From contig JABHQW010000008.1 in NCBI GenBank assembly GCA_018696595.1, forward strand, positions 256,001 through 320,000: 64,000 nucleotides of DNA. Direction: 5' to 3'. The position numbers were made by a program, and so were the translations under genes. This DNA comes from Candidatus Woesearchaeota archaeon (GTDB lineage: Archaea; Nanobdellota; Nanobdellia; Woesearchaeales; GW2011-AR9). How positions within the stretch are numbered: the stretch's first letter is position 1; the number at the start of each line of letters is the position of its first letter. Below are positions 1 to 64,000 of the stretch, piece after piece. The notes beneath the pieces were generated by a model. That model was not told the origin of the DNA and made no database searches. It saw nothing but the letters and a program-made list of their open reading frames with translations.

Positions 1-1
1 T

Positions 2-157
2 AGTTCTGGAGAAACTGTAACAACTCCTTCCAAAGGTTATTCCTCAAAAGGCTTGGTAGTTTATGAATCTAGTTCTGAGAAAGCCAAGAAAGTAATTCCT
101 TATTTGTTGGTTGTTGTTTTTGTGTTGATTTGTTTTGTACTGGTAAAGAAGCAATAG
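2..157 (+). CDS. 3' end of a protein with C-terminal hydrophobic anchor (partial, starts before window)
   Basis: Hand translation: open frame SSGETVTTP...KKVIPYLLVVVFVLICFVLVKKQ*, stop TAG at 155-157. Confidence 0.65.
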   Translation, partial: SSGETVTTPSKGYSSKGLVVYESSSEKAKKVIPYLLVVVFVLICFVLVKKQ

Positions 158-164
158 TTTGGAT

Positions 165-947
165 TTACCACAATAAATCTGAAGAATCTTTTTGCATCAT
201 AAACATTTGATCATTAAAATACCAAAAAACTAATGTTTTATCTTTTGGTTTAAGTTTTGTTAAAAGGGTATAATTCTTCATATTTATACCATGTAACATG
301 ATGTAATCTACGCCCATCTCTTCCATCTCTTGATAGAATTTTTCAACTAAATATTCGGAGGGCAAATAAGTTACTGGATGCAATAAGTAAATTTTTCCTG
401 TTTTTAATTCTGGGTAATGTTCAGAGACATAATTAATAACCTCTGAGGAAATTGAACTAATTAAAATTAGATCCAAAATTCCTCTTTCTTTACAATCTTT
501 AATAATTAAATCTACTATTTCTTTATCATCTTCAAAATTTCCTTGAGATTTGATTTCAATATTGACTCTTTTCTTGTTGCCTATTAAGTTCATTACTTCT
601 TCATAAAGAGGGATGTGATATGTACTAATCTCAGAAAGTTCTAAGTAAGTTAAATCTGAAATCTTAGCGTGATTATTTTGCATACGAAATAAAGTTAGAT
701 CATGAAAAACTACTATTTGTTTATCTTTGCTATATTGTATATCAAATTCGATAAATTCATATTTTGAATCTTCTAATGCATTGTTTATGGCAGAAATGGT
801 GTTTTCAGAATAATCTACAGAGTTGCCTCTGTGGGCCCCTAAAACCAAAGGAAATTCACTCTCGGCATTTATACTAGGCACATATGATAACGTCATGGCT
901 AGATAAATTACGATAACTAATGTTGCAATTTTAATATTTTTCTTCAT
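165..947 (-). CDS. Glycerophosphodiester phosphodiesterase (GDPD) family protein, N-terminal signal/anchor
   Basis: GAHRG, ENT, EFD...SKD...VVFHD, EIK motifs; likely start MKKNIKIATLVIVIYL at 947 rather than 1043. Confidence 0.85.
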   Translation of the reverse strand: MKKNIKIATLVIVIYLAMTLSYVPSINAESEFPLVLGAHRGNSVDYSENTISAINNALEDSKYEFIEFDIQYSKDKQIVVFHDLTLFRMQNNHAKISDLTYLELSEISTYHIPLYEEVMNLIGNKKRVNIEIKSQGNFEDDKEIVDLIIKDCKERGILDLILISSISSEVINYVSEHYPELKTGKIYLLHPVTYLPSEYLVEKFYQEMEEMGVDYIMLHGINMKNYTLLTKLKPKDKTLVFWYFNDQMFMMQKDSSDLLW

Positions 948-1056
948 AATAGTATTAATGGCTTCTCCCTTTATAAATGTTTTGTATTTTAGTCCTTGTT
1001 CAGTAGTAACAAGGAGTTCAGAAACACTTAAAAACCAATTCAAATTATCATTAATT

Positions 1057-1629
1057 ATGGTTAAAAATATATTATTTAGGGCTGTAATTGAGGTTTTAGG
1101 AAAGCCAGAAGAACATGTAGAAAAATCTCTTAAAAAGTTTGTTGGTAATTTAAAGAAAGATGAAGATTTTAAAGTTACTAGTGAAGATTATGCTCAAATA
1201 AAAAAACAAGATGAACAAGAACTTTGGGCAGGATTTGCTGAAATCGAAGCATCAACTAATAACATTGACAATTTAGTACGTTTTTGTTTTGATTATATGC
1301 CTTCAATGATTGAAATCATTGAACCAAAAGAATTGAAACTTAGTGAAACAGATCTTTCTCATTTTTTGAACAGTTTACAAGCAAGATTACATAATATTGA
1401 TATGGTAGCTAAGCAAGTTAAGTTTGAAAATGATCAACTGAAAAGAAACATGACTGGATTGTTAAGAAATTATTTACTTGTTTTATTAAATAATAAAAGT
1501 TTTAGTTCTGAGCAATTAAGTAAATTTACAGGAGTAAAGCAAGAAAAATTAGAAGATTATTTAGATCAATTAATTGATGAAGGAAGGGTTGAATTAAAAG
1601 ATGGTGTTTATTCAGCTAAAAAAAAATAA
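1057..1629 (+). CDS. Conserved archaeal hypothetical protein with probable C-terminal winged helix
   Basis: Start at ATG 1057 (MVKNILFRAVIEVLGKP); C-terminus FSSEQLSKFTGV...LDQLIDEGRV resembles a wHTH. Confidence 0.6.
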   Translation: MVKNILFRAVIEVLGKPEEHVEKSLKKFVGNLKKDEDFKVTSEDYAQIKKQDEQELWAGFAEIEASTNNIDNLVRFCFDYMPSMIEIIEPKELKLSETDLSHFLNSLQARLHNIDMVAKQVKFENDQLKRNMTGLLRNYLLVLLNNKSFSSEQLSKFTGVKQEKLEDYLDQLIDEGRVELKDGVYSAKKK

Positions 1630-1659
1630 ATTAAATTTTTTAAAAAGAGGGTACACAAA

Positions 1660-2277
1660 ATGACTAATCAAAAAAAAGTAGAAGCAGTTCTATTTGCAGT
1701 TGGTAAAGAAATAACTTCTGAACGAATTGCTAATCTTTGTTCTTTAGAAATTAAAGAAGTAAATAAAGTTATGAAAGCGCTTACTAAAGATTATGAACAA
1801 AGCGATAATGCTTTAAAAATTGAAGCAAGAGATAATGGTTGGAAATTAACTGTTCAAGATAAATATGTTCCTCTTGTTAGTAATTTAGTTTCTTCATTAG
1901 AATTAGAGAAACCATTAATGGACACGTTGGCAGTCGTTGCTTGGAAATATCCAATCGTGCAATCAGAAATTATTAAGTTGCGTGGTTCTGGCGCTTATGA
2001 TCATATGCGAGAATTAGTAGAAATGGGTTTTATTGCTAAAGAGAAGTTTGGCCGAACCTATAAAGTTAAATTATCTCAGAAATTCTTTTCTTATTTTGAT
2101 CTCCCTTCAGAAGAGGCTAAGCAAGCCTTTTTGAAAGAAGTCCCTGCAGAGGTTTTAGAAGAAGCTGGTGCTGTTGAGAAAGAAGCAGAGGAAGTAGAAC
2201 GGCTAGTTGAACTTGAAGGAAAAGAAAAGGCTGGGAAGGACGAGATTGGTTCTGCTATGGATGAACTTCAAAAGTAG
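1660..2277 (+). CDS. scpB: Segregation and condensation protein B
   Basis: VEAVLFA, ETLAVVAWKYP-like DTLAVVAWKYPIVQSEIIKLRG, YKVKLSQKFFSYF. Confidence 0.88.
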   Translation: MTNQKKVEAVLFAVGKEITSERIANLCSLEIKEVNKVMKALTKDYEQSDNALKIEARDNGWKLTVQDKYVPLVSNLVSSLELEKPLMDTLAVVAWKYPIVQSEIIKLRGSGAYDHMRELVEMGFIAKEKFGRTYKVKLSQKFFSYFDLPSEEAKQAFLKEVPAEVLEEAGAVEKEAEEVERLVELEGKEKAGKDEIGSAMDELQK

Positions 2278-2386
2278 ATTAGTTTTCTTGTTTTTTATTC
2301 TATAAAACCACAACATTTATAAAGCCCCCTACTCTATTATTTTTAGGGTTTTATCGTCGATAAAAGAGGAAAATCAATTATTAACA

Positions 2387-4990
2387 ATGGAAGAAACAGC
2401 ACCACAAAAAAGTGAGAAAATTGTACCTAAAGTCATCGAAGAAGAGATGAAAGAAGCTTACGTTAATTATGCCATGTCTGTAATTATTGGCCGGGCACTT
2501 CCAGATGTGAGAGATGGATTAAAACCGGTTCACCGAAGAATTCTTTATGCAATGCACGATCTGGGAATGTTTTACAATAAATCATCTAAGAAGTGTGCCC
2601 GAATTGTTGGTGATGTTTTGGGTAAGTATCATCCTCATGGTGATGCTTCGGTTTATGACGCTTTAGTTCGGATGGCTCAAAGTTTTTCTTTACGTTACCC
2701 TTTAATTAAAGGTCAAGGTAATTTTGGTAGTTTAGATGGGGATAAAGCAGCAGCTTACAGATATACTGAAGCAAAATTACAAAAGTTAGCTAATGAAATG
2801 CTTAAAGATATTGAGAAAAATACTGTTGATTTTAAAGATAACTTTGATGGTTCATTAAAAGAACCAGTAGTTTTACCTAACAAATTACCTAACTTATTAG
2901 TTAACGGTTCTACAGGAATTGCAGTTGGAATGGCTACAAATATTCCTCCTCATAATGTTGGCGAGATTTGTGAAGCAACAATTGCAATCATTGACAATCC
3001 TGAAATTAGTGTTGAAGACTTAATGGAAATTATTCCTGGCCCTGACTTTCCAACTGGTGGAGAAGTTTCATGTGGAAATGCTTTATGGCACGCTTATGCA
3101 AAAGGTAAAGGTAAAGTTGTAATTAAAGCGGTTGTTGAGATTGAAGATGATAAAATTATTGTTAAAGAAATTCCTTACATGGTTAACAAAGCGGAACTGA
3201 TTGAACATATTGCTTTGTTAGTTAGAGATAAAAAGATTTTAGGAATTAGAAATATTAATGATGAATCTGATCGGGAAGGTATCCGGGTTGTTATTGATTT
3301 GAAAAGAGATGCTGATTCACAGGTGATTTTGAATCAGTTGTACAAATATAGCAGATTAAAAGTTTCTTTTGGAATTAATTTACTTGCTTTGGTAGACAAT
3401 CAACCAAAAGTATTAGGAATAAAAGAAATAATGGAACTCCACATTAAGCATCGGAAAGAAGTTATTGTTAGAAGAACCCAATATGATTTAGATCAAGCTG
3501 AGAAAAAAATTCACATTTTGGATGGGTTATTAGTTGCTTTAAATAATATTGATGCAGTGATCCCGGGAATTAAGAACAGTAAAACCGTTGAAGAGGCTAA
3601 ACAGTTTTTAATGACAAATTATGACCTTTCTGAGATTCAGGCTAAAGCAATCCTTGAAATGAAATTACAAAAGTTAGCTTCTTTAGAACAGGAAAAAATT
3701 AGGTCTGAACATAAAGAATTATTGGAAAGAATTGCACATTATCAATCAATTTTATCTTCAGATGAAAAAGTATTAAATTTGATTAAAGAAGAATTAGCTG
3801 AGATAAATAGTAATTATGATGACGGAAGAAGATCAAAGATTGTTCAGGGAGAAGATGAAGATATTGATATGGAAGAATTGATTGAAGAAGAAACTGTTGT
3901 TGTTACTATGACTAATTCTGGTTATGTTAAAAGATTGCCTTTAGAAACTTACAAAGTTCAACATCGGGGTGGTAGAGGCGTCAAAGCAACGGGGATGAAA
4001 GATGAAGATTTTGTTGAGAAATTTTACGTAACCTCAACACACGCTTATATGTTATTTTTTACAGATCAAGGACAAGTTTATTGGTTAAAAGTTTACAATC
4101 TTCCTGAAGGGAGTAGACAAGCTCGAGGGAGACATCTTGCTAACTTATTAGAACTTAACGAAGGAGAAAATATTAATGCCGTAATTCCTGTAAGAGACTT
4201 TAAAGAAGGTTATTTATTCTTTGCAACTAAACAAGGAACTGTTAAGAAAACAGAATTATTGAACTTTTCTAGGCCTCGAAAAGGTGGAATTAGGGCGATA
4301 AGTTTAGATGAAAATGATTCTTTAATTGGTGTTAAATACACTGGTGGCGATAAAGAGATTCTTTTAGCTACTAAGAACGGGCTTGCTAATCGATTTAGAG
4401 AGAAAGATGTTCGTTCAATGGGTAGAACTGCTCGAGGGGTTAGAGGAATTAAGTTAAGAGAAAATGATGAAGTTATTGGTATGTTAGCAGCAGAAGAAGG
4501 TAAAGAAATTTTAACTTTAACTGAGAAAGGTTATGGTAAAAGAACCCCCGTTTCTGATTATCGGTTATGTAATCGTGGTGGAAGAGGGGTAACCAACATT
4601 AAAGTTACTGATAAAAACGGCCCCGCTAAAACTGTAAAGTTAGTTGACGGTTCTGAAGGATTAATGATTATGTCCAAGAATGGTATCGCGATTAGAATGA
4701 AATGTACAAGCATCTCTGTAATTGGAAGAGCAACTCAAGGAGTAAGGGTTATGCGTTTAAGTGAGAGTGACGAATTGGCGGCCGCTGCAAAGATTATTGA
4801 TGAAGATAATGATGATAAAGAACTTCCTTTAGTTGAAGAAGAAGAAAATAGTAATGGTGGTCCTGATGAAAATAGTGAAGATGACTTAGTTAATGATGAA
4901 TCTGCAGAAAGTGAAGGCCAAGATGATGAAGAAAATGAAGAGAGTAATGAAGATAATGAAGAATTAAATGAAGAGGAAAATAGTTCTTAG
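2387..4990 (+). CDS. gyrA: DNA gyrase subunit A with acidic C-terminal tail
   Basis: [22 protein letters not shown], catalytic RYTE, GyrA-box QHRGGRG, beta-pinwheel repeats, D/E-rich tail. Confidence 0.97.
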
Positions 4991-4993
4991 ATT

Positions 4994-5938
4994 ATGAAAA
5001 TATTTATCTTAGTCAATCCCGGAATGGAAGAAGTTGCTCAGCAAGAAGTTAAAGAGTTAGCTAATGTTTCTGCTAAGGTTTATGATTCTGTTTTAGAAGT
5101 TGAAGTTGATGATTATTCTAAATTAAAAAAATTACAATCAGCAAGAAGAGTTTTAGTTTCTTTAGGTAAAGGATTAGAAACTTTTGATAATGATGATTGG
5201 AAAAATCATTTTTCTGCTGACAAATTGTTTAAAGTTGAGATTGAAAATGTTAAGGGTCAAGAAAATCGTTTAGAACTTGCTAGAAAAGTTGCAGGGATGG
5301 TTTATGCTGAATTAGATTTTGAACCAAAATTAGAATTGAAAAAGCCAGAGATGTTGGTTATAGTTTATTTTAATGGTAAAGATTATTTTGTTGGGGTCGA
5401 TGAGAATGTTGAAGAATTAAATTCTCGTTCTTATCGGGTGTTTGCTCATTCTGCTTCCTTTAAGGGTGATCTGGCTTATTATTTTGTTAGAAAGTCTGGG
5501 TTTAAGAAAGGTGAGAAACTACTTGTTGGTTTTTGTAAAGATGGCACTTTAGCAATTGAAGCTGCTTTGTTTTCTGGGGAGAAGGTTTTTTCTTTTGATG
5601 AAAGCAGACAGAACATTACTGCTTCTAGGAAGAATGCCCAACTTGCTACTGTAAAAGATTTAGTTGAATCCCAAAAATATGCTTTGGATGAATTAGATGT
5701 TCGGTTTTCTGAAAAAGAGTTTGATTGTTTTATTTTACAAATTACTACTAAAGATGAGGGCAAATTGAATGAGATTTATTATCAAGCTAGTTATATTCTT
5801 AAGAAAGGCGGACGAATATTTATTATTGGTAGGGAAAATTGGGAATTATCTGTTTCTGAAAAGTTTAAGTTAATTTTTGAAGACACGGTTAAGAAAGGCG
5901 ATAGTGTGCATAAGTTCTGGCTAATGGAAAAGAAGTAG
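4994..5938 (+). CDS. THUMP-domain RNA methyltransferase homolog (Trm14/UPF0020-like), motifs degenerate
   Basis: N-terminal PGMEEVAQQEV, RSYRVFAHSASFKGDLA, GFCKDGTLAIEAA in place of DPMCGSGT. Confidence 0.65.
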   Translation: MKIFILVNPGMEEVAQQEVKELANVSAKVYDSVLEVEVDDYSKLKKLQSARRVLVSLGKGLETFDNDDWKNHFSADKLFKVEIENVKGQENRLELARKVAGMVYAELDFEPKLELKKPEMLVIVYFNGKDYFVGVDENVEELNSRSYRVFAHSASFKGDLAYYFVRKSGFKKGEKLLVGFCKDGTLAIEAALFSGEKVFSFDESRQNITASRKNAQLATVKDLVESQKYALDELDVRFSEKEFDCFILQITTKDEGKLNEIYYQASYILKKGGRIFIIGRENWELSVSEKFKLIFEDTVKKGDSVHKFWLMEKK

Positions 5939-5949
5939 GTTGTAGTTAT

Positions 5950-6091
5950 TATAAAACCCTCACCATTGCCATAAGGTCAAAATTCTAACAAATTTAACAT
6001 TTAGTGCGTTACGAGGGGACGCTCCATCCGGGAACGTAGCACTATCAAAAACCAAAACGAGAATTTTGAAGGCAAAGAAGAGGGTTTTATA
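5950..6091 (-). repeat. 142-bp nested imperfect palindrome (rod-like hairpin)
   Basis: Arms TATAAAACCCTC/GAGGGTTTTATA, TTGCC/GGCAA, TCAAAATTCT/AGAATTTTGA, TAGTGC/GCACTA, TACG/CGTA; strand inferred from G.U/U.U pairs possible only on minus. Confidence 0.85.
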
Positions 6092-6143
6092 TTTACCTTG
6101 AAAAACAAATTATTTATATAGCTAAACCTTTTTATTTATAGTA

Positions 6144-6884
6144 ATGGTTAGCACTAAAGAGAATATTGAAAGATTGAAAGAATACTTTCGTTACAGCAAA
6201 CAAGAATTAGTAGGAATAATTGTAGCGATTATTGTTTTTGGTTTTCTGTTTTCATTTAGAGATTGGGGTGAAGAACAGTTCGATTTAATGTTTGGGTTGA
6301 AAAACTTGTTCCTAGCACTTCTTGTTGTAGCAATATCATTCTTCTTCAGATTATCCAGTCAAAAGATTTATGCTCTAACTCAAGGCCAGAAAGCAGAATA
6401 TAAAGTTTGGTGGGCAGGAATAGTAGTTTCTTTAATTATTGGTTTTATTACTTTAGGAAGAGTGCCTTTGGTTTTAGCAGGGGGAATGATTTCTGCTTTT
6501 ATGGTTAAACAAAGGTTGGGAGAATTCAGATACGGTTTCTCACATTGGGTAATGGCGATAACCGCAATGTGGGGTTTATTTGGGAATTTAATTTTAGCGA
6601 TTTTATTTGCAGTTGGATTATATGCTATGCCCCAAAGTTATTTCTTTTTGTTAGGGATGCAATTTAATTTAATGATGGCTTTCTGTGCTTGGTTACCATT
6701 CCCACAACAGGATGGATTAAGTTTATTTTTTGGTTCAAGGAAAATGTTTGCGATTGGAATTGTAATGGTTCTTTTAGCTGCAGTATTATTATTAACAAGA
6801 ACAAAGGGGGGATTGATCGCTGCAATTGTAATAGGTTTAGCTGTCGCTATTGGTTATATTGCAATCGGATCTGAAAAAGATTAA
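6144..6884 (+). CDS. Membrane protein, M50 (site-2) peptidase-like fold lacking HExxH
   Basis: Multiple TM segments; AEYKVW, GLFGNLILA, FCAWLPFPQQDG align to archaeal M50 homologs; HExxH position reads FRLSSQK. Confidence 0.55.
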   Translation: MVSTKENIERLKEYFRYSKQELVGIIVAIIVFGFLFSFRDWGEEQFDLMFGLKNLFLALLVVAISFFFRLSSQKIYALTQGQKAEYKVWWAGIVVSLIIGFITLGRVPLVLAGGMISAFMVKQRLGEFRYGFSHWVMAITAMWGLFGNLILAILFAVGLYAMPQSYFFLLGMQFNLMMAFCAWLPFPQQDGLSLFFGSRKMFAIGIVMVLLAAVLLLTRTKGGLIAAIVIGLAVAIGYIAIGSEKD

Positions 6885-6885
6885 A

Positions 6886-7230
6886 ATGGGTCTTAAATTA
6901 GATGAAAATTGGGCAGAAGTTATTGCAGTGTTCTTTTTAGTTCTCGGCTTTGTTATCTCTGCTTTACTACATAATGCAATTATTACTTTCTTATCTGTTG
7001 TAATAGCTGGTTTTTTAGCGGGGAGAATTTATTATTTGAAACGGTTTGCAGAACCAACATTACCTCTTATTTTGATTATTCTTGGTTTCTTTATTGGTTA
7101 TCTGTTGGGCAGTTTTTGGGCTAGTAGGTTATGGGTAATCATCTTTTTTGTTGTTTCTTTTGGGTTGTCCTATTACTTACATCTGAAAGGAATTTTCGTA
7201 ACATTTAAAAGTGAGAAGTTCATCAAGTAA
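6886..7230 (+). CDS. Small 4-TM membrane protein
   Basis: Start ATG 6886 (MGLKLDENWAE); four hydrophobic segments; 1 nt after upstream stop. Confidence 0.7.
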   Translation: MGLKLDENWAEVIAVFFLVLGFVISALLHNAIITFLSVVIAGFLAGRIYYLKRFAEPTLPLILIILGFFIGYLLGSFWASRLWVIIFFVVSFGLSYYLHLKGIFVTFKSEKFIK

Positions 7231-7234
7231 GGAT

Positions 7235-7528
7235 ATGGAAACTTACAAAGCAAAAAGTATTACGATTAGTAGAAAACCGGGCACGGACAAAGATGGGTTT
7301 TGGACCGCATTTATTGGTTTATTTGAAGATAATAACCCTCATTTGAAAGCTAAAGCCCCAATTAAAGTTTTAGAGATTGAAGAAGTAGAGAAAGTACGTC
7401 TTCATGACTTACGTAATGTTTCTTATTATCTTCTGGGAAATGATATTGTAATTAACAATCTTGTAGAATTAAATACTGAGTATAAAGATAATATTCTTAC
7501 TTTAACAGGGAAACAGAACTTGAAATAG
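7235..7528 (+). CDS. Hypothetical protein
   Basis: ATG 7235 preceded by AAGGA; operonic spacing. Confidence 0.65.
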   Translation: METYKAKSITISRKPGTDKDGFWTAFIGLFEDNNPHLKAKAPIKVLEIEEVEKVRLHDLRNVSYYLLGNDIVINNLVELNTEYKDNILTLTGKQNLK

Positions 7529-7601
7529 GATGTACTTGTAGATGCGCTGAGTTTATTCACTGGCCAATAATCTTATAAAATAATAATTTATTCTATCACC
7601 T

Positions 7602-8348
7602 ATGGATATAATTACTTTACTAATAGTCTTTGTAATTGGATTTTTTGCTAGATTGCTTTCTAATCTTGCTGGAGGGGGGGCTGGTTTAATAGAGGCCCCG
7701 TTATTGTTGATGTTAGGTGTTCCTCCCAAAATGACCGTTGCAACAAGAAAATTTTCTGCCATTGGTGGTCATGGGATTGCTGCATATCAATTTCATAAAT
7801 TTAAGAAGATACATTGGAAAGTTGCTATCATTCTTGCTGTAATTACTGTTTTTGCTACAATTATTGGAGCCAATATCTTAATCTCAGTTAATGAAGATTT
7901 AGTAAAAAATCTTATTGCTATAATGATGTTGGTTGCATTACCATTTACTTTTTTTAAGAAATCATTTGGAATGAAAAGAAAAATATTTTCTAAATCAAAA
8001 GAGATTATTGGTTATGTTGTTAATTTCTTTATTTTTATTATTGATTCTTTTATTGGTGTTGGGGGCGGTCTTCTTTCCAGTTTATCTATTATTATTTTTA
8101 TGGGTTTAACTTATTTGGAAGTAAATGCAATAAGAAGAATAACTGGTTTAACATTAGCCATTGTTGGCAGTATAATTTTCGCATTCTATGGATTAATAGA
8201 TTGGGTTGTAGGGTTCTCTTTAATGATGGGCGGCATTTTAGGGGGGTATTTGGGCGCTAACATTGCAATTAAAAAAGGTAGTGCATTAGTAAAAGTAGTG
8301 TTTACAATTGTGGTAGTGGTATCCGTAATTAAATTATTATTTTTCTAG
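7602..8348 (+). CDS. Sulfite exporter TauE/SafE (TSUP) family membrane protein
   Basis: LAGGGAGLIEAPLLLMLGVPPKMTVAT and IGVGGGLL repeats, GGILGGYLGA. Confidence 0.85.
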   Translation: MDIITLLIVFVIGFFARLLSNLAGGGAGLIEAPLLLMLGVPPKMTVATRKFSAIGGHGIAAYQFHKFKKIHWKVAIILAVITVFATIIGANILISVNEDLVKNLIAIMMLVALPFTFFKKSFGMKRKIFSKSKEIIGYVVNFFIFIIDSFIGVGGGLLSSLSIIIFMGLTYLEVNAIRRITGLTLAIVGSIIFAFYGLIDWVVGFSLMMGGILGGYLGANIAIKKGSALVKVVFTIVVVVSVIKLLFF

Positions 8349-8379
8349 AATAATTGTGGTTTTCATTATCCAGCCAGAT

Positions 8380-8793
8380 CTATTTATTTTCCAAAAAAAT
8401 ATTGATCTTATATTGCAAATAATAGAACGAGAAGAAAAAAGTAGCAGCAGCTGAAAGATTTGTTTTGTAATGTTCATTCATGATTCTTCGAACTTTAAAT
8501 GCCATAACCAACATAGTAATTCCACCTACTAAATTAATTATGGAATCAGCCCCATCAATCATAGCTCCTATTTCTGTTCCCATAAACAATATTGAAGGGA
8601 TTAATATTATTGCGGATATTATAAAAAGAACTAAAACAAAGATAATTGGGCCCTTGTTAATTTTTTCTTTTGAGTTTAGATTATTAAATACATTTTTACG
8701 ATTTAAAAACCAAACTGGGATATAAATTCCATAAGTAATGATTGTGAGAAAAATCATTAGTAACACACTTTTTTTTTGTAATTGTATATCCAT
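8380..8793 (-). CDS. DUF4234-like membrane protein
   Basis: SVLLMIFLTIITYGIYIPVWF ... FFFSFYYLQYKIN pattern. Confidence 0.65.
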   Translation of the reverse strand: MDIQLQKKSVLLMIFLTIITYGIYIPVWFLNRKNVFNNLNSKEKINKGPIIFVLVLFIISAIILIPSILFMGTEIGAMIDGADSIINLVGGITMLVMAFKVRRIMNEHYKTNLSAAATFFFSFYYLQYKINIFLENK

Positions 8794-8845
8794 AAAAGCT
8801 ATATTAACTTTGAATTTATATAAATGTTTTGAAAATATTCTTTTA

Positions 8846-9007
8846 ATAGAATGGTGGGTTGTTAAGAATGGACATTACACTGGCTTCTTCTCAAAAAAAG
8901 ATATTCAAGAATTTTTCGGTAAAGATTTCAAAATAATTAAAACATACGAATTTAAGAGTGAAGGATCACCTTTAGTTGTCAGAGCATTTTATATGCAGCG
9001 ACGTTAG
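8846..9007 (+). pseudogene. 3' remnant of a gene, resembling the C-terminus of a SAM-dependent methyltransferase
   Basis: NGHYTGFFSKKDIQEFFGKDFKIIKTYEF...MQRR* with no credible start; upstream part of ORF 8738 is the antisense of the neighbour and its promoter. Confidence 0.4.
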
Positions 9008-9126
9008 TGCGTGGCACTCTTGAACTCATTCTAAATTAAGCTTATACTATTGTTATAGGCTAATTCTGACCCACTCCCGCACTAGACAACCTTGGAAAGA
9101 ATATATAAATAAGTTCTAGCACTAGA
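9003..9126. repeat. Inverted/direct repeat cluster upstream of recombinase (candidate recombination or operator site)
   Basis: TAGTGCG 9005-9011 / CGCACTA 9078-9084; inner AATTAAGCTTATA-CTATTGT-TATAGGCTAATT; direct GCACTAGA at 9079 and 9119. Confidence 0.55.
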
Positions 9127-9132
9127 TATAAC

Positions 9133-9957
9133 ATGGATGTTCAGAATTTAGTGAAAAAGGAAGCTCTCAGAAGAGGATTAAGCAAAAAAACGATTGATAC
9201 TTACAATAATTGTTTAAGTAAATTTTTTAGAATAATCAGAAAGGATCCTAAAAAACTAACTAAGAAAGATATTTTAAATTATATTGATGGGTTGGTTGAA
9301 AGGAAAGCGCCAGGGAATACAATTAATGTTTATCTTAACGCCTTAAAATTCTTTTATGAACAAGTGTTAAAAAGAAAACTAACAGTAAACATTAAATTTC
9401 ATAAAAAAAGGAAATATCTCCCCACTTTTTTAACAAAGGAAGAAGTAAATTTATTCTTCTCAAAAATAAAAAACAGAAAACATCTATTAATGGTAACCTT
9501 ACTTTATTCTGCAGGATTAAGAGTCGGGGAACTAGTTAAACTAAAAGTGCAAGATTTAGATCTTTACAATAATTATGGGTGGGTCAGACAAGGGAAAGGT
9601 AACAAGGATCGATTGTTTATACTTTCACAAAGAATTAAAGACGAACTGATTAACTGGATCCAAGAAAAAGAATTAGAACAAAAAGATTACTTATTCACTG
9701 GAAACAATAAACACATAAATTATAGTATTGAAAGCATCCAGCAAATAATCAAGAAAGCAGCAAAAATTTCTAGAATCGGAAAAAACATCCACCCTCATAC
9801 TTTAAGACACAGTTTTGCTACTCACTTGATCCAGAACGGCAATTCTGTATTTGAAGTACAACAACTATTGGGCCATAATAATGTTAACACTACAATGATA
9901 TACTTACATATGGCTTCTCCAGACCTATTAAAAATAAAAAGCCCTTATGATAATTAG
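9133..9957 (+). CDS. Xer-like tyrosine recombinase with N-terminal SAM-like domain
   Basis: GLR, GKG, HTLRHSFATHL, LGH, TMIY catalytic set; no IntI-specific insertion. Confidence 0.92.
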   Translation: MDVQNLVKKEALRRGLSKKTIDTYNNCLSKFFRIIRKDPKKLTKKDILNYIDGLVERKAPGNTINVYLNALKFFYEQVLKRKLTVNIKFHKKRKYLPTFLTKEEVNLFFSKIKNRKHLLMVTLLYSAGLRVGELVKLKVQDLDLYNNYGWVRQGKGNKDRLFILSQRIKDELINWIQEKELEQKDYLFTGNNKHINYSIESIQQIIKKAAKISRIGKNIHPHTLRHSFATHLIQNGNSVFEVQQLLGHNNVNTTMIYLHMASPDLLKIKSPYDN

Positions 9958-9993
9958 GTAAAATGGAAAAAATATTTGGACTCAAAATAAAAA

Positions 9994-12216
9994 ATGATTA
10001 AAGATTTCACACCAAGACTGTACCAGCAGACAATCTTAGGCACTGCCGCAAACAAAAACACTTTAGTAGTTTTACCAACAGGATTGGGAAAAACGGCCCT
10101 AGCATTTCTACTAGCTGCTCAACGTTTACATTTTTATCCTAACTCTAAAATCCTAATGTTGGCCCCAACCAAACCATTATGTGAACAACATGTTCAGACT
10201 TTCAAGAAACATTTAGAAGTTCCCGAAGAGAAAATTGTTTTGTTTACTGGCAGTATCGCTCCCAAAAAAAGGGAAGAGATGTGGAAAGATGCTCAAATAA
10301 TAGTTTCAACACCACAAGGATTAGAAAATGACTGTATTAACAATAGAATACAATTAAAAGATATCTCTTTATTAATTTTTGACGAAGCCCATCATGCTAC
10401 AGGGGATTATTCTTATGTCTGGTTAGCCCAACAATATGAAAAAACTTCACTAAAAGCAAGAATTCTTGCACTTACCGCTTCTCCTGGAAGCGATATAGAA
10501 AAAATACGAGAAGTTTGTAACAACCTTAAGATTGAGAAAGTGGAAGTCCGGACAGAAACAGATTCTGATGTTAAACCTTACATTCAAAATGTTAAAGTTA
10601 ACTGGATTAAGTTAGATTTTCCTGAAGAGTTAAAATCAGTCCAAAAACATTTACAAAATTCAAGAAAAAGTAAACTAATTGAGGCCCAGAATTATGGTTA
10701 CTGTAACTCGGCAGATTTACATAAAGGTCAATTACTAAAACTACAGGGAGAGTTACAAAGAAAAATATCTTCGGGAGAGAGAGATTTTGAAATTCTTAAA
10801 TCTGTTTCTTTGACTGCAGAAGCGTTAAAGATTGACCATGCATTAGAATTGCTAGAATCGCAAGGGGTTAATCCATTACAGACTTATTTCAAGAAAATTC
10901 AATCAGAATCTCTCACTTCAAAAGTTAAAGCCGTTAAAAACTTGATGTTAGATCAATATTTCAAATCGGCAATGTACCTCACAGAAGAACTTGCCGATAA
11001 AAATTTTCAACATCCTAAACTTGTTAAATTAAAAGAAATTGTTGGTGAACAGATTGAAAAAGATCAACAAGCAAAAATAATTATCTTTACTCAGTTTAGG
11101 GATTCTGCTGAACAAATTGTCCAACAAATAGATAAATTAAATATTAAAAATCATATCTTTTTTGGGCAAGCTAAAAAGAATGGGGTTGGCTTCTCACAAA
11201 AACAACAGAAAGAAATCTTAGACCAATTTAGAAATGGAGAGTTTAATGTTCTTATTGCAACTTCCGTTGCTGAGGAAGGATTAGATATTCCGAAGGTAGA
11301 TAAAGTTATTTTTTATGAACCAATACCTAGCGCGGTAAGATCTATTCAAAGAAGGGGCAGAACTGGAAGATTAGAAGAAGGGACAGTAACAATTCTAGTT
11401 ACTTCTAAAACAAGAGACGAAGTTTATCGTTGGAGTTCTTTCCATAAAGAAAAAAGAATGTATACTAACTTAGACAAAATCAAAAAAGAGTTTTCCTTTT
11501 CAACGTTGGATGAAAGACAAGAAACCAATAATGGCAATAACACTTTGGATAAATTCATTCCTGAAGAAAAAGTTGTCGCTATTCTTGCTGACCATCGTGA
11601 AAAAGATAATAAGATTGTCAAAGAATTAATTGATTTAGGAGTTTCAGTTAGAACTAGCCAGCTAGAAGTTGCAGATTATTTAGTTTCAGGTAGAGTTGCA
11701 GTAGAACTGAAAAAAGTTCCTGATTTTGTTGCTTCTATTATTGATGGCAGATTAATTGATCAAGTTAAAGGATTAAAAAACAATTTTGAGAAATCAGTTC
11801 TGGTGATTGAGGGTGAAGAAGATATTTATTCTGTTAGGAAGGTTCATGCTAATGCGATTAGAGGCATGTTAGCTTCGATTACTTTAGACTTTGGAGTCCC
11901 TGTATTGTATACAAAAAGTCCCAAAGATACCGCTTGTTTATTAGCTGTAATGGCCAAACGTGAACAAAACAAAGGGGGAGACATCTCTTACCATTCTTCT
12001 AAACCACAATCTATGAAAGAACAGCAAGAATTTATTGTTAGTTCTTTTCCCAATATCGGTGTTCTTAATGCTAGAAAACTTCTTGAACAATTTGGTTCAA
12101 TTAAGAATTTAGCTAATGCCAATAAAGTTGAATTGATGAAAGTAGATAAGATTGGAGATAAGATTGCAGATAGATTAGTTGGAATGTTTAATGAGGAATA
12201 TAAGAAAAAGAATTAA
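9994..12216 (+). CDS. hef: Hef (FANCM-like) DEAH helicase-ERCC4 nuclease
   Basis: PTGLGKT, DEAHH, LTASPG, QRRGRTGR; C-terminal ERCC4 domain and HhH. Confidence 0.93.
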   Translation: MIKDFTPRLYQQTILGTAANKNTLVVLPTGLGKTALAFLLAAQRLHFYPNSKILMLAPTKPLCEQHVQTFKKHLEVPEEKIVLFTGSIAPKKREEMWKDAQIIVSTPQGLENDCINNRIQLKDISLLIFDEAHHATGDYSYVWLAQQYEKTSLKARILALTASPGSDIEKIREVCNNLKIEKVEVRTETDSDVKPYIQNVKVNWIKLDFPEELKSVQKHLQNSRKSKLIEAQNYGYCNSADLHKGQLLKLQGELQRKISSGERDFEILKSVSLTAEALKIDHALELLESQGVNPLQTYFKKIQSESLTSKVKAVKNLMLDQYFKSAMYLTEELADKNFQHPKLVKLKEIVGEQIEKDQQAKIIIFTQFRDSAEQIVQQIDKLNIKNHIFFGQAKKNGVGFSQKQQKEILDQFRNGEFNVLIATSVAEEGLDIPKVDKVIFYEPIPSAVRSIQRRGRTGRLEEGTVTILVTSKTRDEVYRWSSFHKEKRMYTNLDKIKKEFSFSTLDERQETNNGNNTLDKFIPEEKVVAILADHREKDNKIVKELIDLGVSVRTSQLEVADYLVSGRVAVELKKVPDFVASIIDGRLIDQVKGLKNNFEKSVLVIEGEEDIYSVRKVHANAIRGMLASITLDFGVPVLYTKSPKDTACLLAVMAKREQNKGGDISYHSSKPQSMKEQQEFIVSSFPNIGVLNARKLLEQFGSIKNLANANKVELMKVDKIGDKIADRLVGMFNEEYKKKN

Positions 12217-12494
12217 TCCATTTCCTCAATTTTCTTTTTATTCTTTCCAATTTTCGCTAATTCTTCACTAGATAACTTTTTCTTGATAAGCCAATAAGTT
12301 CCTTTATATGGATCTCTTTGTAAGTATCCAAAGTTAATTAACTCTCTTCTTATCATGACATGATCATCAACATCAAATGAATTTATAATTTCATTAACTT
12401 TTATTTCGTTATAGATTTGGTTTTTTATGAACTCTTGAGCGATTTTCTCTAAAATCTCTTGTTTCTTCAAATCATCTTTTGGTAACGAGATCAT
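12213..12494 (-). CDS. DUF2087-like small protein
   Basis: YNEIKVNEII...DDHVMIRRELINFGYLQRD...YW. Confidence 0.7.
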   Translation of the reverse strand: MISLPKDDLKKQEILEKIAQEFIKNQIYNEIKVNEIINSFDVDDHVMIRRELINFGYLQRDPYKGTYWLIKKKLSSEELAKIGKNKKKIEEMD

Positions 12495-13222
12495 TGTTTA
12501 ATCTTACCGGTTTGCCAATCTTTTAATAACATTCTGGCTGCTACTTCTAAATTGGCTTTTCCGCCACTAGATAATTTTTTAAACTTAAAGGCAATCTGTT
12601 CAAGAATCTCTTCTGGATCTTCACTATTAATATTATAATGGGCAGTAATTTTTTCTGTCTCATCCTCAATTAATCTTAAGGCAGTAGTTTCTATATCTTT
12701 AATCTTACCATAACTTAATGCACCGGTTTTTGCGTGTTTAGCGGGATCCTTCTCTCTTTTTGGTAATACTCCAGGAGTGTCCAAGACCATGATCTTTGGA
12801 TCCACCCTGATTTTCTGAAACCCTTTAGTAAATCCAGATTCAGATGATGTTTTGGCAGAACCTTTTCCTGACAAAGCATTAATTAAGGAACTTTTACCAA
12901 CGTTTGGATAACCTAAGATACCTACAACGGTGGGATTTCCTTTAGATAGTTCCATGATTTTCTTTTTTAGAATAGTAGTTCCCAACTTATCTCTGCTAGA
13001 AATGAATACACTTGGTTTTAAACTATGTTTTATCGTTTTTAGCTTCTCTTTACTTGCTAAATCACATTTATTGAAAACGTAAAGCAAGATCTTTTCTTCC
13101 TTTTTAACTTTATCTTCTACTTCAAAGTTTCTGGTTTCTTCAACCATTCTAGCATCAAGTACTTCGATAATAATATCTGCTTCCTTGATTACTTTGTTTA
13201 CATGTTTCCAAAATGATGGCAT
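12491..13222 (-). CDS. Circularly permuted GTPase (YlqF/RbgA family)
   Basis: VLDAR, NKCD (G4) before GYPNVGKSS (G1), GFT (G2), DTPG (G3). Confidence 0.92.
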   Translation of the reverse strand: MPSFWKHVNKVIKEADIIIEVLDARMVEETRNFEVEDKVKKEEKILLYVFNKCDLASKEKLKTIKHSLKPSVFISSRDKLGTTILKKKIMELSKGNPTVVGILGYPNVGKSSLINALSGKGSAKTSSESGFTKGFQKIRVDPKIMVLDTPGVLPKREKDPAKHAKTGALSYGKIKDIETTALRLIEDETEKITAHYNINSEDPEEILEQIAFKFKKLSSGGKANLEVAARMLLKDWQTGKIKQ

Positions 13223-13284
13223 AAAGACCTTTTCTTTTATTAGTATATAAAAGTTTATATTAGATAACGATTTATTTATTATTT

Positions 13285-14400
13285 ATGGCCCTTTTTAAGT
13301 GGATATTTCACAAGCATATCAACATTGATGAACTTAAAGGTGAAGTGAAAAAGTTATATTCATTTTTTCAAGAGTATATACTTCTCTTTAATCAAAAGGG
13401 AAAAACTTTTTCTGGGATTTTCCACGGAGGTTTAAATACATTAAAATTACTTTTACCTCAAATAGAAAAATCAACTAGACGTTTACTTAATGTTTTGAAG
13501 AAAGAAAATCAACTAATTGCTTTGCTTAAAGATAGAAATGTTCTTACTAATAGAGAAACTGATGAAGTTTTAGAGATTAAAGAAAAAATTAATGCTCTTA
13601 AAGATATCCTTCAAGAACAATTAGAAATTATGAGTGAAATAAAAGAGAAGATCAATAGAATAAAATGGACTTTTGAAGAACAGGTTAAAATTAGTCCTAC
13701 CATAGATAAGCTAAAAAAATTATTCGATCAAGAACATAAAATACTCTTTTCAGAAGAAGAATTTCTTGAGAGATTGGTTTCTGATATTGTTAAAGATAAA
13801 GAGTTCCCCTTCTTGAACCGAGTTTCTTCTCCTGCAACAGAAGCTGCAATTTTAGCAGACAAGTATTTCTCTTTAATGCTTATGCGGGGAATAAGCGGGG
13901 GATATGTGAAATCAATTCCAAAAGCAATTGCTGAGGAAAAGAAAGGAGTAGCATACTACCCTGGATCTTTTGATGACCCAATCATTATTTTTTGTTTCCC
14001 AAACATTAAGTACTATGTTTTACAAGATCCTCACAGAAGTGGAAGACAACTAAAAACAAATCTGGAACTATTACAAAGGTTTAATATTCTTCACAATTTA
14101 AAAAGAAAAGGAAGAAATTCTTACACTTTTCTTTTCAATGGCAAACAGAAGCATTTAGTTGCTTATTATGGTGTGAAAGGTGATAGTTCTAAATTTATCC
14201 CTCCAGAAATAAGAAGAGGGGTTAAAGTTTTAATGGCAAAAGCATTTACTGTGGGGCTAGAAACAAAGAAAAGAGTTTTTGATAAAATCTCTCCTTATTT
14301 GTTACCTGGATCATTTATCCATGAAAGGATTGTTAATGAAGATATTCTTAGGCAAAAAGGATTTAAAAAACTAACAGAAATGTGGTGGATAAAGGAATAA
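13285..14400 (+). CDS. Hypothetical protein: N-terminal coiled coil plus unassigned C-terminal globular domain
   Basis: 371-aa ORF, heptad-rich first ~165 aa. Confidence 0.7.
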   Translation: MALFKWIFHKHINIDELKGEVKKLYSFFQEYILLFNQKGKTFSGIFHGGLNTLKLLLPQIEKSTRRLLNVLKKENQLIALLKDRNVLTNRETDEVLEIKEKINALKDILQEQLEIMSEIKEKINRIKWTFEEQVKISPTIDKLKKLFDQEHKILFSEEEFLERLVSDIVKDKEFPFLNRVSSPATEAAILADKYFSLMLMRGISGGYVKSIPKAIAEEKKGVAYYPGSFDDPIIIFCFPNIKYYVLQDPHRSGRQLKTNLELLQRFNILHNLKRKGRNSYTFLFNGKQKHLVAYYGVKGDSSKFIPPEIRRGVKVLMAKAFTVGLETKKRVFDKISPYLLPGSFIHERIVNEDILRQKGFKKLTEMWWIKE

Positions 14401-14443
14401 TAGTTACGAAATTATTTTATACCAGTTAATTCATCGATTCATA

Positions 14444-14740
14444 ATGGCTTTCAGCAAAACATTTCCAAAAACTGTACCTGGGACTAATTATCCGATTTGG
14501 GAAGAAGTTTTTCTTACGGAAGAAGAAGAAAGGCAAGTTGAAGAAACTTGCAGGAAGAGTAACTTTCAGATAATGGATGTTAGTTTACAAGAAGCGAAGA
14601 TTTTGGCAATCAAACATGGAATGAATGAAGATCATAATCTTGTTCAGATTGCCAGGTCATTATTTGAGAAGAAAGCGTCCCATGTTATTTTCTGGAAAGA
14701 ATCTAAAGCAAAAGAGAAGTTTGACCAAAAGAATAAATAA
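14444..14740 (+). CDS. Hypothetical protein
   Basis: 98-aa ORF with upstream TTTTATA box. Confidence 0.7.
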   Translation: MAFSKTFPKTVPGTNYPIWEEVFLTEEEERQVEETCRKSNFQIMDVSLQEAKILAIKHGMNEDHNLVQIARSLFEKKASHVIFWKESKAKEKFDQKNK

Positions 14741-14765
14741 GAAATAAAAAATAAGAAAAAAAGAA

Positions 14766-15416
14766 TTACCGTTTTCTTTTCTTTACTGGCCTTTTCTTAG
14801 CAGTTTTCCTTCTTGCTATTTTCTTTTTAGCTGGTTTTCTTTTAACTGTCTTTTTTTTAGTTGCTTTCTTCTTAACCACTCTTTTTTTCACTGCTTTCTT
14901 TTTTACTGTCTTTTTCTTTACGGTTTTTTTCTTAGCAACCTTTTTAACCTTAACTTTTACACTTTTGACTGTCTTTACTTTTCTTCCTAAATGTTTTAAC
15001 AAAAAGTTTTCAAATCTTACAATCTCTTGTTTAGTGTTAAAAAATAACGGATGTTTATCTCCCAAGTGAGTTAAGACATATCCACCTAAAAAGAACTTAT
15101 CTAATTTATGATGTTTAATCTCATTAAGGGGGATTTTAACTTTTTTTATTTTGTTTTTAGTTGCCCGAGTAATCTCCAAATGTGTTGATGAAAGAGTATA
15201 TTTCTCTTTTACTTGACGAGATTTCTGGATCAGGGCTGAGATCAAAACATAAACTCCTAAAAACAGAACTGTAAAAATTACTGCTAAATACCATCTTTCA
15301 TAACGTAAGAAAGTCATAAAGAACACTAATACTGCTAAGAACGCTATTAAAATAGTTTCTATCTTAAGCAAGAATACTTTTTTTACTGGAAAATTCCAAG
15401 TTAAATTATTTGTCAT
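14766..15416 (-). CDS. 2-TM membrane protein with Lys-rich histone-H1-like C-terminal tail
   Basis: Two hydrophobic helices, then KKTVKK/KKAVKK/KKATKK repeats. Confidence 0.75.
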   Translation of the reverse strand: MTNNLTWNFPVKKVFLLKIETILIAFLAVLVFFMTFLRYERWYLAVIFTVLFLGVYVLISALIQKSRQVKEKYTLSSTHLEITRATKNKIKKVKIPLNEIKHHKLDKFFLGGYVLTHLGDKHPLFFNTKQEIVRFENFLLKHLGRKVKTVKSVKVKVKKVAKKKTVKKKTVKKKAVKKRVVKKKATKKKTVKRKPAKKKIARRKTAKKRPVKKRKR

Positions 15417-15457
15417 TTTTAATACCTCTTTTTTGATTTATAATTGTTTAATATTTA

Positions 15458-15679
15458 TTAATATTTCTCATTAATTTCTGGTGCTTTAGTCATACTAACA
15501 AGTGCTGCAATAAACATTAATGCGAATATAAACATAAATGTAACTCCAAAATTGAATGTTTTTGGATAAACATAGTACGCTGAAATGAAAAATCCCAACA
15601 TTGCACTAGCCATAAAACTACCTTTTAACGGAACTGCGTGCCATTTCCTTGGAGCTCTTTTAGATTTTCTTTTAGCCAT
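15458..15679 (-). CDS. Small 2-TM membrane protein
   Basis: Start MAKRKSK at 15679 preceded by GGAGGTGG. Confidence 0.7.
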   Translation of the reverse strand: MAKRKSKRAPRKWHAVPLKGSFMASAMLGFFISAYYVYPKTFNFGVTFMFIFALMFIAALVSMTKAPEINEKY

Positions 15680-15717
15680 TACGACCACCTCTTTTTTATA
15701 TTTAATAGTAAACAAAT

Positions 15718-16839
15718 TCAATTTAAAAACTTATCTACTAACTTCTCTGCTTTTTTACGTTTCTGTTGATGTTCTTTTAGGAACTTAGTAAGCTTGTCAA
15801 TCACAATTTGTTTTAGTTCTCCACTCAGTAATTTTCCAGACTTATAATCATCATAAATCTTTTTTAACTTTTTATCATTTGGTTCTAAGCCATACTTTAA
15901 CATCTGAAATGGAATATCAACCTCTGGGTTGCCTCCTTTCTTACGATGTTCTTCTAAAGTTGGTTGTCCACCAGAAAAGGCATACTTTTTAATTTTTCTT
16001 GCTGCTTCTTCAGGAGTATCAGTTAAAGCGATGTAAGATAATGGATCTGAGGAAGACATTTTACCACTTTTTAATCCTGGTAAGAATTTGTGATAAGTTG
16101 AACTTAATTGTTTAAACCTAAATGCTTTTATTCTTTGAGAAACGTCTCTAGCTAACCTTAAATGCGGGTCTTGATCGGATCCAACGGGAACAATAATTGG
16201 AATTGGTTTACCTTCAAATTCTTTTAGTTGTGGGTGCAACATATCTGCTGCTTGTAATAATGAAGAGCTCATCTTCCCCGGACTGATTTCTCCATAAATC
16301 GCTTTGAACTCATTAAAGGTTGCATGTCTTGCTAACATATTAGCTAGGCTGTAATAAGCATTAGCTTGTTTTCCATTCTTTGATCTTGCTGATTGAAAAT
16401 AGAAATCACAATTTTTTAATTTTAATCCCAGGGCAACATAATTTGTTAGATATTCTTTTATTGCAGTTTCTCGCAATTCTTTCATGTTGGGATTTCTAGA
16501 ATTATATGCTTCAATATCAGCAACAGCAATGTAAACTTTTGCACCTAAAGATTGATAGAAAATAATTTGATCAGCAACTAATTTATGGCCAAAATGGAAT
16601 TTGCCGGACGGCATAAGACCAGTCATCATTACAAAAGTTTTCTTTTTTTGCACTGCTTCTACTATCTGTTTAAAGTCTCGATGAGCAAAAATGATCTCTC
16701 TTCTAAATAAAACATTTTTCTGAAATGTTTCTGGAAGATGTTGTAACGGTTTTAAGCCGAACTGCTTAATTAATTTATCATAATCAATTTTTCCTTTAAC
16801 TTCCCAGGGTGTTACTTTTTGTGTTATTTTTTCTGCCAT
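15718..16839 (-). CDS. trpS: Tryptophan--tRNA ligase
   Basis: TGLMPSGKFHFGH (HIGH), DQDPH, KMSSS (KMSKS), KYAFSGGQ. Confidence 0.96.
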   Translation of the reverse strand: MAEKITQKVTPWEVKGKIDYDKLIKQFGLKPLQHLPETFQKNVLFRREIIFAHRDFKQIVEAVQKKKTFVMMTGLMPSGKFHFGHKLVADQIIFYQSLGAKVYIAVADIEAYNSRNPNMKELRETAIKEYLTNYVALGLKLKNCDFYFQSARSKNGKQANAYYSLANMLARHATFNEFKAIYGEISPGKMSSSLLQAADMLHPQLKEFEGKPIPIIVPVGSDQDPHLRLARDVSQRIKAFRFKQLSSTYHKFLPGLKSGKMSSSDPLSYIALTDTPEEAARKIKKYAFSGGQPTLEEHRKKGGNPEVDIPFQMLKYGLEPNDKKLKKIYDDYKSGKLLSGELKQIVIDKLTKFLKEHQQKRKKAEKLVDKFLN

Positions 16840-16912
16840 TTTGTTTGTTCTTTAGTTTGTTCTTTATTCATTATTGTTTTATTGTTTATAAGTTTTTAGT
16901 CATTCTTTTTCT

Positions 16913-17494
16913 TTATCTGCCAAAACTTGCTAAATAAGCCTCAAATTTAATAATTTTCTTTGTTGTAGATAATTTGCCCCAAATCAAAGCAAAAATAGTT
17001 GAAGAAACTATACTGGTCGAAAATGTTAATATCAATAAGTTGATTAGTTCTGATGAGAAAACTAATAATACTGTTTGTGATAATAACATTGCAGAAACTA
17101 AAAACATGCTTGTAAAACTTATTGTTGTCCCAATAATAATATCTAAATGTAATGAAGACAATTCTATCTTAAATATCAAATGAATTACTTCAAAGATTAT
17201 TATTGCAATCACATAGGTAATCACTTTATTCCAATTAAATAATCCCAATTCCGCTAAATTGAAAGTAAACATAGCAACAAAGAACATGAATATTGTCGCA
17301 ATACCGAAACGTTTCAACATATCAACACAAATGTTCATCCCAGCAACTAAAAAAAATAAAGAAATAATAAGCAAAGGAGTGGGTGGCAAATAATAATCTG
17401 CTAAATAAAAAAATAATGAAGTAATAGCAGCTACAAATAGTGTAAAAAACAGTTGCTTTATTTTTATCCCTTGGATAAGTTCTATAGCAAACAT
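16913..17494 (-). CDS. Multi-TM membrane protein
   Basis: 193-aa hydrophobic ORF. Confidence 0.7.
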   Translation of the reverse strand: MFAIELIQGIKIKQLFFTLFVAAITSLFFYLADYYLPPTPLLIISLFFLVAGMNICVDMLKRFGIATIFMFFVAMFTFNLAELGLFNWNKVITYVIAIIIFEVIHLIFKIELSSLHLDIIIGTTISFTSMFLVSAMLLSQTVLLVFSSELINLLILTFSTSIVSSTIFALIWGKLSTTKKIIKFEAYLASFGR

Positions 17495-17554
17495 TCTATT
17501 TTCCTCTTACTTAATGTTTCTTTTAAAATCATTTCATTTCACTTTTATTCCATC

Positions 17555-17960
17555 TTATTTTTTAGATTTTTTTTGTTTCTTTCTAGCTTTATTCTTTTTA
17601 TTTTTACTCCGTTTAGTATTATTTTTGATTTTACTTTCCGTTTTAATTTTACTTTTATTGTCTCTCTTTTTACTTAGAATCTTTTTCTCATTGGGGGTAG
17701 TATTTTTTTTCTTGAACGGTTTTGTAATTAATCCCAAATAAGAAAAACTTTTTCTTTCTAATCTCGCTTTTATAATTGGTTGAGAATGTTTAATCTCTGC
17801 AATACGTTCTTCATATTTAACAACCCGGTCATGATATGTATCAGTATTTATTTTATGTTGAACAAAACATTCTTTTTGTAAAGATTTGATAAGTTCAAGA
17901 GTCTTTTTTAGGTCTAATTTTAATCCTTCAAGTTTTTTCTTAAGATAAATTTTCCGAGAC
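17555..17960 (-). pseudogene. C-terminal fragment of a coiled-coil protein, apparently 5'-truncated
   Basis: SRKIYLKKKLEGL...YHDRVVKYEERIAEIKH; upstream codons are the antisense of a PAS-coding frame. Confidence 0.5.
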
Positions 17961-19781
17961 CATGAAAAGATTATTGGTAAGACTCCAGAACAATTATTTT
18001 CTAAAAAAGATGCCACCCTTATTAAGAAAATTGATAATCTTTGTTTTAATGGGAAAACTGTCTCTGAGACTTATCTAACCACCATCGGCGGAAAAGAATG
18101 TTATTTGCACACTTCTCAAAGTTCAATTTATGAAAACGGAAAGGTTAACGGGATTCTCGGTATTGTTCGTGACGTTACGGAAAGAAAGAAAGCAGAAGAA
18201 AAATTAAAAGAATCTGAAGAAAAGTATAGGAAATTGTTTGAATCTGCTCAAGATGGCATTTTAATCATTAATACTGAAACTGGAAGAATAACAGATGCAA
18301 ACCCTTTCATTGAGAAACTTCTTGGATATAATAAAAATGAATTTGTTGGAAAACAAATATTTGAAATAAGTCCATTTAAAGATATTGTTCCTAATAAAAA
18401 TAAGTTTAAAGAGTTACAAAGAAAGAAGTACGTTAGATATAGTCATTTACCTTTGGAAACAAAAAAAGGAAAAAAGATTTCTGTTGAATTTATCTCTAAT
18501 GTCTACCCCATTGATCACTCCCTGGTTATTCAAGCAAATATTAGGGACATAACAGAACAAAAGAAAGCAGAAGAAAAGTTGAAACAATATCAAAATACTT
18601 TAGAAAATACTATCAAAAAGCGAACTCAAGAATTATCAAACAAATTAATTGAATTAAAAGTTAGCCAAAAGAAATATCAAACTTTGTTTATTTCTTCTCA
18701 AGATGCGTTGATGACTCTTGCTCCTCCAACTTGGAAATTTACTGCTGGAAATCCTGCTACTGTAAAGATGTTTAATTGTAAAGATGAAAAACAGTTTATT
18801 TCTCTTGGACCTTGGCAAGTTTCACCAAAGAAACAGCCAGACGGCCAGTTATCTTCTGTAAAAGCAAAGAAGATGATTGAAAAGGCAATGAAAGAAGGTT
18901 CAAACTTCTTTGAATGGACTCATAAACGTTACAAAGGAGAAGATTTTCCAGTAACTGTACTTTTGAATCGAATTCTTATTAATGGAGACACTTTCTTGCA
19001 AGCTACAGTGAGAGATATCACCGAACAAAAATTAAATGAATCTCAAATTCAAGAACAGATTGAAGAACTTAAAGAATTAGATCAATTAAAAACTCAATTC
19101 CTTTCGTTTGTTTCTCACGAATTAAGAACTCCTTTAACTCCGATTCGTTCACAATTACAAAGGTTGTTAGGGAAAAAATGTAAACCTCAAGAGCAACAAG
19201 GATCTTTGCAAATGATTTTAAGAAATACCGTTCGTTTAGACAAATTGATTAATGATGTTTTAGAAATATCTCGATTAGAATCAAAACGAATGCAAATATT
19301 CAAAAGATCTGTTAATCTTAAAAATTTAATTAAAAACACTATCACTACTATGCAACCTTTAGCTGAAGATAAAAATGTAAAGATTTCTACTTTGTTCAAA
19401 AGAGTTCCTCCAACAATTTCCCTTGATGAAGATAGGATTAAACAGGTTTTAATCAATTTGATTGATAATGCTATTAAACATAGTAAAACAAAAGAAATAG
19501 CCATTTCTGCTAAAAGAACTAATCATCATGTAACTATTTGTGTAGAAGATCAAGGTAAAGGCATTTCAGAAAAAGAAAGAAAACATCTTTTTGAATTGTT
19601 TTATGTAGGAAAAGAATCAAAGTATCTAACTAAAGGCGCTGGTTTAGGATTACCAATTTCTAAAGGGATTGTTAATTTACACGGCGGTAAAATTTGGATT
19701 AAAACTAAAATTAAGAAAGGAACAACTTTTTGTTTTACATTACCTATTAAAAATAGTGGACAAACAAACAAACAAAAATAA
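17949..19781 (+). CDS. Multi-PAS sensor histidine kinase (5' end truncated or frameshifted; ORF track start TTG 18105)
   Basis: PAS/PAC repeats (RDITEQKKAEE), H-box SHELRTPL, N-box NLIDNAIKH, DQGKGI, GAGLGL; PAS frame extends upstream to the stop at 17946-17948. Confidence 0.88.
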   Translation: MFRDHEKIIGKTPEQLFSKKDATLIKKIDNLCFNGKTVSETYLTTIGGKECYLHTSQSSIYENGKVNGILGIVRDVTERKKAEEKLKESEEKYRKLFESAQDGILIINTETGRITDANPFIEKLLGYNKNEFVGKQIFEISPFKDIVPNKNKFKELQRKKYVRYSHLPLETKKGKKISVEFISNVYPIDHSLVIQANIRDITEQKKAEEKLKQYQNTLENTIKKRTQELSNKLIELKVSQKKYQTLFISSQDALMTLAPPTWKFTAGNPATVKMFNCKDEKQFISLGPWQVSPKKQPDGQLSSVKAKKMIEKAMKEGSNFFEWTHKRYKGEDFPVTVLLNRILINGDTFLQATVRDITEQKLNESQIQEQIEELKELDQLKTQFLSFVSHELRTPLTPIRSQLQRLLGKKCKPQEQQGSLQMILRNTVRLDKLINDVLEISRLESKRMQIFKRSVNLKNLIKNTITTMQPLAEDKNVKISTLFKRVPPTISLDEDRIKQVLINLIDNAIKHSKTKEIAISAKRTNHHVTICVEDQGKGISEKERKHLFELFYVGKESKYLTKGAGLGLPISKGIVNLHGGKIWIKTKIKKGTTFCFTLPIKNSGQTNKQK

Positions 19782-19820
19782 TATAAATGGCGAAGTATTT
19801 ACAAGCTAAAAGAGGTTAAA

Positions 19821-20195
19821 ATGAAAAAAGAATATTTAATCATGTCTGTAGATGATGAGAATGATATCAGAGATTCTATTAAATCCGTTCTTGAAGATGA
19901 AGGTTTTAAAGTTGAAACTGCTAAAGATGGCGCTAGTATGCTTAAAAAGCTAGAAAAAATTAAACCAGACTTAATTCTTTTAGACATTTTAATGCCTGGT
20001 TTAACAACTCGAGAAATCATTACTGAAGTAAAAAAAAGAAAAATAAAAACTCCTGTTATCTTTTTAACAGTAGTTAGATTAGCAGAAGCTACTAAAAAGC
20101 ATGTTATTAAGGGTAATATGGTTGATTACATTGAGAAACCATTTGATAATAAAGATTTGATTAAAAGAGTTAAAAGAGCTCTGAAAACAAAATGA
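19821..20195 (+). CDS. Single-domain response regulator (receiver)
   Basis: VDDE, LLDILMP, FLT, KPF. Confidence 0.93.
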   Translation: MKKEYLIMSVDDENDIRDSIKSVLEDEGFKVETAKDGASMLKKLEKIKPDLILLDILMPGLTTREIITEVKKRKIKTPVIFLTVVRLAEATKKHVIKGNMVDYIEKPFDNKDLIKRVKRALKTK

Positions 20196-20722
20196 AGACT
20201 ACTTTAAAGAAAGAATTAGCTAAGAATAGCATCATTTTATTGGTAGTGCCAAACAAAGATTATAATAAAATTATTCTGCGAGAAGTTAAGAAACTTAAAG
20301 GCAAGAATATTTGTTATGTAACCACAAATAAAGGTCATAGTGCTTTAGTAAACGATTTTGAAAAAAATAAGATTGATACCAAGAAATTCTTTTTTATTGA
20401 TTGTGTAACTTCCACAATTCTTAAACCAAAAATAACTCCTCCGAATTGTGCTTTAGTATCTTCTCCTCGAGCTTTAACAGAATTAAGTTTGGCTATCAAT
20501 AAGTTTGTAGATATTCATTTCCCATTAATCTTTATTGATTCTTTGTCTACTCTTTTAGTTTATCATAGTCCAAAAGTGTTGACTAATTTTGTTCATAGTT
20601 TAAGTACTAAAGTTAGAGAAACTGGTCATGTGGTTCTAGTGATGACTATTGCCGATAAAGATAAGAAAACAGAATTATATAAAAAGCTACAAGTTTTAGC
20701 TGATAAAGTTATCAAAGTATAA
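20192..20722 (+). CDS. Inactive KaiC/RecA-fold protein (DUF7504/DUF835-like)
   Basis: CYVTTNK, FFFIDC, IFIDSLSTLL, LADKVI; no Walker A. Confidence 0.7.
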   Translation: MKTTLKKELAKNSIILLVVPNKDYNKIILREVKKLKGKNICYVTTNKGHSALVNDFEKNKIDTKKFFFIDCVTSTILKPKITPPNCALVSSPRALTELSLAINKFVDIHFPLIFIDSLSTLLVYHSPKVLTNFVHSLSTKVRETGHVVLVMTIADKDKKTELYKKLQVLADKVIKV

Positions 20723-20849
20723 TTATTTATTTCTTATTTTTGAAGATAATCAGAATTACCTTATTCTCAATAAATTTAAGTTTTTAACCAAAAACTTTAT
20801 ATATCTAAGATGCACACCATATGCACAGGGGGTACACCCGGAGGTCAAA

Positions 20850-21104
20850 ATGGTTTATGCAAGAATAACTTTGAATGATTATGCAAATAAAGTACTTAAT
20901 GTAGTTAAAGCTAAATTTAGCCTTAATGATAAGTCTGAAGCAATTAATAAATTTGTTGAAATGTATGGTGAAGAAGTAGTGGAGAAAGAAGCTAATGATG
21001 AATATGTCAAGAAAGTAATTAAAATGACTGATGAGCATATCAAAAAATATGGTTACCGAAAAATGAATCTAAAAGAATTAGATAAAATTAGTGGTTTAAA
21101 TTAA
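20850..21104 (+). CDS. Antitoxin (DUF2683-like, ribbon-helix-helix)
   Basis: MVYARITLNDYANKVLNVVKAKFSLNDKSEAIN; GGAGG RBS; directly upstream of RelE-like gene. Confidence 0.75.
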   Translation: MVYARITLNDYANKVLNVVKAKFSLNDKSEAINKFVEMYGEEVVEKEANDEYVKKVIKMTDEHIKKYGYRKMNLKELDKISGLN

Positions 21105-21117
21105 AGGGGTTTTTTAT

Positions 21118-21390
21118 ATGTTTGATTTTGATTTGCATGATAAATTAAGTACGATTCTTAGTAAGTTATCTAAAAAGGACAAAAAGAAAGTTGAGATTAT
21201 CAATAAGAAAATTAAAGAAATTATTGCCAATGACCATAAAACAATTGACAGGTATAAAAATCTAAGAACTCCGTTACAACATTTAAAGCGTGTTCATATT
21301 GACAAACATTTTGTTTTAACTTTTAATGTCGATAAAGAAAAAAACTTTATTTTATTCGTGGATTTTGCTCATCATGACACTGTTTATTAA
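21118..21390 (+). CDS. RelE/ParE/YafQ-superfamily toxin
   Basis: YKNLRTPLQHLKRVHIDKHFVLTF...FAHHDTVY. Confidence 0.8.
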   Translation: MFDFDLHDKLSTILSKLSKKDKKKVEIINKKIKEIIANDHKTIDRYKNLRTPLQHLKRVHIDKHFVLTFNVDKEKNFILFVDFAHHDTVY

Positions 21391-21407
21391 AGAATTAATT
21401 ATAATAT

Positions 21408-22616
21408 CTAAGGTCCTTGAATCTCGCCGAATACTTCTTGTTCAGGATAAACTGTTACACCTTTCTCACCAATACTCATCGCTACAATCTTGTTCTGATG
21501 AGAAGTACCACGTAATTTAAGGATCTCAATCGCTCTTTCCCTGATGTTGCCACGTTTGATGTTATAGATAACAATAACCCCATCGGCAAGGAACTCTTCA
21601 ACACCAGTAGTAGAGAAAATCTTAGGAACTTGTTCAGTTTCCGTAATTAAAAGAGCAGTAGCTTTAATATTTTCAAAGAATCTGAACAACTGTTCAATAT
21701 AAATTCTGTATGATTCATCTTTAGCAGTAAAAGCAGAAGCAATCGCAGTTAAAGAGTCAACAACAATAAAGTCCGGTTTGAAACCTTTTGGTAAAATCAA
21801 CGGATCAACTTCAATCATTAACTCACCTTTAGCTTGCATTAGAAGAGCATCTACACTACGAGTAATTTCAAAAGGATTAAATCGTTTAACATAAAATTGT
21901 TTCTTCTTAATATACTTTCTAGGATTCCAACCAAACTGTTCCATGTGTCCAATAAGTTTTTCTTCAGATTCTTCAAAACTCATCATAATACATTTCTTTC
22001 CTTCAGCAAGATGATGAAATAAAGTTTGTAAACAGAAAATAGTTTTTCCTGAACCTGCACCACCAGCAACTAAGATTGAACCGTTTTTTGGAATGCCATT
22101 ATCAAGTAAGTCATCAAATCCAGGAACCCCTGTATAAATAAACCCTTCTTTAGCTGCAGTAGCATGGCTTCTTTCAAATTGAGATTTAATTTCTGCTTTT
22201 AATGAGCCAAGATCAAATAGTTTATTTCCTGTCGGTTTAGCTGCTACTGTTTCTTCTGTTGGAATTGTTTCTTTACCTTTCGAATCAACATCTTTTACGG
22301 TTTCTTGATCTCCTTTTGGAGCAATAATCTTATCTTTAATTCCTTTAAGTTGATTTTTGATTTTGTCTTTAATCACTACTTTTGTTTTAACTTGAGAAAC
22401 TTTTACAGTAGGGATTTTCTTTCCTTTCTTCAATTTAGGTGTTGCAGTCAATTCTTTGCCTAAATGTTTAACAATTTTCTTACGTTTCTTTCTAATTTCT
22501 TGGGTTATAACTTTCTTTCTAGCAGGACTTACTTGATGGATATACTGCTTTTTCTCTTTATCTACTTTGTGCAGCTTCTTATTTCGAGCAGATTCGGCTT
22601 TACTTAATAATCCCAT
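21408..22616 (-). CDS. KaiC-like (RAD55/GvpD) ATPase with long Lys-rich N-terminal extension
   Basis: TGVPGFD, GGAGSGKT, FEES, VVDSLT, EEFLADGV, ILKLRG. Confidence 0.9.
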   Translation of the reverse strand: MGLLSKAESARNKKLHKVDKEKKQYIHQVSPARKKVITQEIRKKRKKIVKHLGKELTATPKLKKGKKIPTVKVSQVKTKVVIKDKIKNQLKGIKDKIIAPKGDQETVKDVDSKGKETIPTEETVAAKPTGNKLFDLGSLKAEIKSQFERSHATAAKEGFIYTGVPGFDDLLDNGIPKNGSILVAGGAGSGKTIFCLQTLFHHLAEGKKCIMMSFEESEEKLIGHMEQFGWNPRKYIKKKQFYVKRFNPFEITRSVDALLMQAKGELMIEVDPLILPKGFKPDFIVVDSLTAIASAFTAKDESYRIYIEQLFRFFENIKATALLITETEQVPKIFSTTGVEEFLADGVIVIYNIKRGNIRERAIEILKLRGTSHQNKIVAMSIGEKGVTVYPEQEVFGEIQGP

Positions 22617-22621
22617 TTTAG

Positions 22622-24514
22622 CTATTTAACCCCATACTTATTCATAATCTTTTTATAAGTTTTGAAATCTTTTGATTTTGAAAATGCGTTAATTTCTTTT
22701 TTAGGCAATTTTCCAAGTAAACCATCAATTTTTCTTAATGCCGGTTTAAGATCTTTATCCACATCAACATTAGATTTAACTTTAACCCTAATACGTTTAA
22801 TCTCTTTAACAATTCTCGTTTTGATTTTAACAACTTGTACAATTTTTGTTTTTATTTTAATAATTGGTAATTTCTCATCAATAATTAAATGCAACTTGTG
22901 TAGTTCATCTCTTAACTTATTAGCATCATTAACTCTTTTAATTTTTTCTTTAACAACTTTATTTAAGTTTTTAAGTTGTTTATCCCTATCAGATAATTTT
23001 TCTGAAATGGCCTTATAATTAGCTTTAGTCTTCTCTTGTTTATCCTCTAGCTTTATTTCTTCCTCTCTTAATTTTCGAAGAATGTTCTCGTTATTAGCTG
23101 TTTTATTTGATATGTTAGATTTTCTTTTACGAAGAGTTTTAGCCTTTTCTAATAATTTCAATCTATTAGCAGATAACTCTTTCTTTTTAGTTTCCATTTC
23201 ATTATCGATTTCAGATTTCCTTTTCTCTAATTGTTTGGAAGCGCTTCCTTTTTTACGATTAAGAACAACAATTTCTTTATCTAAATCAGCAATCTTTAAT
23301 CCTGCCTGTTTGTTAGCCCGTGCTTGTTTAAGTTTAAGCCTTTTCTTTTCATTTTCAAGATTATTTTTTAATTGTACTTTTTTTCTCGTCAAATCGACAC
23401 TAATTTTTTGTTGTTTAATTTTTTCTAAAGCAATTTCTTTTTCTACATTTTTGATTTTCTTCCAAGTGTTAGATTTAACTTCATCTTCTAATCGGGCAAT
23501 ATAATTATCTAAACGATCATAAACTGGTTTCTTTAAGAGTGATTGTTTAATTTTTCTTTCTAATTGGATTTTTTGGACTATTTTTCTTAATAACTGTTCT
23601 TCTTCAACTAGACTTTGATGTTTTCTTTTTTCAGAAGAAATTTGATTGTTAGTAGCAGTTAATGATTTCTTATTTTTATTTAACTTAGTCATAGCAAAGT
23701 TTTGTTTTTGGTTAAGAGCTTTAATTCTTTTACCCACTTCTTCTTTTTTCAAAGCTTGTTTTCGATAAGCTTCTTGTGTTCTCGTTAAATCTTTGGAAAT
23801 ATCTTCAATTTGTTTATTTAAATCTAAATGTTTCTTAACAATTTTCTGTTGTTTTTCATTTTGAACTTTACTTTCCTTTCTTACTGATAATAATAATTGT
23901 CTTTTTACAGCTGCTAATGAAGTTTCAATATTATCAAGTAAAGTTTGGTGTTCTTTTTTCTCTTTTAAAACTTTAATTTGTAACTGCTCAATATTTCTCT
24001 TCTTAGCTAAAAATTCTTTTTGTGTAGAAAAAGAGTTATCTTGGAACGAACGTAATTGTCTTTTTTTAAGCAACATTTCTTTCTCTATGTTTTTAAGACT
24101 AGTTTTAGCTTTAGATTTTTCAGCTTTAAAACTATCAATCACTGCTGGCATATCTCCAGAAACCGCTTTAACCGCAGTTAACATCTTTTCAATTTTGTTT
24201 AATTTTATTTTTCCTGTTTTTAATTCATTCTCTTTTTCTTGAATGTCAAGCAAAATCATTTTCGTTTTTGCTTCATTAATACTTTTCCTTTGTAATAATT
24301 CTTTTTCCAAATCATTCATTTCTCTTTTAATTTGGTTTAAAGCTTGGCTATCTCTATTCAGTAAACTTAAAGAGGCTGTTCTTCTTCTTTCCCATGACTT
24401 TAATTTATTACTGAAGCTTTTCTTTTCTTTTTCTAAAACTTTAATTTTCCTTCCAGATTCAGAAAGAATTTTGTTAATCTCCTTCTCCAAATTGAGCAAT
24501 AATTCTGGCATCAC
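22622..24514 (-). CDS. Long Lys/Glu-rich coiled-coil protein with small C-terminal domain; start uncertain
   Basis: ~560 aa of heptads; C-terminus LLGKLPKKEINAFSKSKDFKTYKKIMNKYGVK; GTG/ATG start lies inside the TrkA frame. Confidence 0.75.
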   Translation of the reverse strand: MMPELLLNLEKEINKILSESGRKIKVLEKEKKSFSNKLKSWERRRTASLSLLNRDSQALNQIKREMNDLEKELLQRKSINEAKTKMILLDIQEKENELKTGKIKLNKIEKMLTAVKAVSGDMPAVIDSFKAEKSKAKTSLKNIEKEMLLKKRQLRSFQDNSFSTQKEFLAKKRNIEQLQIKVLKEKKEHQTLLDNIETSLAAVKRQLLLSVRKESKVQNEKQQKIVKKHLDLNKQIEDISKDLTRTQEAYRKQALKKEEVGKRIKALNQKQNFAMTKLNKNKKSLTATNNQISSEKRKHQSLVEEEQLLRKIVQKIQLERKIKQSLLKKPVYDRLDNYIARLEDEVKSNTWKKIKNVEKEIALEKIKQQKISVDLTRKKVQLKNNLENEKKRLKLKQARANKQAGLKIADLDKEIVVLNRKKGSASKQLEKRKSEIDNEMETKKKELSANRLKLLEKAKTLRKRKSNISNKTANNENILRKLREEEIKLEDKQEKTKANYKAISEKLSDRDKQLKNLNKVVKEKIKRVNDANKLRDELHKLHLIIDEKLPIIKIKTKIVQVVKIKTRIVKEIKRIRVKVKSNVDVDKDLKPALRKIDGLLGKLPKKEINAFSKSKDFKTYKKIMNKYGVK

Positions 24515-24911
24515 CGTAAGTTCTTAAAATTCTTTTGATTGCACTAGCATTACTTCCTGCTGCAGAAACGAACGTGCTAACTCCTAATTTTGCAAATAAT
24601 TCTTCATTTTTTGGTTTTCTTACTAAAGGAACAACTTTTTGTACTTTCTCTGATTTTCCAATTTGTGAAATCATTAAGTTAGTAGTATCATCACCAGTTG
24701 CAACCACTAAAGCATCAACTTTATCAATTTCTGCTTCTTTTAAAATAGAAATATCTGTACCATCACCATGAATGACTAAAGCGTTAGTTTTTTGCGCTAA
24801 CTCTTTAGCACGGATTTCATCTTTTTCAACAAGAGTAACTTCCATTTCCTTTTCAAATAGTTTTGCTAGAGTTAGGCCAGTTTCCCCGCCACCAACAATA
24901 ATAATTTTCAT
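24474..24911 (-). CDS. TrkA-N (RCK NAD-binding) domain protein, truncated before TrkA-C
   Basis: IIIVGGGETG, VTLVEKD, IHGDGT, ATGDDTTN; ends at FGEGD*. Confidence 0.8.
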   Translation of the reverse strand: MKIIIVGGGETGLTLAKLFEKEMEVTLVEKDEIRAKELAQKTNALVIHGDGTDISILKEAEIDKVDALVVATGDDTTNLMISQIGKSEKVQKVVPLVRKPKNEELFAKLGVSTFVSAAGSNASAIKRILRTYGDARIIAQFGEGD

Positions 24912-25001
24912 TTTCTTAACCTCTTTTTTAATATGATTTTTTAATAATGTTATATAATCTAAATACTTACCTATATAAAAATCTTGCTTTTCTTTAACTA
25001 C

Positions 25002-25742
25002 TTAATGTCCCACATGTAAATTTAATTTAAGACTCAATTTCTGATAAACAAACCCGGCAACACTTTTTAAATTCTCAATATCTTCACCATTATACTCCAA
25101 TAACAAATCCAAATACTCTCGGTCGCCAGAAGCGTGGAACGCTTTCCATAAGTCAACAGGATTGCCATAAAGATGAGCTGGCCTCCCTAATCCCAGTCTC
25201 TTCTCAACTTCTTTCAACCCTCCAACTAATCCTAAATTAACACAAAGTTGTTTCAAGTCTAGATGAGCAACTTTAACAACAATACCCATTTCCTTTCTTA
25301 ACTTCGGTAAATCAAACGCACCACCATTAAACGTAACAATTAATTTGTACTTCGATAACTCTTTTTCAATTTCTCCTTTTGACAAATTAACTCCTTTGAC
25401 AAAATAATTACTATTGTAATAATCAGAAATGCCTACTACGATAACTTTCCCCACAGAATCAACTTCAATATCCAAGTAACCTGTTTCTTCTTTAAAATAG
25501 TCATACAATCTCCAAGTCTCAACAGCAGCTAATTTTCCAATAAAATAATTACTCTCCTCATTAACTAAAGCTTCTTTAGCCTCTTTAATTTTCCGATTAT
25601 AATATTCTTTGCTTCGCACAGAAATTCCTTTAATCTTATCAACACGAAGAAAATCATTCCAATCTTTAATTCCTGAGTTCCAAATATTTTTCTCCTTACC
25701 GGAACCAACTTTCTCCAAAAAAATAAACGATTTTCTGATCAT
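25002..25742 (-). CDS. RNase H-like (YprB/DEDD) exonuclease family protein
   Basis: YLDIE, TFNGGAFDLP, HLDL, GGLKEVEKRLG, YNGED. Confidence 0.85.
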   Translation of the reverse strand: MIRKSFIFLEKVGSGKEKNIWNSGIKDWNDFLRVDKIKGISVRSKEYYNRKIKEAKEALVNEESNYFIGKLAAVETWRLYDYFKEETGYLDIEVDSVGKVIVVGISDYYNSNYFVKGVNLSKGEIEKELSKYKLIVTFNGGAFDLPKLRKEMGIVVKVAHLDLKQLCVNLGLVGGLKEVEKRLGLGRPAHLYGNPVDLWKAFHASGDREYLDLLLEYNGEDIENLKSVAGFVYQKLSLKLNLHVGH

Positions 25743-25797
25743 AACTATTTCAAGAATAAACTAATTTAAATGTTTATGTTTTTCTACCTCGCAGGGA

Positions 25798-25814
25798 CAG
25801 GAAATTTTTATAAA
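25798..25814 (+). promoter_or_regulatory. BRE/TATA-like promoter for candidate ncRNA
   Basis: CAGGAAA followed by TTTTTATAAA, ~25 nt before the first hairpin. Confidence 0.55.
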
Positions 25815-25837
25815 CTCCTCGACATTCTACTTATTTC

Positions 25838-26026
25838 CTACTGTTCACGGGAGAATTGATTTCACTTGTTGATGTCTTCGGATTGATGCTTGTGTTTGAT
25901 GCTTCGGACGTGTTCAGTTAAATCGTTTCAGTTGTTTGCGGGAGAATTGATTTCGCTTGTTGACGTCTTCGGATTGATACTTGTGTTTGAAACTTCGGAC
26001 GTGAACTGCTGAGAATTTCTTTTTTT
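25838..26026 (+). ncRNA. Candidate ncRNA of two tandem UUCG-capped rod hairpins
   Basis: 65-nt direct repeats 25848-25912 and 25939-26003 (5 differences), c(UUCG)g loops, pairing-compatible changes, oligo-T at 26016-26026. Confidence 0.65.
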
Positions 26027-26112
26027 CATTCAATGATAAGTTGAATAATAACAAATTTTATATACTTCTCCGTAACGTGATACTCTATTAATCCATGGGG
26101 GTGGAAATTAAA

Positions 26113-26877
26113 ATGGTAAATTTATTATTGTTTGGGTTATTGAATCCAATTGTTATTGCCGTAATCTTAATCGTTCTGGCAAGTTTGAAAGTTGTTAAAG
26201 AATACGAACGGGGAGTTCGATTTACATTAGGAAAATATACGGGGATGATGAAACCAGGATTAAGAATGGTTATTCCAGTAATTCAAAGTTGGGAAAGAGT
26301 TGATTTGAGAGTGAAAGCTGTTGACGTTCCTGATCAAGATTGTATTACTAAAGACAATGTTTCTGTAAGGGTTAATGCAGTTTTATACTTTAAAGTAGCC
26401 GAAGCAGAGAAAGCAATCATCGGAGTAGAAAATTACTTTTATGCAACATCTCAGTTATCACAAACTACTATGCGAGATATTGTGGGGGAAGTTACTTTGG
26501 ATGAACTTTTAAGAGAAAGAGATGAAATCTCAAAGAAGATAAAAATGATTGTTGACAAAGCAACTGATCCTTGGGGAATTAAAGTTGAGTCAGTAGATTT
26601 GAAACATGTAGAACTTCCAGATAACATGAAAAGAACTATGGCTAAGGAAGCCGAATCTGAGCGAGAAAAGCGAGCAGTAATCATTAAAGCAGAGGGAGAA
26701 GTTATGGCTGCTAATAATATGTCTAAAGCCGCTACAATGCTTGCAAAGGCGCCTGGTGCTTTACATCTGAGAACTTTACAGAGTATTAACGACATGAGTT
26801 CAGATCAAAGTAACACGATTGTCTTTGCTGTACCTTTAGAAATCTTGAAATCATTCGAAGGGTTCGCTAAGAAATAA
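26113..26877 (+). CDS. SPFH/Band-7 (stomatin/slipin) family protein
   Basis: EYERGVRFTLG, ITKDNVSVRVNAV, AESERE, ALHLRTLQ; start at 26113 after GGGGTGG. Confidence 0.93.
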   Translation: MVNLLLFGLLNPIVIAVILIVLASLKVVKEYERGVRFTLGKYTGMMKPGLRMVIPVIQSWERVDLRVKAVDVPDQDCITKDNVSVRVNAVLYFKVAEAEKAIIGVENYFYATSQLSQTTMRDIVGEVTLDELLRERDEISKKIKMIVDKATDPWGIKVESVDLKHVELPDNMKRTMAKEAESEREKRAVIIKAEGEVMAANNMSKAATMLAKAPGALHLRTLQSINDMSSDQSNTIVFAVPLEILKSFEGFAKK

Positions 26878-26920
26878 TTTTTTTTATTTTATTTTTTCTT
26901 TTTTATTTTTTTAAGAAAGT
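26878..26920. terminator. T-rich tract between convergent genes
   Basis: TTTTTTTATTTATTTTTTCTTTTTTATTTTTTT. Confidence 0.5.
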
Positions 26921-28012
26921 TCAAAATTCTAGGAGTATTTTTTTATTCTTCAAATCAATCCCTTTGATCTTCTTAACTTTTTTCAACTCGCTTTCAATCT
27001 CTTTCCAATCTTTACCTTCTTTTCTTGCAGATTTAACAAAATCAATAATCTTTTGTAAGGGTTGGTAGTTCTCATAAACAGTCTCTCCCTTTTGGGTATT
27101 TAATACAATCTTATCTTCTTGTTTCTTAATCGATTTTTTCTGGTTAGAAATTATTCCTTTAGCCGAAATTATTCTTTGTTCATAGGGAGATATAATCTCA
27201 AACGGATTAAGAATATTGATTGCTTCATTATACGTTTCAGTTTTCTTTACTACTTTCTCCTCATTAGTTAATTCAAAAGGGGTTATCTGATTTTCATAAA
27301 TAAATCCAGAAGGTTTCTCAATAACTTTCAATAATGTTTTAATCCCTTTAATAATTTCTTTAATCTCTTTTTCAGTAACATCATTTTGTAATTTGTCTTT
27401 ATCAACATCAGCTAATCTACAAATCTCTTCTGCATATAATCCACCAAATCCCACTTCTGTAGCAATTGAAGTAGCCAAATTCTTTTTATCACTCTTTTTC
27501 AAAACAGTAGTTAACTCTTTCTCATTCAACTTTTTCCAATCAATTCCTGGCGTAGGAAAAACATACTTCTCTTTCACTCTGATATTACGATCTTTCCATT
27601 TCTTTTGTTCAAGGGCAGCAATAATCATATCTTTAGAGTCAGTCAAAATCAAATTTCCACGAGAGAACAATTCAATAATTAGATAATACTTCTCCTTTTT
27701 TTCAATTTCAAAAACAATAATTCTTTCAGCGCCTTTTTGTTCAATCTTTCTAATAGAAGCGTTATCCAAATATTTCCTTAATTGCATACAGAATGAAGAT
27801 GGTTTTAGGGGGGTATCTTTCCGCGAAGTCAAACAAAGAAATTTTCCAGGAACAATTTTCAATAATTGTTTGCCTTCGCCTTTAGCATGTAACTGAAATA
27901 ATAGCTCCATCTTTTCCTGGTGGTAAACTTGCGATATTCTTCCATCTACTAAGAACTGTAATTCGTTAATAATCGCTGCTAGTTCAAGTGAAGCTAATCC
28001 TTTTTTGTTCAT
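26921..28012 (-). CDS. NFACT/Rqc2 (FbpA) N-terminal domain protein, lacks NFACT-R
   Basis: PSSFCMQLRKYL, ERII, IIELFSRGNLILTD, GFGGLYAEEI (HhH); only 363 aa. Confidence 0.85.
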   Translation of the reverse strand: MNKKGLASLELAAIINELQFLVDGRISQVYHQEKMELLFQLHAKGEGKQLLKIVPGKFLCLTSRKDTPLKPSSFCMQLRKYLDNASIRKIEQKGAERIIVFEIEKKEKYYLIIELFSRGNLILTDSKDMIIAALEQKKWKDRNIRVKEKYVFPTPGIDWKKLNEKELTTVLKKSDKKNLATSIATEVGFGGLYAEEICRLADVDKDKLQNDVTEKEIKEIIKGIKTLLKVIEKPSGFIYENQITPFELTNEEKVVKKTETYNEAINILNPFEIISPYEQRIISAKGIISNQKKSIKKQEDKIVLNTQKGETVYENYQPLQKIIDFVKSARKEGKDWKEIESELKKVKKIKGIDLKNKKILLEF

Positions 28013-28058
28013 AGTGTTAAGAAATCGTCTGTTTATATAAAAATATTCTTTTCTATAG

Positions 28059-28232
28059 CTTCATCCAGAATAATAACATTTTGTATACTGCCTGCAATAG
28101 GCGCATTTTTGGAGTAGGGCACGGCACCTTAGATTTTACTCATAAAATTCGTAAAATGTGCCTCCATTGGCGCCACTCCAAAAATCCACGCGCCGGCACG
28201 CAGTATACAAATTCATTTTATTCTAGATGAAG
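28059..28232 (-). ncRNA. 174-nt nested hairpin carrying the GC-CAAUGGA-GGCAC/GUGCC-GU-GC motif
   Basis: Arms CTTCATCCAGAATAA/TTATTCTAGATGAAG, TTTGTATACTGC/GCAGTATACAAA, TTTTTGGAGT/ACTCCAAAAA, GGCAC/GTGCC; mismatches are G.U on minus. Confidence 0.6.
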
Positions 28233-28243
28233 TTCTTTTCTAT

Positions 28244-30865
28244 CTATTCAATCTCAAATCGAAGTATAGCAGCAATGCCGCCTAAATCTCTAAGTTGTGC
28301 CCCTTCTCTAGTTTCTGTAGAAATAATCCTAACTTCTGCACCACCTGCTTGTGCCTTCTCTTCCAAATCAAAAATCTTATTTTCAGGAATACTCTCTGAA
28401 ATTAGTAAAATGTCAACTGCGGCCATTTCTAAAGCTTTCAATGTTTCTTTCTCCCCATAAGTTGCTTTTTTGGGCGTATCTCTAAGAGTGCCTAAGAATT
28501 GTTGCATAATTTTTTTCTCGTGAGCAATTTCTTCTTCTGATAAAAGGTCTTCAGATTTTTCTAATAATTCTTGCAATCCAAAATCTCCGGTATACGATAA
28601 ATCTTTAGTACCAATAATTTTTTTCTTTACATCTCCAGTAATATAATCTTTATTCATAAAATCGTTAATCGTAACACCGGGGCCACCAATAATAATGCCT
28701 TTCAAATCTTTTCCAAGAGGTAAGAATTGATCTTTCATATATTCTGCAATTTTTTTAAAATGATCTTTAGCAGCACCTTCTCTTAGACGAGCGAATCTTT
28801 GAGCAGAATTATGAACTATTAATCCATTTGCTATGAAGTTTTGATTGCCAACAGAAATGTCAATCATTTCAGTTTCTTCATTTCTTTTTTCAATATTAGC
28901 AATCTTAACCGGCAAAATGGGGCTATTATAAACTTCTTCTAATTGTGTATATAATTTCTTATCTTTAACACAAGACAAGATAGAACTCTTAAATGTTTGT
29001 TTACTCATCATTCTCTCATTTCTAAAGAAGTTTGTTACTTTTGGAAATTGGTTTGTGTTGTAACCAGCGTTTTCAATTATCTTTCTGATTTTCGAACCAG
29101 AAGCAATAATTTGTCTGACATTACTCTTATTTGATCTTAAATCAATACTCTTTTCTAATTTTTGTGATTTTTTATTACAAGTAAATCCAATTTGTTCTTT
29201 AAATAATTCTAAAGATTTCTTTTCTGTAATGTCAATTGTAAAGCGAGGATTATCACTTAGTGGATTTCTTCTATTGTCATATTCATGTAAAGAAGAAATG
29301 ATTCCAAATCTTAACAAAGCCATTTGTATTTGTTGTGCCAATATTTTGTTATTTATTCCAAATGCAGCCTGTTTTCTTTGAGAAACATAACCTTCTGCAT
29401 CAAAAAATCCTTTCACAAAACTTGCAAGAATTTTATTTGGAGAATTTAATATTTTTTCGGGAATTAAAGAATCTCTTGCTTTTTTTATTTCTGGAAATTC
29501 TGTTTGAATTAATCTAACTAATGGTCTACTTGTAAATCTTAACTGGTGGTAATTCTTACTTTCTCTAAATTTATAACTACAATTCAGATCAAAGTGTTGA
29601 TCAAACAATTCTTTATAATGTAAAGCAAGATCTTTACTTTGTTCAAAGAAAGTAATTCTATCTTTTTCTATACAACCATCACCCATTAGATAACCTAAAA
29701 ATTGAGCGAGATTTGCTTCAAGAAGAACCGGCAATTTGATGTTTTTGTATAGTTCAGGAGTAGTATAGTTATTTAGGAAATCATAAAAATCAATTTCTAA
29801 GGCCGCACAAAGCTTTTGCAAAGGAATTCTTCCAATATTTCTTTTTCCTTTTTCGTAAGTTGATATTGCTGTTTGGGTAAGCCCAGTAAGTTTTGCAACA
29901 TCTCTCTGAAATAAACTTTTTTCTTCTCGTTTTCTCTTGATTTGGTTTTGTCCTTCTTTATTTATTTTGAAAGAATTATAATATTGAACTGCTTTGATGG
30001 TTTGAAGTTTACCTTCTACTTCTATTTTTTCAGGCATAATTAGAAAATCTCCTTCTTGAAGTTCTTCAGCGGCTTTTTCTTTGATTCCATTCTCAGTTTT
30101 CACAAAGAAAATATGGTCTTTAGAAGATTCTACTTGTAGTCTTGGATATTTTGTTGTGATCTTGTAAACTTCATGTTTTTTGGCATTCCATTTATCTGTA
30201 ATTGGTGAATCTTTAATTGAGTGACTTTCCATAACCATACTCTTGAGCACAATTGGGTTATGGGAATTTTCAATTTTTAAGATGTCTCCCTGAGTGGATT
30301 GAATTAATGTTCCTTTCATACAACATTGTCCACCTGCTTTAGTTTTTCCAGGAACTTCCGAATGTGTTTTTTGCATTGGGACAATAGATTTTCCTTTCAA
30401 CAGAGCAATGGTTGCATCCCTTCTATCCATAACAACAAGACCATAAACTTCTTTGTTAACCATCATTTCTTCTAATAAATCAGTTACAAAGTTTTTATCA
30501 CAACGATAAATACGTGTGTTTAATTGGATTGGTGGTTCAATACTCCAAACTCGAACATCTTGTTTACCTTCTCCTGCGGCAACGTTTCCAGAAAAAACCG
30601 CAAAACCATTTTCTGGTGTGTTACCAATAGTTCTTAAATGTTGAATCATTTTTTCCAAAGCATTCTGGACATTCTTTCTAGTAGCAGCAGATTTAATGTT
30701 TGAAGCGGTTCCTTGCTCTTCTGCTAGATGTTGAATAATTTTTGTCATATCATAACCAGAAGGGATGTAAACTGTAACAAACTCTGTATGTGGAGCCTTA
30801 TGGCTACGTAACTCACTTACTATTTTTTTCAGTTTCAGTTTCTCTTGTGCGGTTATCGCTGCCAT
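28244..30865 (-). CDS. prf1: Peptide chain release factor aRF1 containing an intein
   Basis: TASNIKS, YRCD, GKTKAGGQ|intein|SAQRFARLRE, GGAEVRIISTETREGAQL; spliced length 367 aa. Confidence 0.95.
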   Translation of the reverse strand: MAAITAQEKLKLKKIVSELRSHKAPHTEFVTVYIPSGYDMTKIIQHLAEEQGTASNIKSAATRKNVQNALEKMIQHLRTIGNTPENGFAVFSGNVAAGEGKQDVRVWSIEPPIQLNTRIYRCDKNFVTDLLEEMMVNKEVYGLVVMDRRDATIALLKGKSIVPMQKTHSEVPGKTKAGGQCCMKGTLIQSTQGDILKIENSHNPIVLKSMVMESHSIKDSPITDKWNAKKHEVYKITTKYPRLQVESSKDHIFFVKTENGIKEKAAEELQEGDFLIMPEKIEVEGKLQTIKAVQYYNSFKINKEGQNQIKRKREEKSLFQRDVAKLTGLTQTAISTYEKGKRNIGRIPLQKLCAALEIDFYDFLNNYTTPELYKNIKLPVLLEANLAQFLGYLMGDGCIEKDRITFFEQSKDLALHYKELFDQHFDLNCSYKFRESKNYHQLRFTSRPLVRLIQTEFPEIKKARDSLIPEKILNSPNKILASFVKGFFDAEGYVSQRKQAAFGINNKILAQQIQMALLRFGIISSLHEYDNRRNPLSDNPRFTIDITEKKSLELFKEQIGFTCNKKSQKLEKSIDLRSNKSNVRQIIASGSKIRKIIENAGYNTNQFPKVTNFFRNERMMSKQTFKSSILSCVKDKKLYTQLEEVYNSPILPVKIANIEKRNEETEMIDISVGNQNFIANGLIVHNSAQRFARLREGAAKDHFKKIAEYMKDQFLPLGKDLKGIIIGGPGVTINDFMNKDYITGDVKKKIIGTKDLSYTGDFGLQELLEKSEDLLSEEEIAHEKKIMQQFLGTLRDTPKKATYGEKETLKALEMAAVDILLISESIPENKIFDLEEKAQAGGAEVRIISTETREGAQLRDLGGIAAILRFEIE
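28808..30325 (-). mobile_element. Intein (506 aa) with HTH insert and LAGLIDADG homing endonuclease
   Basis: Block A CCMKGT, block B SKDH, FLGYLMGDG and FVKGFFDAEG, block F MIDISV..QNFIANG, terminal HN followed by Ser+1. Confidence 0.93.
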
Positions 30866-30889
30866 GTTTATGTTAGAAATGGAGTGTGT

Positions 30890-31366
30890 TTATAAGAATT
30901 TTGCAATCTTTTTAATTAACTCTCCCTTGCCAAACCTTTTACCAGTATCAATCGTAATAATCTTGTGTTTTCTTTCTTTAGATTCATTTAAACAGATTTG
31001 AAAAATCTCTGCATCTAAGTTCTCACGAACCTTTTTCTTAGAATATTTTCTGTCTTGCAATCTTTTCTCAAGTTTTTTCAAATCAGAACAAGTTAAAACA
31101 ATACATAAATCTACTTTCTTCAACAAATGAGAAATGTGAGAATCAACAATAAGATTCTCTCCTTTAGACTTCTCTTTAACTAACTTCTCCAACTTTTTCA
31201 AATCAATGTCATAACATTGTTTACTTCTATCGTAACCAGTAGAAATTTGTTTGTAATAATGGTGTAAGTCTAATCTAGCAAATTTTAACTTTTTCTCTAA
31301 GTATTTCGTAAGTGTGGATTTGCCAGTACCAGGCGTTCCAGTGATTGCAATAACTTTCATAGACAT
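30890..31366 (-). CDS. Atypical adenylate kinase AK6/Fap7 family
   Basis: ITGTPGTGKS, IVDSH, RLQDRKYSKKKVRENLDAE. Confidence 0.88.
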   Translation of the reverse strand: MSMKVIAITGTPGTGKSTLTKYLEKKLKFARLDLHHYYKQISTGYDRSKQCYDIDLKKLEKLVKEKSKGENLIVDSHISHLLKKVDLCIVLTCSDLKKLEKRLQDRKYSKKKVRENLDAEIFQICLNESKERKHKIITIDTGKRFGKGELIKKIAKFL

Positions 31367-31400
31367 AATAAAACTAAAGAAGAATATAAATGTTTAGTTA

Positions 31401-33119
31401 TCAAGCATCTTTCTTATTCTTTTTATCTTTCTGTACATGAGCTCGATGATGGTGCCTCATAAAGCGGTTAACCAAATGCTTATGCAAGATTGATTCCACA
31501 ATCATGATAACAATAAATAGAACTAAAGCATATCCAATTAAGATTACTAAATCTAACCAAACATCTCCTAAAGAACCATGAAAGATAAATACTTCTCTAA
31601 CTAATTTTTCACCAATTACAAACGGATTAAAATAAGTTATTTGTCTTAACCAAGAAGCAATTCCTTCTAACGGAAAAATTGTTCCTGAGAAGAATAATAA
31701 AATACTTCCTAAAGAGATTGATGCAAGCACAGCAGTTTCTTCAGAGTTAAAGATATAACCAATAACCATGCCTAAGAATGTAAACACAGATGCTACAATG
31801 AACAAGACTAATGCCACTGCTGGTAAGTCTGGCCAAGAATCTTTTAAGAAAATCATTGAAATGCCTAAAATAACGACTATTTGAACAAGAATCAAAACTA
31901 AGTTTGTTAAGTATGTTGAAATCACAAAAGTTGCTTTCTTAATTGGTAAGAAAAAGTTACGTAAAAATGCTGGACTAGTTTTTTCCATCATTACTAATGT
32001 TGTTCCTAATAACAAAGAACTAAACATAAGTACTAAAATTAAGATTGAGGGGAATAAGTAACCTAAGAATGTGTTGTCTTCACTTACTTTTTCAATTTTA
32101 GTTGTTAAGGGATTAGTAATTGTATTTGCGTCAGTAATCTTCTGTCCTTCAATTGTGTTAATGACCTCATTTAATCCCGCTTGTACGCTATCAATTGTTG
32201 TTGCACTTTCACTTAATGCACTTGTAACAGAAGCTAAATTAGAGTTTGTACTGTCTACTGCAGAGGCAGCAGCAGTTAATTTTTCTTTTGCAGCAGTTAA
32301 GTCTGCTTGCATAGCAGTAACCATAGCACCAATTCCTACACTATCACTTACATTTGATCCAGACAATTCGTCCAAAGCATCTTGTAATGGTTTCTTGATT
32401 GCAGTTTTACTTGAAGTGATGTTAGCATTATCTACCGCAGTAATTGCTTTTTCAATTTTAGTGACTGCTGTACTAAGACTGGTACTAATTCCTGCAATTG
32501 CAGTTGTATCATACACTCCTACCGGGGCATTTAAATCTAAACCAGACAAACTAGATTTTGCAGCTGCTGCTGTTGAAGATGCAGAAGATGTTTTTTCTTT
32601 CAAAGCATCAACTTCAGTTTTCTTAGCAGCAATTGTGTTTTTAGTACTTGTAATTCTTGTAAGAACATCTTGAGTAAGTTCTTGAGAGATTTCTTGTGCT
32701 TTAATGTTAAATTTACTTTTTACTGTTTCCTGAATCATCCACACTAAATTAACTTTACTTGGATCAATATGGAACGTAACTTCTTTTTGTTCATTTCCAG
32801 TTGGCTGTAAGCTTTCAGGAAGAGAAATACATGTATGGAGTGTACCTTTTTTAACATCATCAATACAATTTTCTAATGAAGACTCATACTTACTAATGCT
32901 AAACTCTTCTTCTTGTAACACTGCGATAAATGAATTTACATCTTCAGTATAAGAGGGGGCATAAATTCCAATGTTTAATCCATATTGTTCAGAAGTGTTG
33001 TAAGATAATCCTAATAATAAAATAATAATCAGTGGAGCAAAAATAATAATCAGGGCTGACGCTTTAGATCGGACTAATAGTTTAATATTCTTTTTAGTCA
33101 ATAACCATAACGATCTCAT
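31401..33119 (-). CDS. ABC-2 type permease with large Ala/Ser/Thr-rich extracellular helical region
   Basis: N-terminal TM, long ASTL-rich helical loop, C-terminal FFSGTIFPLE...FNPF TM block. Confidence 0.8.
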   Translation of the reverse strand: MRSLWLLTKKNIKLLVRSKASALIIIFAPLIIILLLGLSYNTSEQYGLNIGIYAPSYTEDVNSFIAVLQEEEFSISKYESSLENCIDDVKKGTLHTCISLPESLQPTGNEQKEVTFHIDPSKVNLVWMIQETVKSKFNIKAQEISQELTQDVLTRITSTKNTIAAKKTEVDALKEKTSSASSTAAAAKSSLSGLDLNAPVGVYDTTAIAGISTSLSTAVTKIEKAITAVDNANITSSKTAIKKPLQDALDELSGSNVSDSVGIGAMVTAMQADLTAAKEKLTAAASAVDSTNSNLASVTSALSESATTIDSVQAGLNEVINTIEGQKITDANTITNPLTTKIEKVSEDNTFLGYLFPSILILVLMFSSLLLGTTLVMMEKTSPAFLRNFFLPIKKATFVISTYLTNLVLILVQIVVILGISMIFLKDSWPDLPAVALVLFIVASVFTFLGMVIGYIFNSEETAVLASISLGSILLFFSGTIFPLEGIASWLRQITYFNPFVIGEKLVREVFIFHGSLGDVWLDLVILIGYALVLFIVIMIVESILHKHLVNRFMRHHHRAHVQKDKKNKKDA

Positions 33120-33159
33120 AGTGCCTACCTCTTTTTTTAAATGAAATTAATTGGGAATT

Positions 33160-34119
33160 TTATTCTCCAATTACATCTTCTTCTTGAGCAATTTTTTCAA
33201 ATACTTCATGCAAAGATGGTTTACGTAAATCTAAATCATGTAAATTTAAATTGTCTTCTTTAATCACGCTCATTAAACTATCCATAGTTTTTCCTAAAGT
33301 TTCTGGATAAATTACTAAACTATGTCCCTTATCAACAATTTTCTTGAAGTGAAGGTCTTTAATTTTTTCTAAAAGTTGTTCTTTTTCTTTTCCAGACTGA
33401 ACGTTAATAGTAAGGTGATCTTTTAGATAAGGTTTTTTAACATCTTCAATCAGGCCGTGACTATGAACTTTTCCTTTGTGGACAATCGCGACTTTGTTAC
33501 AAATTTTCTCAATGTTTCCTAAATTATGAGATGCAATAACAATTGTAACTCCTTGTCGGCTAACTTCATCAAGAAGACGAAGAATTTCTTTTTGTAAGAT
33601 CGGATCTAAATCTGCAGTTGGCTCATCTAAAACTAACAATTTTGGTTTATGAACTAAACTACAAGAAATATCTAGTCGTTTTTGCATTCCTCCGGAAAGA
33701 TGTTCTGCTAATTTCTTCTTGTGATGACTTAACTTAGTGAACTCTAATAAATTATTAATGTTATGTTCCAATGTTTTTTTATCAATTTTGTAAAGTTTCC
33801 CGAAATGGATTAAGTTTTCTTTAACTGTTAATTTTGGATAAAAAGAATTGTGTTGCGGTGTAAAACCAAAATGCCTTTTAATTCTATGCAAATTGTCATT
33901 CAGATCTTTTTCTTTTCCTTCCACTTTAGAAAAATAAACCACTTCACCTTTACTGGGTTCAATGAAACCAATAATAAGATTTAATAATGTTGTTTTTCCA
34001 CTTCCGGATTGGCCAATAACTCCTAGAACATCTCCCGCTTCTAAAGTTAGATTTACATCTCTGAGAATATTTTTCTTCTTGTACTGCTTGGTCACCCCTT
34101 TTAATCTTATTAATTCCAC
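33160..34119 (-). CDS. ABC transporter ATP-binding protein
   Basis: GQSGSGKT, LSGGMQKR, LDEPT, SHN. Confidence 0.93.
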   Translation of the reverse strand: MELIRLKGVTKQYKKKNILRDVNLTLEAGDVLGVIGQSGSGKTTLLNLIIGFIEPSKGEVVYFSKVEGKEKDLNDNLHRIKRHFGFTPQHNSFYPKLTVKENLIHFGKLYKIDKKTLEHNINNLLEFTKLSHHKKKLAEHLSGGMQKRLDISCSLVHKPKLLVLDEPTADLDPILQKEILRLLDEVSRQGVTIVIASHNLGNIEKICNKVAIVHKGKVHSHGLIEDVKKPYLKDHLTINVQSGKEKEQLLEKIKDLHFKKIVDKGHSLVIYPETLGKTMDSLMSVIKEDNLNLHDLDLRKPSLHEVFEKIAQEEDVIGE

Positions 34120-34184
34120 AGCATAAAAGAATAATTATTAGTATATAAATGTTTTCTTCAATTAAACTTACTTAATCGTATCCA

Positions 34185-34463
34185 CTAAACTTTATGTTCT
34201 TTTCTTAGTGCATGGATATAAGCAATCTGGTGCGCTTTTAATTTTATTAGAACTTTGTTATGTTTTTTCATTAAACTATGGATGTCTTCTGTGGTTTTAG
34301 TATGTTTCTTCTTATGTTTGGAACGAGCACCTTCTGTTTCTGCTTTAGTATGTTTATCAACATGTTTTTTTGCTTTCTTACTTAAACGTTTAATTCTTTT
34401 ATTTAAAACAAGCAATTCTTTAGAATGAACATACAAATAACCCGCTTCATTAACTAAACCCAT
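34185..34463 (-). CDS. Small basic His/Lys-rich helical protein
   Basis: 92-aa ORF with TTTATAAA box upstream. Confidence 0.65.
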   Translation of the reverse strand: MGLVNEAGYLYVHSKELLVLNKRIKRLSKKAKKHVDKHTKAETEGARSKHKKKHTKTTEDIHSLMKKHNKVLIKLKAHQIAYIHALRKEHKV

Positions 34464-34524
34464 ACAGAAAGAATTCTTTTAATGTTTATAAATTTAATTA
34501 TAGTTACAATATTTTACCATTTAC

Positions 34525-35199
34525 TTACTTTTTAATAATGATCATACAGTGATCTTTCTCCAGCGGGTCAAGAGTTTTGTAATCAATAACCGTAAATATT
34601 TTGTCAAGCGCTGTTCGAATCTTAACAAAAATGTCTTCTGGTCTTCTTTTAACGTCAATACTTCTGGCTTTTACTGCTAACAAACCATAACCGCCTTTTT
34701 TCAAATACATGTTACAATTTCTTACAAAAATGTCCATTTGATTCTTCTGAGCAATATCTTGGTAAACAATATCTGCTTGACAAACTCTTTCAATATATTC
34801 TTCTGGGTGGTTTGCGTCTGCTAAAACTGGAATTAAGTTTTTTCTTTGTTCTGCCAAGAAAACAAAATCTCTCATTACTCTCGGAGCAGGATCAACTCCA
34901 AAGATTAATCCTTCTTCTCCAACAATATCAGAAACAAAACTAGGTGTGTAACCATGGGAACTTCCTAAATATAAAACCACATCATTCTTTCTGATTCCAA
35001 TGTTAGTGCAACCTTTCATAATCATTGCTGCTAACTTACTTCTTTGTGGATCAAACTCTCTGTACTCATCTTTTCCATCTCTTGAAGTTCTTTCTTCGAA
35101 ATGTGTTTTTCTAGGAAGAATAGATTTAGTGAAGATTCTTTTACCTCGAGCTTCCTGATAAATTTCAAATAGTTTATGTTCTTTTATTCTTCTACTCAT
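34525..35199 (-). CDS. flpA: Fibrillarin-like rRNA/tRNA 2'-O-methyltransferase
   Basis: YREFDPQRSKLAA, VLYLGSSHGYTPSFVSD, YQDIAQ, KARSID; start MSRRIK at 35199. Confidence 0.95.
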   Translation of the reverse strand: MSRRIKEHKLFEIYQEARGKRIFTKSILPRKTHFEERTSRDGKDEYREFDPQRSKLAAMIMKGCTNIGIRKNDVVLYLGSSHGYTPSFVSDIVGEEGLIFGVDPAPRVMRDFVFLAEQRKNLIPVLADANHPEEYIERVCQADIVYQDIAQKNQMDIFVRNCNMYLKKGGYGLLAVKARSIDVKRRPEDIFVKIRTALDKIFTVIDYKTLDPLEKDHCMIIIKK

Positions 35200-35707
35200 T
35201 TTTATTATAATGCTCCTCAACTTCTAAATAGCCCCAACCAATTGTTTGTTCCATTGTAAACCCAAGCTTTTCAACATATTCTTTAACTTCTTCTGCGGTT
35301 GGTGCTTCAATTTCTAAAAAGTGTGGGATCTTTTTCCAATTATCAATTTCAAACCGAACTTTTCCAATCGTATAAGATTCTCTGTGTTTTTTACCTTCAT
35401 GAATTTTTTTCAATCCGCTTCTTTCTAATATTTCAATAGTATCTGCAAAATTGCTTGTATTAACTTCTATCTCTTCTCTCGACTTGAATACTGAACCTCT
35501 ATTTGGGCCTTTAAAACAAAGTTCAACAGTTTCTCCTACCTTTCTTACTCGGATAAAACTGTCTTTCTGATATAATCTCATGTCTGGATGATCGAAAGCA
35601 AGTGCATGTATTTCTCCATCAAAAACTTTCTCTGCCCCTAAATCTAATAGTTTCTTTCTGATCTCTTCAAGATCAATGTCCAAGATTTTCACTTCAATTT
35701 CTTTCAT
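35192..35707 (-). CDS. CYTH-domain protein (class IV adenylate cyclase/triphosphate tunnel family)
   Basis: EIEVK, IRVRK, FKGP, REEIE, KHRESY, FLEIE. Confidence 0.9.
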   Translation of the reverse strand: MKEIEVKILDIDLEEIRKKLLDLGAEKVFDGEIHALAFDHPDMRLYQKDSFIRVRKVGETVELCFKGPNRGSVFKSREEIEVNTSNFADTIEILERSGLKKIHEGKKHRESYTIGKVRFEIDNWKKIPHFLEIEAPTAEEVKEYVEKLGFTMEQTIGWGYLEVEEHYNKNE

Positions 35708-35709
35708 TT

Positions 35710-36594
35710 TTACAACTTAACATCTAACTTTTTTTCTAATTCTTTACGATATTCTTTAGCTTTAAACTCACCTTTAAAGAAGTCTAAGCGAGTACATAAC
35801 GATAATTTGTCAGCAAGCATTCTAGCAGCTCTACCTTTTTTTCTTCGTTCAGATCTTTGAATTAATGGGTGGTTTATGATTACTCCATATTTGGGACTTC
35901 GAGAACCTGTTTTAATATGTCTGAATAAAGCTTTCTCTGCTCCCAATAATTGAATTGTGGATGAGGGTAAAAGAGCTAAACGTTTTAAACTTCGGCCAAG
36001 TTCAATCAATTTAGCGCCAATAGTTGCGCCCGCTAATTCTAATAAGTTTGGACAAAACTTTTTCATTACTCCTTCCAAATAAGTTTCATGTTTCTTACGT
36101 AATCCTTGTAATTCACGAATCTGTTTAGCTAATATTAACATTTCATTAACATCTTCTTTTTTTAGGTCTGCACCCATAGTTTCTTTCAACTTTAATTCTT
36201 TCATCAAATCTTCCTTACTCTCACTAATAACCATCTCAACAAACTTTTCTTGGTTGTTCATAACATTTTCAAACTCTGGTAAATATAAAGAGAACCACTC
36301 ACGAAGCCTTTTAATTAGTATATTATTTACTTTATCTAATTCGTTAACGTTAGCAATTGCTTGGATAATTAACATATCTTCTGATACAGAAGCTTTGATT
36401 CCTTTCTTAGTCAATGCTAAATTTTTCTCATAAAACTGAGTATAGTTTTCTCTATCTTTGAATTTTGACAGGACTTCATTTACTTTATTTTTAGGCAATT
36501 GTTCAAGTTTCTCACTAGATTTAGCTTTTTCAATGCTCTTACTTTTAACATCGTAAACAAACTTCCCTAATATATTAGTAAAGGAATATCTCAT
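35710..36594 (-). CDS. nop5: Nop5/Nop56 C/D RNP protein
   Basis: IIQAIANVNELDK..N..RLREW, CPNL, IQLLGAEKALF, PKYG. Confidence 0.92.
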   Translation of the reverse strand: MRYSFTNILGKFVYDVKSKSIEKAKSSEKLEQLPKNKVNEVLSKFKDRENYTQFYEKNLALTKKGIKASVSEDMLIIQAIANVNELDKVNNILIKRLREWFSLYLPEFENVMNNQEKFVEMVISESKEDLMKELKLKETMGADLKKEDVNEMLILAKQIRELQGLRKKHETYLEGVMKKFCPNLLELAGATIGAKLIELGRSLKRLALLPSSTIQLLGAEKALFRHIKTGSRSPKYGVIINHPLIQRSERRKKGRAARMLADKLSLCTRLDFFKGEFKAKEYRKELEKKLDVKL

Positions 36595-36641
36595 GGAAAC
36601 TCTACAGAAACGTAAGCTATATAAACTTTCGCTTAAAAAGT

Positions 36642-36730
36642 ATGAGTTTAGTTAGCTTTGCCAATGGAGGCACATTTTTTTCCATTGTTTGAAAAAAATA
36701 ATCGTGCCGTGCAAGCTTAACTAAACACAT
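36642..36730 (+). ncRNA. Hairpin carrying the second copy of the GC-CAAUGGA-GGCAC/GUGCC-GU-GC motif
   Basis: GTTTAGTTA/TAACTAAAC, GCTT(T)GC/GCAAGC, GGCAC/GTGCC, ATTTTTTTC/GAAAAAAAT; 36660-36678 identical to reverse complement of 28153-28171. Confidence 0.6.
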
Positions 36731-36753
36731 TCCTTAAAATCGAGGGTTTTATA

Positions 36754-37035
36754 ATGCATTTAGATAAAGTTGTTGATGGTCTGAAGAGAGGAGGCAAATT
36801 AGTTTGCCATCGTTGTAACGTTGAGTTAGATCAAGAAAAGTGGACTTCTGAATGGGATTCTAGTAATCCTAACCACCATTACAAATCTGCAATATGTGAA
36901 TGTGGTAAAAAGAATTGGGTCCAAGTAGATTTTCATGGTTCTGGACATGATCGGCATTTACAAGACCCAGATAAAGTAATTGAATCTGCAATTAAGAAAG
37001 TCGCAGATGATCTGCCTAAGACACTTGGGAAATGA
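36754..37035 (+). CDS. Small putative Zn-binding protein
   Basis: CHRC ... HHY ... CECG ... HGSGHD; GAGGG RBS. Confidence 0.7.
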   Translation: MHLDKVVDGLKRGGKLVCHRCNVELDQEKWTSEWDSSNPNHHYKSAICECGKKNWVQVDFHGSGHDRHLQDPDKVIESAIKKVADDLPKTLGK

Positions 37036-37046
37036 AGCTTCTAATG

Positions 37047-37217
37047 CCGAAACCTTTATAAACAAACTCGTTCCCAAGAGAGAAACACGATTATAATCAA
37101 ACTACTTTCCTGAGAAAGTAAGTGATTATAGTTATGATTAGCCTGAAAAGGTGACCAACACCGAATACCGTTCTTTGTTGGAAACCAGTTAAAGGCAATT
37201 TAGGAAGTATAAACAAT
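37047..37217 (+). promoter_or_regulatory. Promoter and structured 5' leader of the uL3 operon
   Basis: CCGAAA-C-CTTTATAAA promoter; hairpins 37089-37132, CCT-GAAA-AGG, CCAACA/TGTTGG. Confidence 0.55.
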
Positions 37218-38183
37218 ATGGGAAAACCACATAATCCAAGACGAGGAAGTATGCAATTTTGGCCTAGAAAAAGGTCTAGACACTCTTTAGCTAGAATTAG
37301 ATCTTGGGCTGAAGAAGGCAAAACTAAACCTCTGGGTTTTATTGGTTATAAAGCAGGAATGACTCATTTGTTGGTTAATGACAACCGGCCGAAATCGTCC
37401 ACAAAAGGAGAAAAGATTTCTATGCCTGTAACTGTTATTGAATGCCCACCAATGATTATGATTGGAGTTTCTTTCTACAAAAAATCTTTATTTGGAGTTC
37501 AAAAATCAACTTCTGTTTTGGCTACAAAAATACCTAAAGAAGTTTCCAGAAAAATTCAATTACCTAAAAAAATCACTAAAAAATTCGACGAAATCAAAGA
37601 ATTTGACGATTTACGATTATTATTTGTATCCACTCCAAATTTAACTGGAACCGGAACGAAGAAACCCAAATTATTAGAAATTGCTTTAGGCGGTTCTAAT
37701 GAAGACAAATTAGCTTTTGCTAAAGAGAATCTTGGTAAGGAAGTTAAAGTTGCAGATGTTTTTGACAGCGGTAAACAAGTAGATGTTCATGGAATTACTA
37801 AGGGAAAAGGTTTCCAAGGAACTGTTAAAAGATTTGGTGTTCCTATTAGACAACACAAATCCGAGAAAACTAAACGAGGAATTGGTAACTTGGGAGCTTG
37901 GACACCTAAAAGAGTTGACTTTAGAGTGCCTCAACCAGGTAAAATGGGATTCCACCTAAGAACCGAATATAATAAACAAATCATTAAAGTTGATAATAAT
38001 GCAGCGGAAGTTAATCCTACTGGTGGATTTCAACAATATGGCTTAATCAAAAATGACTATCTATTATTAAAGGGATCTGTATCAGGTCCTAGGAAAGGTG
38101 CAATTGTATTAACAGCATCAATCCGTGCAAACAAAAAAATAACTAAAGAAGCACCAGGAGTTGCTTACATCCATAAAAAATGA
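37218..38183 (+). CDS. rpl3: 50S ribosomal protein uL3
   Basis: PRRGSMQFWPRKR, GYKAGMTH, TKGKGFQG. Confidence 0.97.
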   Translation: MGKPHNPRRGSMQFWPRKRSRHSLARIRSWAEEGKTKPLGFIGYKAGMTHLLVNDNRPKSSTKGEKISMPVTVIECPPMIMIGVSFYKKSLFGVQKSTSVLATKIPKEVSRKIQLPKKITKKFDEIKEFDDLRLLFVSTPNLTGTGTKKPKLLEIALGGSNEDKLAFAKENLGKEVKVADVFDSGKQVDVHGITKGKGFQGTVKRFGVPIRQHKSEKTKRGIGNLGAWTPKRVDFRVPQPGKMGFHLRTEYNKQIIKVDNNAAEVNPTGGFQQYGLIKNDYLLLKGSVSGPRKGAIVLTASIRANKKITKEAPGVAYIHKK

Positions 38184-38986
38184 AAATACCAATCTTAAGT
38201 CTGGATCAGAAAAAAACAAGTGAGAAAGAATTACCTAATCAGTTCTCCGAATCTTATCGTCCAGATCTAATTAAAAGAGCAGTTCACGCTTTACAATCAG
38301 CGGCTAGACAAGCTTACGGAGCTAAACCTGACGCAGGTATGAGACATTCTTCTGATTTAAGTAAAAGAAGAAGAAAATATCGGGGCTGTTACGGATTTGG
38401 AATCAGTAGAGTTAATCGAAAGATCTTAAGCCGAAGAGGAACTCGAATGCATTGGGTTGGAACATTTTCCCCACAAACTGTTGGTGGAAGAAGATCTCAC
38501 CCTCCTAAAGCTGATAAGATTTTTGAAAAAGATATTAATAAAAAAGAAAACAGAAAAGCAATTCGATCAGCAATCGCTGCTACAATTGATAAAGAGCTTG
38601 TTCAAGGACGAGGTCATAAAGTACCTGAAAGTTATCCATTCATTATTGATTCATCTCTAGAAAAAACAGACAAAACCAAAGATGTTCAAACAATCTTGTT
38701 AAATCTTGGTTTTAAAGATGAATTATCTCGATCATTAATTAAAAAAGTAAGAGCAGGACTTGGAAAAGTTCGAGGAAGAAAATATCAAAGAAAGAAAGGA
38801 ATCTTGATTGTTGTAGGGGAAGATTGTTCTTTACTAAAGGCTGCTAATAATATATCTGGAATAGATGTAGTTAAGGTTAATGCTTTGAATGCAGAATTAT
38901 TAGCTCCTGGGGCAATGCCTGGAAGAGTAACTTTATGGACTGAAAACGCAATCAATATCTTAGAAAAAGATAAACTATTCAACTAA
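38180..38986 (+). CDS. rpl4: 50S ribosomal protein uL4
   Basis: RPDLIKRAV, GGRRSHPPK, LLAPGAMPGR. Confidence 0.96.
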   Translation: MKIPILSLDQKKTSEKELPNQFSESYRPDLIKRAVHALQSAARQAYGAKPDAGMRHSSDLSKRRRKYRGCYGFGISRVNRKILSRRGTRMHWVGTFSPQTVGGRRSHPPKADKIFEKDINKKENRKAIRSAIAATIDKELVQGRGHKVPESYPFIIDSSLEKTDKTKDVQTILLNLGFKDELSRSLIKKVRAGLGKVRGRKYQRKKGILIVVGEDCSLLKAANNISGIDVVKVNALNAELLAPGAMPGRVTLWTENAINILEKDKLFN

Positions 38987-39006
38987 TCAAATAAATTCAA
39001 ACAAAA

Positions 39007-39339
39007 ATGGCAAAAAAAACCGAAATCAAAGGAACTGAAACTCAAGAAGTGAAGGAGAATGTTAAGGCAGTTAAAGACTTTAACCCTCATGAGATTATCA
39101 AATATCCTTTATCTACTGAAAGAAGTATTCGTCAAATTGAGTTTGAAAATAGATTATCTTTTGTTGTTCATTCAAGAGCAACTAAAGGAGATATTAAAAG
39201 AGCGGTTGAAGAATTGTTCAAAGTAAGAGTTGTTAAAATTAATGTTCAAAATTCATTCACTGGGGAAAAGAAAGCTTACGTTAAACTAGGGCCAGAAAGT
39301 GTGGCTGCTGATGTAAGTGCAGACTTAGGATTAATTTAG
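39007..39339 (+). CDS. rpl23: 50S ribosomal protein uL23
   Basis: IIKYPLSTE, KKAYVKL. Confidence 0.95.
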   Translation: MAKKTEIKGTETQEVKENVKAVKDFNPHEIIKYPLSTERSIRQIEFENRLSFVVHSRATKGDIKRAVEELFKVRVVKINVQNSFTGEKKAYVKLGPESVAADVSADLGLI

Positions 39340-39347
39340 GTATAAAA

Positions 39348-40049
39348 ATGGGTAAACGAATCATACAACAAAGGCGAGGAAGAGGAACTGGCGCATATCG
39401 TGCACCTAGTTTTAATTACCAAGGTAAAGTTGTCCATAATAATTTAGACACTTCCGGTACTGTTGTAGATATTATTCATTGTGCTGGTCATAGTGCTCCA
39501 TTAATAGAAGTACAATATTTGACTGGAAATAAAAGTTTAGCCTTTGCTCCTGAAAAAATTAAAGTTGGAGATTCAATTATTGTTGGTGGCGAAGAAATTA
39601 AGTCTGGAAACGTATTACGATTAAAAAATGTTCCCGAAGGAACTTTAGTTCATAATTTAGAATTAAGACCTGGAGACGGTGGAAAATTAGTTCGAGCAAG
39701 TGGAAGTTTTGCTAAAGTTGTAGCAAAGACTGAAAAAGCTATCAGAGTTAAATTACCTTCAAATAAAGAAAAATTATTTTTACCTGAATGTCGAGCATCT
39801 ATTGGAATTATTGCTGGTGGTGGAAGATTAGAAAAACCTTTAATGAAAGCAGGAAACAGATTCCATAAAATGAAGGCAAGAAACAAATTATATCCGAAAG
39901 TATGCGGAATCTCTATGAATGCGGTGGACCATCCATTTGGTGGATGTCACAGTACTCATAAAGGAAGACCTACTTTATCTCCAAGAAGCGCACCACCTGG
40001 AAGAAAGGTTGGTAAGATTGCTCCTAGAAGAACAGGTAGGAGAAAATAA
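39348..40049 (+). CDS. rpl2: 50S ribosomal protein uL2
   Basis: MGKRIIQQRRGRG, ELRPGDGGKLVRASG, MNAVDHPFGG. Confidence 0.97.
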   Translation: MGKRIIQQRRGRGTGAYRAPSFNYQGKVVHNNLDTSGTVVDIIHCAGHSAPLIEVQYLTGNKSLAFAPEKIKVGDSIIVGGEEIKSGNVLRLKNVPEGTLVHNLELRPGDGGKLVRASGSFAKVVAKTEKAIRVKLPSNKEKLFLPECRASIGIIAGGGRLEKPLMKAGNRFHKMKARNKLYPKVCGISMNAVDHPFGGCHSTHKGRPTLSPRSAPPGRKVGKIAPRRTGRRK

Positions 40050-40094
40050 AATAAAAATAAAATAATATTAAAATATAAACTAAAAAAATAAAAA

Positions 40095-40475
40095 ATGGCA
40101 AAAGAATTAACTTGGCACGGAAAAAGTGAACAGGAAGTAAAGGAAATGGACATTAAGGAGTTCATGAAAGTAATTCCTACTAGACAAAGAAGATCTTTGA
40201 AAAGAGGATTTACTGACGCACAAAAAGCTTTAATGAAACTTATTGAAGCTGATAGTCAGAATATTAAAACCCATTGCCGAGATTTGGTAATTATGCCAAT
40301 CATGTTAGGAAAAATGATTAAAGTGTATAATGGAAAAGACTTTTTCCCGGTTACAGTTACATTAGAAATGTTAGGACATTATTTGGGGGAATTTTCACAA
40401 ACCCGAAAGAGTGTAACTCATAGTTCGGCTGGAGTTGGAGCAACAAGATCAAGTAAAGCTGTTTCAGCAAGATAA
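40095..40475 (+). CDS. rps19: 30S ribosomal protein uS19
   Basis: IKTHCRD, MLGHYLGEFS, GATRSSK. Confidence 0.96.
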   Translation: MAKELTWHGKSEQEVKEMDIKEFMKVIPTRQRRSLKRGFTDAQKALMKLIEADSQNIKTHCRDLVIMPIMLGKMIKVYNGKDFFPVTVTLEMLGHYLGEFSQTRKSVTHSSAGVGATRSSKAVSAR

Positions 40476-40498
40476 ATATAAAAAATAAAGATACAAAA

Positions 40499-41161
40499 AT
40501 GACACAAAAAACAAAAGTAGAAAAAAGTGAACACGTTGCTCGGGCTAAAGTAATTAGTGCGTCAATCTCTACTAAGCATTGTGTTGAAATTTGTAAATTT
40601 TTACGATACAAAAATACTGATTTTGCTAAAGATTACTTAGAAAGTGTAATTGATTTGAAAAAACCAATTCCTTTCAAGAAGTTCAATAAAGATACTGGAC
40701 ATAAAGCAGGAATGGCTGCGGGAAGATTCCCTCAGAAAGCTGCTAAAGAGTTTTTGAAATTAATTAAGTCTGCTGAAGCTAATGCTCAGTTTAAAGGATT
40801 AAATACATCTGGATTAAAAATCACTAAAATTTTAGCTAATAAGGCATCAATTCCGGCTACTGGCGGTCGACATAGAAGAGGAACAAAAAGATCTCATGTA
40901 GAAATGGAAGTTGAAGAAGTTGCTGTTAAAAAGAAGGAAGTTAAAAAGAAATCTTCAAAACCTGTTGCGAAGGAAGTAAAAGAAGAGAAGCAACCAGAAA
41001 CTAAAGTAGAAGAGAAAGTTGCGGAAGTTAAAACTGAAGAAGTAGCAAAAGTTGAAGAAAAAGTTGAACTACCTAAAGAAGAAATTAAAGAAACTAATAA
41101 TCAAGAAAATCAAGAAGCAACTAAAGAAGCTGAAAAAGAAGTTGAGGAACAAAAAAAATGA
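40499..41161 (+). CDS. rpl22: 50S ribosomal protein uL22 with long K/E-rich tail
   Basis: ISTKHCVEIC, GRFPQKAA, NAQFKGL. Confidence 0.96.
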   Translation: MTQKTKVEKSEHVARAKVISASISTKHCVEICKFLRYKNTDFAKDYLESVIDLKKPIPFKKFNKDTGHKAGMAAGRFPQKAAKEFLKLIKSAEANAQFKGLNTSGLKITKILANKASIPATGGRHRRGTKRSHVEMEVEEVAVKKKEVKKKSSKPVAKEVKEEKQPETKVEEKVAEVKTEEVAKVEEKVELPKEEIKETNNQENQEATKEAEKEVEEQKK

Positions 41162-42096
41162 TTGAGAGAGAATTCATCGCCCAAAAGACGAAAGAGTACT
41201 ACATCAAGAAGCATATTGAGTCTAAGTTAGACAAAGTTGGAATTTCCTCAATCAAATTAAAAAAGATTCCTTTGGGAGAAAAGATTATTATTGAAACTAG
41301 TAGGCCTAGTTTAATTGTTGGATCTAAAGGTTCTAACATCAGAGAACTTACTAAAACATTAAAGAAACAATTCAAATTAGAAAATCCACAAATTGAAATT
41401 AATGAAGTAAAAGACATTTTCCTTGACCCTCATATTGTTGCAGAAAGAATCTCTTCATCTTTAGAAAGATTTGGAGCAGCAAGATTCAAAGGTGTTGGTC
41501 ATAAAACTATGGAGAATGTAATGAACGCTGGCGCATTAGGTGTTGAAATAATTATTTCCGGAAAAATTCCAAGTTCTAGGGCAAAGAATTGGAGATTTTA
41601 TTTAGGTTACTTAAAAAAGTGCGGAGACATTGCTATTCACGGAGTAAAGAGGGCACAAACTGTTGCTTTATTGAAAAGTGGAATTATTGGAATTAAGGTT
41701 GCAATTATGCCTTCCGATTTAGTATTACCTGATCATATTGAAATCTTAGACGAACCTCAACAAATTGTTGAAGAAACAGAAGTTGAGAAAAAACCAGCTA
41801 AGAAGAAAGCTACAAAGAAAAAAACTGCTACTAAAAAGAAACCAGCTAAGAAAAAAGAAGCTAAGGTTGAAGAAGTTGCAAAAGTAGAAGAGAAAGTTGA
41901 AGAAAAAACTGAAGCGGTTGCAACTAAAGAAGTTAAAGAACCTGTTGTTGAAGAAACAGAAACAAAAACAAAAGAAGAAGTTACTGAAAAAACTCCTAAT
42001 CAAGAAACCGTTCCTGAAGAATCTGAGAAGAAAGAAACAGAACAAAAAGAAGAAACTAAAGAAGAAACTAAAGAAGAGGAACCTAAGCAAGAATGA
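41158..42096 (+). CDS. rps3: 30S ribosomal protein uS3 with basic-then-acidic tail
   Basis: RPSLIVG, MNAGALGVEI, GIIGIKV. Confidence 0.96.
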   Translation: MIEREFIAQKTKEYYIKKHIESKLDKVGISSIKLKKIPLGEKIIIETSRPSLIVGSKGSNIRELTKTLKKQFKLENPQIEINEVKDIFLDPHIVAERISSSLERFGAARFKGVGHKTMENVMNAGALGVEIIISGKIPSSRAKNWRFYLGYLKKCGDIAIHGVKRAQTVALLKSGIIGIKVAIMPSDLVLPDHIEILDEPQQIVEETEVEKKPAKKKATKKKTATKKKPAKKKEAKVEEVAKVEEKVEEKTEAVATKEVKEPVVEETETKTKEEVTEKTPNQETVPEESEKKETEQKEETKEETKEEEPKQE

Positions 42097-42296
42097 AAAT
42101 CACTAAAGAATTAAGGGAATTATCTCCTGAAGAACTGAACACAAGAATGGCTGAGTTTAGAACAGAATTACTTAAGTTAAGTGTTGAAGTTGCTAGTGGA
42201 GCAAACCCTTCCAGTCCTGGAAAGATCAAGCAAGTGAAAAAGAATGTTGCAAGAATATTAACCTTACTCAAAGAGAAAGAGAAGGGGGTTAACTAA
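42093..42296 (+). CDS. rpl29: 50S ribosomal protein uL29
   Basis: ELRELS, PGKIKQVKKNVARILT. Confidence 0.94.
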   Translation: MKITKELRELSPEELNTRMAEFRTELLKLSVEVASGANPSSPGKIKQVKKNVARILTLLKEKEKGVN

Positions 42297-42302
42297 AAAA
42301 AT

Positions 42303-42608
42303 ATGGTAGGTGTATGTAATCAATGTGGGCTACCACAAGACCTTTGCGTTTGTGAAACAATCGCACGGGAACAACAAAAAATCAAAGTGTTTATCGAGAA
42401 AAGAAAATTTGGCAAGAAGTATACCATCATCACTGGGGTTGGCAAGGAAGCTAACATTGATGAAATACTTAAAACCTTAAAAACCAAGTTTGCTTGTGGC
42501 GGGACTGCTAAAAACGGTCAAATGGAACTACAAGGCAACCACAAGTTGAGAATCAAACAAACTTTAGTGGATCTGGGTTTTGCTGAAGAAACAATCGAGA
42601 TTGCTTAA
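42303..42608 (+). CDS. sui1: Translation initiation factor aIF1 (SUI1 family)
   Basis: CNQCGLPQDLCVC, KTKFACGGT, ELQGNH. Confidence 0.95.
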   Translation: MVGVCNQCGLPQDLCVCETIAREQQKIKVFIEKRKFGKKYTIITGVGKEANIDEILKTLKTKFACGGTAKNGQMELQGNHKLRIKQTLVDLGFAEETIEIA

Positions 42609-42612
42609 TCAG

Positions 42613-42864
42613 ATGAAAAAAACAATTTATCCTAACGAACTGGTTGGGGAAGAAATTGAAATCATTGAAGCAAAAAACACTTACAACTTATCAATCAAAG
42701 GCAAGGTTGTTGACGAAACAAAAACAACTTTGAAAGTTGAACAAAACGGTAAGTTTAAAACGTTATTGAAAAATAACATCACAATCAAGTTGATCAAGTC
42801 TGGAAAAATCATCTCCGGGCAAGAGATTGCTAAGCGACCAGAAGAACGGTTGAAAGGCAGATAA
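42613..42864 (+). CDS. rnp1: RNase P protein subunit Rpp29/POP4
   Basis: ELVG, IKGKVVDETK, RPEERLK; canonical position; start at 42613. Confidence 0.92.
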   Translation: MKKTIYPNELVGEEIEIIEAKNTYNLSIKGKVVDETKTTLKVEQNGKFKTLLKNNITIKLIKSGKIISGQEIAKRPEERLKGR

Positions 42865-42890
42865 AAACAATCAAAAAACTGAAACGAAAA

Positions 42891-43238
42891 ATGAAAAAAG
42901 AAATACTTGGTGCAAAAGCACCTGGAAAGGAATGTACTGACCAAAAATGTCCATTTCATGGGCAGATTAATGTAAAGAATGAACTATTCAAAGGAACAGT
43001 TGTTAAGAAAGACATTAATCACTCTGCTACAATTGAATGGAGTAGACAACATTATGTTCCTAAATTTGAAAGATATGAAGTTAGGCGTAGTAGAATGAGA
43101 GTTCATAACCCTGCTTGTATCGATGCAAATATTGGTCAAACCGTTTTAGTTGCCAAAACTCGACCAATCAGTAAGACAAAAAATCATGTTATTATCAAAA
43201 TCATTGAAGCTGAAGAATCTAAGGGGACTAAGAAATAA
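42891..43238 (+). CDS. rps17: 30S ribosomal protein uS17
   Basis: CTDQKCPFHG, PKFERY, RPISKTK. Confidence 0.96.
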   Translation: MKKEILGAKAPGKECTDQKCPFHGQINVKNELFKGTVVKKDINHSATIEWSRQHYVPKFERYEVRRSRMRVHNPACIDANIGQTVLVAKTRPISKTKNHVIIKIIEAEESKGTKK

Positions 43239-43240
43239 AA

Positions 43241-43642
43241 ATGAAAGCACTAAGCAGTAAAATAACAAAAGCACTACCTTCACAATGTCAATTAGGTACT
43301 TGTGATAACTCTGGTGCTAAGTTAATAAAAATAATTGCAGTAAAAGGACATAAGACTGTTAAAGGTAGAATTCCTGCTGCTGGTGTTGGCGATTTAGTTT
43401 TTGCTTCAGTTAAGAAAGGAAAATTAGAAATGAGAAAAACTGTTGTTCCTGCGGTAATTGTTAGACAAAAGAAAGAATACCGAAGAGCTGACGGAACTCG
43501 AATTAAATTTGAAGATAATGCAGCAGTTGTGTTAAAAGATCTTAAAGGAAACCCAAAGGGAACAATCTTTAAAGGTCCAATTGCTAAAGAAGCGGCAGAA
43601 AGATGGCCAGCAGTAGCTAAAGTGGCTAAAATAATTGTTTAA
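43241..43642 (+). CDS. rpl14: 50S ribosomal protein uL14
   Basis: DNSGAK, VIVRQKKEYRR, FEDNAAV. Confidence 0.97.
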   Translation: MKALSSKITKALPSQCQLGTCDNSGAKLIKIIAVKGHKTVKGRIPAAGVGDLVFASVKKGKLEMRKTVVPAVIVRQKKEYRRADGTRIKFEDNAAVVLKDLKGNPKGTIFKGPIAKEAAERWPAVAKVAKIIV

Positions 43643-43651
43643 GGTTAAAAA

Positions 43652-44107
43652 ATGGTAAAAACAAGTTTTGCAAAAACATGGAATAAAAGTACTCAACCTA
43701 GAAAGCAACGTAAGTATAGGTATAATGCTCCATTACATGTTAAACAAAAAATGGTACATGTTCATTTATCTACAGAATTAAGAAAGAAGTACAGTTTCAG
43801 AAATGTACAACTTAAAGCTGGAGATAAAATTAAAGTTTTACGTGGTAAGTTTGCTAAGAAAGAAGGTAAAGTGGACAAAATCAGTTTAAAAAATGAAAAA
43901 GTTTACGTGGCTGGTATTGAAACTATCAAGAAGGAAGGAACAAAATTACCTATTGCATTAAATGCAACCAACTTAATGATTATTGAATTAGACTTGAGTG
44001 ATAAAAAAAGAAAACAGAAATTAGAAAGCAAAGGTAAGACTGAACCTAAAGCTGAAGTTAAATCTGAATCAAAAAAAGTAGAATCAAAAGTAGAGGAAAA
44101 GAAATAA
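43652..44107 (+). CDS. rpl24: 50S ribosomal protein uL24
   Basis: QPRKQRK, GDKIKVLRG. Confidence 0.96.
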   Translation: MVKTSFAKTWNKSTQPRKQRKYRYNAPLHVKQKMVHVHLSTELRKKYSFRNVQLKAGDKIKVLRGKFAKKEGKVDKISLKNEKVYVAGIETIKKEGTKLPIALNATNLMIIELDLSDKKRKQKLESKGKTEPKAEVKSESKKVESKVEEKK

Positions 44108-44108
44108 A

Positions 44109-44795
44109 ATGAAAAATCACTTGAAAAGAATCGCATCCCCTCATACCTGGGTTATTGATCGGAAAAGTTCCGTTTTTATTACTAGGCCTAAACCTGGAGC
44201 TCATAAAATGGGTAGTGGTTTACCACTTGGTGTTATTTTAAGAGACTTTTTAGGATTATCTACTACTATGAATGAATCAAAGAAAGTGCTTAACAATAAT
44301 GATATCTTAGTTGATGGAAAAAGAAGAAAAGATTATCGTTACATTGTTGGTTTATTTGATGTGATTACTATTCCAATTCAAAAGAAATCTTTCAGATTAA
44401 TGTTTAATAAGAAAAAACAAATTGTTATCAACGAAATTAGTGATACAGAAAGTTTAATTAAACCTTGTAAAGTTGTAGGTAAGACCATCTTAACAAAAGG
44501 AAAGATACAATTAAACTTACATGATGGTAAGAATATCATTAGTGATACTAAAGTTAAAGTTGGGGATACCTTATTATTATCATTACCAAAATTAGAAGTT
44601 AAAGAAGTGTTACCTCTTGAAAAAGAAAGTACAGTTTACTTAATTGATGGAAAACATTGCGGTGATGTTGGATTATTCAAAGAAATTAGAAAAGAAGAAG
44701 CAATTTATACTAAAGATAAAAAAGATATCGAAACTGCAAAAGAATATTTATTTGTAGTGGGCAAAAAAAAATCAATGATTGAAATTAAAAATTAA
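44109..44795 (+). CDS. rps4e: 30S ribosomal protein eS4
   Basis: HLKRIASP, PGAH, VDGK, QLNLHDG. Confidence 0.95.
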   Translation: MKNHLKRIASPHTWVIDRKSSVFITRPKPGAHKMGSGLPLGVILRDFLGLSTTMNESKKVLNNNDILVDGKRRKDYRYIVGLFDVITIPIQKKSFRLMFNKKKQIVINEISDTESLIKPCKVVGKTILTKGKIQLNLHDGKNIISDTKVKVGDTLLLSLPKLEVKEVLPLEKESTVYLIDGKHCGDVGLFKEIRKEEAIYTKDKKDIETAKEYLFVVGKKKSMIEIKN

Positions 44796-44803
44796 CTGAA
44801 AAA

Positions 44804-45319
44804 ATGGAAAAAAACAATAACCCAATGATGGAAATTAGAATTAGCAAAGTTACCTTAAATATTGGTGCAGGTAAGAACGAAGATTTGCTAAAGAAAGGTA
44901 TTGTTTTACTGAAAAAGTTATCACCTTTAACTCCTGTTAAAACTTTTACTCAGAAAAGAATTCCTGGTTGGGGATTAAGACCTGGCTTAGCAATTGGTTG
45001 TAAAGTAACTGTTCGTAAAAACACTGAAGAATTACTTAAAAGATTGTTAGTGGCTAAAGAAAATATATTAAAAGAAAAATGTTTTGATAATAATGGAAAC
45101 TTTTCTTTTGGAGTTCCCGAATATATTGATATTGAAGGATTAGAATACGACCCAGATTTAAAGATTCTGGGCTTAGAAGCAGCAGTAACTTTGGAAAGAC
45201 CAGGATTTAGAATTAAGAAAAGAAAAATTTCCAATAAAGCAGTTGGTAAAGATCATTTAATCACTAAAGAAGAAGCAATCGAGTTTGTGAAGAGCAAACT
45301 TGGTGTGGAGGTTGAGTAA
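44804..45319 (+). CDS. rpl5: 50S ribosomal protein uL5
   Basis: [28 protein letters not shown]. Confidence 0.96.
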
Positions 45320-45324
45320 ACAAA

Positions 45325-45555
45325 ATGACTACTAGTGACTATAAAAAAGCATTCAAACAACTGAACGCTAAACCAATTAAAAAATTAAAGTATATCAAGT
45401 TTAATCAACCTAAAGAGCGATCTTGTGGAAGAGCTTTGAGAAAATGTCGGAACTGTGGCCGGAATGGTGGCCATATTAACAAATATGGTTTACATTTGTG
45501 TCGACAATGTTTCCGAGAAATGGCTTTAGGATTAGGTTTCAAAAAATACAGTTAA
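45325..45555 (+). CDS. rps14: 30S ribosomal protein uS14 (Zn-ribbon type)
   Basis: CRNCG...[13 protein letters not shown]. Confidence 0.95.
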
Positions 45556-45578
45556 GAATAAGAGGATAAATTAAGAAA

Positions 45579-45968
45579 ATGTTAAACGACCCATTGGCAG
45601 CAACGTTAGCGAAAATAATGAACGCAGAGAAAGTAGGAAAGAAGAATGTAGTTGTTAAACCGGCCTCTAAGATAATTAAAAAGATCTTGGCAATGATGAA
45701 CGAGAATAATTACACTGGCGAAGCTACAGAAATTACTTCAGAGCGAGGTGGAGAACTGAATGTTAACCTATTAGGCAACCTTAATGGTTGTGGTGTAATC
45801 AAACCAAGATTTTCAACTAAACAAAATGGATTTGAGAAATGGGAGAAACGTTACTTACCAGCTAATAACTTTGGATTACTTTTTGTTTCAACCCCAAAAG
45901 GAATCATGACTCAAGATCAAGCTAAAGAGAAAAAGATGGGCGGAAAACTATTAGCCTATTGTTATTAA
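45579..45968 (+). CDS. rps8: 30S ribosomal protein uS8
   Basis: NDPLA, CGVIKPRF, WEKRYLPA, VSTPKG. Confidence 0.96.
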   Translation: MLNDPLAATLAKIMNAEKVGKKNVVVKPASKIIKKILAMMNENNYTGEATEITSERGGELNVNLLGNLNGCGVIKPRFSTKQNGFEKWEKRYLPANNFGLLFVSTPKGIMTQDQAKEKKMGGKLLAYCY

Positions 45969-45990
45969 TCATACTAAACAGAAAACAAAA

Positions 45991-46536
45991 ATGAAAGCAG
46001 ACTTAAAAAAAGAAATTGAACTTCCTGACGGAGTGACTGTACAGTTGAATGGGGCAGTTTTAACTATAAAAGGAGCTAAAGGAGAAGTTAATAGGGATTT
46101 TATTCATCCTAAAGCAAATATTTTAGTTGAACAAAATAAAATTGTTTTGTCTGCTTTGAAAGCAACTAAAAGAGAAAAAACATTATTAGGAACAATGGTC
46201 TCTCATATTAAGAATATGATTACTGGTGTACAAGAACCTTTTACTTACAAAGTTAAAATTTGTTCTGGTCACTTTCCAATGAATGTAAGTGTTTCAGGTA
46301 AAGATTTAGTTGTTAAAAACTTTTTGGGAGAAAGTGTCCCTAGAAAAGTTGAATTAATTGAAGGAACAAATGTTAAAGTTAACGGTGATGAGATTGTTAT
46401 TGTTGGCGTAGATAAAGAAAAAGCTGGACAAATGGCAGCAAGAATTGAAAACCTATGTCGAATTACTAATCGTGATACTAGAATATTCCAAGATGGATGT
46501 TATATCACCCATAAAGCTGGAAAAGATTTAAACTAA
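45991..46536 (+). CDS. rpl6: 50S ribosomal protein uL6
   Basis: HFPMNV, NFLGE, RIFQDG. Confidence 0.96.
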   Translation: MKADLKKEIELPDGVTVQLNGAVLTIKGAKGEVNRDFIHPKANILVEQNKIVLSALKATKREKTLLGTMVSHIKNMITGVQEPFTYKVKICSGHFPMNVSVSGKDLVVKNFLGESVPRKVELIEGTNVKVNGDEIVIVGVDKEKAGQMAARIENLCRITNRDTRIFQDGCYITHKAGKDLN

Positions 46537-46566
46537 ACATAATAAAGATATAATAAAGGCAATAAG

Positions 46567-47187
46567 ATGGAAACTAAAAAAATGTTAGAAGTACGGGAAA
46601 AAATTCGGAAAACTAGACCTAAATTCGTAGTTAAGGAATCTAAGTTTTCAGCGCGAGTAAAGAGTAGATGGCGTTTCCCTAGGGGTAAACATTCAAAAGT
46701 TAGACAAATGCATAAAGGAAGACCATTATTAGTTAATGTTGGAAGTAGATCTCCTCGACTTGTAAGAGGATTAAACAAAGTGGGATTAGAAATTGTTGCT
46801 GTTAGTAATAAAAATGAATTGTTAAGTTTGAATAAAGAAAAACAATCTGCTTTGTTAACAAACATTGGTAATAAAAAAAGATTAGAATTATTAGAATTAG
46901 CTAAAGAAAACAAGATCCATTTATCTAATGTTAAAGATATTGAAAAAACTGTTGAGAAAATCAAATCTAGCTTCGATGCAAGAAAAAAGTTGAAATCAGA
47001 CAAATCTCAGGCGAAGAATAAAAAAGAAACAGAAAAGAAGAAGAACGCTGAAGAGAAAAAGAAAAAGGAAGAAGAAGAGAAAATAAAAGCTGAAAAGAAA
47101 TCTATCGAAGAAACTGTTGAAGATAAAAAGGAAAAGATTAAAGAAGAGAAGAAAGAGTCGGAAAAGACCATCATTAAAAAACAATAA
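46567..47187 (+). CDS. rpl32e: 50S ribosomal protein eL32 with K/E-rich tail
   Basis: WRFPRGKHSKVR, PRLVRGL. Confidence 0.93.
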   Translation: METKKMLEVREKIRKTRPKFVVKESKFSARVKSRWRFPRGKHSKVRQMHKGRPLLVNVGSRSPRLVRGLNKVGLEIVAVSNKNELLSLNKEKQSALLTNIGNKKRLELLELAKENKIHLSNVKDIEKTVEKIKSSFDARKKLKSDKSQAKNKKETEKKKNAEEKKKKEEEEKIKAEKKSIEETVEDKKEKIKEEKKESEKTIIKKQ

Positions 47188-47220
47188 TCAAAAATATAAT
47201 AACTAAACATAACGATAAAA

Positions 47221-47670
47221 ATGAAAAGCAAAAAAAGACTGGCTGGAGAAATCCTGAAAGTATCACCAAAGAAGATTAGTTTTGTAGCTGATGCTTTAGA
47301 AGATATTAAGAAAGCAATTACTCGGTCAGATTTAAGAGGATTAATTGCTATTAAGAAGATTGTTAAAAGTAGAAAAAATCAACAATCTCGTGCAAGAGCA
47401 AGAAAAATAGCAACTCAGAAAAGAAAAGGTCGACAAAAGGGTCAAGGTAGCAAAAAAGGAGCTAAACATGCAACCGTAACCAAGAAAGAAAAATGGATGG
47501 CTAAAGTAAGAATTCAAAGAAGACTGTTAAAAGAATTAAGAGATAAGAAATTAATTTCAACCGGTAATTACCGATTACTTTATCGTAAAGTTAAAGGTGG
47601 TTTTTTTAGAAATAAGAGACACATTAAACTTTATTTAACTGAATATCATTTGATTGAGGAAAAAAAATAA
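47221..47670 (+). CDS. rpl19e: 50S ribosomal protein eL19
   Basis: KRLA, AITRSD, KGQGSKKG, LYRKVKGG. Confidence 0.95.
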   Translation: MKSKKRLAGEILKVSPKKISFVADALEDIKKAITRSDLRGLIAIKKIVKSRKNQQSRARARKIATQKRKGRQKGQGSKKGAKHATVTKKEKWMAKVRIQRRLLKELRDKKLISTGNYRLLYRKVKGGFFRNKRHIKLYLTEYHLIEEKK

Positions 47671-47677
47671 TTAAACA

Positions 47678-48184
47678 ATGGCAACTAAAAAACCAAAAAC
47701 AATTCCTTATAGAAGGAAAAGAGAAGGAAAAACTAACTATACCAAAAGGTTAAAGTTATTACTTTCAAAGAAACCAAGATTGGTTGTAAGATTAACAAAT
47801 ACTCAGGTTATTGCTCAGTTAATAGAATTCTCTAGTGAAGGAGACAAAGTTTTAGTTAGTGTTGATTCTTCTACATTAAAGAACATGGGTTGGAATCATT
47901 CTTTTAAGAATCGATCTGCTGCTTATTTGGCTGGTCTTTTATTAGGAAAGAAAGCTGTAGAAAAGAAATTGGAAGGAGCAGTTTTAGACACAGGATTCAA
48001 ATTATTAATGAAGAAAGGCAAGTTAACTGCTTTCCTTAAGGGAGTAATTGATTCAGGATTTACTGTTCCTTACGGAAGTGAAGAAATCTTCCCTGATGAA
48101 GAAACTATTGCAGGTAAACATATTATTAATCAAGAAAAGATTACTGAAGAATTTAATCAAGTTAAAGCAAAGATAATGGGATAA
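47678..48184 (+). CDS. rpl18: 50S ribosomal protein uL18
   Basis: RRKREGKTNY, RLVVR, AAYLAG. Confidence 0.96.
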   Translation: MATKKPKTIPYRRKREGKTNYTKRLKLLLSKKPRLVVRLTNTQVIAQLIEFSSEGDKVLVSVDSSTLKNMGWNHSFKNRSAAYLAGLLLGKKAVEKKLEGAVLDTGFKLLMKKGKLTAFLKGVIDSGFTVPYGSEEIFPDEETIAGKHIINQEKITEEFNQVKAKIMG

Positions 48185-48192
48185 TACTAAAA

Positions 48193-49239
48193 ATGGCTGA
48201 AGAAAAAACAAAATCTGCTGGAAATGCAAGAAATACAGGGAATGCAAGAAATGCTGGAAATGCAAGAAACGCAAGAAATCCTAGGAATTCAAGAAATACA
48301 AAGAATGCACGGTATTCTAGACCCAGAGAAGAACCTCGGCCACTTTCAGAAACTTGGACACCTAAGACTCAATTAGGAATCGAAGTAAAGAAGGGCGAAG
48401 TTACAGATATTGAACAGATTTTTGCTCAAGGAAAAATGATTCTGGAAGCAGAGATTGTTGATATGCTTTTACCAAACCTGGAAGACGAGTTATTATTAGT
48501 TGGACAAGCTAAAGGTAAATTTGGCGGTGGTCAAAGAAGAATTTTTAGACAAACCCAAAAGAAAACTAAAGAAGGAAATAAAATTCACTTTTTAACTTAT
48601 GCAGCTGTTGGAAACAAAAATGGCTATGTTGGCGTTGGAACAGGAAAAAGTAAAGAAACAGTTCCCGCAAGAGACAAATCAAAACGTAAAGCTAAATTAA
48701 ATTTAATGAGAGTTAGAAGAGGATGTGGAAGTTGGGAATGTAATTGTAAACAACCGCATTCAGTTCCATTTGCTAGCAGTGGTAAGTGTGGTTCCGTTGA
48801 AGTTACTTTAATGCCCGCTCCGAAAGGAAAAGGACTTTGTGTAGAAAAAGAATGTGCAAAGATTTTAGAGTTAGCTGGGATCAAAGATGTTTGGAGTAGA
48901 ACATCTGGACAAACTAAAGTTAAAGTTAATCTAATTGCGGCATTAATGGATGCTATTAAGAATTTATCTCAAGTTAAACTTAAACCAGGTGATATTGAAA
49001 AGTTAGGAATTGTTGAAGGTAAAATGAAATCTGACGACGAAGAACTCCCTACTGTTGCTGTTGAAGCGGACTCAGAAACCGAAGTGGCTGAAGAGAAAAC
49101 TGAAGAAGTTGCTGTTGAAGAAGCAAAAGAAGAAGAGAAGGTAGAAGTTAAAGAAGAAAAGACTCCTGATCAAGCTGAACTAACTGAAGCGGAAGCAGAT
49201 TCAGAAGCAAGTGAAGAAGAGAAAGAGGAATCAAGTTAA
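48193..49239 (+). CDS. rps5: 30S ribosomal protein uS5 with N-terminal repeats and acidic tail
   Basis: WTPKTQLG, QTQKKT, RRGCGSWEC, PAPKG. Confidence 0.96.
   Translation: MAEEKTKSAGNARNTGNARNAGNARNARNPRNSRNTKNARYSRPREEPRPLSETWTPKTQLGIEVKKGEVTDIEQIFAQGKMILEAEIVDMLLPNLEDELLLVGQAKGKFGGGQRRIFRQTQKKTKEGNKIHFLTYAAVGNKNGYVGVGTGKSKETVPARDKSKRKAKLNLMRVRRGCGSWECNCKQPHSVPFASSGKCGSVEVTLMPAPKGKGLCVEKECAKILELAGIKDVWSRTSGQTKVKVNLIAALMDAIKNLSQVKLKPGDIEKLGIVEGKMKSDDEELPTVAVEADSETEVAEEKTEEVAVEEAKEEEKVEVKEEKTPDQAELTEAEADSEASEEEKEESS
48217..48312 (+). repeat. In-frame 9/18-bp tandem repeats (GNARN/ARN) in uS5
   Basis: GCAAGAAAT-type units: GGAAATGCAAGAAATACA GGGAATGCAAGAAATGCT GGAAATGCAAGAAAC... Confidence 0.85.
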
Positions 49240-49240
49240 A

Positions 49241-49765
49241 ATGACTCAAGAAGAAAAAGTTCAAACAACTGAACCTAAGACTGAAGTTAAAACTGAAGTT
49301 AAGAAAGAAGCTAGTGTTAAGGAGACTCCTAAAAATACTAGTGGAAAGATAGCAATAGTTTTAGTTCGTGGAATTGTTGGATTACCTCAACCAGTTAAAG
49401 ACACATTATTTTTACTTAATATAAACAGAAAAAATCATTGCGTTGTTGTTAAAAACAGTCCCGTTAATTTGGGTATGATCAAGAAAGTAAAAGATTATGT
49501 TACTTGGGGAGAAATCTCTGATGATGTATATAATCAGTTAGTTGAGAAACGTGGAGAAGAATACGAAGGAAGATTATCTGATAGCAAAAAGAAGTATAAT
49601 TATAAAACGTTAGACATCAATGGTAAAAAATATAAAAGATATTTCAGATTAAATCCGCCAAGAAAAGGTTTCGGCCGAAAAGGTATAAAGATTGCTTTCA
49701 AAGTTGGTGGAGGATTAGGAGATAGAAAGGAAAAGATGAATGATCTGATCCTAAGAATGTTATAA
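49241..49765 (+). CDS. rpl30: 50S ribosomal protein uL30 with N-terminal extension
   Basis: IAIVLVRG, GMIKKVKDYVTWGE, FRLNPPRKG; start at 49241. Confidence 0.95.
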   Translation: MTQEEKVQTTEPKTEVKTEVKKEASVKETPKNTSGKIAIVLVRGIVGLPQPVKDTLFLLNINRKNHCVVVKNSPVNLGMIKKVKDYVTWGEISDDVYNQLVEKRGEEYEGRLSDSKKKYNYKTLDINGKKYKRYFRLNPPRKGFGRKGIKIAFKVGGGLGDRKEKMNDLILRML

Positions 49766-49785
49766 TTATTTAAGGAAATAAAAAA

Positions 49786-50271
49786 ATGGTAACTAATAAA
49801 GCAAAAAAAGTAACTAAGTACAGAAGTCATACTACTCATGGCGGCGGTCATCGTAAGAAAAGACGTGGCGCTGGTTCCCGAGGAGGAAGAGGAAATGCAG
49901 GTACTGGTAAAAGAGCAGGACAGAAGAAAGCAGGTATCTCTCGAAAGTTAGGGAAACATGGATTTACTAGTAAAAGTAGAACTAGAGTAAGATCTATTAA
50001 TGTTAACTATTTTACTGAAAAAGTTATGGAAAAGTTGGTTGCTAATAACAAAGTTAAAAAAGAGGGAGAACTTTACATTATTAATCTGGCCGATTTAGGT
50101 TATCAGAAACTACTTGGAACGGGTCAAACTAAATTTAAACTTAAGTTATCTGTTGCTAAGTTCACCGCAAAGGCAGAAGAAAAAATCAAATCTGCAGGTG
50201 GAGAAATAGTTTTTGGTACCGTTGAAGAAACTAAAAAAGCAATTAAAGAAGAAAACAAAACTCAATCTTAA
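49786..50271 (+). CDS. rpl15: 50S ribosomal protein uL15
   Basis: THGGG, RGAGSRGGRGNAG, KLLGTG. Confidence 0.96.
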   Translation: MVTNKAKKVTKYRSHTTHGGGHRKKRRGAGSRGGRGNAGTGKRAGQKKAGISRKLGKHGFTSKSRTRVRSINVNYFTEKVMEKLVANNKVKKEGELYIINLADLGYQKLLGTGQTKFKLKLSVAKFTAKAEEKIKSAGGEIVFGTVEETKKAIKEENKTQS

Positions 50272-50273
50272 AA

Positions 50274-51698
50274 ATGTCTATCTTAGATACAATTAGTAGG
50301 TACTTACCAGAGGTAAGAGGACCGAAACAAAAAAGATTACCATTTAAAGAGAAACTAAAATGGACTTTGGTTGTTCTGGTTATTTTTTATGTGATGGGAA
50401 TGATTCCATTATTTGGGTTAGGTAAAAACGCTTTATCTCAATTTGAATTTTTATCAATTATTTTAGGTGCATCTTTTGGAAGTATTATTTCTTTAGGAAT
50501 TGGTCCGATTGTTACTGCATCTATTGTATTACAATTATTGTCGGGAACGGGAATATTAAACATGGACATGACTACTACTGAAGGTAGGCAAAGGTTCCAA
50601 GGGTTACAAAAGATTTTGGCAATCTTCTTTATTGTTTTTGAAGCAATAATTTATGTCGCTATGGGTGGTTTAGCTCCTAGTGATGCTTTCATGGGGACAC
50701 CAATATTTTTTCAGTTAGAAATGTTGTTAATGTTCCAGTTAATTCTAGGTGGAATTGTAATTATGTTTTTGGACGAAGTTATTAGTAAATGGGGTTTTGG
50801 TTCTGGTATTTCGTTATTTATTGCGGGTGGAGTAGCTCAGCAAATTTTAATTAGGTTACTTAGTCCTTTCACTGCTAGTGGAATTCAAGGAGGAGCAGTT
50901 GGATTGGGATACCCTTTTGGGATAGAACCAGCTTCTGGAAAGATCTGGGAAATATTTTATGCTTTAAGTCAGAATGATTTACAATTGTTTGGATTGGCAT
51001 TCGCTTCTATATTAGCTACGGTGATTGTATTCTTAATTTGCGTTTATGGGCAAGCAATGAAAGTTGAGATCCCGTTATCTTTTGGAAAAGTACGTGGTTA
51101 CGGAATGAGATGGCCATTAAATTTCTTTTATACATCTAACATTCCGGTTATTTTAGTTGCTGCACTGATGGCAAACATACAATTAGTAGCTAGTTTACTG
51201 GAGAAGTGGGGTCATCCTTGGTTTGGAACTTTTTCTGGAAACACGCCAGTTAGTGGTTTAGTTTATTGGGTACATTCTCCTGACATTTTACAGAATGTTA
51301 TTAAAGGAAGTTTTGTTTGGAGTATGTTGGGACAAGCAGCAATTTATATTATCATTTTTATTTTAGGTTCAGTGTTGTTTTCTGTATTTTGGATGCAGAC
51401 TGCTAACATGGATGCTAAGAGTCAAGCTAAACAGATATTATCTTCTGGTTTACAGATCCCTGGTTTTAGAAGGGATGAACGGGTTTTGGAAAGGATTCTG
51501 AAAAGGTACATTTGGCCATTAACTATTGTCGGTGGAGCAGCTATTGGATTATTAGCAGCACTTGCTGATTTGACTGGTGCATTATCGCGAGGAACTGGTA
51601 TTTTATTAGCTGTTATGATTGTCTATAAGTTGTATGAAGAAATTGCTAAGCAACATATGATGGACATGCATCCTGCTATGAGAAAGTTCATGGAGTGA
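50274..51698 (+). CDS. secY: Preprotein translocase subunit SecY
   Basis: LGIGPIVTASIVLQLL, GFGSGISLFI, YTSNIPVIL, QIPGFR, GTGILL. Confidence 0.97.
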   Translation: MSILDTISRYLPEVRGPKQKRLPFKEKLKWTLVVLVIFYVMGMIPLFGLGKNALSQFEFLSIILGASFGSIISLGIGPIVTASIVLQLLSGTGILNMDMTTTEGRQRFQGLQKILAIFFIVFEAIIYVAMGGLAPSDAFMGTPIFFQLEMLLMFQLILGGIVIMFLDEVISKWGFGSGISLFIAGGVAQQILIRLLSPFTASGIQGGAVGLGYPFGIEPASGKIWEIFYALSQNDLQLFGLAFASILATVIVFLICVYGQAMKVEIPLSFGKVRGYGMRWPLNFFYTSNIPVILVAALMANIQLVASLLEKWGHPWFGTFSGNTPVSGLVYWVHSPDILQNVIKGSFVWSMLGQAAIYIIIFILGSVLFSVFWMQTANMDAKSQAKQILSSGLQIPGFRRDERVLERILKRYIWPLTIVGGAAIGLLAALADLTGALSRGTGILLAVMIVYKLYEEIAKQHMMDMHPAMRKFME

Positions 51699-51767
51699 GG
51701 TTTAATTCTATTAGAAACGCAGCAAATCCATAACCTTTATATATAATCCTTTAATAAAAACTATAAA

Positions 51768-52568
51768 ATGGCTTTTGAAAATGTATTAGATCCGGTGTTT
51801 AATCCGATACTACAACCTTTACTAAATAAGAGTCCGTTCTTGGCAATCTTAATCTTGGCTGTAGTAATTTCTGTAGTAATTGTTATTGTTTACAAATTAA
51901 TGACCGATCAAGTCAAAATGAAAGAAATGAAAGATCAGCAGAAAGAATCTCAAAAGAAGATGAAAGAACTTAAAGATAATCCTGCTGAGATGATGAAAGT
52001 TCAGAAAGAAGCAATGAAAATGAACATGGAATATATGAAAAAGTCTTTCAAACCAACATTAGTTACTATGATCCCTATCTTATTAATCTTTGGCTGGATG
52101 GCTGGTCACTTTAGTTATGATCCTATTCTTCCTGGTGAAACTTTTAATATTACCGCAGATTTCTTGGAAGGTATCAAGGGAGAAGCCGAACTTATCCCGG
52201 ATGCTGGGATGGAACTGATTAGTGAAGCCAAACAAGAAGTATCTGGGGCTAAAGTGAATTGGAAACTGAAAAGCACGGCCGGAGAGCATGCCATTAAAGT
52301 TAAAGTCGGTGATTCGATCGAAGAAAAAGAAATTTTAATTACAACAGAAGTTAAGGTTGCTCCCATATCTAAAGCGTATGAACATTCAGACATTAAATCT
52401 ATTACAATTAATTACGATCAGTTAAAACCATTAAATCATTTATTTAGTGATGGTGAAAAACAAGCTAGTTTGTCTATCTTTGGCTGGCAACCTGGTTGGT
52501 TAGCTCTTTACATCATATTTTCATTGATCTTTAGTATGGGATTAAGAAAATTATTAAAGATTTACTGA
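51768..52568 (+). CDS. EMC3/TMCO1 (DUF106, Oxa1 superfamily) membrane protein
   Basis: TM-coiled coil-TM architecture, SFKPTLVTMIP, WLALYII.S; canonical position after secY. Confidence 0.88.
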   Translation: MAFENVLDPVFNPILQPLLNKSPFLAILILAVVISVVIVIVYKLMTDQVKMKEMKDQQKESQKKMKELKDNPAEMMKVQKEAMKMNMEYMKKSFKPTLVTMIPILLIFGWMAGHFSYDPILPGETFNITADFLEGIKGEAELIPDAGMELISEAKQEVSGAKVNWKLKSTAGEHAIKVKVGDSIEEKEILITTEVKVAPISKAYEHSDIKSITINYDQLKPLNHLFSDGEKQASLSIFGWQPGWLALYIIFSLIFSMGLRKLLKIY

Positions 52569-52618
52569 TTTATTTTTTTAAATATTTAATTTAATATTTA
52601 ACTTAAGGGAGGGGAAAA

Positions 52619-53755
52619 ATGACACATTTTGAGAAGAAAGAAGAAAGTGATTCAACAAGTCACGAAAATAAAAATCATCATGAACACAGTAAACACCATG
52701 AACATCATGAACCTAAAACGGAAGTTTATCACGATCATAAACACAAATCCGAGGTTCATAAACCACATGGCGAGAAAAAGAAAAAAAGTATGAAAGTTAA
52801 TTTATGGAAAGTTTTTACGGGAGTATTAGCAATATTATTATTAGTTTCGTTATACTTTAATTTTAGTGGAACTGCTTTTTCTTCAGAAGAAACAGTTGCA
52901 ACTGAAACTCTTGGATTTGTTAATAGTGTACTATTACAAGGACAATCAGCAGCAAAGTTGCTAACTATTGAAGAAAAGTCCGGTTTGTATAACATGAAAT
53001 TAAGCCTTTCTGGACAAGAGATTGACAGTTACGTTACTAAAGATGGAGAAATATTCTTCCCACAAGGTTTAATGACTAATGAGGAAGTTGAAACTTCTGA
53101 TGCTTCTGCTCAGGCAGCCGCAACTGTTGATGTTCCTAAAACTGATAAGCCAGTAGTCGATTTATTTGTAATGTCACATTGTCCTTACGGAACTCAAGCA
53201 GAGAAAGGAATCTTACCAATCGTAAATTTATTGGGAGATAAAGTTGACTTTGAGTTGAAGTTTGTTAATTATGCAATGCATGGTAAGAAAGAACTTGACG
53301 AACAGCTTAACCAATATTGTATCCAGAAAGAACAAAATGATAAGTTTAATGCTTATTTGGAATGTTTCTTAGGTGCTGGAGATGGTGAAAGTTGTTTAAC
53401 TTCTACTGAAGTTGATGTGGCTAAAATGAAATCTTGCGTTGATAAGGCTGATAAAGAATTTAAGATCTCTGAACTTTTTGCTGATCAAACATCTTGGCAA
53501 GGGGGAAAGTTTCCTCAGTTTAACACCCACGATCAAGAAAATGAGTTGTATGGCGTTCAAGGAAGTCCAACTTTGATTATTAATGGTGTTAAGGTTTCTT
53601 CCGCTAGGAGTCCAGCTGCTTATTTAGACACCGTTTGTGGTGCTTTCTCAGAGCAGCCTGTTGAGTGTACTGAATCAACTGGGGTAAGCACAGAAACTTA
53701 CCAACCTGGATTTGGTTACGAAGCAGGAACAGCTACAGCAGCAAGTTGTGGTTAG
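52619..53755 (+). CDS. Membrane-anchored thioredoxin-fold (DsbA-like) protein with His-rich N-terminus
   Basis: FVMSHCPYG, YGVQGSPTLIING, single TM after His-rich segment. Confidence 0.8.
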   Translation: MTHFEKKEESDSTSHENKNHHEHSKHHEHHEPKTEVYHDHKHKSEVHKPHGEKKKKSMKVNLWKVFTGVLAILLLVSLYFNFSGTAFSSEETVATETLGFVNSVLLQGQSAAKLLTIEEKSGLYNMKLSLSGQEIDSYVTKDGEIFFPQGLMTNEEVETSDASAQAAATVDVPKTDKPVVDLFVMSHCPYGTQAEKGILPIVNLLGDKVDFELKFVNYAMHGKKELDEQLNQYCIQKEQNDKFNAYLECFLGAGDGESCLTSTEVDVAKMKSCVDKADKEFKISELFADQTSWQGGKFPQFNTHDQENELYGVQGSPTLIINGVKVSSARSPAAYLDTVCGAFSEQPVECTESTGVSTETYQPGFGYEAGTATAASCG

Positions 53756-53905
53756 TTTTTTATTTTTTCTTTCTTTTTTCTTAGTAAACTTTATAAACCA
53801 CATTCTTTCTGGGTATAATAAGTCCCAAGTGGACGATTCGGAGGCGACTCGAGTCATATATTGATTCTAATTAGCTTCTTAAAATAACATAAAGGTGAAA
53901 TAAAC

Positions 53906-54181
53906 ATGCCAAGAGGAATGCATAAATCGAGAACATTAAGACAAGTATTCGTTAAAACTCCCGGTGGAAAGACTGTAAAACATTTCAGAAGAAGAAAACC
54001 ATCTAAGACAATTTGCGGATCTTGTAAAAAAGAATTAAAGGGAGTACCTAAAGATATCCCTTCAAAAGTGAGAGCAATACCAAAATCTGCAAGACGACCA
54101 GAGCGACCTTATGGTGGCGTATTTTGTTCAGCTTGTACTAGAAAGTTATTACAACAAAAGGCTAGGGAGGGAGAAAAATGA
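53906..54181 (+). CDS. rpl34e: 50S ribosomal protein eL34
   Basis: VKTPGG, CGSC, RPERPYGG..CSAC. Confidence 0.96.
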   Translation: MPRGMHKSRTLRQVFVKTPGGKTVKHFRRRKPSKTICGSCKKELKGVPKDIPSKVRAIPKSARRPERPYGGVFCSACTRKLLQQKAREGEK

Positions 54182-54609
54182 GTTTATTCCAAGTAGGACG
54201 ATTAGCAGTGAAAATCGCAGGCCGTGACGCAGGAAGAAAGTGCGTAATTGTTGAACTAATTGATCAGAATTTTGCAGTTATTGATGGTGATGTAAGAAGG
54301 AAAAAAGTTAACCTTAGACATTTAGAACCGTTAACACAAACTGTTGATCTTAAAGACAAAGCTTCTCATGATGAAGTTAAGAAAGCTTTTGAAAAGTTGG
54401 AATTACCGGTTTGGGAAAAGAAAAGTAAAACTCCAGCCCCAAGAGTAAAGAAGACTAAAAAAGTTAAGGCAAAACCCGCTACAGAGAAAAAGGTTAAGAA
54501 AGAAACTAAGAAAGAAGAGAAAACTGTAGAAAAGAAGGAAGTGCCTAAGACCGAAGAGAAGCCTGTTGAGAAGCCAGTAGAAGAAAAAGCTGCAGAGAAG
54601 AAAGAGTAA
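54178..54609 (+). CDS. rpl14e: 50S ribosomal protein eL14 with K/E-rich tail
   Basis: VGRLAVKIAGRDAGRKCVIV, NLRHLEP. Confidence 0.95.
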   Translation: MSLFQVGRLAVKIAGRDAGRKCVIVELIDQNFAVIDGDVRRKKVNLRHLEPLTQTVDLKDKASHDEVKKAFEKLELPVWEKKSKTPAPRVKKTKKVKAKPATEKKVKKETKKEEKTVEKKEVPKTEEKPVEKPVEEKAAEKKE

Positions 54610-54627
54610 TTTCTTTTATTTATTTTT

Positions 54628-56283
54628 TTATTTTTTATTTTCTTTTAAAACTTCAAACAATTTCTCAAGATCCAATTCCATTCCAACAACTGGAACAACT
54701 AATTCCCAATTGTTAAGAACTTTTGGAGACAATTCTCCGATAAAGCCAACAATAATATCTTTAATAATAATTTCACCAACCCTACCCAATATAAAACTAG
54801 GATGCGAAGTTTCTTTTACAGAAAATTCTAATCCTAAAGAACCCATTAAAGCAGCTAAGATTTGCCTAACCTCAGTAAAGTCAGTTTTCTCATGACAAAT
54901 AGTAATCCCTAAGTGCTCAGTTTCAACAACTTTCGTTTCAGTATCTCCTGAAACAAAAGTTCTTCCAATCTCAAAAATGTTTTGTGGATATTCGTGATGC
55001 TGATTATCTTTTAAATTTAATAATAAGCTTGGTAAAATCCAATTTCTGAGATGGTTATGTTCACCTAATGCATTCTTTAAAGGAATAATCTCATTTTCTA
55101 AAAGCATTTTCTCATTAAGGTTTTCTTTAGTAATCAAATGATAATTCTTAACTTCTAATAATTTTAATCCTACTAAGATCTCTCTAATTTTTTTAGAAAA
55201 CTTTTCCAAAGGATCTTCTTCTGCTACAGTTGCAACGTTGGGAATTGTTTCTTCAAAGTTTTCATAACCATAAGCAATAGCAATATCTTCAGCTAGGTCT
55301 ACTTGGTGTAAAATGTCTGAACGATAAGCTGGAATCATCACAATTCCATTTTCATAACCGTAACCCATTTTTTCAAGTTGGGTTTTAGCTTCTTCCTCAG
55401 AAAGATTCAACCCTAACCACTTGTTGATATATCTTAAATCTAATTTCATCTTTTCTGGAGTTAAATCTGGACTTGTTTTTTTACTGTCTGGGTAATCTAA
55501 TTCTAATGAATAAATTTCACCACCCATCTCTGCAAAAGCAGTAACGACCATATTCAAACATTTACTTAACACTTCATAATCAAATCCAGAACATTCAATA
55601 AAAACTTCTTTAGTTTCTTCAGTAATCTTTCCTAGATTATCTGAATTAATAATTGGGGGCATACTTAGAACCTGATTATTATTATCTACAAAAATTGGGA
55701 ACTTATCTTGTCCTTCTAACAAATGGCCAAATTCTCTTCCAGTTTTATGTTGAGATAATATTTGCAAACCAGTCATTTCTTTATTTGCTTCTAAAGGTTG
55801 AAACTTAATCTTATTTGGGTCTTCTGCTTTGTAGGTTATTGGGAAACCAATCTTTTCCATTGGATACACACCAAGGGCCATCTTCTTTCTATTTCTGCCA
55901 TAAGTGATATGTAACTTTTCTTGGATCTGAATTATTTCTTTTATTTTCTCATCATCAAAATTAATATTCTTTATAATTGCACAAGCAGTATAGGGACGAA
56001 CTACTTTGACAGATTCCTCAACAATTACTTTTTGTCCTGAGCTTTTAATGTCATAATATTTTAATCCGACTTTTTCTCCAATGAAACTAGAGAATGCTCT
56101 AGCGAACCCTTGAACTGATAATAGGTCCGGCCGGTTAGGAAATATTTCTACAGTAATTTCATTACCTTCAATAGATTCTAAATCCGTTCCTAACATACTA
56201 ATTCTATCTTTAAGTTCTTCTAGTGGGAGTTCTTTTCCTACTAGTTGTTCAAATACTTTCTTGTTTAGTGTTATAGTTGGCAT
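54628..56283 (-). CDS. pheT: Phenylalanine--tRNA ligase beta subunit
   Basis: PNRPDLLS, QEKLH, SMPPIINS, RSDILHQVDLAEDIAIAYGY. Confidence 0.96.
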   Translation of the reverse strand: MPTITLNKKVFEQLVGKELPLEELKDRISMLGTDLESIEGNEITVEIFPNRPDLLSVQGFARAFSSFIGEKVGLKYYDIKSSGQKVIVEESVKVVRPYTACAIIKNINFDDEKIKEIIQIQEKLHITYGRNRKKMALGVYPMEKIGFPITYKAEDPNKIKFQPLEANKEMTGLQILSQHKTGREFGHLLEGQDKFPIFVDNNNQVLSMPPIINSDNLGKITEETKEVFIECSGFDYEVLSKCLNMVVTAFAEMGGEIYSLELDYPDSKKTSPDLTPEKMKLDLRYINKWLGLNLSEEEAKTQLEKMGYGYENGIVMIPAYRSDILHQVDLAEDIAIAYGYENFEETIPNVATVAEEDPLEKFSKKIREILVGLKLLEVKNYHLITKENLNEKMLLENEIIPLKNALGEHNHLRNWILPSLLLNLKDNQHHEYPQNIFEIGRTFVSGDTETKVVETEHLGITICHEKTDFTEVRQILAALMGSLGLEFSVKETSHPSFILGRVGEIIIKDIIVGFIGELSPKVLNNWELVVPVVGMELDLEKLFEVLKENKK

Positions 56284-56312
56284 TTTGTTTTTCTCTGTTC
56301 TTGGTGATTATT

Positions 56313-57059
56313 TTAAACTAATGTTGGTACATCGATAAATTCTACTTCAACATTAAACTTTTCTTTTAACAAAGGCATTAAAGCTTTAACTCCAAACACT
56401 TCTGTTTCATAATGTCCACCAAAGATTACATTAATTTTATTTTCTTTAGCTAAGTGATGTAAATATTGTGAAGATTCTCCAGTAATATAAAGATCTACAC
56501 CTTTTTGAATTGCTTCAAATGTATTTTCTGCTGCTCCTCCAGAAATGATGGCAACAGTTTTTATTTCTTTTTTTCCAAAATCTAGACTTCTTGTTTTCAT
56601 TCCATTTTCTTCTAATGCTTTTTTAACATCTTCTAATGTTCCAGAAAATTCTCCTTGATATCCAATTGTTTGGTTGTGATGTTCTCCAAATGGTTTAATT
56701 TTTTTTAACTTTAGAATATTTACAATTTGAATGTTGTTGCCATGGATTGGATGTGCATCTAATGGTAAATGTGCACAATAAACAGCAATATTATTTTCAA
56801 TTAAGAACTTAACTCTTTCATAATGGTGTCCATTAATATGTGTTAATCCTTTATACATCATTCCGTGATGTGTGATTAACATTTGACAGCCAGCTTCTTT
56901 AGCTTTTTCAAATGTTTCTAGGCTTGCATCTACTGAAAAACCAATCTTTTTGATTTCTTCTGTATTTTCTACTTGTAAACCATTATTGGCATAATCCTCA
57001 AAGTCTTTGGTCTTCAATTCTTCGTTTAAAAATCCGCTTATTTCTTTTGCATTTACCAT
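56313..57059 (-). CDS. NIF3 family dinuclear metal protein
   Basis: NGLQV, ITHHG, HLPLDAH, ITGE, GHYETE. Confidence 0.93.
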   Translation of the reverse strand: MVNAKEISGFLNEELKTKDFEDYANNGLQVENTEEIKKIGFSVDASLETFEKAKEAGCQMLITHHGMMYKGLTHINGHHYERVKFLIENNIAVYCAHLPLDAHPIHGNNIQIVNILKLKKIKPFGEHHNQTIGYQGEFSGTLEDVKKALEENGMKTRSLDFGKKEIKTVAIISGGAAENTFEAIQKGVDLYITGESSQYLHHLAKENKINVIFGGHYETEVFGVKALMPLLKEKFNVEVEFIDVPTLV

Positions 57060-57061
57060 TT

Positions 57062-57451
57062 TTATTCTATTACCAACTCCTTAAAATTTGTTTCTTCATC
57101 AAGTTTACGACAGAATCTTAATGATTCCTCTTCGCCAATGATTAATTCTGCAGTTGTGTAAATTACGCATCCTTCTTTAAGATGTCCCCCAATAACATTT
57201 CCTTCTTTATCAGATAAAGAAATATGTAGGTGTAAACCATCTTGTGATAAAGTCCCCACTAATGAAACAATTTCAAACTTTTCATTGTACTCTTTTATAA
57301 CTTCTTCATCTGCTAATCTTAACTTTGCTTTCTTTAAACTTCCAACACAGCTGACAATAAAACCCGCAGAAATGTTTTTTTCTTTAGTGAGTAGATTTAA
57401 TTCTTTCTTTAGATCCATTTCTGGTTTTAATCTTAATGCATAACTTTTCAT
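57062..57451 (-). CDS. PPC/DUF296 domain protein
   Basis: LRLKP, VGSL, FEIVSLVGT, HLHISLSD, GGHL. Confidence 0.9.
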   Translation of the reverse strand: MKSYALRLKPEMDLKKELNLLTKEKNISAGFIVSCVGSLKKAKLRLADEEVIKEYNEKFEIVSLVGTLSQDGLHLHISLSDKEGNVIGGHLKEGCVIYTTAELIIGEEESLRFCRKLDEETNFKELVIE

Positions 57452-58968
57452 TTTAACCATACCTTCATTTCTCTAATTTGTTTTAAATCGTTTTTATATA
57501 ATTCTCTAATATCCATTATTTTCCAATATTCTGAAATGATTCTGCCCATTCCCTGTCCCCAAGCTAAAACAGGGCATTCAAATCCTAATAATGGTTTAAC
57601 AACTTCTGGCCGGAAAATTCCTGCTCCACCTAATTCGACCCATTCTTTCTTTACAGGATGAAACACATCCACTTCTACACTTGGTTCTGTATAAGGAAAA
57701 TGTGCTGGTCTCATTCTTACTTTTGAGAACCCCATCTTTTGATAAAACTCTTTTAAGTATCCTTTCAGATGTTTCAAATTAGCATTTGGATCAATTACAA
57801 TCCCTTCAACTTGATAAAACTCAAATAAATGTTTCCAATCAAGAGCTTCGTTTCTAAAAACCTTATTCACAGAAAAGAATTTTGCAGGAAGGTCTTCTTT
57901 TTTAAGTCCAGCAATAGTTTGTGCAGATAAAACTGTGGTGTGTGTTCTCAACATAATTTTTTCTGCTTCTTCTTTTGAATATTTACTTTGCCATCCTTTA
58001 CTATTAGTTTCTCCACCGGTTTCATGGACTTCTTTAATTTTCTCCCAGAATTCTGGCAGCTTAGCTTTTCCATTTAGATAAAACGTATCTTGCATTTCTC
58101 TTGCTGGATGATCTTGTGGAACAAACAATGCGTCTAAATCCCAGAAAGCAGATTGAACATAATTTCCAGTCATTTCTTTAAAACCAAGGTCCATCCAAAT
58201 TTGTTTAATATAATCAACTGCATCATTAACAAAATGTTTTTTTCCCATTTGAACTTTAGGAACATTAATCTCAACATCATAGGCCCGGAATTGTTTATCT
58301 TTCCAACTACCTGTTTTTAACATTCCAGTTGTTAATCTGTTAACAAATTCTCCCGACAAATCCTCGTTTGCTAACTCTTTTCCTAATTCTGTTAGTTCAA
58401 TAGTTAATTTCTTTTCATCTTCAACTTTAAGAAAACTTTTCCTTTTCTTTAACTCATCAAAAGCTAGTTTTTCAACATCTTTGACAGAAGACAAATCAAG
58501 CGGAAATTCTTTTTCCAAAAACTTTTCTTCATAAGTTCCTTCTTTAAGAATTTTTTCTGCTTGTGATCCTAATTTAATCATTAATTCTTCTTCTTTTTTA
58601 ACTTCAATTGCTAGTTTTCTTTTTAATAAACCAATACAGGCATTAAGTTCTTCTCGTTCTAATTTGGTTTTTTCAGCAACAACTGTTAATGATTGAAATT
58701 CTTCAGATAATGATTCTAAGAACTTTCTTTCTGGGAATCCTTCCTCTTTATACTTTAAGCCATTTGAATCTAAAATCACAATCTTTTTCTCTTCCTTGTT
58801 AACTTTAACAACTTCTTTATTCTCTAACCATTGCAAAGCTCGCATGACTTCAATTTCTTGCAATTTAGAGGCTTTAACAATTGCAGATAATTCAGTATTC
58901 TCTTTTAAAACAGGTAATACTTTTCTCTCTAAATCGTGCAATTTTGAGATTATTGGTTTTAAGTCCAT
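57448..58968 (-). CDS. pheS: Phenylalanine--tRNA ligase alpha subunit
   Basis: HPAREMQDTF, LRTHTT, FRNE, FPYTEPS, ELGGAGIFRPE. Confidence 0.96.
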   Translation of the reverse strand: MDLKPIISKLHDLERKVLPVLKENTELSAIVKASKLQEIEVMRALQWLENKEVVKVNKEEKKIVILDSNGLKYKEEGFPERKFLESLSEEFQSLTVVAEKTKLEREELNACIGLLKRKLAIEVKKEEELMIKLGSQAEKILKEGTYEEKFLEKEFPLDLSSVKDVEKLAFDELKKRKSFLKVEDEKKLTIELTELGKELANEDLSGEFVNRLTTGMLKTGSWKDKQFRAYDVEINVPKVQMGKKHFVNDAVDYIKQIWMDLGFKEMTGNYVQSAFWDLDALFVPQDHPAREMQDTFYLNGKAKLPEFWEKIKEVHETGGETNSKGWQSKYSKEEAEKIMLRTHTTVLSAQTIAGLKKEDLPAKFFSVNKVFRNEALDWKHLFEFYQVEGIVIDPNANLKHLKGYLKEFYQKMGFSKVRMRPAHFPYTEPSVEVDVFHPVKKEWVELGGAGIFRPEVVKPLLGFECPVLAWGQGMGRIISEYWKIMDIRELYKNDLKQIREMKVWLK

Positions 58969-59060
58969 ATTAGAAAATGTGAAGGGCTATTTATTTATAA
59001 AATCTTCTTTAAAATAGACTAGATATTAAAATAAAAGAGAAAAAAGAAAAAGGTAAAAAT

Positions 59061-59855
59061 TTACTTCTTGTTCCAAGAGTCAGTAAACATTTGATCCATT
59101 GCAGTTGCGAAGTAAGGTGTTTTAACCCAAACGCCCAAATCATAAGAAGGATGTACTTCTTGATCATTTAGCATCATGAAAACTAAGTCTTTACTATCTA
59201 CTGTAACAAATCTGGATTTAACTTTGTCGTTATGTTTAACTTCTGCTAATCCTTTTAGACTATCTGCAAATACTTTATTTTCTTTGTTTAGTGGTGCAGC
59301 AATTCTAACCTTTACTCCTCTTTTCTTAGCAACTTCTAAATTTGCCCGCAATCCTTCAACCTTTCTAATAAATCCTTTGTCAGAAGTCATGATATTAACA
59401 CTTTTCTTAGCATCCTTAATTAACAAGTCTAGGTGGTTATAAATATTATTTCTGCCTCTTAAGCATCCACTTAATTCAGATGGGTCTACCAAACTAATAC
59501 CATTAGTGTGCAAACTTTCTAACTCTACTAATAATGGTGATGTCTTAATGCCATCTAATCTTTTAACTTTTTCTTGCGCTTCGTTGTGCATATTCTTTTT
59601 AACTCTGTCAACAACTTCGCTTGGTGGAATCGCAATATATTTAATTGGCTTACCCAATTTCATAACAACAAAACCTTTCTTTTCCAAACTTTCTAAAACA
59701 TCATAACTTCTAGATCTTGGAACATCAGCAATATCTGATAATTCTCCTGCTGTTGAAACGCCTCGACTTAACAAAGCAGCCCATAACTTAACTTCATACA
59801 AATTCAGATCAAAGTAGCGTCTTAGCTTACTCAATAATTCTTCTTTTACAATCAT
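59061..59855 (-). CDS. TrmB-family transcriptional regulator/chromatin protein
   Basis: LNLYEVK, STAGELS, VPRSRSYDVLESLEKKGF. Confidence 0.9.
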   Translation of the reverse strand: MIVKEELLSKLRRYFDLNLYEVKLWAALLSRGVSTAGELSDIADVPRSRSYDVLESLEKKGFVVMKLGKPIKYIAIPPSEVVDRVKKNMHNEAQEKVKRLDGIKTSPLLVELESLHTNGISLVDPSELSGCLRGRNNIYNHLDLLIKDAKKSVNIMTSDKGFIRKVEGLRANLEVAKKRGVKVRIAAPLNKENKVFADSLKGLAEVKHNDKVKSRFVTVDSKDLVFMMLNDQEVHPSYDLGVWVKTPYFATAMDQMFTDSWNKK

Positions 59856-60054
59856 TTTTTCAAAACCCCTCCTTTTTCACGAAAATAAAAATCCCTCCAT
59901 TATGATTCCAGGAATTTTTAATCTTGCCTAACAAGCAAGAAATTAATTTTCATTACTTGGTTATCAGTAAAACAAACTACTATTAAAAGGTTGTGGTTTT
60001 CCAAAGTATAGCTTGACTTGTTTTAGTAGTAACAATATCTAGTTTGCGGTTTTA

Positions 60055-61110
60055 CTACCACTCTAATTTGTAACGTAGAATTGCGGCAATTCCCCCTAGG
60101 CCGTCTAACTTTTGCCCGGTTTCTTGTTTAGAAGAAAGAATGTTAATTTGTCCTTTTAGTACATCAATCTGTTTCATCAACTTGTCTAGTTCTATGTAAT
60201 GGCCTTCTTCTCTCTTTTGTTGAATGAAATCATCTGTTAACAATAATTTACTAACCGCTCCTGCATCAATTGCTTTTTTTACTTCTCCCCAAGCATATAC
60301 TGCCAGTCCATTTTTGTTGATTTCGCTTAACAGTTCATCCATTAATATTTTTTCTGTTCTTGCCCTAGAAGATTGTAATGTTTTTTCTAATTCTTTACTT
60401 CCTAACACTTCGTCAATAGATCTTTCACTAACATCAGAACAATTAACCAAAACTATTTTCTTTTTTACTTCTGGATCAGAAATTTTCTTTAACAAATTTT
60501 CTTTCCAAAAAGCAGGAGAGGCAAGAATTATTTTTTCTGGCAAATGCCTTTCATTGTAAGTATTAATTGTTTTAATAATTTCTTGTTGAAAATCTGTTTT
60601 GATTTCTACGGTCTTGGCTTTTTTAGGAACGTCACCTTTTATTTTTAGAATAACTTGGTAGCCAAACTTTTTAGTTAATGCAAACAATGATTCCTCCCGG
60701 TCAAAAATTATAATTAAGAAATTATGTTTCTTTTGAGCAGATTCTTCCAACTTTTGTTTTTGAAATTCCATCCAGCCAACTTTTTCTAAAACAAATTCGC
60801 TACCTTCCTCTAAAGGAATTGCTTGATAACTATCTTTTGGAACTTCCTCTGGCCCTTCCTTAATTTTACCGTTAACTCTTAAAATGTCTCCCGACTGATC
60901 AAAATCTATGGTTTCTGCTTCGATTTTTAAGAAATAAGTTTTTTTAACAGTTTTAGCATTATCTCCATCACCAATTTTAATTTTTCTAGTAGTTTTCCCT
61001 TTAACAAAATCTCCCGGATCAATCAAATGGCTTAGGTACCATAAGTCTTCAGGATCTGTTATTCTTAGTTTTACGTCTCCTTTCTTAAAATCTGCATGGA
61101 TTATGTTCAT
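60055..61110 (-). CDS. pelA: Pelota (Dom34) ribosome rescue factor
   Basis: DPEDLWYLSHLI, LASPAFWK, GAVSKLL, KLDGLGGIAAILRY. Confidence 0.95.
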   Translation of the reverse strand: MNIIHADFKKGDVKLRITDPEDLWYLSHLIDPGDFVKGKTTRKIKIGDGDNAKTVKKTYFLKIEAETIDFDQSGDILRVNGKIKEGPEEVPKDSYQAIPLEEGSEFVLEKVGWMEFQKQKLEESAQKKHNFLIIIFDREESLFALTKKFGYQVILKIKGDVPKKAKTVEIKTDFQQEIIKTINTYNERHLPEKIILASPAFWKENLLKKISDPEVKKKIVLVNCSDVSERSIDEVLGSKELEKTLQSSRARTEKILMDELLSEINKNGLAVYAWGEVKKAIDAGAVSKLLLTDDFIQQKREEGHYIELDKLMKQIDVLKGQINILSSKQETGQKLDGLGGIAAILRYKLEW

Positions 61111-61217
61111 GTTGGTAAGAAAAAGGTTAAGATATAATAAGTTTTGTGTTTGTGCTTAATCAACCCCTTTACAAAACAGAATACTTTATATATAAAAAGT
61201 ATTTCTTTTATAGTAAA

Positions 61218-62429
61218 ATGGTTACACTAAATAAAAGAGGTCAAGCTGCTGGCGCAGCTGTTTTTCTGGCAGTAGTTGCCGGTTTACTAATTGGATTTAT
61301 TATTTTAATTCCTCCCGCTGAGAGGGCAGAACTTTTAGGAGAAGATATTGATGTTATTGATAATAGTGATTCTAGCAGTTCTGATGACGAAATAGAAGAA
61401 GCAGTTCCAGAAGCTAATCTGTTAACTGTTTCTCCAGGAAGAATTGATTATCTTTCGCAGAAAGAGATAGAACATCCCTTGCCCGTTGTCAATATTTATA
61501 CTAAAACTGAAAGTAAGATTCTAGCACAAAAAAATGTTGCTTATGCTAAAAATGGTGCATTTTCTAATGAACAAGGCGTGTTTAAGTTTAATGTTCCCGA
61601 TTTAGACAATACTCAAGATTTCTTGCTAAATTTTAAAGTAAATGAGATTAAAGGAGACTTAACTGTTGATTTAAATGGTGAAAGTGTTTACAAATCTGCA
61701 GTTACTAGTGGTGAATCCTTAACAGTAAGTTTTCCTGAAAACTTAATTCAAGAAGAAAATGAACTTATTTTTAGTGCTTCTTCAATCGGGGTTGCATTTT
61801 GGGCAACTAACGAAGTTAATTTAGAAGGACTTAAAGTTGTAGCTGATGTGACTAGTGTTGAAGCACAATCTTCAAAAAATATTTTCTTAGTTTCTGAAGT
61901 TGAGAAAAAGAATCTTGAAAAAGTTGTATTAAGATTTCAACCTGAATGTCAGTACACTGAAGTTGGTAAGTTAGAAATTCTGATTAACGGCAAAGAAATT
62001 TACTCTGCGGTTCCCGATTGTGAATTAGCAATGATTCCGATTGAGTTTTCTTCAGATATGGTTTTCCAAGGAGAGAACGAGATTATCTTTAGAACAAACA
62101 GCGGAACTTATATCTTATCGCATGTAACAATTGAATCTGAATTGAAAGAATTAGAATATCCAACATATTATTTCGATGTTTCTTACGAACAGTATGAAGA
62201 TGTAATGTCTGAAAAGAGAAGAATTCGATTAGAAATGGAATTTGTTGATGTTGTTGTAAGTAAATATGGTGAAGTTGTTTTCAATGGTCACACTAAACAT
62301 TTTGATACTAAAGAAGTTGATTATGTGATTGATCTGAGTGATGATTTAGTACAAGGAACAAATGCATTGAAAGTCAAACCAAAGAAGACGTTAGACATGA
62401 GAGAAATTAAGATTGATTTGGTAAAGTAA
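61218..62429 (+). CDS. Surface protein with class III (prepilin-type) signal peptide
   Basis: MVTLNKRGQ followed by hydrophobic AAGAAVFLAVVAGLLIGFIILI; beta-rich acidic body; start at 61218. Confidence 0.75.
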   Translation: MVTLNKRGQAAGAAVFLAVVAGLLIGFIILIPPAERAELLGEDIDVIDNSDSSSSDDEIEEAVPEANLLTVSPGRIDYLSQKEIEHPLPVVNIYTKTESKILAQKNVAYAKNGAFSNEQGVFKFNVPDLDNTQDFLLNFKVNEIKGDLTVDLNGESVYKSAVTSGESLTVSFPENLIQEENELIFSASSIGVAFWATNEVNLEGLKVVADVTSVEAQSSKNIFLVSEVEKKNLEKVVLRFQPECQYTEVGKLEILINGKEIYSAVPDCELAMIPIEFSSDMVFQGENEIIFRTNSGTYILSHVTIESELKELEYPTYYFDVSYEQYEDVMSEKRRIRLEMEFVDVVVSKYGEVVFNGHTKHFDTKEVDYVIDLSDDLVQGTNALKVKPKKTLDMREIKIDLVK

Positions 62430-62477
62430 AATTTTTTATTTTATTTTTTTATTTATAATTTAACAAAAAAGAGGTTA

Positions 62478-64000
62478 ATGATGGGAAAAGCAGCGGCGAT
62501 AGGTGGAGCATTAAAGAGCGCAGGGTCTAAAGTTACTCCTGGATTAACAGGTGCTGGTGCCGGTGCAACAGCTGTAGCAACACAAAGTGCAGCTAAGTCT
62601 TTCAGAAACAAAGGTTTCCCATTGTTTTTAGCAGCAGTAATTATTTTTATCATTTCACAGGTTCTTGGTCTTTCCGACTTTTATGGTTATGCTTCAGTAT
62701 TGTTTATGGTCTATTGTGCATATGCTGTTTTTGAAGGACGGGGCGCGTACATCGTAACTATTTTTTGTGTTTGGTATTTCTTATTAGGGAGAGCTAGCTT
62801 AGAAAGTGTTTTATACTATGTTGTGCCAATTGCTTTAATTGGTTCAATAATTCACGGGTTATTGGGAAAATTTAAAAGCAAAGATACTTTTGCTCATGGT
62901 TTTACTGAAGAGATTCTTTACGGTCTTGGCGCAATATTAATTTTCTTTCTGGATATTGGTCTGGTTGAAATGGTCTCTCAAGGAGTCGTAAATTTACCTT
63001 ACATTCTTACTGAAATCTTAAGGTTAATTCCTTTGTGGGGGTATGTGGGTTTGTTTGTGATGATTCAAGACGAAGAGAAAGGAGAAAAAAGTTTCTTTAT
63101 TACAGTCGCAAAGTGGCTTGGGATTGCATACCTCGTTTCTATTATTATCTTCGCTTCTAGTATTGCTTCAGGGGCTGAAGGGGAAGAATTACTTCCAGGT
63201 ATAGAACAATTTATTGAGGCAAAGGAAACTGCTCAAGGTAAATTTGCGAAGACAGAGAACCCTGCTTATTCTAACCTTAAATGTGTGGTCCAAGGAAGAT
63301 TTAACGATCTGCCGGTTTGTATAAAAGATCGTCAAGATGATTCTAAAAGAAAAGTGGCTTGTGAAGCAGAAGGTTTCCCAGAAGGAACTACTAGTTTTAA
63401 TGAATGTACTGCCGAGTTAAAAGAACTTGATAATAAGAATATCAATGTTGTTGGTTTTAACGATAAAACAATTAAAGAACCAATTACTGCAGAATTAATT
63501 CCTAAAGAGGCAAAGAAGTACGATTTACTTCACGAGAAAGGACAAGCAATTAAAATTCCAATAGATTTGGAAATAAAGAATCCTCGTTTAGATCCATTTG
63601 AAGTTTATGTTTCATGTAACATTACCACCCAGAGAAGGAAAACTTCTATTGGCGAAGCAGAAATTGTGGGCTTTGAAAATAAGGGGGAAAATAATGAGAA
63701 AGGAAGCAAATGGAAACATTTTACCATTTATAAAACAGAATCATCTATTCCTTTAATTTGTCAACCTACTAAGTTAGATTACGAATTAAATGAAGAAACG
63801 AGAATATTTAATGGTTCTTATAATGTTGTTTTTTATGTTGAATTTAAAGGAGTAAACACAACTTCTAGATTAGAAAGAAGTTTTTTCAATGACTTAAAGA
63901 TTTACGATGAAATTAATAAAATTAAAGACTTAACATCTGAACAAGAACAAGAATTAAGGGGAAAAGCCAGAAAAGATTTTGAAGAAGAGATGAAAGAATT
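62478..64000 (+). CDS. Large membrane protein with Cys-containing extracellular domain (partial, runs off window)
   Basis: Hand translation from ATG 62478: Gly/Ala-rich start, ~6 TM segments, then soluble region; no stop to 64000. Confidence 0.75.
   Translation, partial: MMGKAAAIGGALKSAGSKVTPGLTGAGAGATAVATQSAAKSFRNKGFPLFLAAVIIFIISQVLGLSDFYGYASVLFMVYCAYAVFEGRGAYIVTIFCVWYFLLGRASLESVLYYVVPIALIGSIIHGLLGKFKSKDTFAHGFTEEILYGLGAILIFFLDIGLVEMVSQGVVNLPYILTEILRLIPLWGYVGLFVMIQDEEKGEKSFFITVAKWLGIAYLVSIIIFASSIASGAEGEELLPGIEQFIEAKETAQGKFAKTENPAYSNLKCVVQGRFNDLPVCIKDRQDDSKRKVACEAEGFPEGTTSFNECTAELKELDNKNINVVGFNDKTIKEPITAELIPKEAKKYDLLHEKGQAIKIPIDLEIKNPRLDPFEVYVSCNITTQRRKTSIGEAEIVGFENKGENNEKGSKWKHFTIYKTESSIPLICQPTKLDYELNEETRIFNGSYNVVFYVEFKGVNTTSRLERSFFNDLKIYDEINKIKDLTSEQEQELRGKARKDFEEEMKE

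Follow-up and report, generated by a model that had tools for sequence, protein, structure and literature searches.

Related RNAs and the locus

DPANN archaea have tiny genomes with few recognisable regulators and, to our knowledge, almost nothing is known about their non-coding RNAs. The described systems closest to the RNA that we report here are the archaeal guide RNAs, the Kt-7-type k-turn (discussed with the internal loop, below), and the RNA sponges of bacteria. Archaeal H/ACA sRNAs are encoded by stand-alone genes and consist of one to three tandem hairpin units of ~70–90 nt, in which a conserved internal loop separates a closing stem from an upper stem. Box C/D sRNAs have a terminal box C (RUGAUGA) and box D (CUGA), which together form a k-turn, and guides of 10–12 nt upstream of D or D'. 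The bacterial sponges CsrB and RsmZ are stand-alone sRNAs with a variable number of hairpin modules, and one short motif is presented in the hairpin loops.

Positions 25801–26026 of the window (the whole 64,000-nt stretch of DNA that was analysed) probably hold a stand-alone gene for a structured non-coding RNA from an uncatalogued Woesearchaeota-type (DPANN) family, and a modular protein-binding RNA is our best guess as to its nature. The family is new, but its general kind is familiar, namely orphan structured small RNAs that are made of repeated hairpin modules. Each module is ~75–95 nt long and has a 10-bp closing stem (P1), an invariant internal loop, a variable rod, and an apical stem with a C(UUCG)G tetraloop. 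The functional module would be the single hairpin, which genomes carry one to three times in tandem; the window has two (Table 1).

The layout of these arrays is that of the H/ACA sRNAs, but no ACA or ANA box follows the lower stem: none of 46 units has ACA within 0–3 nt past P1, and where P1' contains ACA-like letters, these pair and covary. Also, the loop does not differ between units or genomes, whereas the loops of H/ACA sRNAs vary by target; the upper stem has no k-turn or k-loop, and no H/ACA family in Rfam matches. We rejected an H/ACA sRNA on these grounds. As in the C'/D' motif of box C/D sRNAs, UUGA on the 5' side of a helix and (U)GAUG(C) on its 3' side can form G.A, A.G, and U.U pairs. 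However, the 3-nt bulge, the terminal C/D pair, and the 10–12-nt guides are all missing, the D'/C'-like letters flank a rod that pairs with itself, and no C/D family in Rfam matches the element, so a canonical C/D sRNA was rejected as well. (The Rfam C/D matches in the region fall outside the element and are at chance level.) The likeness to CsrB and RsmZ is that a variable number of modules shares one short motif (GGA occurs two or three times per rod unit) and that the RNA is dispensable and patchily distributed. On the other hand, the rod RNA is archaeal, its motif lies in the internal loop of a long rod rather than in hairpin loops, and sequestration is purely an analogy; we know of no CsrA homologue in archaea.

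The gene lies between a minus-strand gene (25002–25742) and a plus-strand gene, in an intergenic gap of 352–370 nt, which is long for a genome of 1.19 Mb. The downstream open reading frame opens at 26095; translation probably begins at 26113, after a Shine-Dalgarno sequence (GGGGGUGG). Within the gap is a direct repeat of 71 nt (25842–25912 and 25933–26003; 90% identical, period 91).

Table 1. Features of the rod RNA gene, in positions of the window
Feature	Position	Strand	Evidence
BRE/TATA-like promoter element: A-rich BRE-like stretch from 25801, then TTTATAAA (25807–25814)	25801–25814	+	Sequence
Unit 1, rod hairpin	25840–25918	+	CM score 78–82 bits, MFE fold, stem covariation
Unit 1, P1	25840–25849 with 25909–25918	+	
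Unit 1, invariant 5' loop strand GGAGAAUUGA	25850–25859	+	
Unit 1, variable rod (apical C(UUCG)G at 25876–25881)	25860–25901	+	
Unit 1, invariant 3' loop strand CUUCGGA	25902–25908	+	
Linker, unit 1 to unit 2	25919–25930	+	Not conserved between homologous arrays
Unit 2, rod hairpin	25931–26009	+	CM score 75–77 bits; P1 shows paired changes relative to unit 1
Unit 2, P1	25931–25940 with 26000–26009	+	
Unit 2, 5' loop strand GGAGAAUUGA	25941–25950	+	
Unit 2, apical C(UUCG)G	25967–25972	+	
Unit 2, 3' loop strand CUUCGGA	25993–25999	+	
Oligo-T tract TTTCTTTTTTT, probable archaeal terminator	26016–26026	+	Sequence; T-rich equivalents in most homologous arrays

The initial annotation, which was made from the sequence of the window, described two copies with a period of 91, and the five differences that it counted are indeed all inside a 65-nt core. 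Four of the five substitutions keep or improve pairing, as claimed: A25864>G changes A-U to G.U, G25888>A and G25900>A each change U.G to U-A, and U25899>A changes U.U to U-A. The fifth (U25873>C) falls in a U.U mismatch. The minimum free energy (MFE) fold of unit 1 reproduces the rod as it was drawn, with essentially the same register in the loop. The recurrence of UUGA was also confirmed, with two copies per unit on the 5' strand that lie opposite GAUG or UGAU on the 3' strand.

The proposed BRE/TATA element and T-run are both present in the window, and equivalents were found at most homologous loci. Specifically, most of these loci have a TATA-like octamer 17–24 nt 5' of the first unit (identified by a motif scan and by eye), and the first 15 nt past the last unit are T-rich in most arrays (typically 0.5–0.8 T, in a genome with 32% G+C). 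The units themselves have a G+C content of 0.39–0.49, versus 0.32 genome-wide. From these conserved promoter and terminator signals we infer that the RNA gene is transcribed; the start of transcription is predicted to lie at about 25836–25840, which would give a plus-strand RNA of ~185 nt. An A-rich-plus-TATA consensus occurs twice in this region (25803–25820 and 26053–26070, 83% identical, repeat D3), once before the RNA gene and once before the SPFH gene that follows it. The two copies give a local view of the organism's promoter consensus.

The RNA does not belong to the families that one would check first. Rfam 15 has nothing on the element at E ≤ 10 (searching 25000–27000 of the window) and nothing at the gathering score across the whole window. 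Similarly, there was nothing at E ≤ 1 for six diverse homologous loci. ARAGORN finds no tRNA at the element. The genome's SRP RNA, RNase P RNA, and 5S rRNA were found above cut-offs elsewhere, which agrees with the initial statement that the element is none of these, nor a tRNA or a canonical C/D sRNA. Judging the consensus by eye, we also rejected the BHB splice motif, the cores of the hammerhead and hairpin ribozymes, and the sarcin-ricin (loop E) motif. Neither Rfam 15 nor our literature searches turned up an RNA of this kind that had been described from Woesearchaeota or DPANN archaea.

Homologues and covarying structure

A BLAST search with the element against 60 related genomes gave clear matches in seven of them, with identities from 97% down to 70%. 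These homologues share a common plan: a closing stem with genome-specific letters, then GGAGAAUUGA, then a variable hairpin that is capped by C(UUCG)G, then GA-N-R followed by CUUCGGA, and then the other half of the closing stem. We built covariance models (CMs) from 11 units (R1, from alignment A1) and from 25 units (R2, from alignment A3). Of 113 genomes from the window's own archaeal family, 20 had units according to R1, and these represent 16 of the family's 58 genera. Every positive genome has a single locus, with one, two, or three tandem units. With R2, the RNA was found in one further family of the order (of 136 sampled), and no units were detected among 150 genomes sampled from the whole class.

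Candidatus Woesearchaeota MAGs (bins from Saanich Inlet and Crystal Geyser) and some 30 units from metagenomes were added by scanning GTDB genomes and metagenome contigs for the exact pattern and then scoring the matches with a CM. The same pattern had no match on viral contigs. The 34 distinct arrays comprise 19 single units, 12 pairs, and three triplets. The clade that carries the RNA is one group of tiny marine and groundwater archaea of the Woesearchaeota type (DPANN).

Weak CM matches (27–31 bits) in bacterial contigs (L064, L065, L103, L108, L123, L133, and L137) were left out; they are probably chance matches that were selected by the pattern, or else an unrelated or different element. 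All of these contigs other than L123 look bacterial and carry near-identical stretches that have GGAGAAUUGA ... CUUCGGA by pattern, score 27–31 bits with R2, and have a middle that looks unrelated.

The distribution of the RNA is patchy. Only ~18% of the genomes in the family have it, and it is absent from some nearly complete genomes (for example G012, which is 98% complete in 6 contigs), so it must be dispensable. Within the window's genome, a search for extra copies returned only a chance match of 30 nt in a coding-like stretch (C2:43179). A dispersed repeat is ruled out by the finding of one locus per genome.

The array also varies in form. A search for sequencing runs that contain positions 24500–27500 of the window gave 20 DNA runs, from marine or seawater samples, and no RNA run. 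In four of the DNA runs, contigs break at the repeat, and relatives carry other forms of the array, including a form with an insertion. This insertion consists of ~57 extra nt after the GGAG of the invariant loop, and it is seen in unit 2 of genome G001 (L031:1590–1727) and in genome G075 (L044:1440–1582), with P1 and the rest of the loop kept. The inserts could apparently fold into two hairpins, and the rod would then become a four-way junction. The same ~57-nt insertion is found in marine contigs that align on unit 1 of the window.

To quantify pairing, we used an alignment of 25 units that was made with MAFFT only and was not fitted to the structure (A3). In this alignment, the 10 bp of P1, the 3 bp of the GAA/UUC helix in the loop, and the 3 bp of the apical stem are paired in 95.7% of 399 cells. 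As a control, we slid the 3' partner by 1–3 columns, and pairing fell to 30–42%. Double changes are present in 12 of the 16 pairs (9 of 10 in P1 and 2 of 3 in the apical stem), and none of 500 shuffles reached the observed covariation score. RNAalifold predicts the same helices.

The pairs in P1 also indicate which molecule folds. Across 44 distinct units, 82.5% of P1 pairs are Watson-Crick, 13% are G.U, and 0.9% are A.C, and therefore the fold is that of the plus-strand RNA and not of DNA or of the other strand. Tandem U.U mismatches occur inside P1 in six of the 44 units, including unit 1 of the window.

By folding energy, the window's own copies are no different from shuffled sequences (z = +0.53 for all 206 nt, -0.6 for one unit and -1.3 for the other; not significant), so the window alone cannot separate a functional RNA from a recent duplication. 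When we folded 12 units, 10 had z from -1.9 to -5.6, and the two exceptions were those of the window. The same rod is the MFE fold in nine of the 10 low-z units (the unit from G082 folds differently). The middle part is always one hairpin with small symmetric loops that are rich in U.U and G.A.

The claim that the window encodes a stand-alone structured RNA with two tandem UUCG-capped rods is thus supported by homologues with a conserved and covarying structure. The CM search of related genomes, which had been suggested as a check, argues against the alternative outcome of a neutral recent duplication.

The invariant internal loop

The 5' strand of the loop, GGAGAAUUGA, reads G-(G/A)-A-G-A-A-U-U-G-A, or G(G/A)AGAAUUGA, and it is nearly invariant. 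The 3' strand reads (GA)N-R-CUUCGGA, and all 44 units have a purine before CUUCGGA. For the units from metagenomes and GTDB, this invariance is partly built in because the search pattern required these letters; the set found by CM is less biased and shows the invariance as well.

In the most likely stacking, as modelled, a 3x3 purine loop (GGA facing GGA) would be followed by the 3-bp GAA/UUC helix, a bulged C, and then U.R, U.N, G.A, and A.G. Both RNAalifold and RNAfold chose this register for GAA/UUC, and in unit 2 of G073 the helix is GAG/CUU, with one compensatory change. The non-canonical pairs are less fixed. Under the rod, 11 of 44 units have A-U in place of A.G and six of 44 have G.U in place of G.A, with the 5' strand unchanged. 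Sheared G.A pairs are therefore not obligatory, which leaves the binding of L7Ae or Lsm as only a lead; the 5' strand seems to be constrained for its own sake. The initial annotation had emphasised repeated tandem G.A pairs, and of this claim the recurrence of UUGA stands but the pairs themselves are not a fixed feature.

The same letters also fit the pattern of a Kt-7-like k-turn, as k-turns of this type are defined in PMC8191799. The C helix would correspond to P1 and the bulge to GRA, with G.A, A.G, and A.G as the pairs 1b:1n to 3b:3n. As in a Kt-7-type k-turn, a Watson-Crick stem is followed by three purines and G-A-A, and on the opposite strand G-G-A comes directly before the helix, which gives a bulge, tandem G:A and A:G pairs, and A:G at 3b:3n. 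However, this reading excludes the GAA/UUC helix and leaves the would-be NC helix unpaired, and the folding programs prefer the 3x3 purine loop with GAA/UUC. The pair next to the loop (-1b:-1n in the k-turn reading) also differs. It is G:C in 29 of 44 units, A:U in 15 of 44, and never C:G, whereas in k-turns -1b:-1n is usually C:G, and G:C is reported to be unfavourable to ion-induced folding or to block it (PMC8191799). A kink at this position is a reading of the letters.

Possible functions and the gene neighbourhood

The family itself is established here, as are its covarying stems, the fold on the plus strand, its own promoter-like and terminator-like signals, the single locus per genome, and the lack of a fixed gene neighbour. 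For the function, we favour binding to protein. We propose that the invariant loop on its rigid rod would be a docking platform for a specific RNA-binding protein, and we regard the chances of this as about even. The proposal is made because a rigid rod with an invariant and largely non-Watson-Crick loop is the usual design of a docking site. Because there are one to three equivalent modules, multivalent binding is suggested: an array would offer one to three equivalent sites and could be a component of an RNP or a decoy that titrates its protein.

A bolder version is that the rod module is the RNA half of a lineage-specific RNP, that GGAGAAUUGA and CUUCGGA are read by a dedicated protein or by the 16S tail, and that arrays of one to three modules are dosage-tunable decoys that set the level of free factor. 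We offer this tentatively and consider it doubtful. If it is true, then the decoy arrays would be an archaeal counterpart of the protein-sponge RNAs of bacteria, in organisms with minimal regulatory repertoires. Either way, this is a well-supported new family of structured RNA whose modular architecture looks built to present a fixed binding surface. The organisms are uncultured, and the covariance model, the ~45 distinct units, and clear sequence features to mutate make the search for a partner testable with recombinant proteins.

L7Ae would be one candidate partner, since a Kt-7-like k-turn is a possible reading of the loop's base, but we think that it is unlikely. The corresponding alternative to our proposal is an L7Ae-bound k-turn RNA akin to the archaeal guide RNPs, i.e., a non-canonical C/D-like or H/ACA-like sRNA. 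In this layout, P1 would be the C helix, G(G/A)A would be the three-nucleotide bulge, the next G-A would pair with the G-A of CUUCGGA as in Kt-7, and UUGA...GAUG would act as a D'/C'-like motif. The resemblance of UUGA and (U)GAUG(C) to boxes D' and C' speaks for it, as does the likeness of arrays of one to three hairpins to archaeal H/ACA sRNAs. In addition, the genome encodes L7Ae, Nop5, and fibrillarin. Several points speak against it: there is no ACA box past P1 in any of the 46 units, the variable part is self-paired and so offers no guide-like variable single strands, the loop does not differ between units, and no C/D or H/ACA family in Rfam matches. Also, UUGA/GAUG lacks the 3-nt bulge and its G.A pairs are replaceable (at the frequencies given above), the NC helix of the putative basal k-turn would be non-Watson-Crick, almost every unit is predicted to form the competing GAA/UUC helix, for which there is one compensatory change, and -1b:-1n is G:C or A:U and never C:G. 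In our view, the guide-RNP alternative is improbable.

The genes for fibrillarin and Nop5 adjoin each other in the window (34531–36345, or G000:C3:290531–292345, minus strand), ~8.5 kb downstream of the RNA, and therefore the machinery for C/D methylation is present. The L7Ae gene is at G000:C4:40502–40777, and a second protein that resembles L7Ae/L30e is encoded at C5:90822–91067.

A second alternative is that the RNA acts in trans by base pairing, with GGAGAAUUGA(U) as the seed. For example, it might act as a Shine-Dalgarno mimic that binds the 3' tail of 16S rRNA, in which CUCC would pair with GGAG and, on the other side of a small loop, AUCA with UGAU. The 3' end of the genome's 16S is GGAUCACCUCCU, nearby genes use Shine-Dalgarno sequences, and the 5' strand does not change even in units where the strand that it pairs with intramolecularly is UUGG instead of GAUG, which would be expected if there is a second partner. 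Nevertheless, the complementarity is short, interrupted, and post hoc; the 5' strand is embedded in a stable rod; and the 3' strand (CUUCGGA) is equally invariant without having such a target. Similarity or complementarity to the genome's own 16S and 23S rRNA is at chance level only: the sole 10-nt match to rRNA has E = 0.25 and includes non-conserved letters. The genome has six complements of the 10-mer versus ~2.4 expected, and the one that we inspected (C2:43198) lies in a coding-like stretch. No copy of an anti-SD sRNA was found in the genome. Overall, we consider a base-pairing RNA to be decidedly unlikely.

Less likely still is an RNA that senses a ligand or is catalytic, in the form of a tandem aptamer or of a small ribozyme that cuts the array into units by self-cleavage. 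An invariant internal loop between covarying stems is typical of aptamers and of ribozyme cores. Some classes of riboswitches have tandem modules, as this RNA does. Yet no expression platform is present. The array stops at a T-run, and the next gene carries its own promoter box and ribosome-binding site: in the window, the SPFH gene has its own TATA-like box and its own Shine-Dalgarno sequence. A leader or riboswitch was rejected because the downstream genes are mutually unrelated (SPFH, Na/H exchanger, GatE, PAC2, NYN, VTT, or DUF1003) or there is none. Furthermore, the structure is a simple rod without a multi-helix junction or a pseudoknot, Rfam has no ribozyme or riboswitch match, and the hammerhead-like letters (UGA, helix, GAA) lack essential positions of the core. 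This makes sensing or catalysis very improbable.

Finally, a sequence without function as RNA (a neutral tandem duplication, a REP/MITE-like mobile repeat, a protein-binding array at the DNA level, or a pair of small ORFs) could account for the 90% identity and shuffle-like energies of the window's copies, for a 21-codon frame that opens at UUG of each unit, and for a gene location that differs between genera and an array form that varies among co-occurring strains, but it is the least credible reading and is largely refuted already, by conservation over 16 genera, with compensatory changes and with G.U pairs confined to a single strand, by the single locus per genome with no dispersal and none on viral contigs, and by the spacing of the two invariant motifs (52, 44, 48, 62, 57, and 64 nt), which falls in all three frames and, together with frames that end early in homologues, excludes coding.

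The initial annotation had pointed to the divergently transcribed RNase H-like exonuclease as a possible partner, and this did not hold up: the exonuclease is present in 81 of 113 genomes of the family, usually on another contig than the RNA, and it is absent from two RNA-positive genomes. Across 22 loci, we found no recurrent neighbour gene beyond the exonuclease/SPFH synteny of close relatives. In G128, the divergent exonuclease and SPFH genes directly adjoin each other, the RNA is missing from between them (L153, G128:C99:6890–7590), and the RNA unit is on another contig. Given this arrangement, the RNA gene must have moved or been inserted during the family's history.

Two other features of the window are worth recording. 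A 630-aa open reading frame on the minus strand (22622–24514) has no match in Pfam and overlaps the end of a TrkA-N gene (24474–24911). On the other side of the RNA, the minus-strand gene for aRF1 (28244–30865), which has eRF1 domains 1–3, is split by an intein with LAGLIDADG and HTH domains, according to Pfam.

Follow-up and report, generated by a model that had tools for sequence, protein, structure and literature searches.

The DNA analysed here is a stretch of 64,000 nucleotides from a Candidatus Woesearchaeota genome of 1.19 Mb and is called the window throughout. On its minus strand, at 28244-30865, lies the aRF1 gene (873 aa), which is interrupted between eRF1 domains 1 and 2 by an intein that carries a LAGLIDADG homing-endonuclease domain and an HTH domain. 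A sequence-only reading of the window had described a 174-nt hairpin in the 3′ region of this gene, and both the hairpin and the aRF1 gene upstream of it are borne out. When folded and compared with shuffled sequences, the minus strand of 28059-28232 forms a single hairpin of 174 nt at -79.1 kcal/mol (z = -9.3). On the plus strand the fold is only slightly less stable (-69.4 kcal/mol, z = -9.2), and this near-equality was a first sign that we were dealing with palindromic DNA and not with an RNA read from one strand. The element, referred to below as copy 1, stands between aRF1 upstream and an NFACT homologue downstream. A second copy lies beside the Nop5 gene. Both copies and their sequences are as first described, and a pattern made of the two conserved halves finds exactly two matches in the window, namely 28119-28171 (minus strand) and 36660-36712 (plus strand), while 100 shuffles gave none.

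The mobile unit of copy 1 extends two bases beyond the first-noted span on either side. Its inverted termini and 9-bp direct repeats delimit a complete 178-bp non-autonomous transposon at 28057-28234, a MITE of what we call the T1 type, in its nested form. The repeated 9 bp (ATAGAAAAG on the minus strand) are perfect and flank copy 1 on both sides, one copy of this target-site duplication (28235-28243) starting one base past the aRF1 stop codon and the other (28048-28056) preceding the NFACT gene's TATA-like box by about 8 nt. The terminal inverted repeats have arms of 15 nt each; in the minus-strand reading the left arm (28218-28232) pairs with the right arm (28059-28073) and includes one U.G pair. 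These termini match those of siblings in a congener (G002) that bear 9-bp duplications, and they are related both to the GGCTTCATCC.. termini of that genome and to the GGCTCTGTCC.. termini of an IS5-family IS at locus L387 of another genome. Further in, an inner arm (..TGTATACTG..) at 28080-28091 pairs with 28200-28211 and is homologous to a subterminal hairpin around the transposase start codon of the same IS. The centre is occupied by an intact core module on the minus strand (28119-28171; 85.9 bits with our covariance model) that runs from a 5′ box through an apical hairpin to a 3′ box. This inner core is placed inverted within the apical stem of an outer, decayed core, whose 5′ half (28092-28105) and 3′ half (28190-28199) lie on the plus strand and were recognised by comparison with the intact outer cores of G002 (L040, L074). 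An un-nested form occurs in metagenome contigs, with a joint from 28111 to 28179, and in marine metagenome contigs that hold other copies the match to copy 1 ends at 28059/28060 and at 28228. Copy 1 has no empty-site control, since neither congener has the same surroundings of aRF1 and the synteny is broken.

Such a control is provided by copy 2, a complete 93-bp MITE with termini of a second type (T2) at 36640-36732 on the plus strand, which has inserted downstream of the TATA box and ahead of the start codon of a 93-aa gene; this gene and Nop5 are divergent. Copy 2 has inverted arms of about 17 nt, folds at -27.3 kcal/mol (z = -4.2) and carries the core module at 36660-36712 on the plus strand (76.3 bits). 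The 8-bp duplication CTTAAAA(A/T) is found at either side, as CTTAAAAA at 36632-36639 and, with one mismatch, as CTTAAAAT at 36733-36740; these limits were set from the sequence, from the comparison with the congeners and from one contig of the marine metagenome run X8. In both congeners (G001 and G002) the orthologous promoter has a single CTTAG.. and copy 2 is absent. The X8 contig presents the empty allele in nature, with a joint from 36639 to 36748, and it stands among contigs that have a near-identical flank. Copy 2 is an insertion polymorphism. The 93-aa gene starts about 24 nt past the TATA box in both congeners, and copy 2 adds a hairpin of about 100 nt between the two; an insertion has thereby shifted a promoter about 100 bp from its gene.

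Both copies belong to a larger family. The 13-nt box is repeated across the genome, and a pattern search and a covariance model, both proposed by the sequence-only reading, found the further copies. With a covariance model built from 16 copies we count 22-24 copies in the window's genome (G000), every one of them intergenic, and the neighbouring genes are unrelated from one copy to the next. Among 23 other sampled genomes of the same family, ten have 1-39 copies, and the distribution is patchy (0-39 overall), with 39 copies in one congener and none in another. The same model found no copy in 17 genomes from other families of the order. In a pattern scan of 185,000 species the true matches were confined to Woesearchaeota-type MAGs from marine and groundwater sources; bacterial pattern matches reached at most 26 bits with the covariance model and are chance matches, and viral contigs scanned for the core and two of the termini gave single matches at chance level only. 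Some of the relatives are filed as 'uncultured Methanosarcinales archaeon', whereas by gene content and kinship they are of Woesearchaeota type, and these record names look wrong. Our literature search found no paper on MITEs in Woesearchaeota. Our verdict is that the element represents an undescribed MITE family of marine Woesearchaeota archaea that carries a conserved folded module, the latter being unexplained.

The assignment to mobile DNA is supported by the behaviour of the copies at their ends. Siblings in four other genera (G018, G021, G015 and G012) give alignments that end exactly at the inverted termini and are followed by different 8-9-bp duplications, and a nested subfamily in G002, G016 and G018 likewise has exact ends and duplications of its own; 8-9-bp duplications are seen in more than 12 copies of G002, G012, G015, G016, G018 and G021. 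Several old copies in G000 show no target-site duplication. The nested copy C3:349851 of G000 is missing at the orthologous sites in G001 and G002. Several features by which MITEs are recognised are found, namely short length (178 and 93 bp), no coding frame of their own (the only one starts at an ATG missing from other copies), inverted termini, duplications of fixed length and empty sites, and the family includes bursts of near-identical siblings. The element is mobile DNA and not a free-standing RNA gene, and we put at about 0.8 the probability that the copies are MITEs, copy 1 of 178 bp and copy 2 of 93 bp with the second terminal type, served by a transposase acting in trans. Inverted termini, target-site duplications and empty sites mark the element as a transposon copy, and the proposal that as a whole it is a functional RNA or a single-strand recognition element is therefore unsupported.

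Two observations bear on the history of single sites. One spacer between two orthologous genes, compared at L003:1400-1830, L405 and L409, was hit independently, as G000 and G002 have different family members in it and G001 has none. In G018 three enlarged T1 elements of 243-297 bp (L363, L364 and L366), each with an 8-bp duplication of its own, contain extra hairpins within the core loop or a 150-nt apical insert, and a 327-aa frame without a Pfam match (L365:227-1210, minus strand) lies directly beside a truncated T1 element of the same genome.

The core occurs with four sets of termini, of at least two kinds that are unrelated to each other. T1 (GGNNCTGTCCAGAAT, with a GGCTTCATCC variant), the type of copy 1, is related to T3 (with ..GTCAAGTT), and T2 (GTACGTATTTAGTT), the type of copy 2, is related to T4 (GTAAGTGATATG). 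An autonomous relative with T1 termini was found in another genus. It is the IS at L387:1376-2310 in genome G040, 936 bp long, which is bounded at each end by the T1 terminus GGCTCTGTCCAGAA and flanked on either side by the 8-bp duplication TAATCTAT. It codes for a 244-aa IS5-family transposase (NF033579, E = 2e-30; PF01609, E = 3.5e-11, 43.7 bits), whose NF033579 score of 106 bits is below the equivalog cut-off of 140. Between terminus and gene this IS has a hairpin with the start codon in its loop, and copy 1 has the arms of this hairpin (TGTATACTG) as its own inner arms (28080-28091 and 28200-28211). Since termini and inner arms are shared, copy 1 is evidently an IS5-family derivative in which the core has taken the place of the hairpin's loop, and its descent from an IS5-family lineage is demonstrated. 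The sequence-only reading had named a match to an IS end or to a known Rfam family as a result that would speak against it; the former exists for the outer part of copy 1, and the latter was not found. The hairpin shape follows from this build of inverted termini, then IS-derived subterminal hairpin arms, then the central core module. A DDE transposase supplied in trans would have cut out the element and pasted it with a staggered target cut of 8-9 bp.

The window's genome gave no match to the four transposase families searched (PF01609, PF13610, PF00872 and PF01797), so that its copies are probably stranded at present. Because the contigs of this assembly overlap end to end, an IS lost at the contig breaks is unlikely. 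For the T2 and T4 termini our search for an autonomous partner found none, the candidates for T2 in G203 and G017 being MITEs or a chance match inside a gene. A link to IS6 was considered and set aside, as PF13610 occurs in six of 31 genomes but not in G000 and the match in G021 has no such termini. The IS256 transposase (PF00872) likewise shows no link with the element.

The best-conserved part of these elements is their centre. The asymmetric core, G-CCAANNGA-GGCRC ... GYGCC-GUG-C, does not vary between elements whose termini are of at least two unrelated kinds. As read from 72 copies, it consists of an unpaired pyrimidine and a closing G-C pair, a 5′ loop CC(A/C)A-NN-GA that faces GUG, a 5-bp helix that covaries at three positions (GGCAC, GGCGC, GGGGC, GGUAC, GGGAC, AGCAC, GCCAC), an invariant A-U pair, a bulge of 4-5 nt of free sequence on the 3′ strand, and an apical part that is free in sequence and ranges from 20 to 150 nt or more. 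Some 20 nucleotides of the core are the same in 11 or more genera, with all four terminus sets and in marine as well as groundwater lineages, whereas the stems, the apical parts and the termini have been exchanged. The observation that the outer stems differ in sequence yet still pair holds across the family: among 83 distinct copies from at least 11 genomes, 96.2% of the cells are paired, and 15 of 19 pairs change on both sides. The alignment has a covariation score of 0.64; shuffling lowers it to 0.165, and sliding the partners lowers it to 0.09-0.14. Extra hairpins are added at fixed points of the core loop to give three-way-junction variants, and in nested forms an inverted second core occupies the apical stem of the first. 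The four nested copies in G000 have identical interiors and different, yet still complementary, termini, which is the reverse of what is expected of a simple MITE. A DDE transposase acting on double-stranded ends explains neither the concerted change of the arms nor the fact that a central asymmetric loop is the best-conserved part. It leaves equally unaccounted for the constancy of the loop bases across genera and terminus kinds and the pattern of the four nested copies. Intrastrand correction in the hairpin might maintain the complementarity of the arms, but unpaired bases would gain no protection from it.

The core constitutes a module of its own, because the termini occur without it and it occurs with unrelated termini. 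Elements with the T1 terminus but without the core are present in 72 of 151 genomes of the order, where a reversed control gave almost no matches; one such core-less element, of 130 bp with the duplication AAACAACC, is L373. T2 termini are abundant in G009 (88 matches) and G017 (28), and neither genome has a match to the core. The interiors of these T2 elements and of minimal 36-48-bp elements carry a shorter relative of the core loop, CCAAGAGG. The minimal palindromes, found in G006, G009 and G017 (L396, L397 and L403:2653-2698), consist only of two T2 termini and a loop that holds CCAAGAGG or a close variant; identical minimal elements at two loci of G006 suggest that they, too, move.

What the core does is a matter on which we can offer graded readings. 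Tentatively, we place first a cis-acting role of the core in folded DNA: extruded as a hairpin or cruciform, it would form a putative protein recognition site that aids the persistence or spread of the element. Such a role would explain why the core is intact in lineages that spread and why its orientation follows neither genes nor replication arms. In tandem gene contexts nine copies point with the gene and nine against it; a further 13 copies lie in spacers between divergent genes and three between convergent ones. Core orientation also shows no link with the replication arms when the contigs are joined and the origin is placed at the orc1/cdc6 gene and the GC3-skew switch (right arm, 4 vs 5). 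The stems are 95-96% Watson-Crick, and G.U makes up 2.4% of pairs; the excess of G.U over A.C (19 vs 10) is not significant (p = 0.14). The G.U, gene-orientation and Rfam tests give no support to a strand-specific RNA role; their outcome suits a hairpin or cruciform formed by the DNA, and equally the absence of any role. The earlier idea that a conserved core with exchangeable stems makes a folded recognition element stays alive for the core module only, where these tests gave no sign of a strand-specific RNA role. Adjacent copies on one contig are mostly co-oriented (16 of 19 pairs, on C3 and C6 of G000 and C1 of G014); this co-orientation follows neither gene direction nor replication arm and may be due to chance or to local hopping.

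A broader reading, which we consider possible but somewhat doubtful, is that the core is a self-standing module, either a folded single-strand ligand (DNA or RNA) for a Woesearchaeota protein or a small catalytic RNA, and that it was captured by at least two unrelated transposon lineages. Equally doubtful is its corollary that selection keeps the core while termini and stems change freely. In its strongest form the mobilising machinery would read the hairpin itself and not the terminal sequence.

It seems rather unlikely that the core is an RNA-level module within the MITE, that is, a site of protein binding or processing, or a small ribozyme, which would work in read-through transcripts or as a small RNA. 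Such a role would suit the invariant unpaired nucleotides that stand beside helices covarying at three positions of the 5-bp helix, the extra helices at fixed points of the loop with their three-way-junction variants, the few arm differences that are G.U on the motif strand and the position of some copies about 30 nt downstream of TATA-like boxes. Against it, Rfam has no match to the core even at E = 10, the G.U count and the even split of orientations to flanking genes are as given above, and nested copies carry the motif on both strands. By inspection of the 72 copies the loop fits neither a k-turn, where the invariant U opposite the first G takes the place of the essential A expected and the bulge has 5 nt in place of 3, nor a bulge-helix-bulge, since the bulges lie 5-7 bp apart and not 4. 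An 11-nt tetraloop receptor was rejected in the same way, and a pseudoknot in which the 5′ loop pairs with the apical loop is compatible with copy 2 alone.

Less likely still is a core without function, its constancy being due to recent descent from a few masters or to gene conversion that homogenises the centre; the complementarity of the arms would on this account, just as improbably in our estimate, be kept by intrastrand template switching or by mismatch correction in the hairpin. The almost pure Watson-Crick stems are what copying or correction would leave, as opposed to selection on RNA, conversion of the centre could produce the four G000 copies with identical interiors and different termini, and the bursts of near-identical siblings speak for recent descent. 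These processes do not readily account for about 20 core nucleotides that stay invariant over at least 11 genera, four terminus sets and both marine and groundwater lineages. Mismatch correction would, moreover, leave the unpaired loop bases unprotected, and the related loop CCAAGAGG persists in minimal 36-48-bp elements of other genomes. We continue to favour, as a tentative reading, a cis-acting role of the core in folded DNA.

Other identities for the whole element can be largely set aside. It is very improbable that the element, in place of being mobile DNA, constitutes an independent gene for a structured non-coding RNA or controls aRF1 or the NFACT gene as a riboregulator, a class that the sequence-only reading had listed among its alternatives. 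A GC-rich hairpin in an AT-rich spacer with strong fold z-scores and covariation would be expected of such a gene, but the target-site duplications, the empty sites and the siblings at unrelated loci contradict it, as do the unrelated neighbour genes of each copy and the range of 0-39 copies among close relatives. No Rfam 15 family reaches its gathering score in the window, matches with E up to 10 around both copies are at chance level with none on the core, and the window has no tRNA genes. We give marginally less credit again to mobilisation by a Y1 (HUH) transposase, as in single-strand elements of the REP/REPIN or IS200/IS605 type. The asymmetric bulge in the hairpin and the Y1 genes in some genomes of the family would suit it; elements of that kind make no target-site duplication, whereas these do, their orientation does not track the replication arms, and no Y1 gene (PF01797) was found in G000, G012, G014 or G015, the last three of which also carry the element. 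Of the suggestion of a REPIN/MITE-type element the MITE half was therefore right and the REPIN half fails, the RAYT or Y1 gene that had been sought being absent from the window's genome. The mini-protein (MEAHF...) can be dismissed almost entirely, for although an ATG stands in the conserved box of both window copies, it is lost in many others (CCAAAGGA, CCAATTGA, CCAAAAGA) and the downstream frames and lengths differ. A crude k-mer scan of G000 for CRISPR-like arrays, whose repeats the core might have mimicked, found none.

The closest relatives among known systems are IS5-family ISs and their MITE derivatives. IS5-derived MITEs of archaea include SM1-SM4 of Sulfolobus and haloarchaeal MITEs. 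Like the elements described here, the IS5-family derivatives are short and non-coding, have inverted termini starting with GG and 8-9-bp duplications, occur in many dispersed intergenic copies and are related to a full IS with the same termini and a DDE transposase. Our elements differ from them in that a central asymmetric hairpin loop, and not the termini, is best conserved, that the same centre occurs with unrelated termini, that the arms change in concert, and that the four searched transposase families were not found in a genome with about 23 copies. Correia elements (NEMIS/CREE) of Neisseria are similar as long-hairpin MITEs near promoters and gene ends with a conserved centre; they hold a central IHF site and their transcripts are cut by RNase III. 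They are bacterial, however, duplicate TA and have fixed termini. ERIC/IRU and the pneumococcal BOX, RUP and SPRITE elements share with ours an imperfect palindrome with a conserved centre, modularity and compensatory stem changes. Those elements are believed to function, or at least to be under selection, inside transcripts as RNA, whereas ours show no orientation bias, no G.U excess and clear transposon ends. REP/REPIN sequences with RAYT and the PATEs of IS200/IS605 are likewise dispersed hairpins in which an asymmetry marks one strand, but they make no target duplication, need Y1 and have an orientation that follows replication, none of which holds here. Integron attC sites resemble the core in being conserved as a folded single strand with unpaired bases, with stems and a variable terminal loop that are free to change; they differ in forming arrays beside an integrase, with conserved basal boxes and no duplications, while our elements are single and dispersed and are conserved in their middle.

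As a transposon copy 1 is ordinary, and it is the constancy of the folded centre amid differing ends that is unexplained. The usual view of MITEs, by which nothing but the termini counts, sits badly with elements that conserve their centre more strongly than their ends and have this centre in common although their ends differ. Should the core turn out to be a recognition structure, it would indicate that this uncultivated archaeal lineage has a host or transposon factor not yet recognised, and it would serve as a simple marker for tracking the elements. For annotation, GC-rich hairpins of this kind in DPANN genomes are not to be labelled as RNA genes or as regulators of adjacent genes, as they mark transposon insertions, often at promoter edges.

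The wider survey of G000 gave some further observations. Contig ends of this assembly overlap by about 140 nt (C1/C6, C3/C7, C4/C7, C6/C8 and C2/C4), by which it can be joined into two long scaffolds plus C5. Outside the window, a 1.3-kb spacer upstream of the only orc1/cdc6 gene (L381:900-2340, corresponding to C3:209.9-211.3 kb) has a very AT-rich stretch, two 26-nt direct repeats and a sign change of the strand-corrected GC3 skew, and is likely to be the replication origin. Mimicry of origin boxes by the core was considered and rejected, the candidate origin repeats sharing with it just ATGGAG, at positions that vary among copies. The origin spacer itself contains a degenerate member of the family.

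Follow-up and report, generated by a model that had tools for sequence, protein, structure and literature searches.

A marine DPANN archaeon of the Woesearchaeales type, with a tiny genome, encodes on the minus strand of the window (the entire stretch of 64,000 nucleotides that was analysed) an 873-residue protein in which the three Pfam domains of a class of release factors (eRF1_1, eRF1_2 and eRF1_3) are accompanied by matches to Intein_splicing, HTH_3 and two stretches of LAGLIDADG_3. The protein scores 387.8 bits against TIGR03676 (aRF1), for which the cut-off is 234.7, and it represents the single copy of aRF1 in a genome that is 97% complete; the second eRF1-like match in this genome (51 bits, at about 60214–60768 of the window) is taken here to be pelota. 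The intein that interrupts aRF1 is also the only one detected in the genome. The gene is organized as follows:

28244–30865, minus strand: open reading frame of the aRF1 precursor, 873 amino acids and stop codon
30326–30865, minus strand: N-extein, residues 1–180, comprising aRF1 domain 1 with the NIKS motif and the start of domain 2, and ending with GGQ
30689–30700, minus strand: NIKS motif, within domain 1
30326–30334, minus strand: GGQ motif, the C-terminal end of the N-extein
28808–30325, minus strand: class-1 intein, 506 amino acids, precursor residues 181–686
30323–30325, minus strand: Cys1 of the intein (codon TGT)
29996–30325, minus strand: N-terminal half of the Hint fold, intein residues 1–110, delimited by profile, model and mini-inteins
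30113–30124, minus strand: intein splicing motif block B, S-K-D-H
29768–29983, minus strand: XRE/Cro-C1-type helix-turn-helix (HTH) accessory domain, precursor residues 295–366, a separable module
29066–29728, minus strand: two-motif LAGLIDADG homing endonuclease domain, from two PF14528 matches and the fold
29675–29701, minus strand: LAGLIDADG motif 1, FLGYLMGDG
29390–29413, minus strand: LAGLIDADG motif 2, KGFFDAEG
28808–28918, minus strand: C-terminal part of the Hint fold with blocks F and G and the VHN end, from TIGR01443 and the model
28808–28813, minus strand: terminal His-Asn of the intein
28244–28807, minus strand: C-extein, residues 687–873 and stop codon, comprising the remainder of aRF1 domain 2 and domain 3
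28805–28807, minus strand: +1 Ser codon (TCT), the first codon of the C-extein

Translation of 28808–30325 yields exactly 506 amino acids, from CCMKG at the beginning to LIVHN at the end, with KTKAGGQ before it and SAQRF after it. An intron, or removal at the RNA level, was set aside as an explanation, given that the insert is in frame and carries every protein-splicing motif. The boundaries are exact because 57 intein-free orthologues from the same family read through the site without a break as KAGGQ-SA.RF (e.g. KAGGQ SAQRFARLREG); thus, the placement of the intein precisely between GGQ and a serine that serves as the +1 nucleophile, proposed in a sequence-only reading of this DNA, is correct. 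Among 113 alleles of this intein that were compared, the first of the two adjacent cysteines (intein residue 1, Cys181 of the precursor), Ser248 and His251 of block B, His685, Asn686 and the +1 Ser687 are all invariant, and the position next to Cys1 is mostly occupied by leucine, with cysteine in 16 alleles. The usual T-x-x-H signature of block B appears as S-K-D-H, the replacement of threonine by serine being a conservative variant, and the C-terminus, which reads VHN|S across the junction, is matched by TIGR01443 (intein_Cterm). Intein length is confined to 500–510 amino acids in 111 of the 113 alleles, and the mean pairwise identity is 57% for the intein, compared to 62% for the exteins and 60% for the endonuclease domain. 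A partial match was also obtained to PRK14845, an NCBIfam model associated with the aIF2/IF-2 inteins.

According to these features, the gene would be translated into an 873-residue precursor from which the Hint fold, employing Cys1, the block B histidine, the terminal His-Asn and the +1 serine, would excise the intein and join Gln180 to Ser687, recreating the normal GGQ-S sequence of aRF1; the expected products are a ligated aRF1 of 367 amino acids and a free intein of 58 kDa. With 506 residues inserted at the tip of domain 2, the precursor presumably could not reach the peptidyl-transferase centre, and splicing would therefore be obligatory. Since there is a single aRF1 in this nearly complete genome, translation termination in the host must depend on the predicted splicing of the precursor, in line with the earlier proposal. 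That splicing is autocatalytic is suggested by the position of the intein in a single-copy, essential host gene, and the reaction is probably fast and constitutive.

The predicted structure of the intein (pLDDT 94, pTM 0.92) is most similar to the structures of endonuclease-bearing inteins, namely TliVMA, PI-TkoII, PI-PfuI and PI-SceI. The top match is TliVMA (7qss), with a Z score of 36.4 and 389 residues aligned at an rmsd of 2.9 Å, followed by PI-TkoII (2cw7; Z = 33.8), PI-PfuI (1dq3; 30.9) and PI-SceI (1vde; 23.7); inteins of the TliVMA/PhoVMA type are detected by sequence as well (E = 2e-15). The Hint fold superimposes on those of mini-inteins, including Ssp DnaB and Npu DnaB, with Z scores of 20–22 and rmsd of 1.3–1.6 Å over approximately 135 residues. 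In the endonuclease domain, the acidic residues are retained almost without exception (D396 in 112 of the 113 alleles, D489 in all of them, and either E or D at position 491 in all), and both LAGLIDADG motifs are intact, as had been noted in the sequence-only reading.

An additional feature, which had escaped the sequence-only reading, is the XRE-type HTH domain that lies between the N-terminal half of the Hint fold and the endonuclease. This domain matches HTH_3 (PF01381) with an E-value of 1.5e-9 and 38–39 bits, against a cut-off of 23, resembles in sequence the restriction-modification controller C.BclI (3e-8), and forms five helices in the predicted model (intein residues 123–187). Alleles devoid of it exist, one of which (P0105) lacks exactly residues 295–366, and it is retained even in alleles from other DPANN phyla that are only about 30% identical. 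By analogy with the accessory domain of TliVMA, for which an HTH-like character and an effect on DNA cleavage have been described (PMC8966425), the HTH domain would contact DNA beside the homing site. Once excised, the intein would act as an endonuclease specific for one DNA site: the LAGLIDADG core, aided by the HTH domain, would cut intein-free aRF1 alleles at the sequence that encodes GGQ|S, and repair from an occupied allele would then copy the intein into the cut one.

The TliVMA and PhoVMA inteins (7qss, 7qst; PMC8966425) share with the aRF1 intein the archaeal class-1 architecture in which Hint-N is followed by an accessory domain, LAGLIDADG and Hint-C. They differ in residing in the ATPase A subunit of Thermococcales, whereas the aRF1 intein interrupts the GGQ|S site in mesophilic marine DPANN archaea, and its accessory domain is a full XRE/Cro-C1 domain that is recognized by Pfam HTH_3. 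PI-PfuI, PI-TkoII and PI-SceI likewise combine splicing with a homing endonuclease that contains a pair of LAGLIDADG motifs, along with an additional region that contacts DNA; they differ in being hosted by proteins of replication, nucleotide metabolism or the V-ATPase, and in the fold or position of the accessory region (stirrup, domain IV, DRR). DNA-contacting, HTH-like accessory domains have been described in TliVMA and PI-TkoII (PMC8966425), and an HTH-like domain in an archaeal intein, as in those of VMA, is therefore not in itself without precedent.

Species of the host's family provided 70 complete aRF1 genes, in which three states of the insertion site can be distinguished: 57 genes are intein-free, nine contain a full intein and four a mini-intein. 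The mini-inteins, of which there are at least two forms, consist of the Hint halves alone, retaining intein residues 1 to about 104 at the N-terminal side, with the HTH domain and the endonuclease gone. A relative from the same genus as the host has an empty aRF1, and in three genera occupied and empty species occur side by side (G000/G549, G321/G410 and G508/G432). When the intein-plus and intein-minus alleles were mapped on the extein tree of the family, each full intein was a singleton, and 12 state changes were required, compared to a mean of 12.0 for shuffled states; the occupied sites are spread over this tree at random. Within the phylum, the intein was found in 38 of the 401 sampled genomes, and copies of about 30% identity are present in Micrarchaeota and Nanohaloarchaea. 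Intein-free GGQ|S alleles of relatives share seawater samples with the occupied allele of the host; the contigs, which by their nature cannot show absence, contain no joint that skips exactly 28808–30325 in the same strain. One allele (G358) was considered as a candidate for decay and set aside, given that its single frameshift, accompanied by 2 Ns, is equally likely to be an assembly error. In view of these states, the element behaves as selfish mobile DNA that goes through a homing cycle across DPANN archaea: it invades a site, shrinks to a mini-intein when the endonuclease is lost, disappears from the site altogether, and invades again.

Horizontal transfer within this allele family is evident from sequence discordance between inteins and exteins. 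In one pair of alleles (P0022 and P0073), the exteins are 57% identical and the inteins 91% identical, and the identity steps up at residue 181 and down at residue 687, that is, at the junctions. In the set of 113 alleles, extein and intein distances are weakly correlated (r = 0.41), and the nearest neighbour is the same for both parts in 31 alleles. The clear transfers, as judged from these comparisons, involve other members of the allele family rather than the host's own lineage, for which the closest match to the intein is 69% identical, with no near-identical donor found. When the nine full-length alleles from the host's family are compared, the divergence of the intein tracks that of the extein (rho = 0.79) and is always greater, a pattern that would likewise be expected from prolonged vertical inheritance with numerous precise losses. 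In the family pairs for which DNA is available, the inteins are at most 71% identical, and synonymous sites would therefore be saturated for dN/dS. Foreign origin was also sought in composition, and this line of evidence was dropped: GC3 is 0.19 in the intein and 0.15 in the endonuclease domain, compared to 0.21–0.22 in the exteins and 0.23 ± 0.03 in the long open reading frames of the window, a gap so small that it says little on the subject. The scattered presence of the intein and the intein/extein discordance lend comparative support, at the level of the allele family, to the earlier suggestion that it may still home, and in the host genome itself the intein is apparently still mobile, to judge from its intact motifs.

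Very probably, therefore, the single aRF1 gene harbours a selfish mobile element, namely a class-1 intein that is equipped with an endonuclease and interrupts the catalytic GGQ loop. The possibility that the genome, which is metagenome-assembled, contains a chimeric sequence at this point, or a pseudogene that gives no working aRF1, might draw some support from the frameshift in the related G358 allele; however, the frame of 873 codons is unbroken in the only aRF1 of the genome, homologous alleles of full length number more than 110, and the same allele was assembled independently from runs of other studies with 0–4 differences and both junctions bridged. One of these assemblies, from an independent seawater metagenome, is a 2850-nt contig that spans the whole gene with four differences, and in another run both junctions are crossed by contigs that show none, so an artefact or a dead allele is effectively refuted. 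The sequencing runs listed as containing the allele include no RNA run. It is considerably less far-fetched, and still very improbable, that the intein is an immobile relic, which splices still, has an endonuclease that no longer cuts, and persists solely because its imprecise loss would kill aRF1. The divergence pattern of the family inteins and the lack of a near-identical donor for the host's intein are in keeping with such a relic, and an endonuclease can be inactive although its fold looks intact, the PhoVMA intein being an example (PMC8966425). Against this, the host's intein possesses every catalytic and structural residue that is invariant in the family, intein length is steady with no sign of decay, the empty site in the genome from the same genus implies recent gain or loss, and other members of the allele family show clear signs of recent transfer.

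A different role would be expected if the intein had been domesticated, such that splicing conditional on redox state, metal or temperature gates termination, or the HTH-LAGLIDADG protein functions as a WhiA-like regulator, and this, too, appears improbable. The insertion into the catalytic loop of an essential factor that is encoded by one gene copy, the strong conservation of the intein and the endonuclease relative to the exteins, and the retention of the XRE-type HTH domain in distant DPANN phyla would all befit a regulator; conditional splicing has been documented for other archaeal inteins, e.g. that of RadA, in work cited by a 2015 survey (PMC4760082), and WhiA (3hyi) is among the structural matches of the endonuclease part, albeit a weak one. 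WhiA resembles the excised intein in the combination of the LAGLIDADG fold with an HTH domain; unlike the intein, it is a free-standing bacterial transcription factor with a C-terminal HTH and without a Hint domain, and its catalytic residues are lost, whereas in the intein the acidic residues of the endonuclease are kept. Moreover, an intein that is missing from 57 of the 70 species of the family, including the genome from the same genus, that is distributed at random on the extein tree, and that persists in mini-intein forms and in HTH-less alleles is not what a regulatory function would predict, and conservation is to be expected of any endonuclease that goes on homing. The redox, metal or temperature control contemplated in the sequence-only reading finds no backing either: no conserved cysteine partner was seen for Cys1 in an intein that does have conserved cysteines in its interior, the second cysteine itself is confined to the 16 alleles mentioned above, the +1 residue is serine, and the closest relatives manage without the intein.

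Within the target sequence, the codon for the +1 serine shows an unusual pattern. On the extein tree of the host's family, this codon has switched between the TCN and AGY families 23 times, compared to 2–5 switches for each of six other conserved serine codons of the same gene. All 13 occupied alleles of the family have TCN, and the empty alleles are divided between TCN (31), including the TCC of the relative from the same genus, and AGY (26), a significant association by Fisher's test (p = 0.0013); with only six phylogenetically independent pairs, which leaves the sign test underpowered, the median p is about 0.25. In a wider sample, eight of 39 further occupied alleles have AGY. Six of these eight belong to other lineages, match the host's intein only from about residue 195 onward and have frames about 70–80 amino acids shorter, which suggests that their inteins have no HTH domain and hints at separate endonuclease lineages matched to each serine codon family. 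It is conceivable, although we regard the idea as tentative and somewhat doubtful, that the homing site is the subject of a DNA-level arms race at one codon with an invariant amino acid. The premise would be that the protein sequence KAGGQ|SA.RF is frozen; therefore, the main route by which the host could escape the endonuclease would be a jump of the +1 serine between TCN and AGY, two unconnected codon families, such that each jump would rewrite 2–3 bases at the centre of the target.

Known intein hosts are mostly replication and repair proteins, and to this list can now be added a factor of translation termination in which the intein interrupts the protein at the catalytic GGQ. Within the literature searched, no paper describing an intein in aRF1 or eRF1 was found; Bodo saltans virus was considered as a possible published case of a release-factor intein and ruled out, as its inteins reside in polymerases. 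The main text of the 2015 survey reports few inteins in core translation proteins and leaves release factors unmentioned (PMC4760082). It does list the inteins of euryarchaeal aIF2/IF-2, which are likewise inserted in an archaeal translation factor but interrupt the P-loop region of an initiation GTPase rather than the GGQ|S site of aRF1. The rarity implied by the sequence-only reading is not upheld, since public databases contain hundreds of aRF1 intein alleles, which the JGI pipeline labels 'eRF1/intein/homing endonuclease'. Several other proteins that contain inteins have NCBIfam models of their own, with none for aRF1 among the matches of the precursor, and the NCBI pipeline names many of the aRF1 precursors 'helix-turn-helix domain-containing protein' or 'LAGLIDADG family homing endonuclease'. 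Because of such names, DPANN gene inventories can seem to lack a translation factor that is essential. An intein from a mesophile that splices at a Gln/Ser junction, as this one is predicted to do, could also have practical use. The hyper-switching +1 serine codon provides a handle on how a host may escape a homing endonuclease while its protein sequence stays frozen, and the coexistence of empty, full and mini-intein states in one family, even within genera, offers a natural system in which to study how a homing cycle proceeds in archaea that are uncultivated and have tiny genomes.

The gene for the release factor aRF1 encodes 873 aa in a single open reading frame that is interrupted by an intein of 506 residues. 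On re-translation the boundaries of the intein, CCMKG...LIVHN between ...KTKAGGQ and SAQRF..., are identical to those assigned in the sequence-only reading, and both junctions are fixed because insert-free orthologues from the same family read KAGGQ-SAQRFARLREG contiguously. The features of the locus are as follows.

26921-28012, reverse strand: NFACT_N protein (RqcH/Rqc2-like), 363 aa, downstream of aRF1
28082-28209: GC-rich hairpin element, immediately 3' of the aRF1 stop codon
28244-30865, reverse strand: aRF1 reading frame
28808-30325, reverse strand: intein
30890-31366, reverse strand: AAA_18 small kinase, 158 aa, upstream of aRF1

Pfam detects three eRF1 domains, Intein_splicing, two stretches of LAGLIDADG_3 and HTH_3 in the precursor; the NCBIfam intein C-terminal model matches as well, and the aRF1 equivalog TIGR03676 scores 387.8 bits (cut-off, 234.7). 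In an independent seawater study, one contig of 2850 nt spans the entire gene with four differences, and contigs of another run cross both intein junctions with none, so that an assembly artefact was rejected and is effectively excluded. In read-level data, relatives with an uninterrupted GGQ|S allele share seawater samples with the occupied allele, one of them at ~25x the depth of the window's strain (loose ends at 28801 and 30327).

The NFACT_N, aRF1 and AAA_18 genes constitute a translation-related neighbourhood. The NFACT_N protein, related to ribosome quality control factors, apparently comprises the N-terminal and middle domains only. The hairpin element varies among samples: the contigs of two runs omit 28111-28179 (with 8 other letters instead) or 28106-28192, and its depth is 20-60x that of the aRF1 gene, which fits a repeated, mobile element.

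In an alignment of 113 full-length aRF1 intein alleles (A1), Cys1, the block-B Ser and His (S-K-D-H), the C-terminal His-Asn and the +1 Ser that opens the C-extein are invariant. Cys1 is the first Cys of the CC pair; at position 2, 72 alleles have Leu and 16 have Cys. The intein is 500-510 aa long in 111. Both LAGLIDADG motifs, earlier judged intact, indeed keep their acidic residues across the alignment (D489 in 113/113, D396 in 112/113, E or D at position 491 throughout). The best structural matches of an AlphaFold model built from this alignment (pLDDT 94, pTM 0.92) are endonuclease-bearing archaeal inteins; Z is 36.4 for TliVMA (7qss; 389 residues aligned), 33.8 for PI-TkoII, 30.9 for PI-PfuI and 23.7 for PI-SceI, and the Hint part superposes on mini-inteins at 1.3-1.6 Å.

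An XRE/Cro-C1 domain of five helices spans precursor residues 295-366; the solved structures closest to it in sequence are those of C.BclI and C.AhdI, controller proteins of restriction-modification systems. This HTH is a separable module, since allele P0105 lacks precisely these residues, and the alleles of other orders, in which similarity to the window's intein begins at about residue 195, have frames of ~790-800 aa, a length suggesting that they lack it too. The HTH occupies the position named "accessory domain" in a 2022 study of VMA intein structures, which reports that in TliVMA and PI-TkoII this domain resembles HTH DNA-binding proteins and influences cleavage (PMC8966425). It is a clear instance of an already known feature and not a new one; the combination of Hint fold, HTH-like accessory domain and LAGLIDADG endonuclease is a known kind of intein.

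A search of 5.8 billion proteins returned 710 matches in the length range 480-1528 aa. Nearly all of the top 120 are ~870 aa long with identical architecture, and the ~870-aa matches derive from Woesearchaeota/Nanoarchaeota assemblies. Clustering at 50% brought in more aRF1 alleles that share this insertion point and contain an HTH, with intein identity down to ~30%; some of those at ~30% are, by source names, from Micrarchaeota and Nanohaloarchaea. Orthologous inteins occur in ~20 of 301 sampled genomes of the window's order, the raw tallies of which include weak, non-orthologous matches in the unpublished genomes G210, G112, G183 and G245, on which no claim is based. The phylum sample has the intein in 38/401 genomes, 15 of which lie outside the window's order but within its class. 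Domain 1 of aRF1, at about residue 110-130, is a second insertion site, occupied beside an HTH-bearing GGQ intein in the DPANN proteins P0171 (1187 aa) and P0200 (1452 aa). HTH-bearing inteins of the same build are also found in a dCMP/cytidine deaminase and a metallo-β-lactamase-fold protein (P0188, P0199), and related inteins of MCM, RadA and DHH-family proteins are without the HTH.

Complete aRF1 genes were recovered from 70 species genomes of the window's own family: 57 are empty, nine have a full intein (505-509 aa) and four a mini-intein (133-151 aa), the last in at least two forms that retain the Hint halves alone. One further full-length allele, from genome G358 (L068, G358:C56:432-3095), contains 2 Ns and is frameshifted once, near intein residue 432; either this essential gene is decaying there or the assembly is in error. 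G549, a genome of the window's genus, is empty at 89% extein identity, and two further genera are also polymorphic. On the extein tree of the family all full inteins are singletons, and intein state changes 12 times against a shuffled expectation of 12.0. Extein and intein distances correlate weakly across the 113 alleles (r = 0.41), with the nearest neighbour identical for both in 31. Several pairs combine near-identical inteins with strongly differing exteins; in P0022/P0073 intein identity is 91% and extein identity 57%, with the jump to the higher value at residue 181 and the drop back at 687. Such discordance bears the hallmark of horizontal transfer through homing. The window's own lineage may reflect either old descent with many losses or transfer among near relatives, because intein divergence tracks extein divergence in the nine full family alleles (rho 0.79), the intein always being the more diverged.

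The +1 Ser codon is TCN in 13/13 occupied alleles of the family, and among the 57 empty ones 31 have TCN and 26 AGY (Fisher p = 0.0013). Phylogenetically independent pairs agree in direction, with ~3.4 one way and 0 the opposite, but are too few. The codon family changes 23 times on the extein tree, compared with 2-5 at six further conserved Ser positions in aRF1; 23 is on a par with the saturated one-step switches at invariant Arg columns (7-22) and Leu columns (14-24). Other families and orders supply 39 additional occupied alleles, of which 31 are TCN and eight AGY; six of these eight are divergent and resemble the window's intein only from about residue 195. As a lead, the switching may reflect host escape from the endonuclease via a synonymous jump at the target centre, or a homing site that undergoes intense local recombination.

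The genome (1.19 Mb, 8 contigs, 97% complete) has one copy of aRF1; its other eRF1-like match, a 366-aa frame at ~60214-60768 on the reverse strand (51 bits to the aRF1 model, positions 118-318), is taken to be a putative pelota. As the GGQ loop of eRF1/aRF1 has to reach the peptidyl-transferase centre, we infer that the unspliced precursor is inactive and splicing obligatory. No further inteins were detected in this genome. Outside the window it encodes three free-standing LAGLIDADG_3 ORFs of ~200-240 aa (G000:C1:36224-36445; C2:56648-56881; C3:151847-152077), none within an intein.

Obligatory splicing had raised the idea of a conditional control point. Conditional control or domestication is, however, improbable: the element is missing from most close relatives, mini-inteins and forms without the HTH survive, the endonuclease retains its catalytic residues and no conserved sensor is visible. 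That the intein is an immobile relic in the window's genome is highly unlikely. Very probably it is a selfish, endonuclease-bearing class-1 intein, on the splicing of which the cell depends, belonging to an allele family still moving among DPANN archaea.

No description of aRF1 as an intein host or of the GGQ|S insertion site was found in the literature searched, and within that scope both appear undescribed. The suspected novelty holds to that extent; public databases contain the alleles themselves in abundance, in part with automatic annotation, at JGI as 'eRF1/intein/homing endonuclease'. NCBI names them mostly 'helix-turn-helix domain-containing protein', other names being 'LAGLIDADG family homing endonuclease' and 'hypothetical protein', and through this naming aRF1 can seem absent from DPANN gene inventories.
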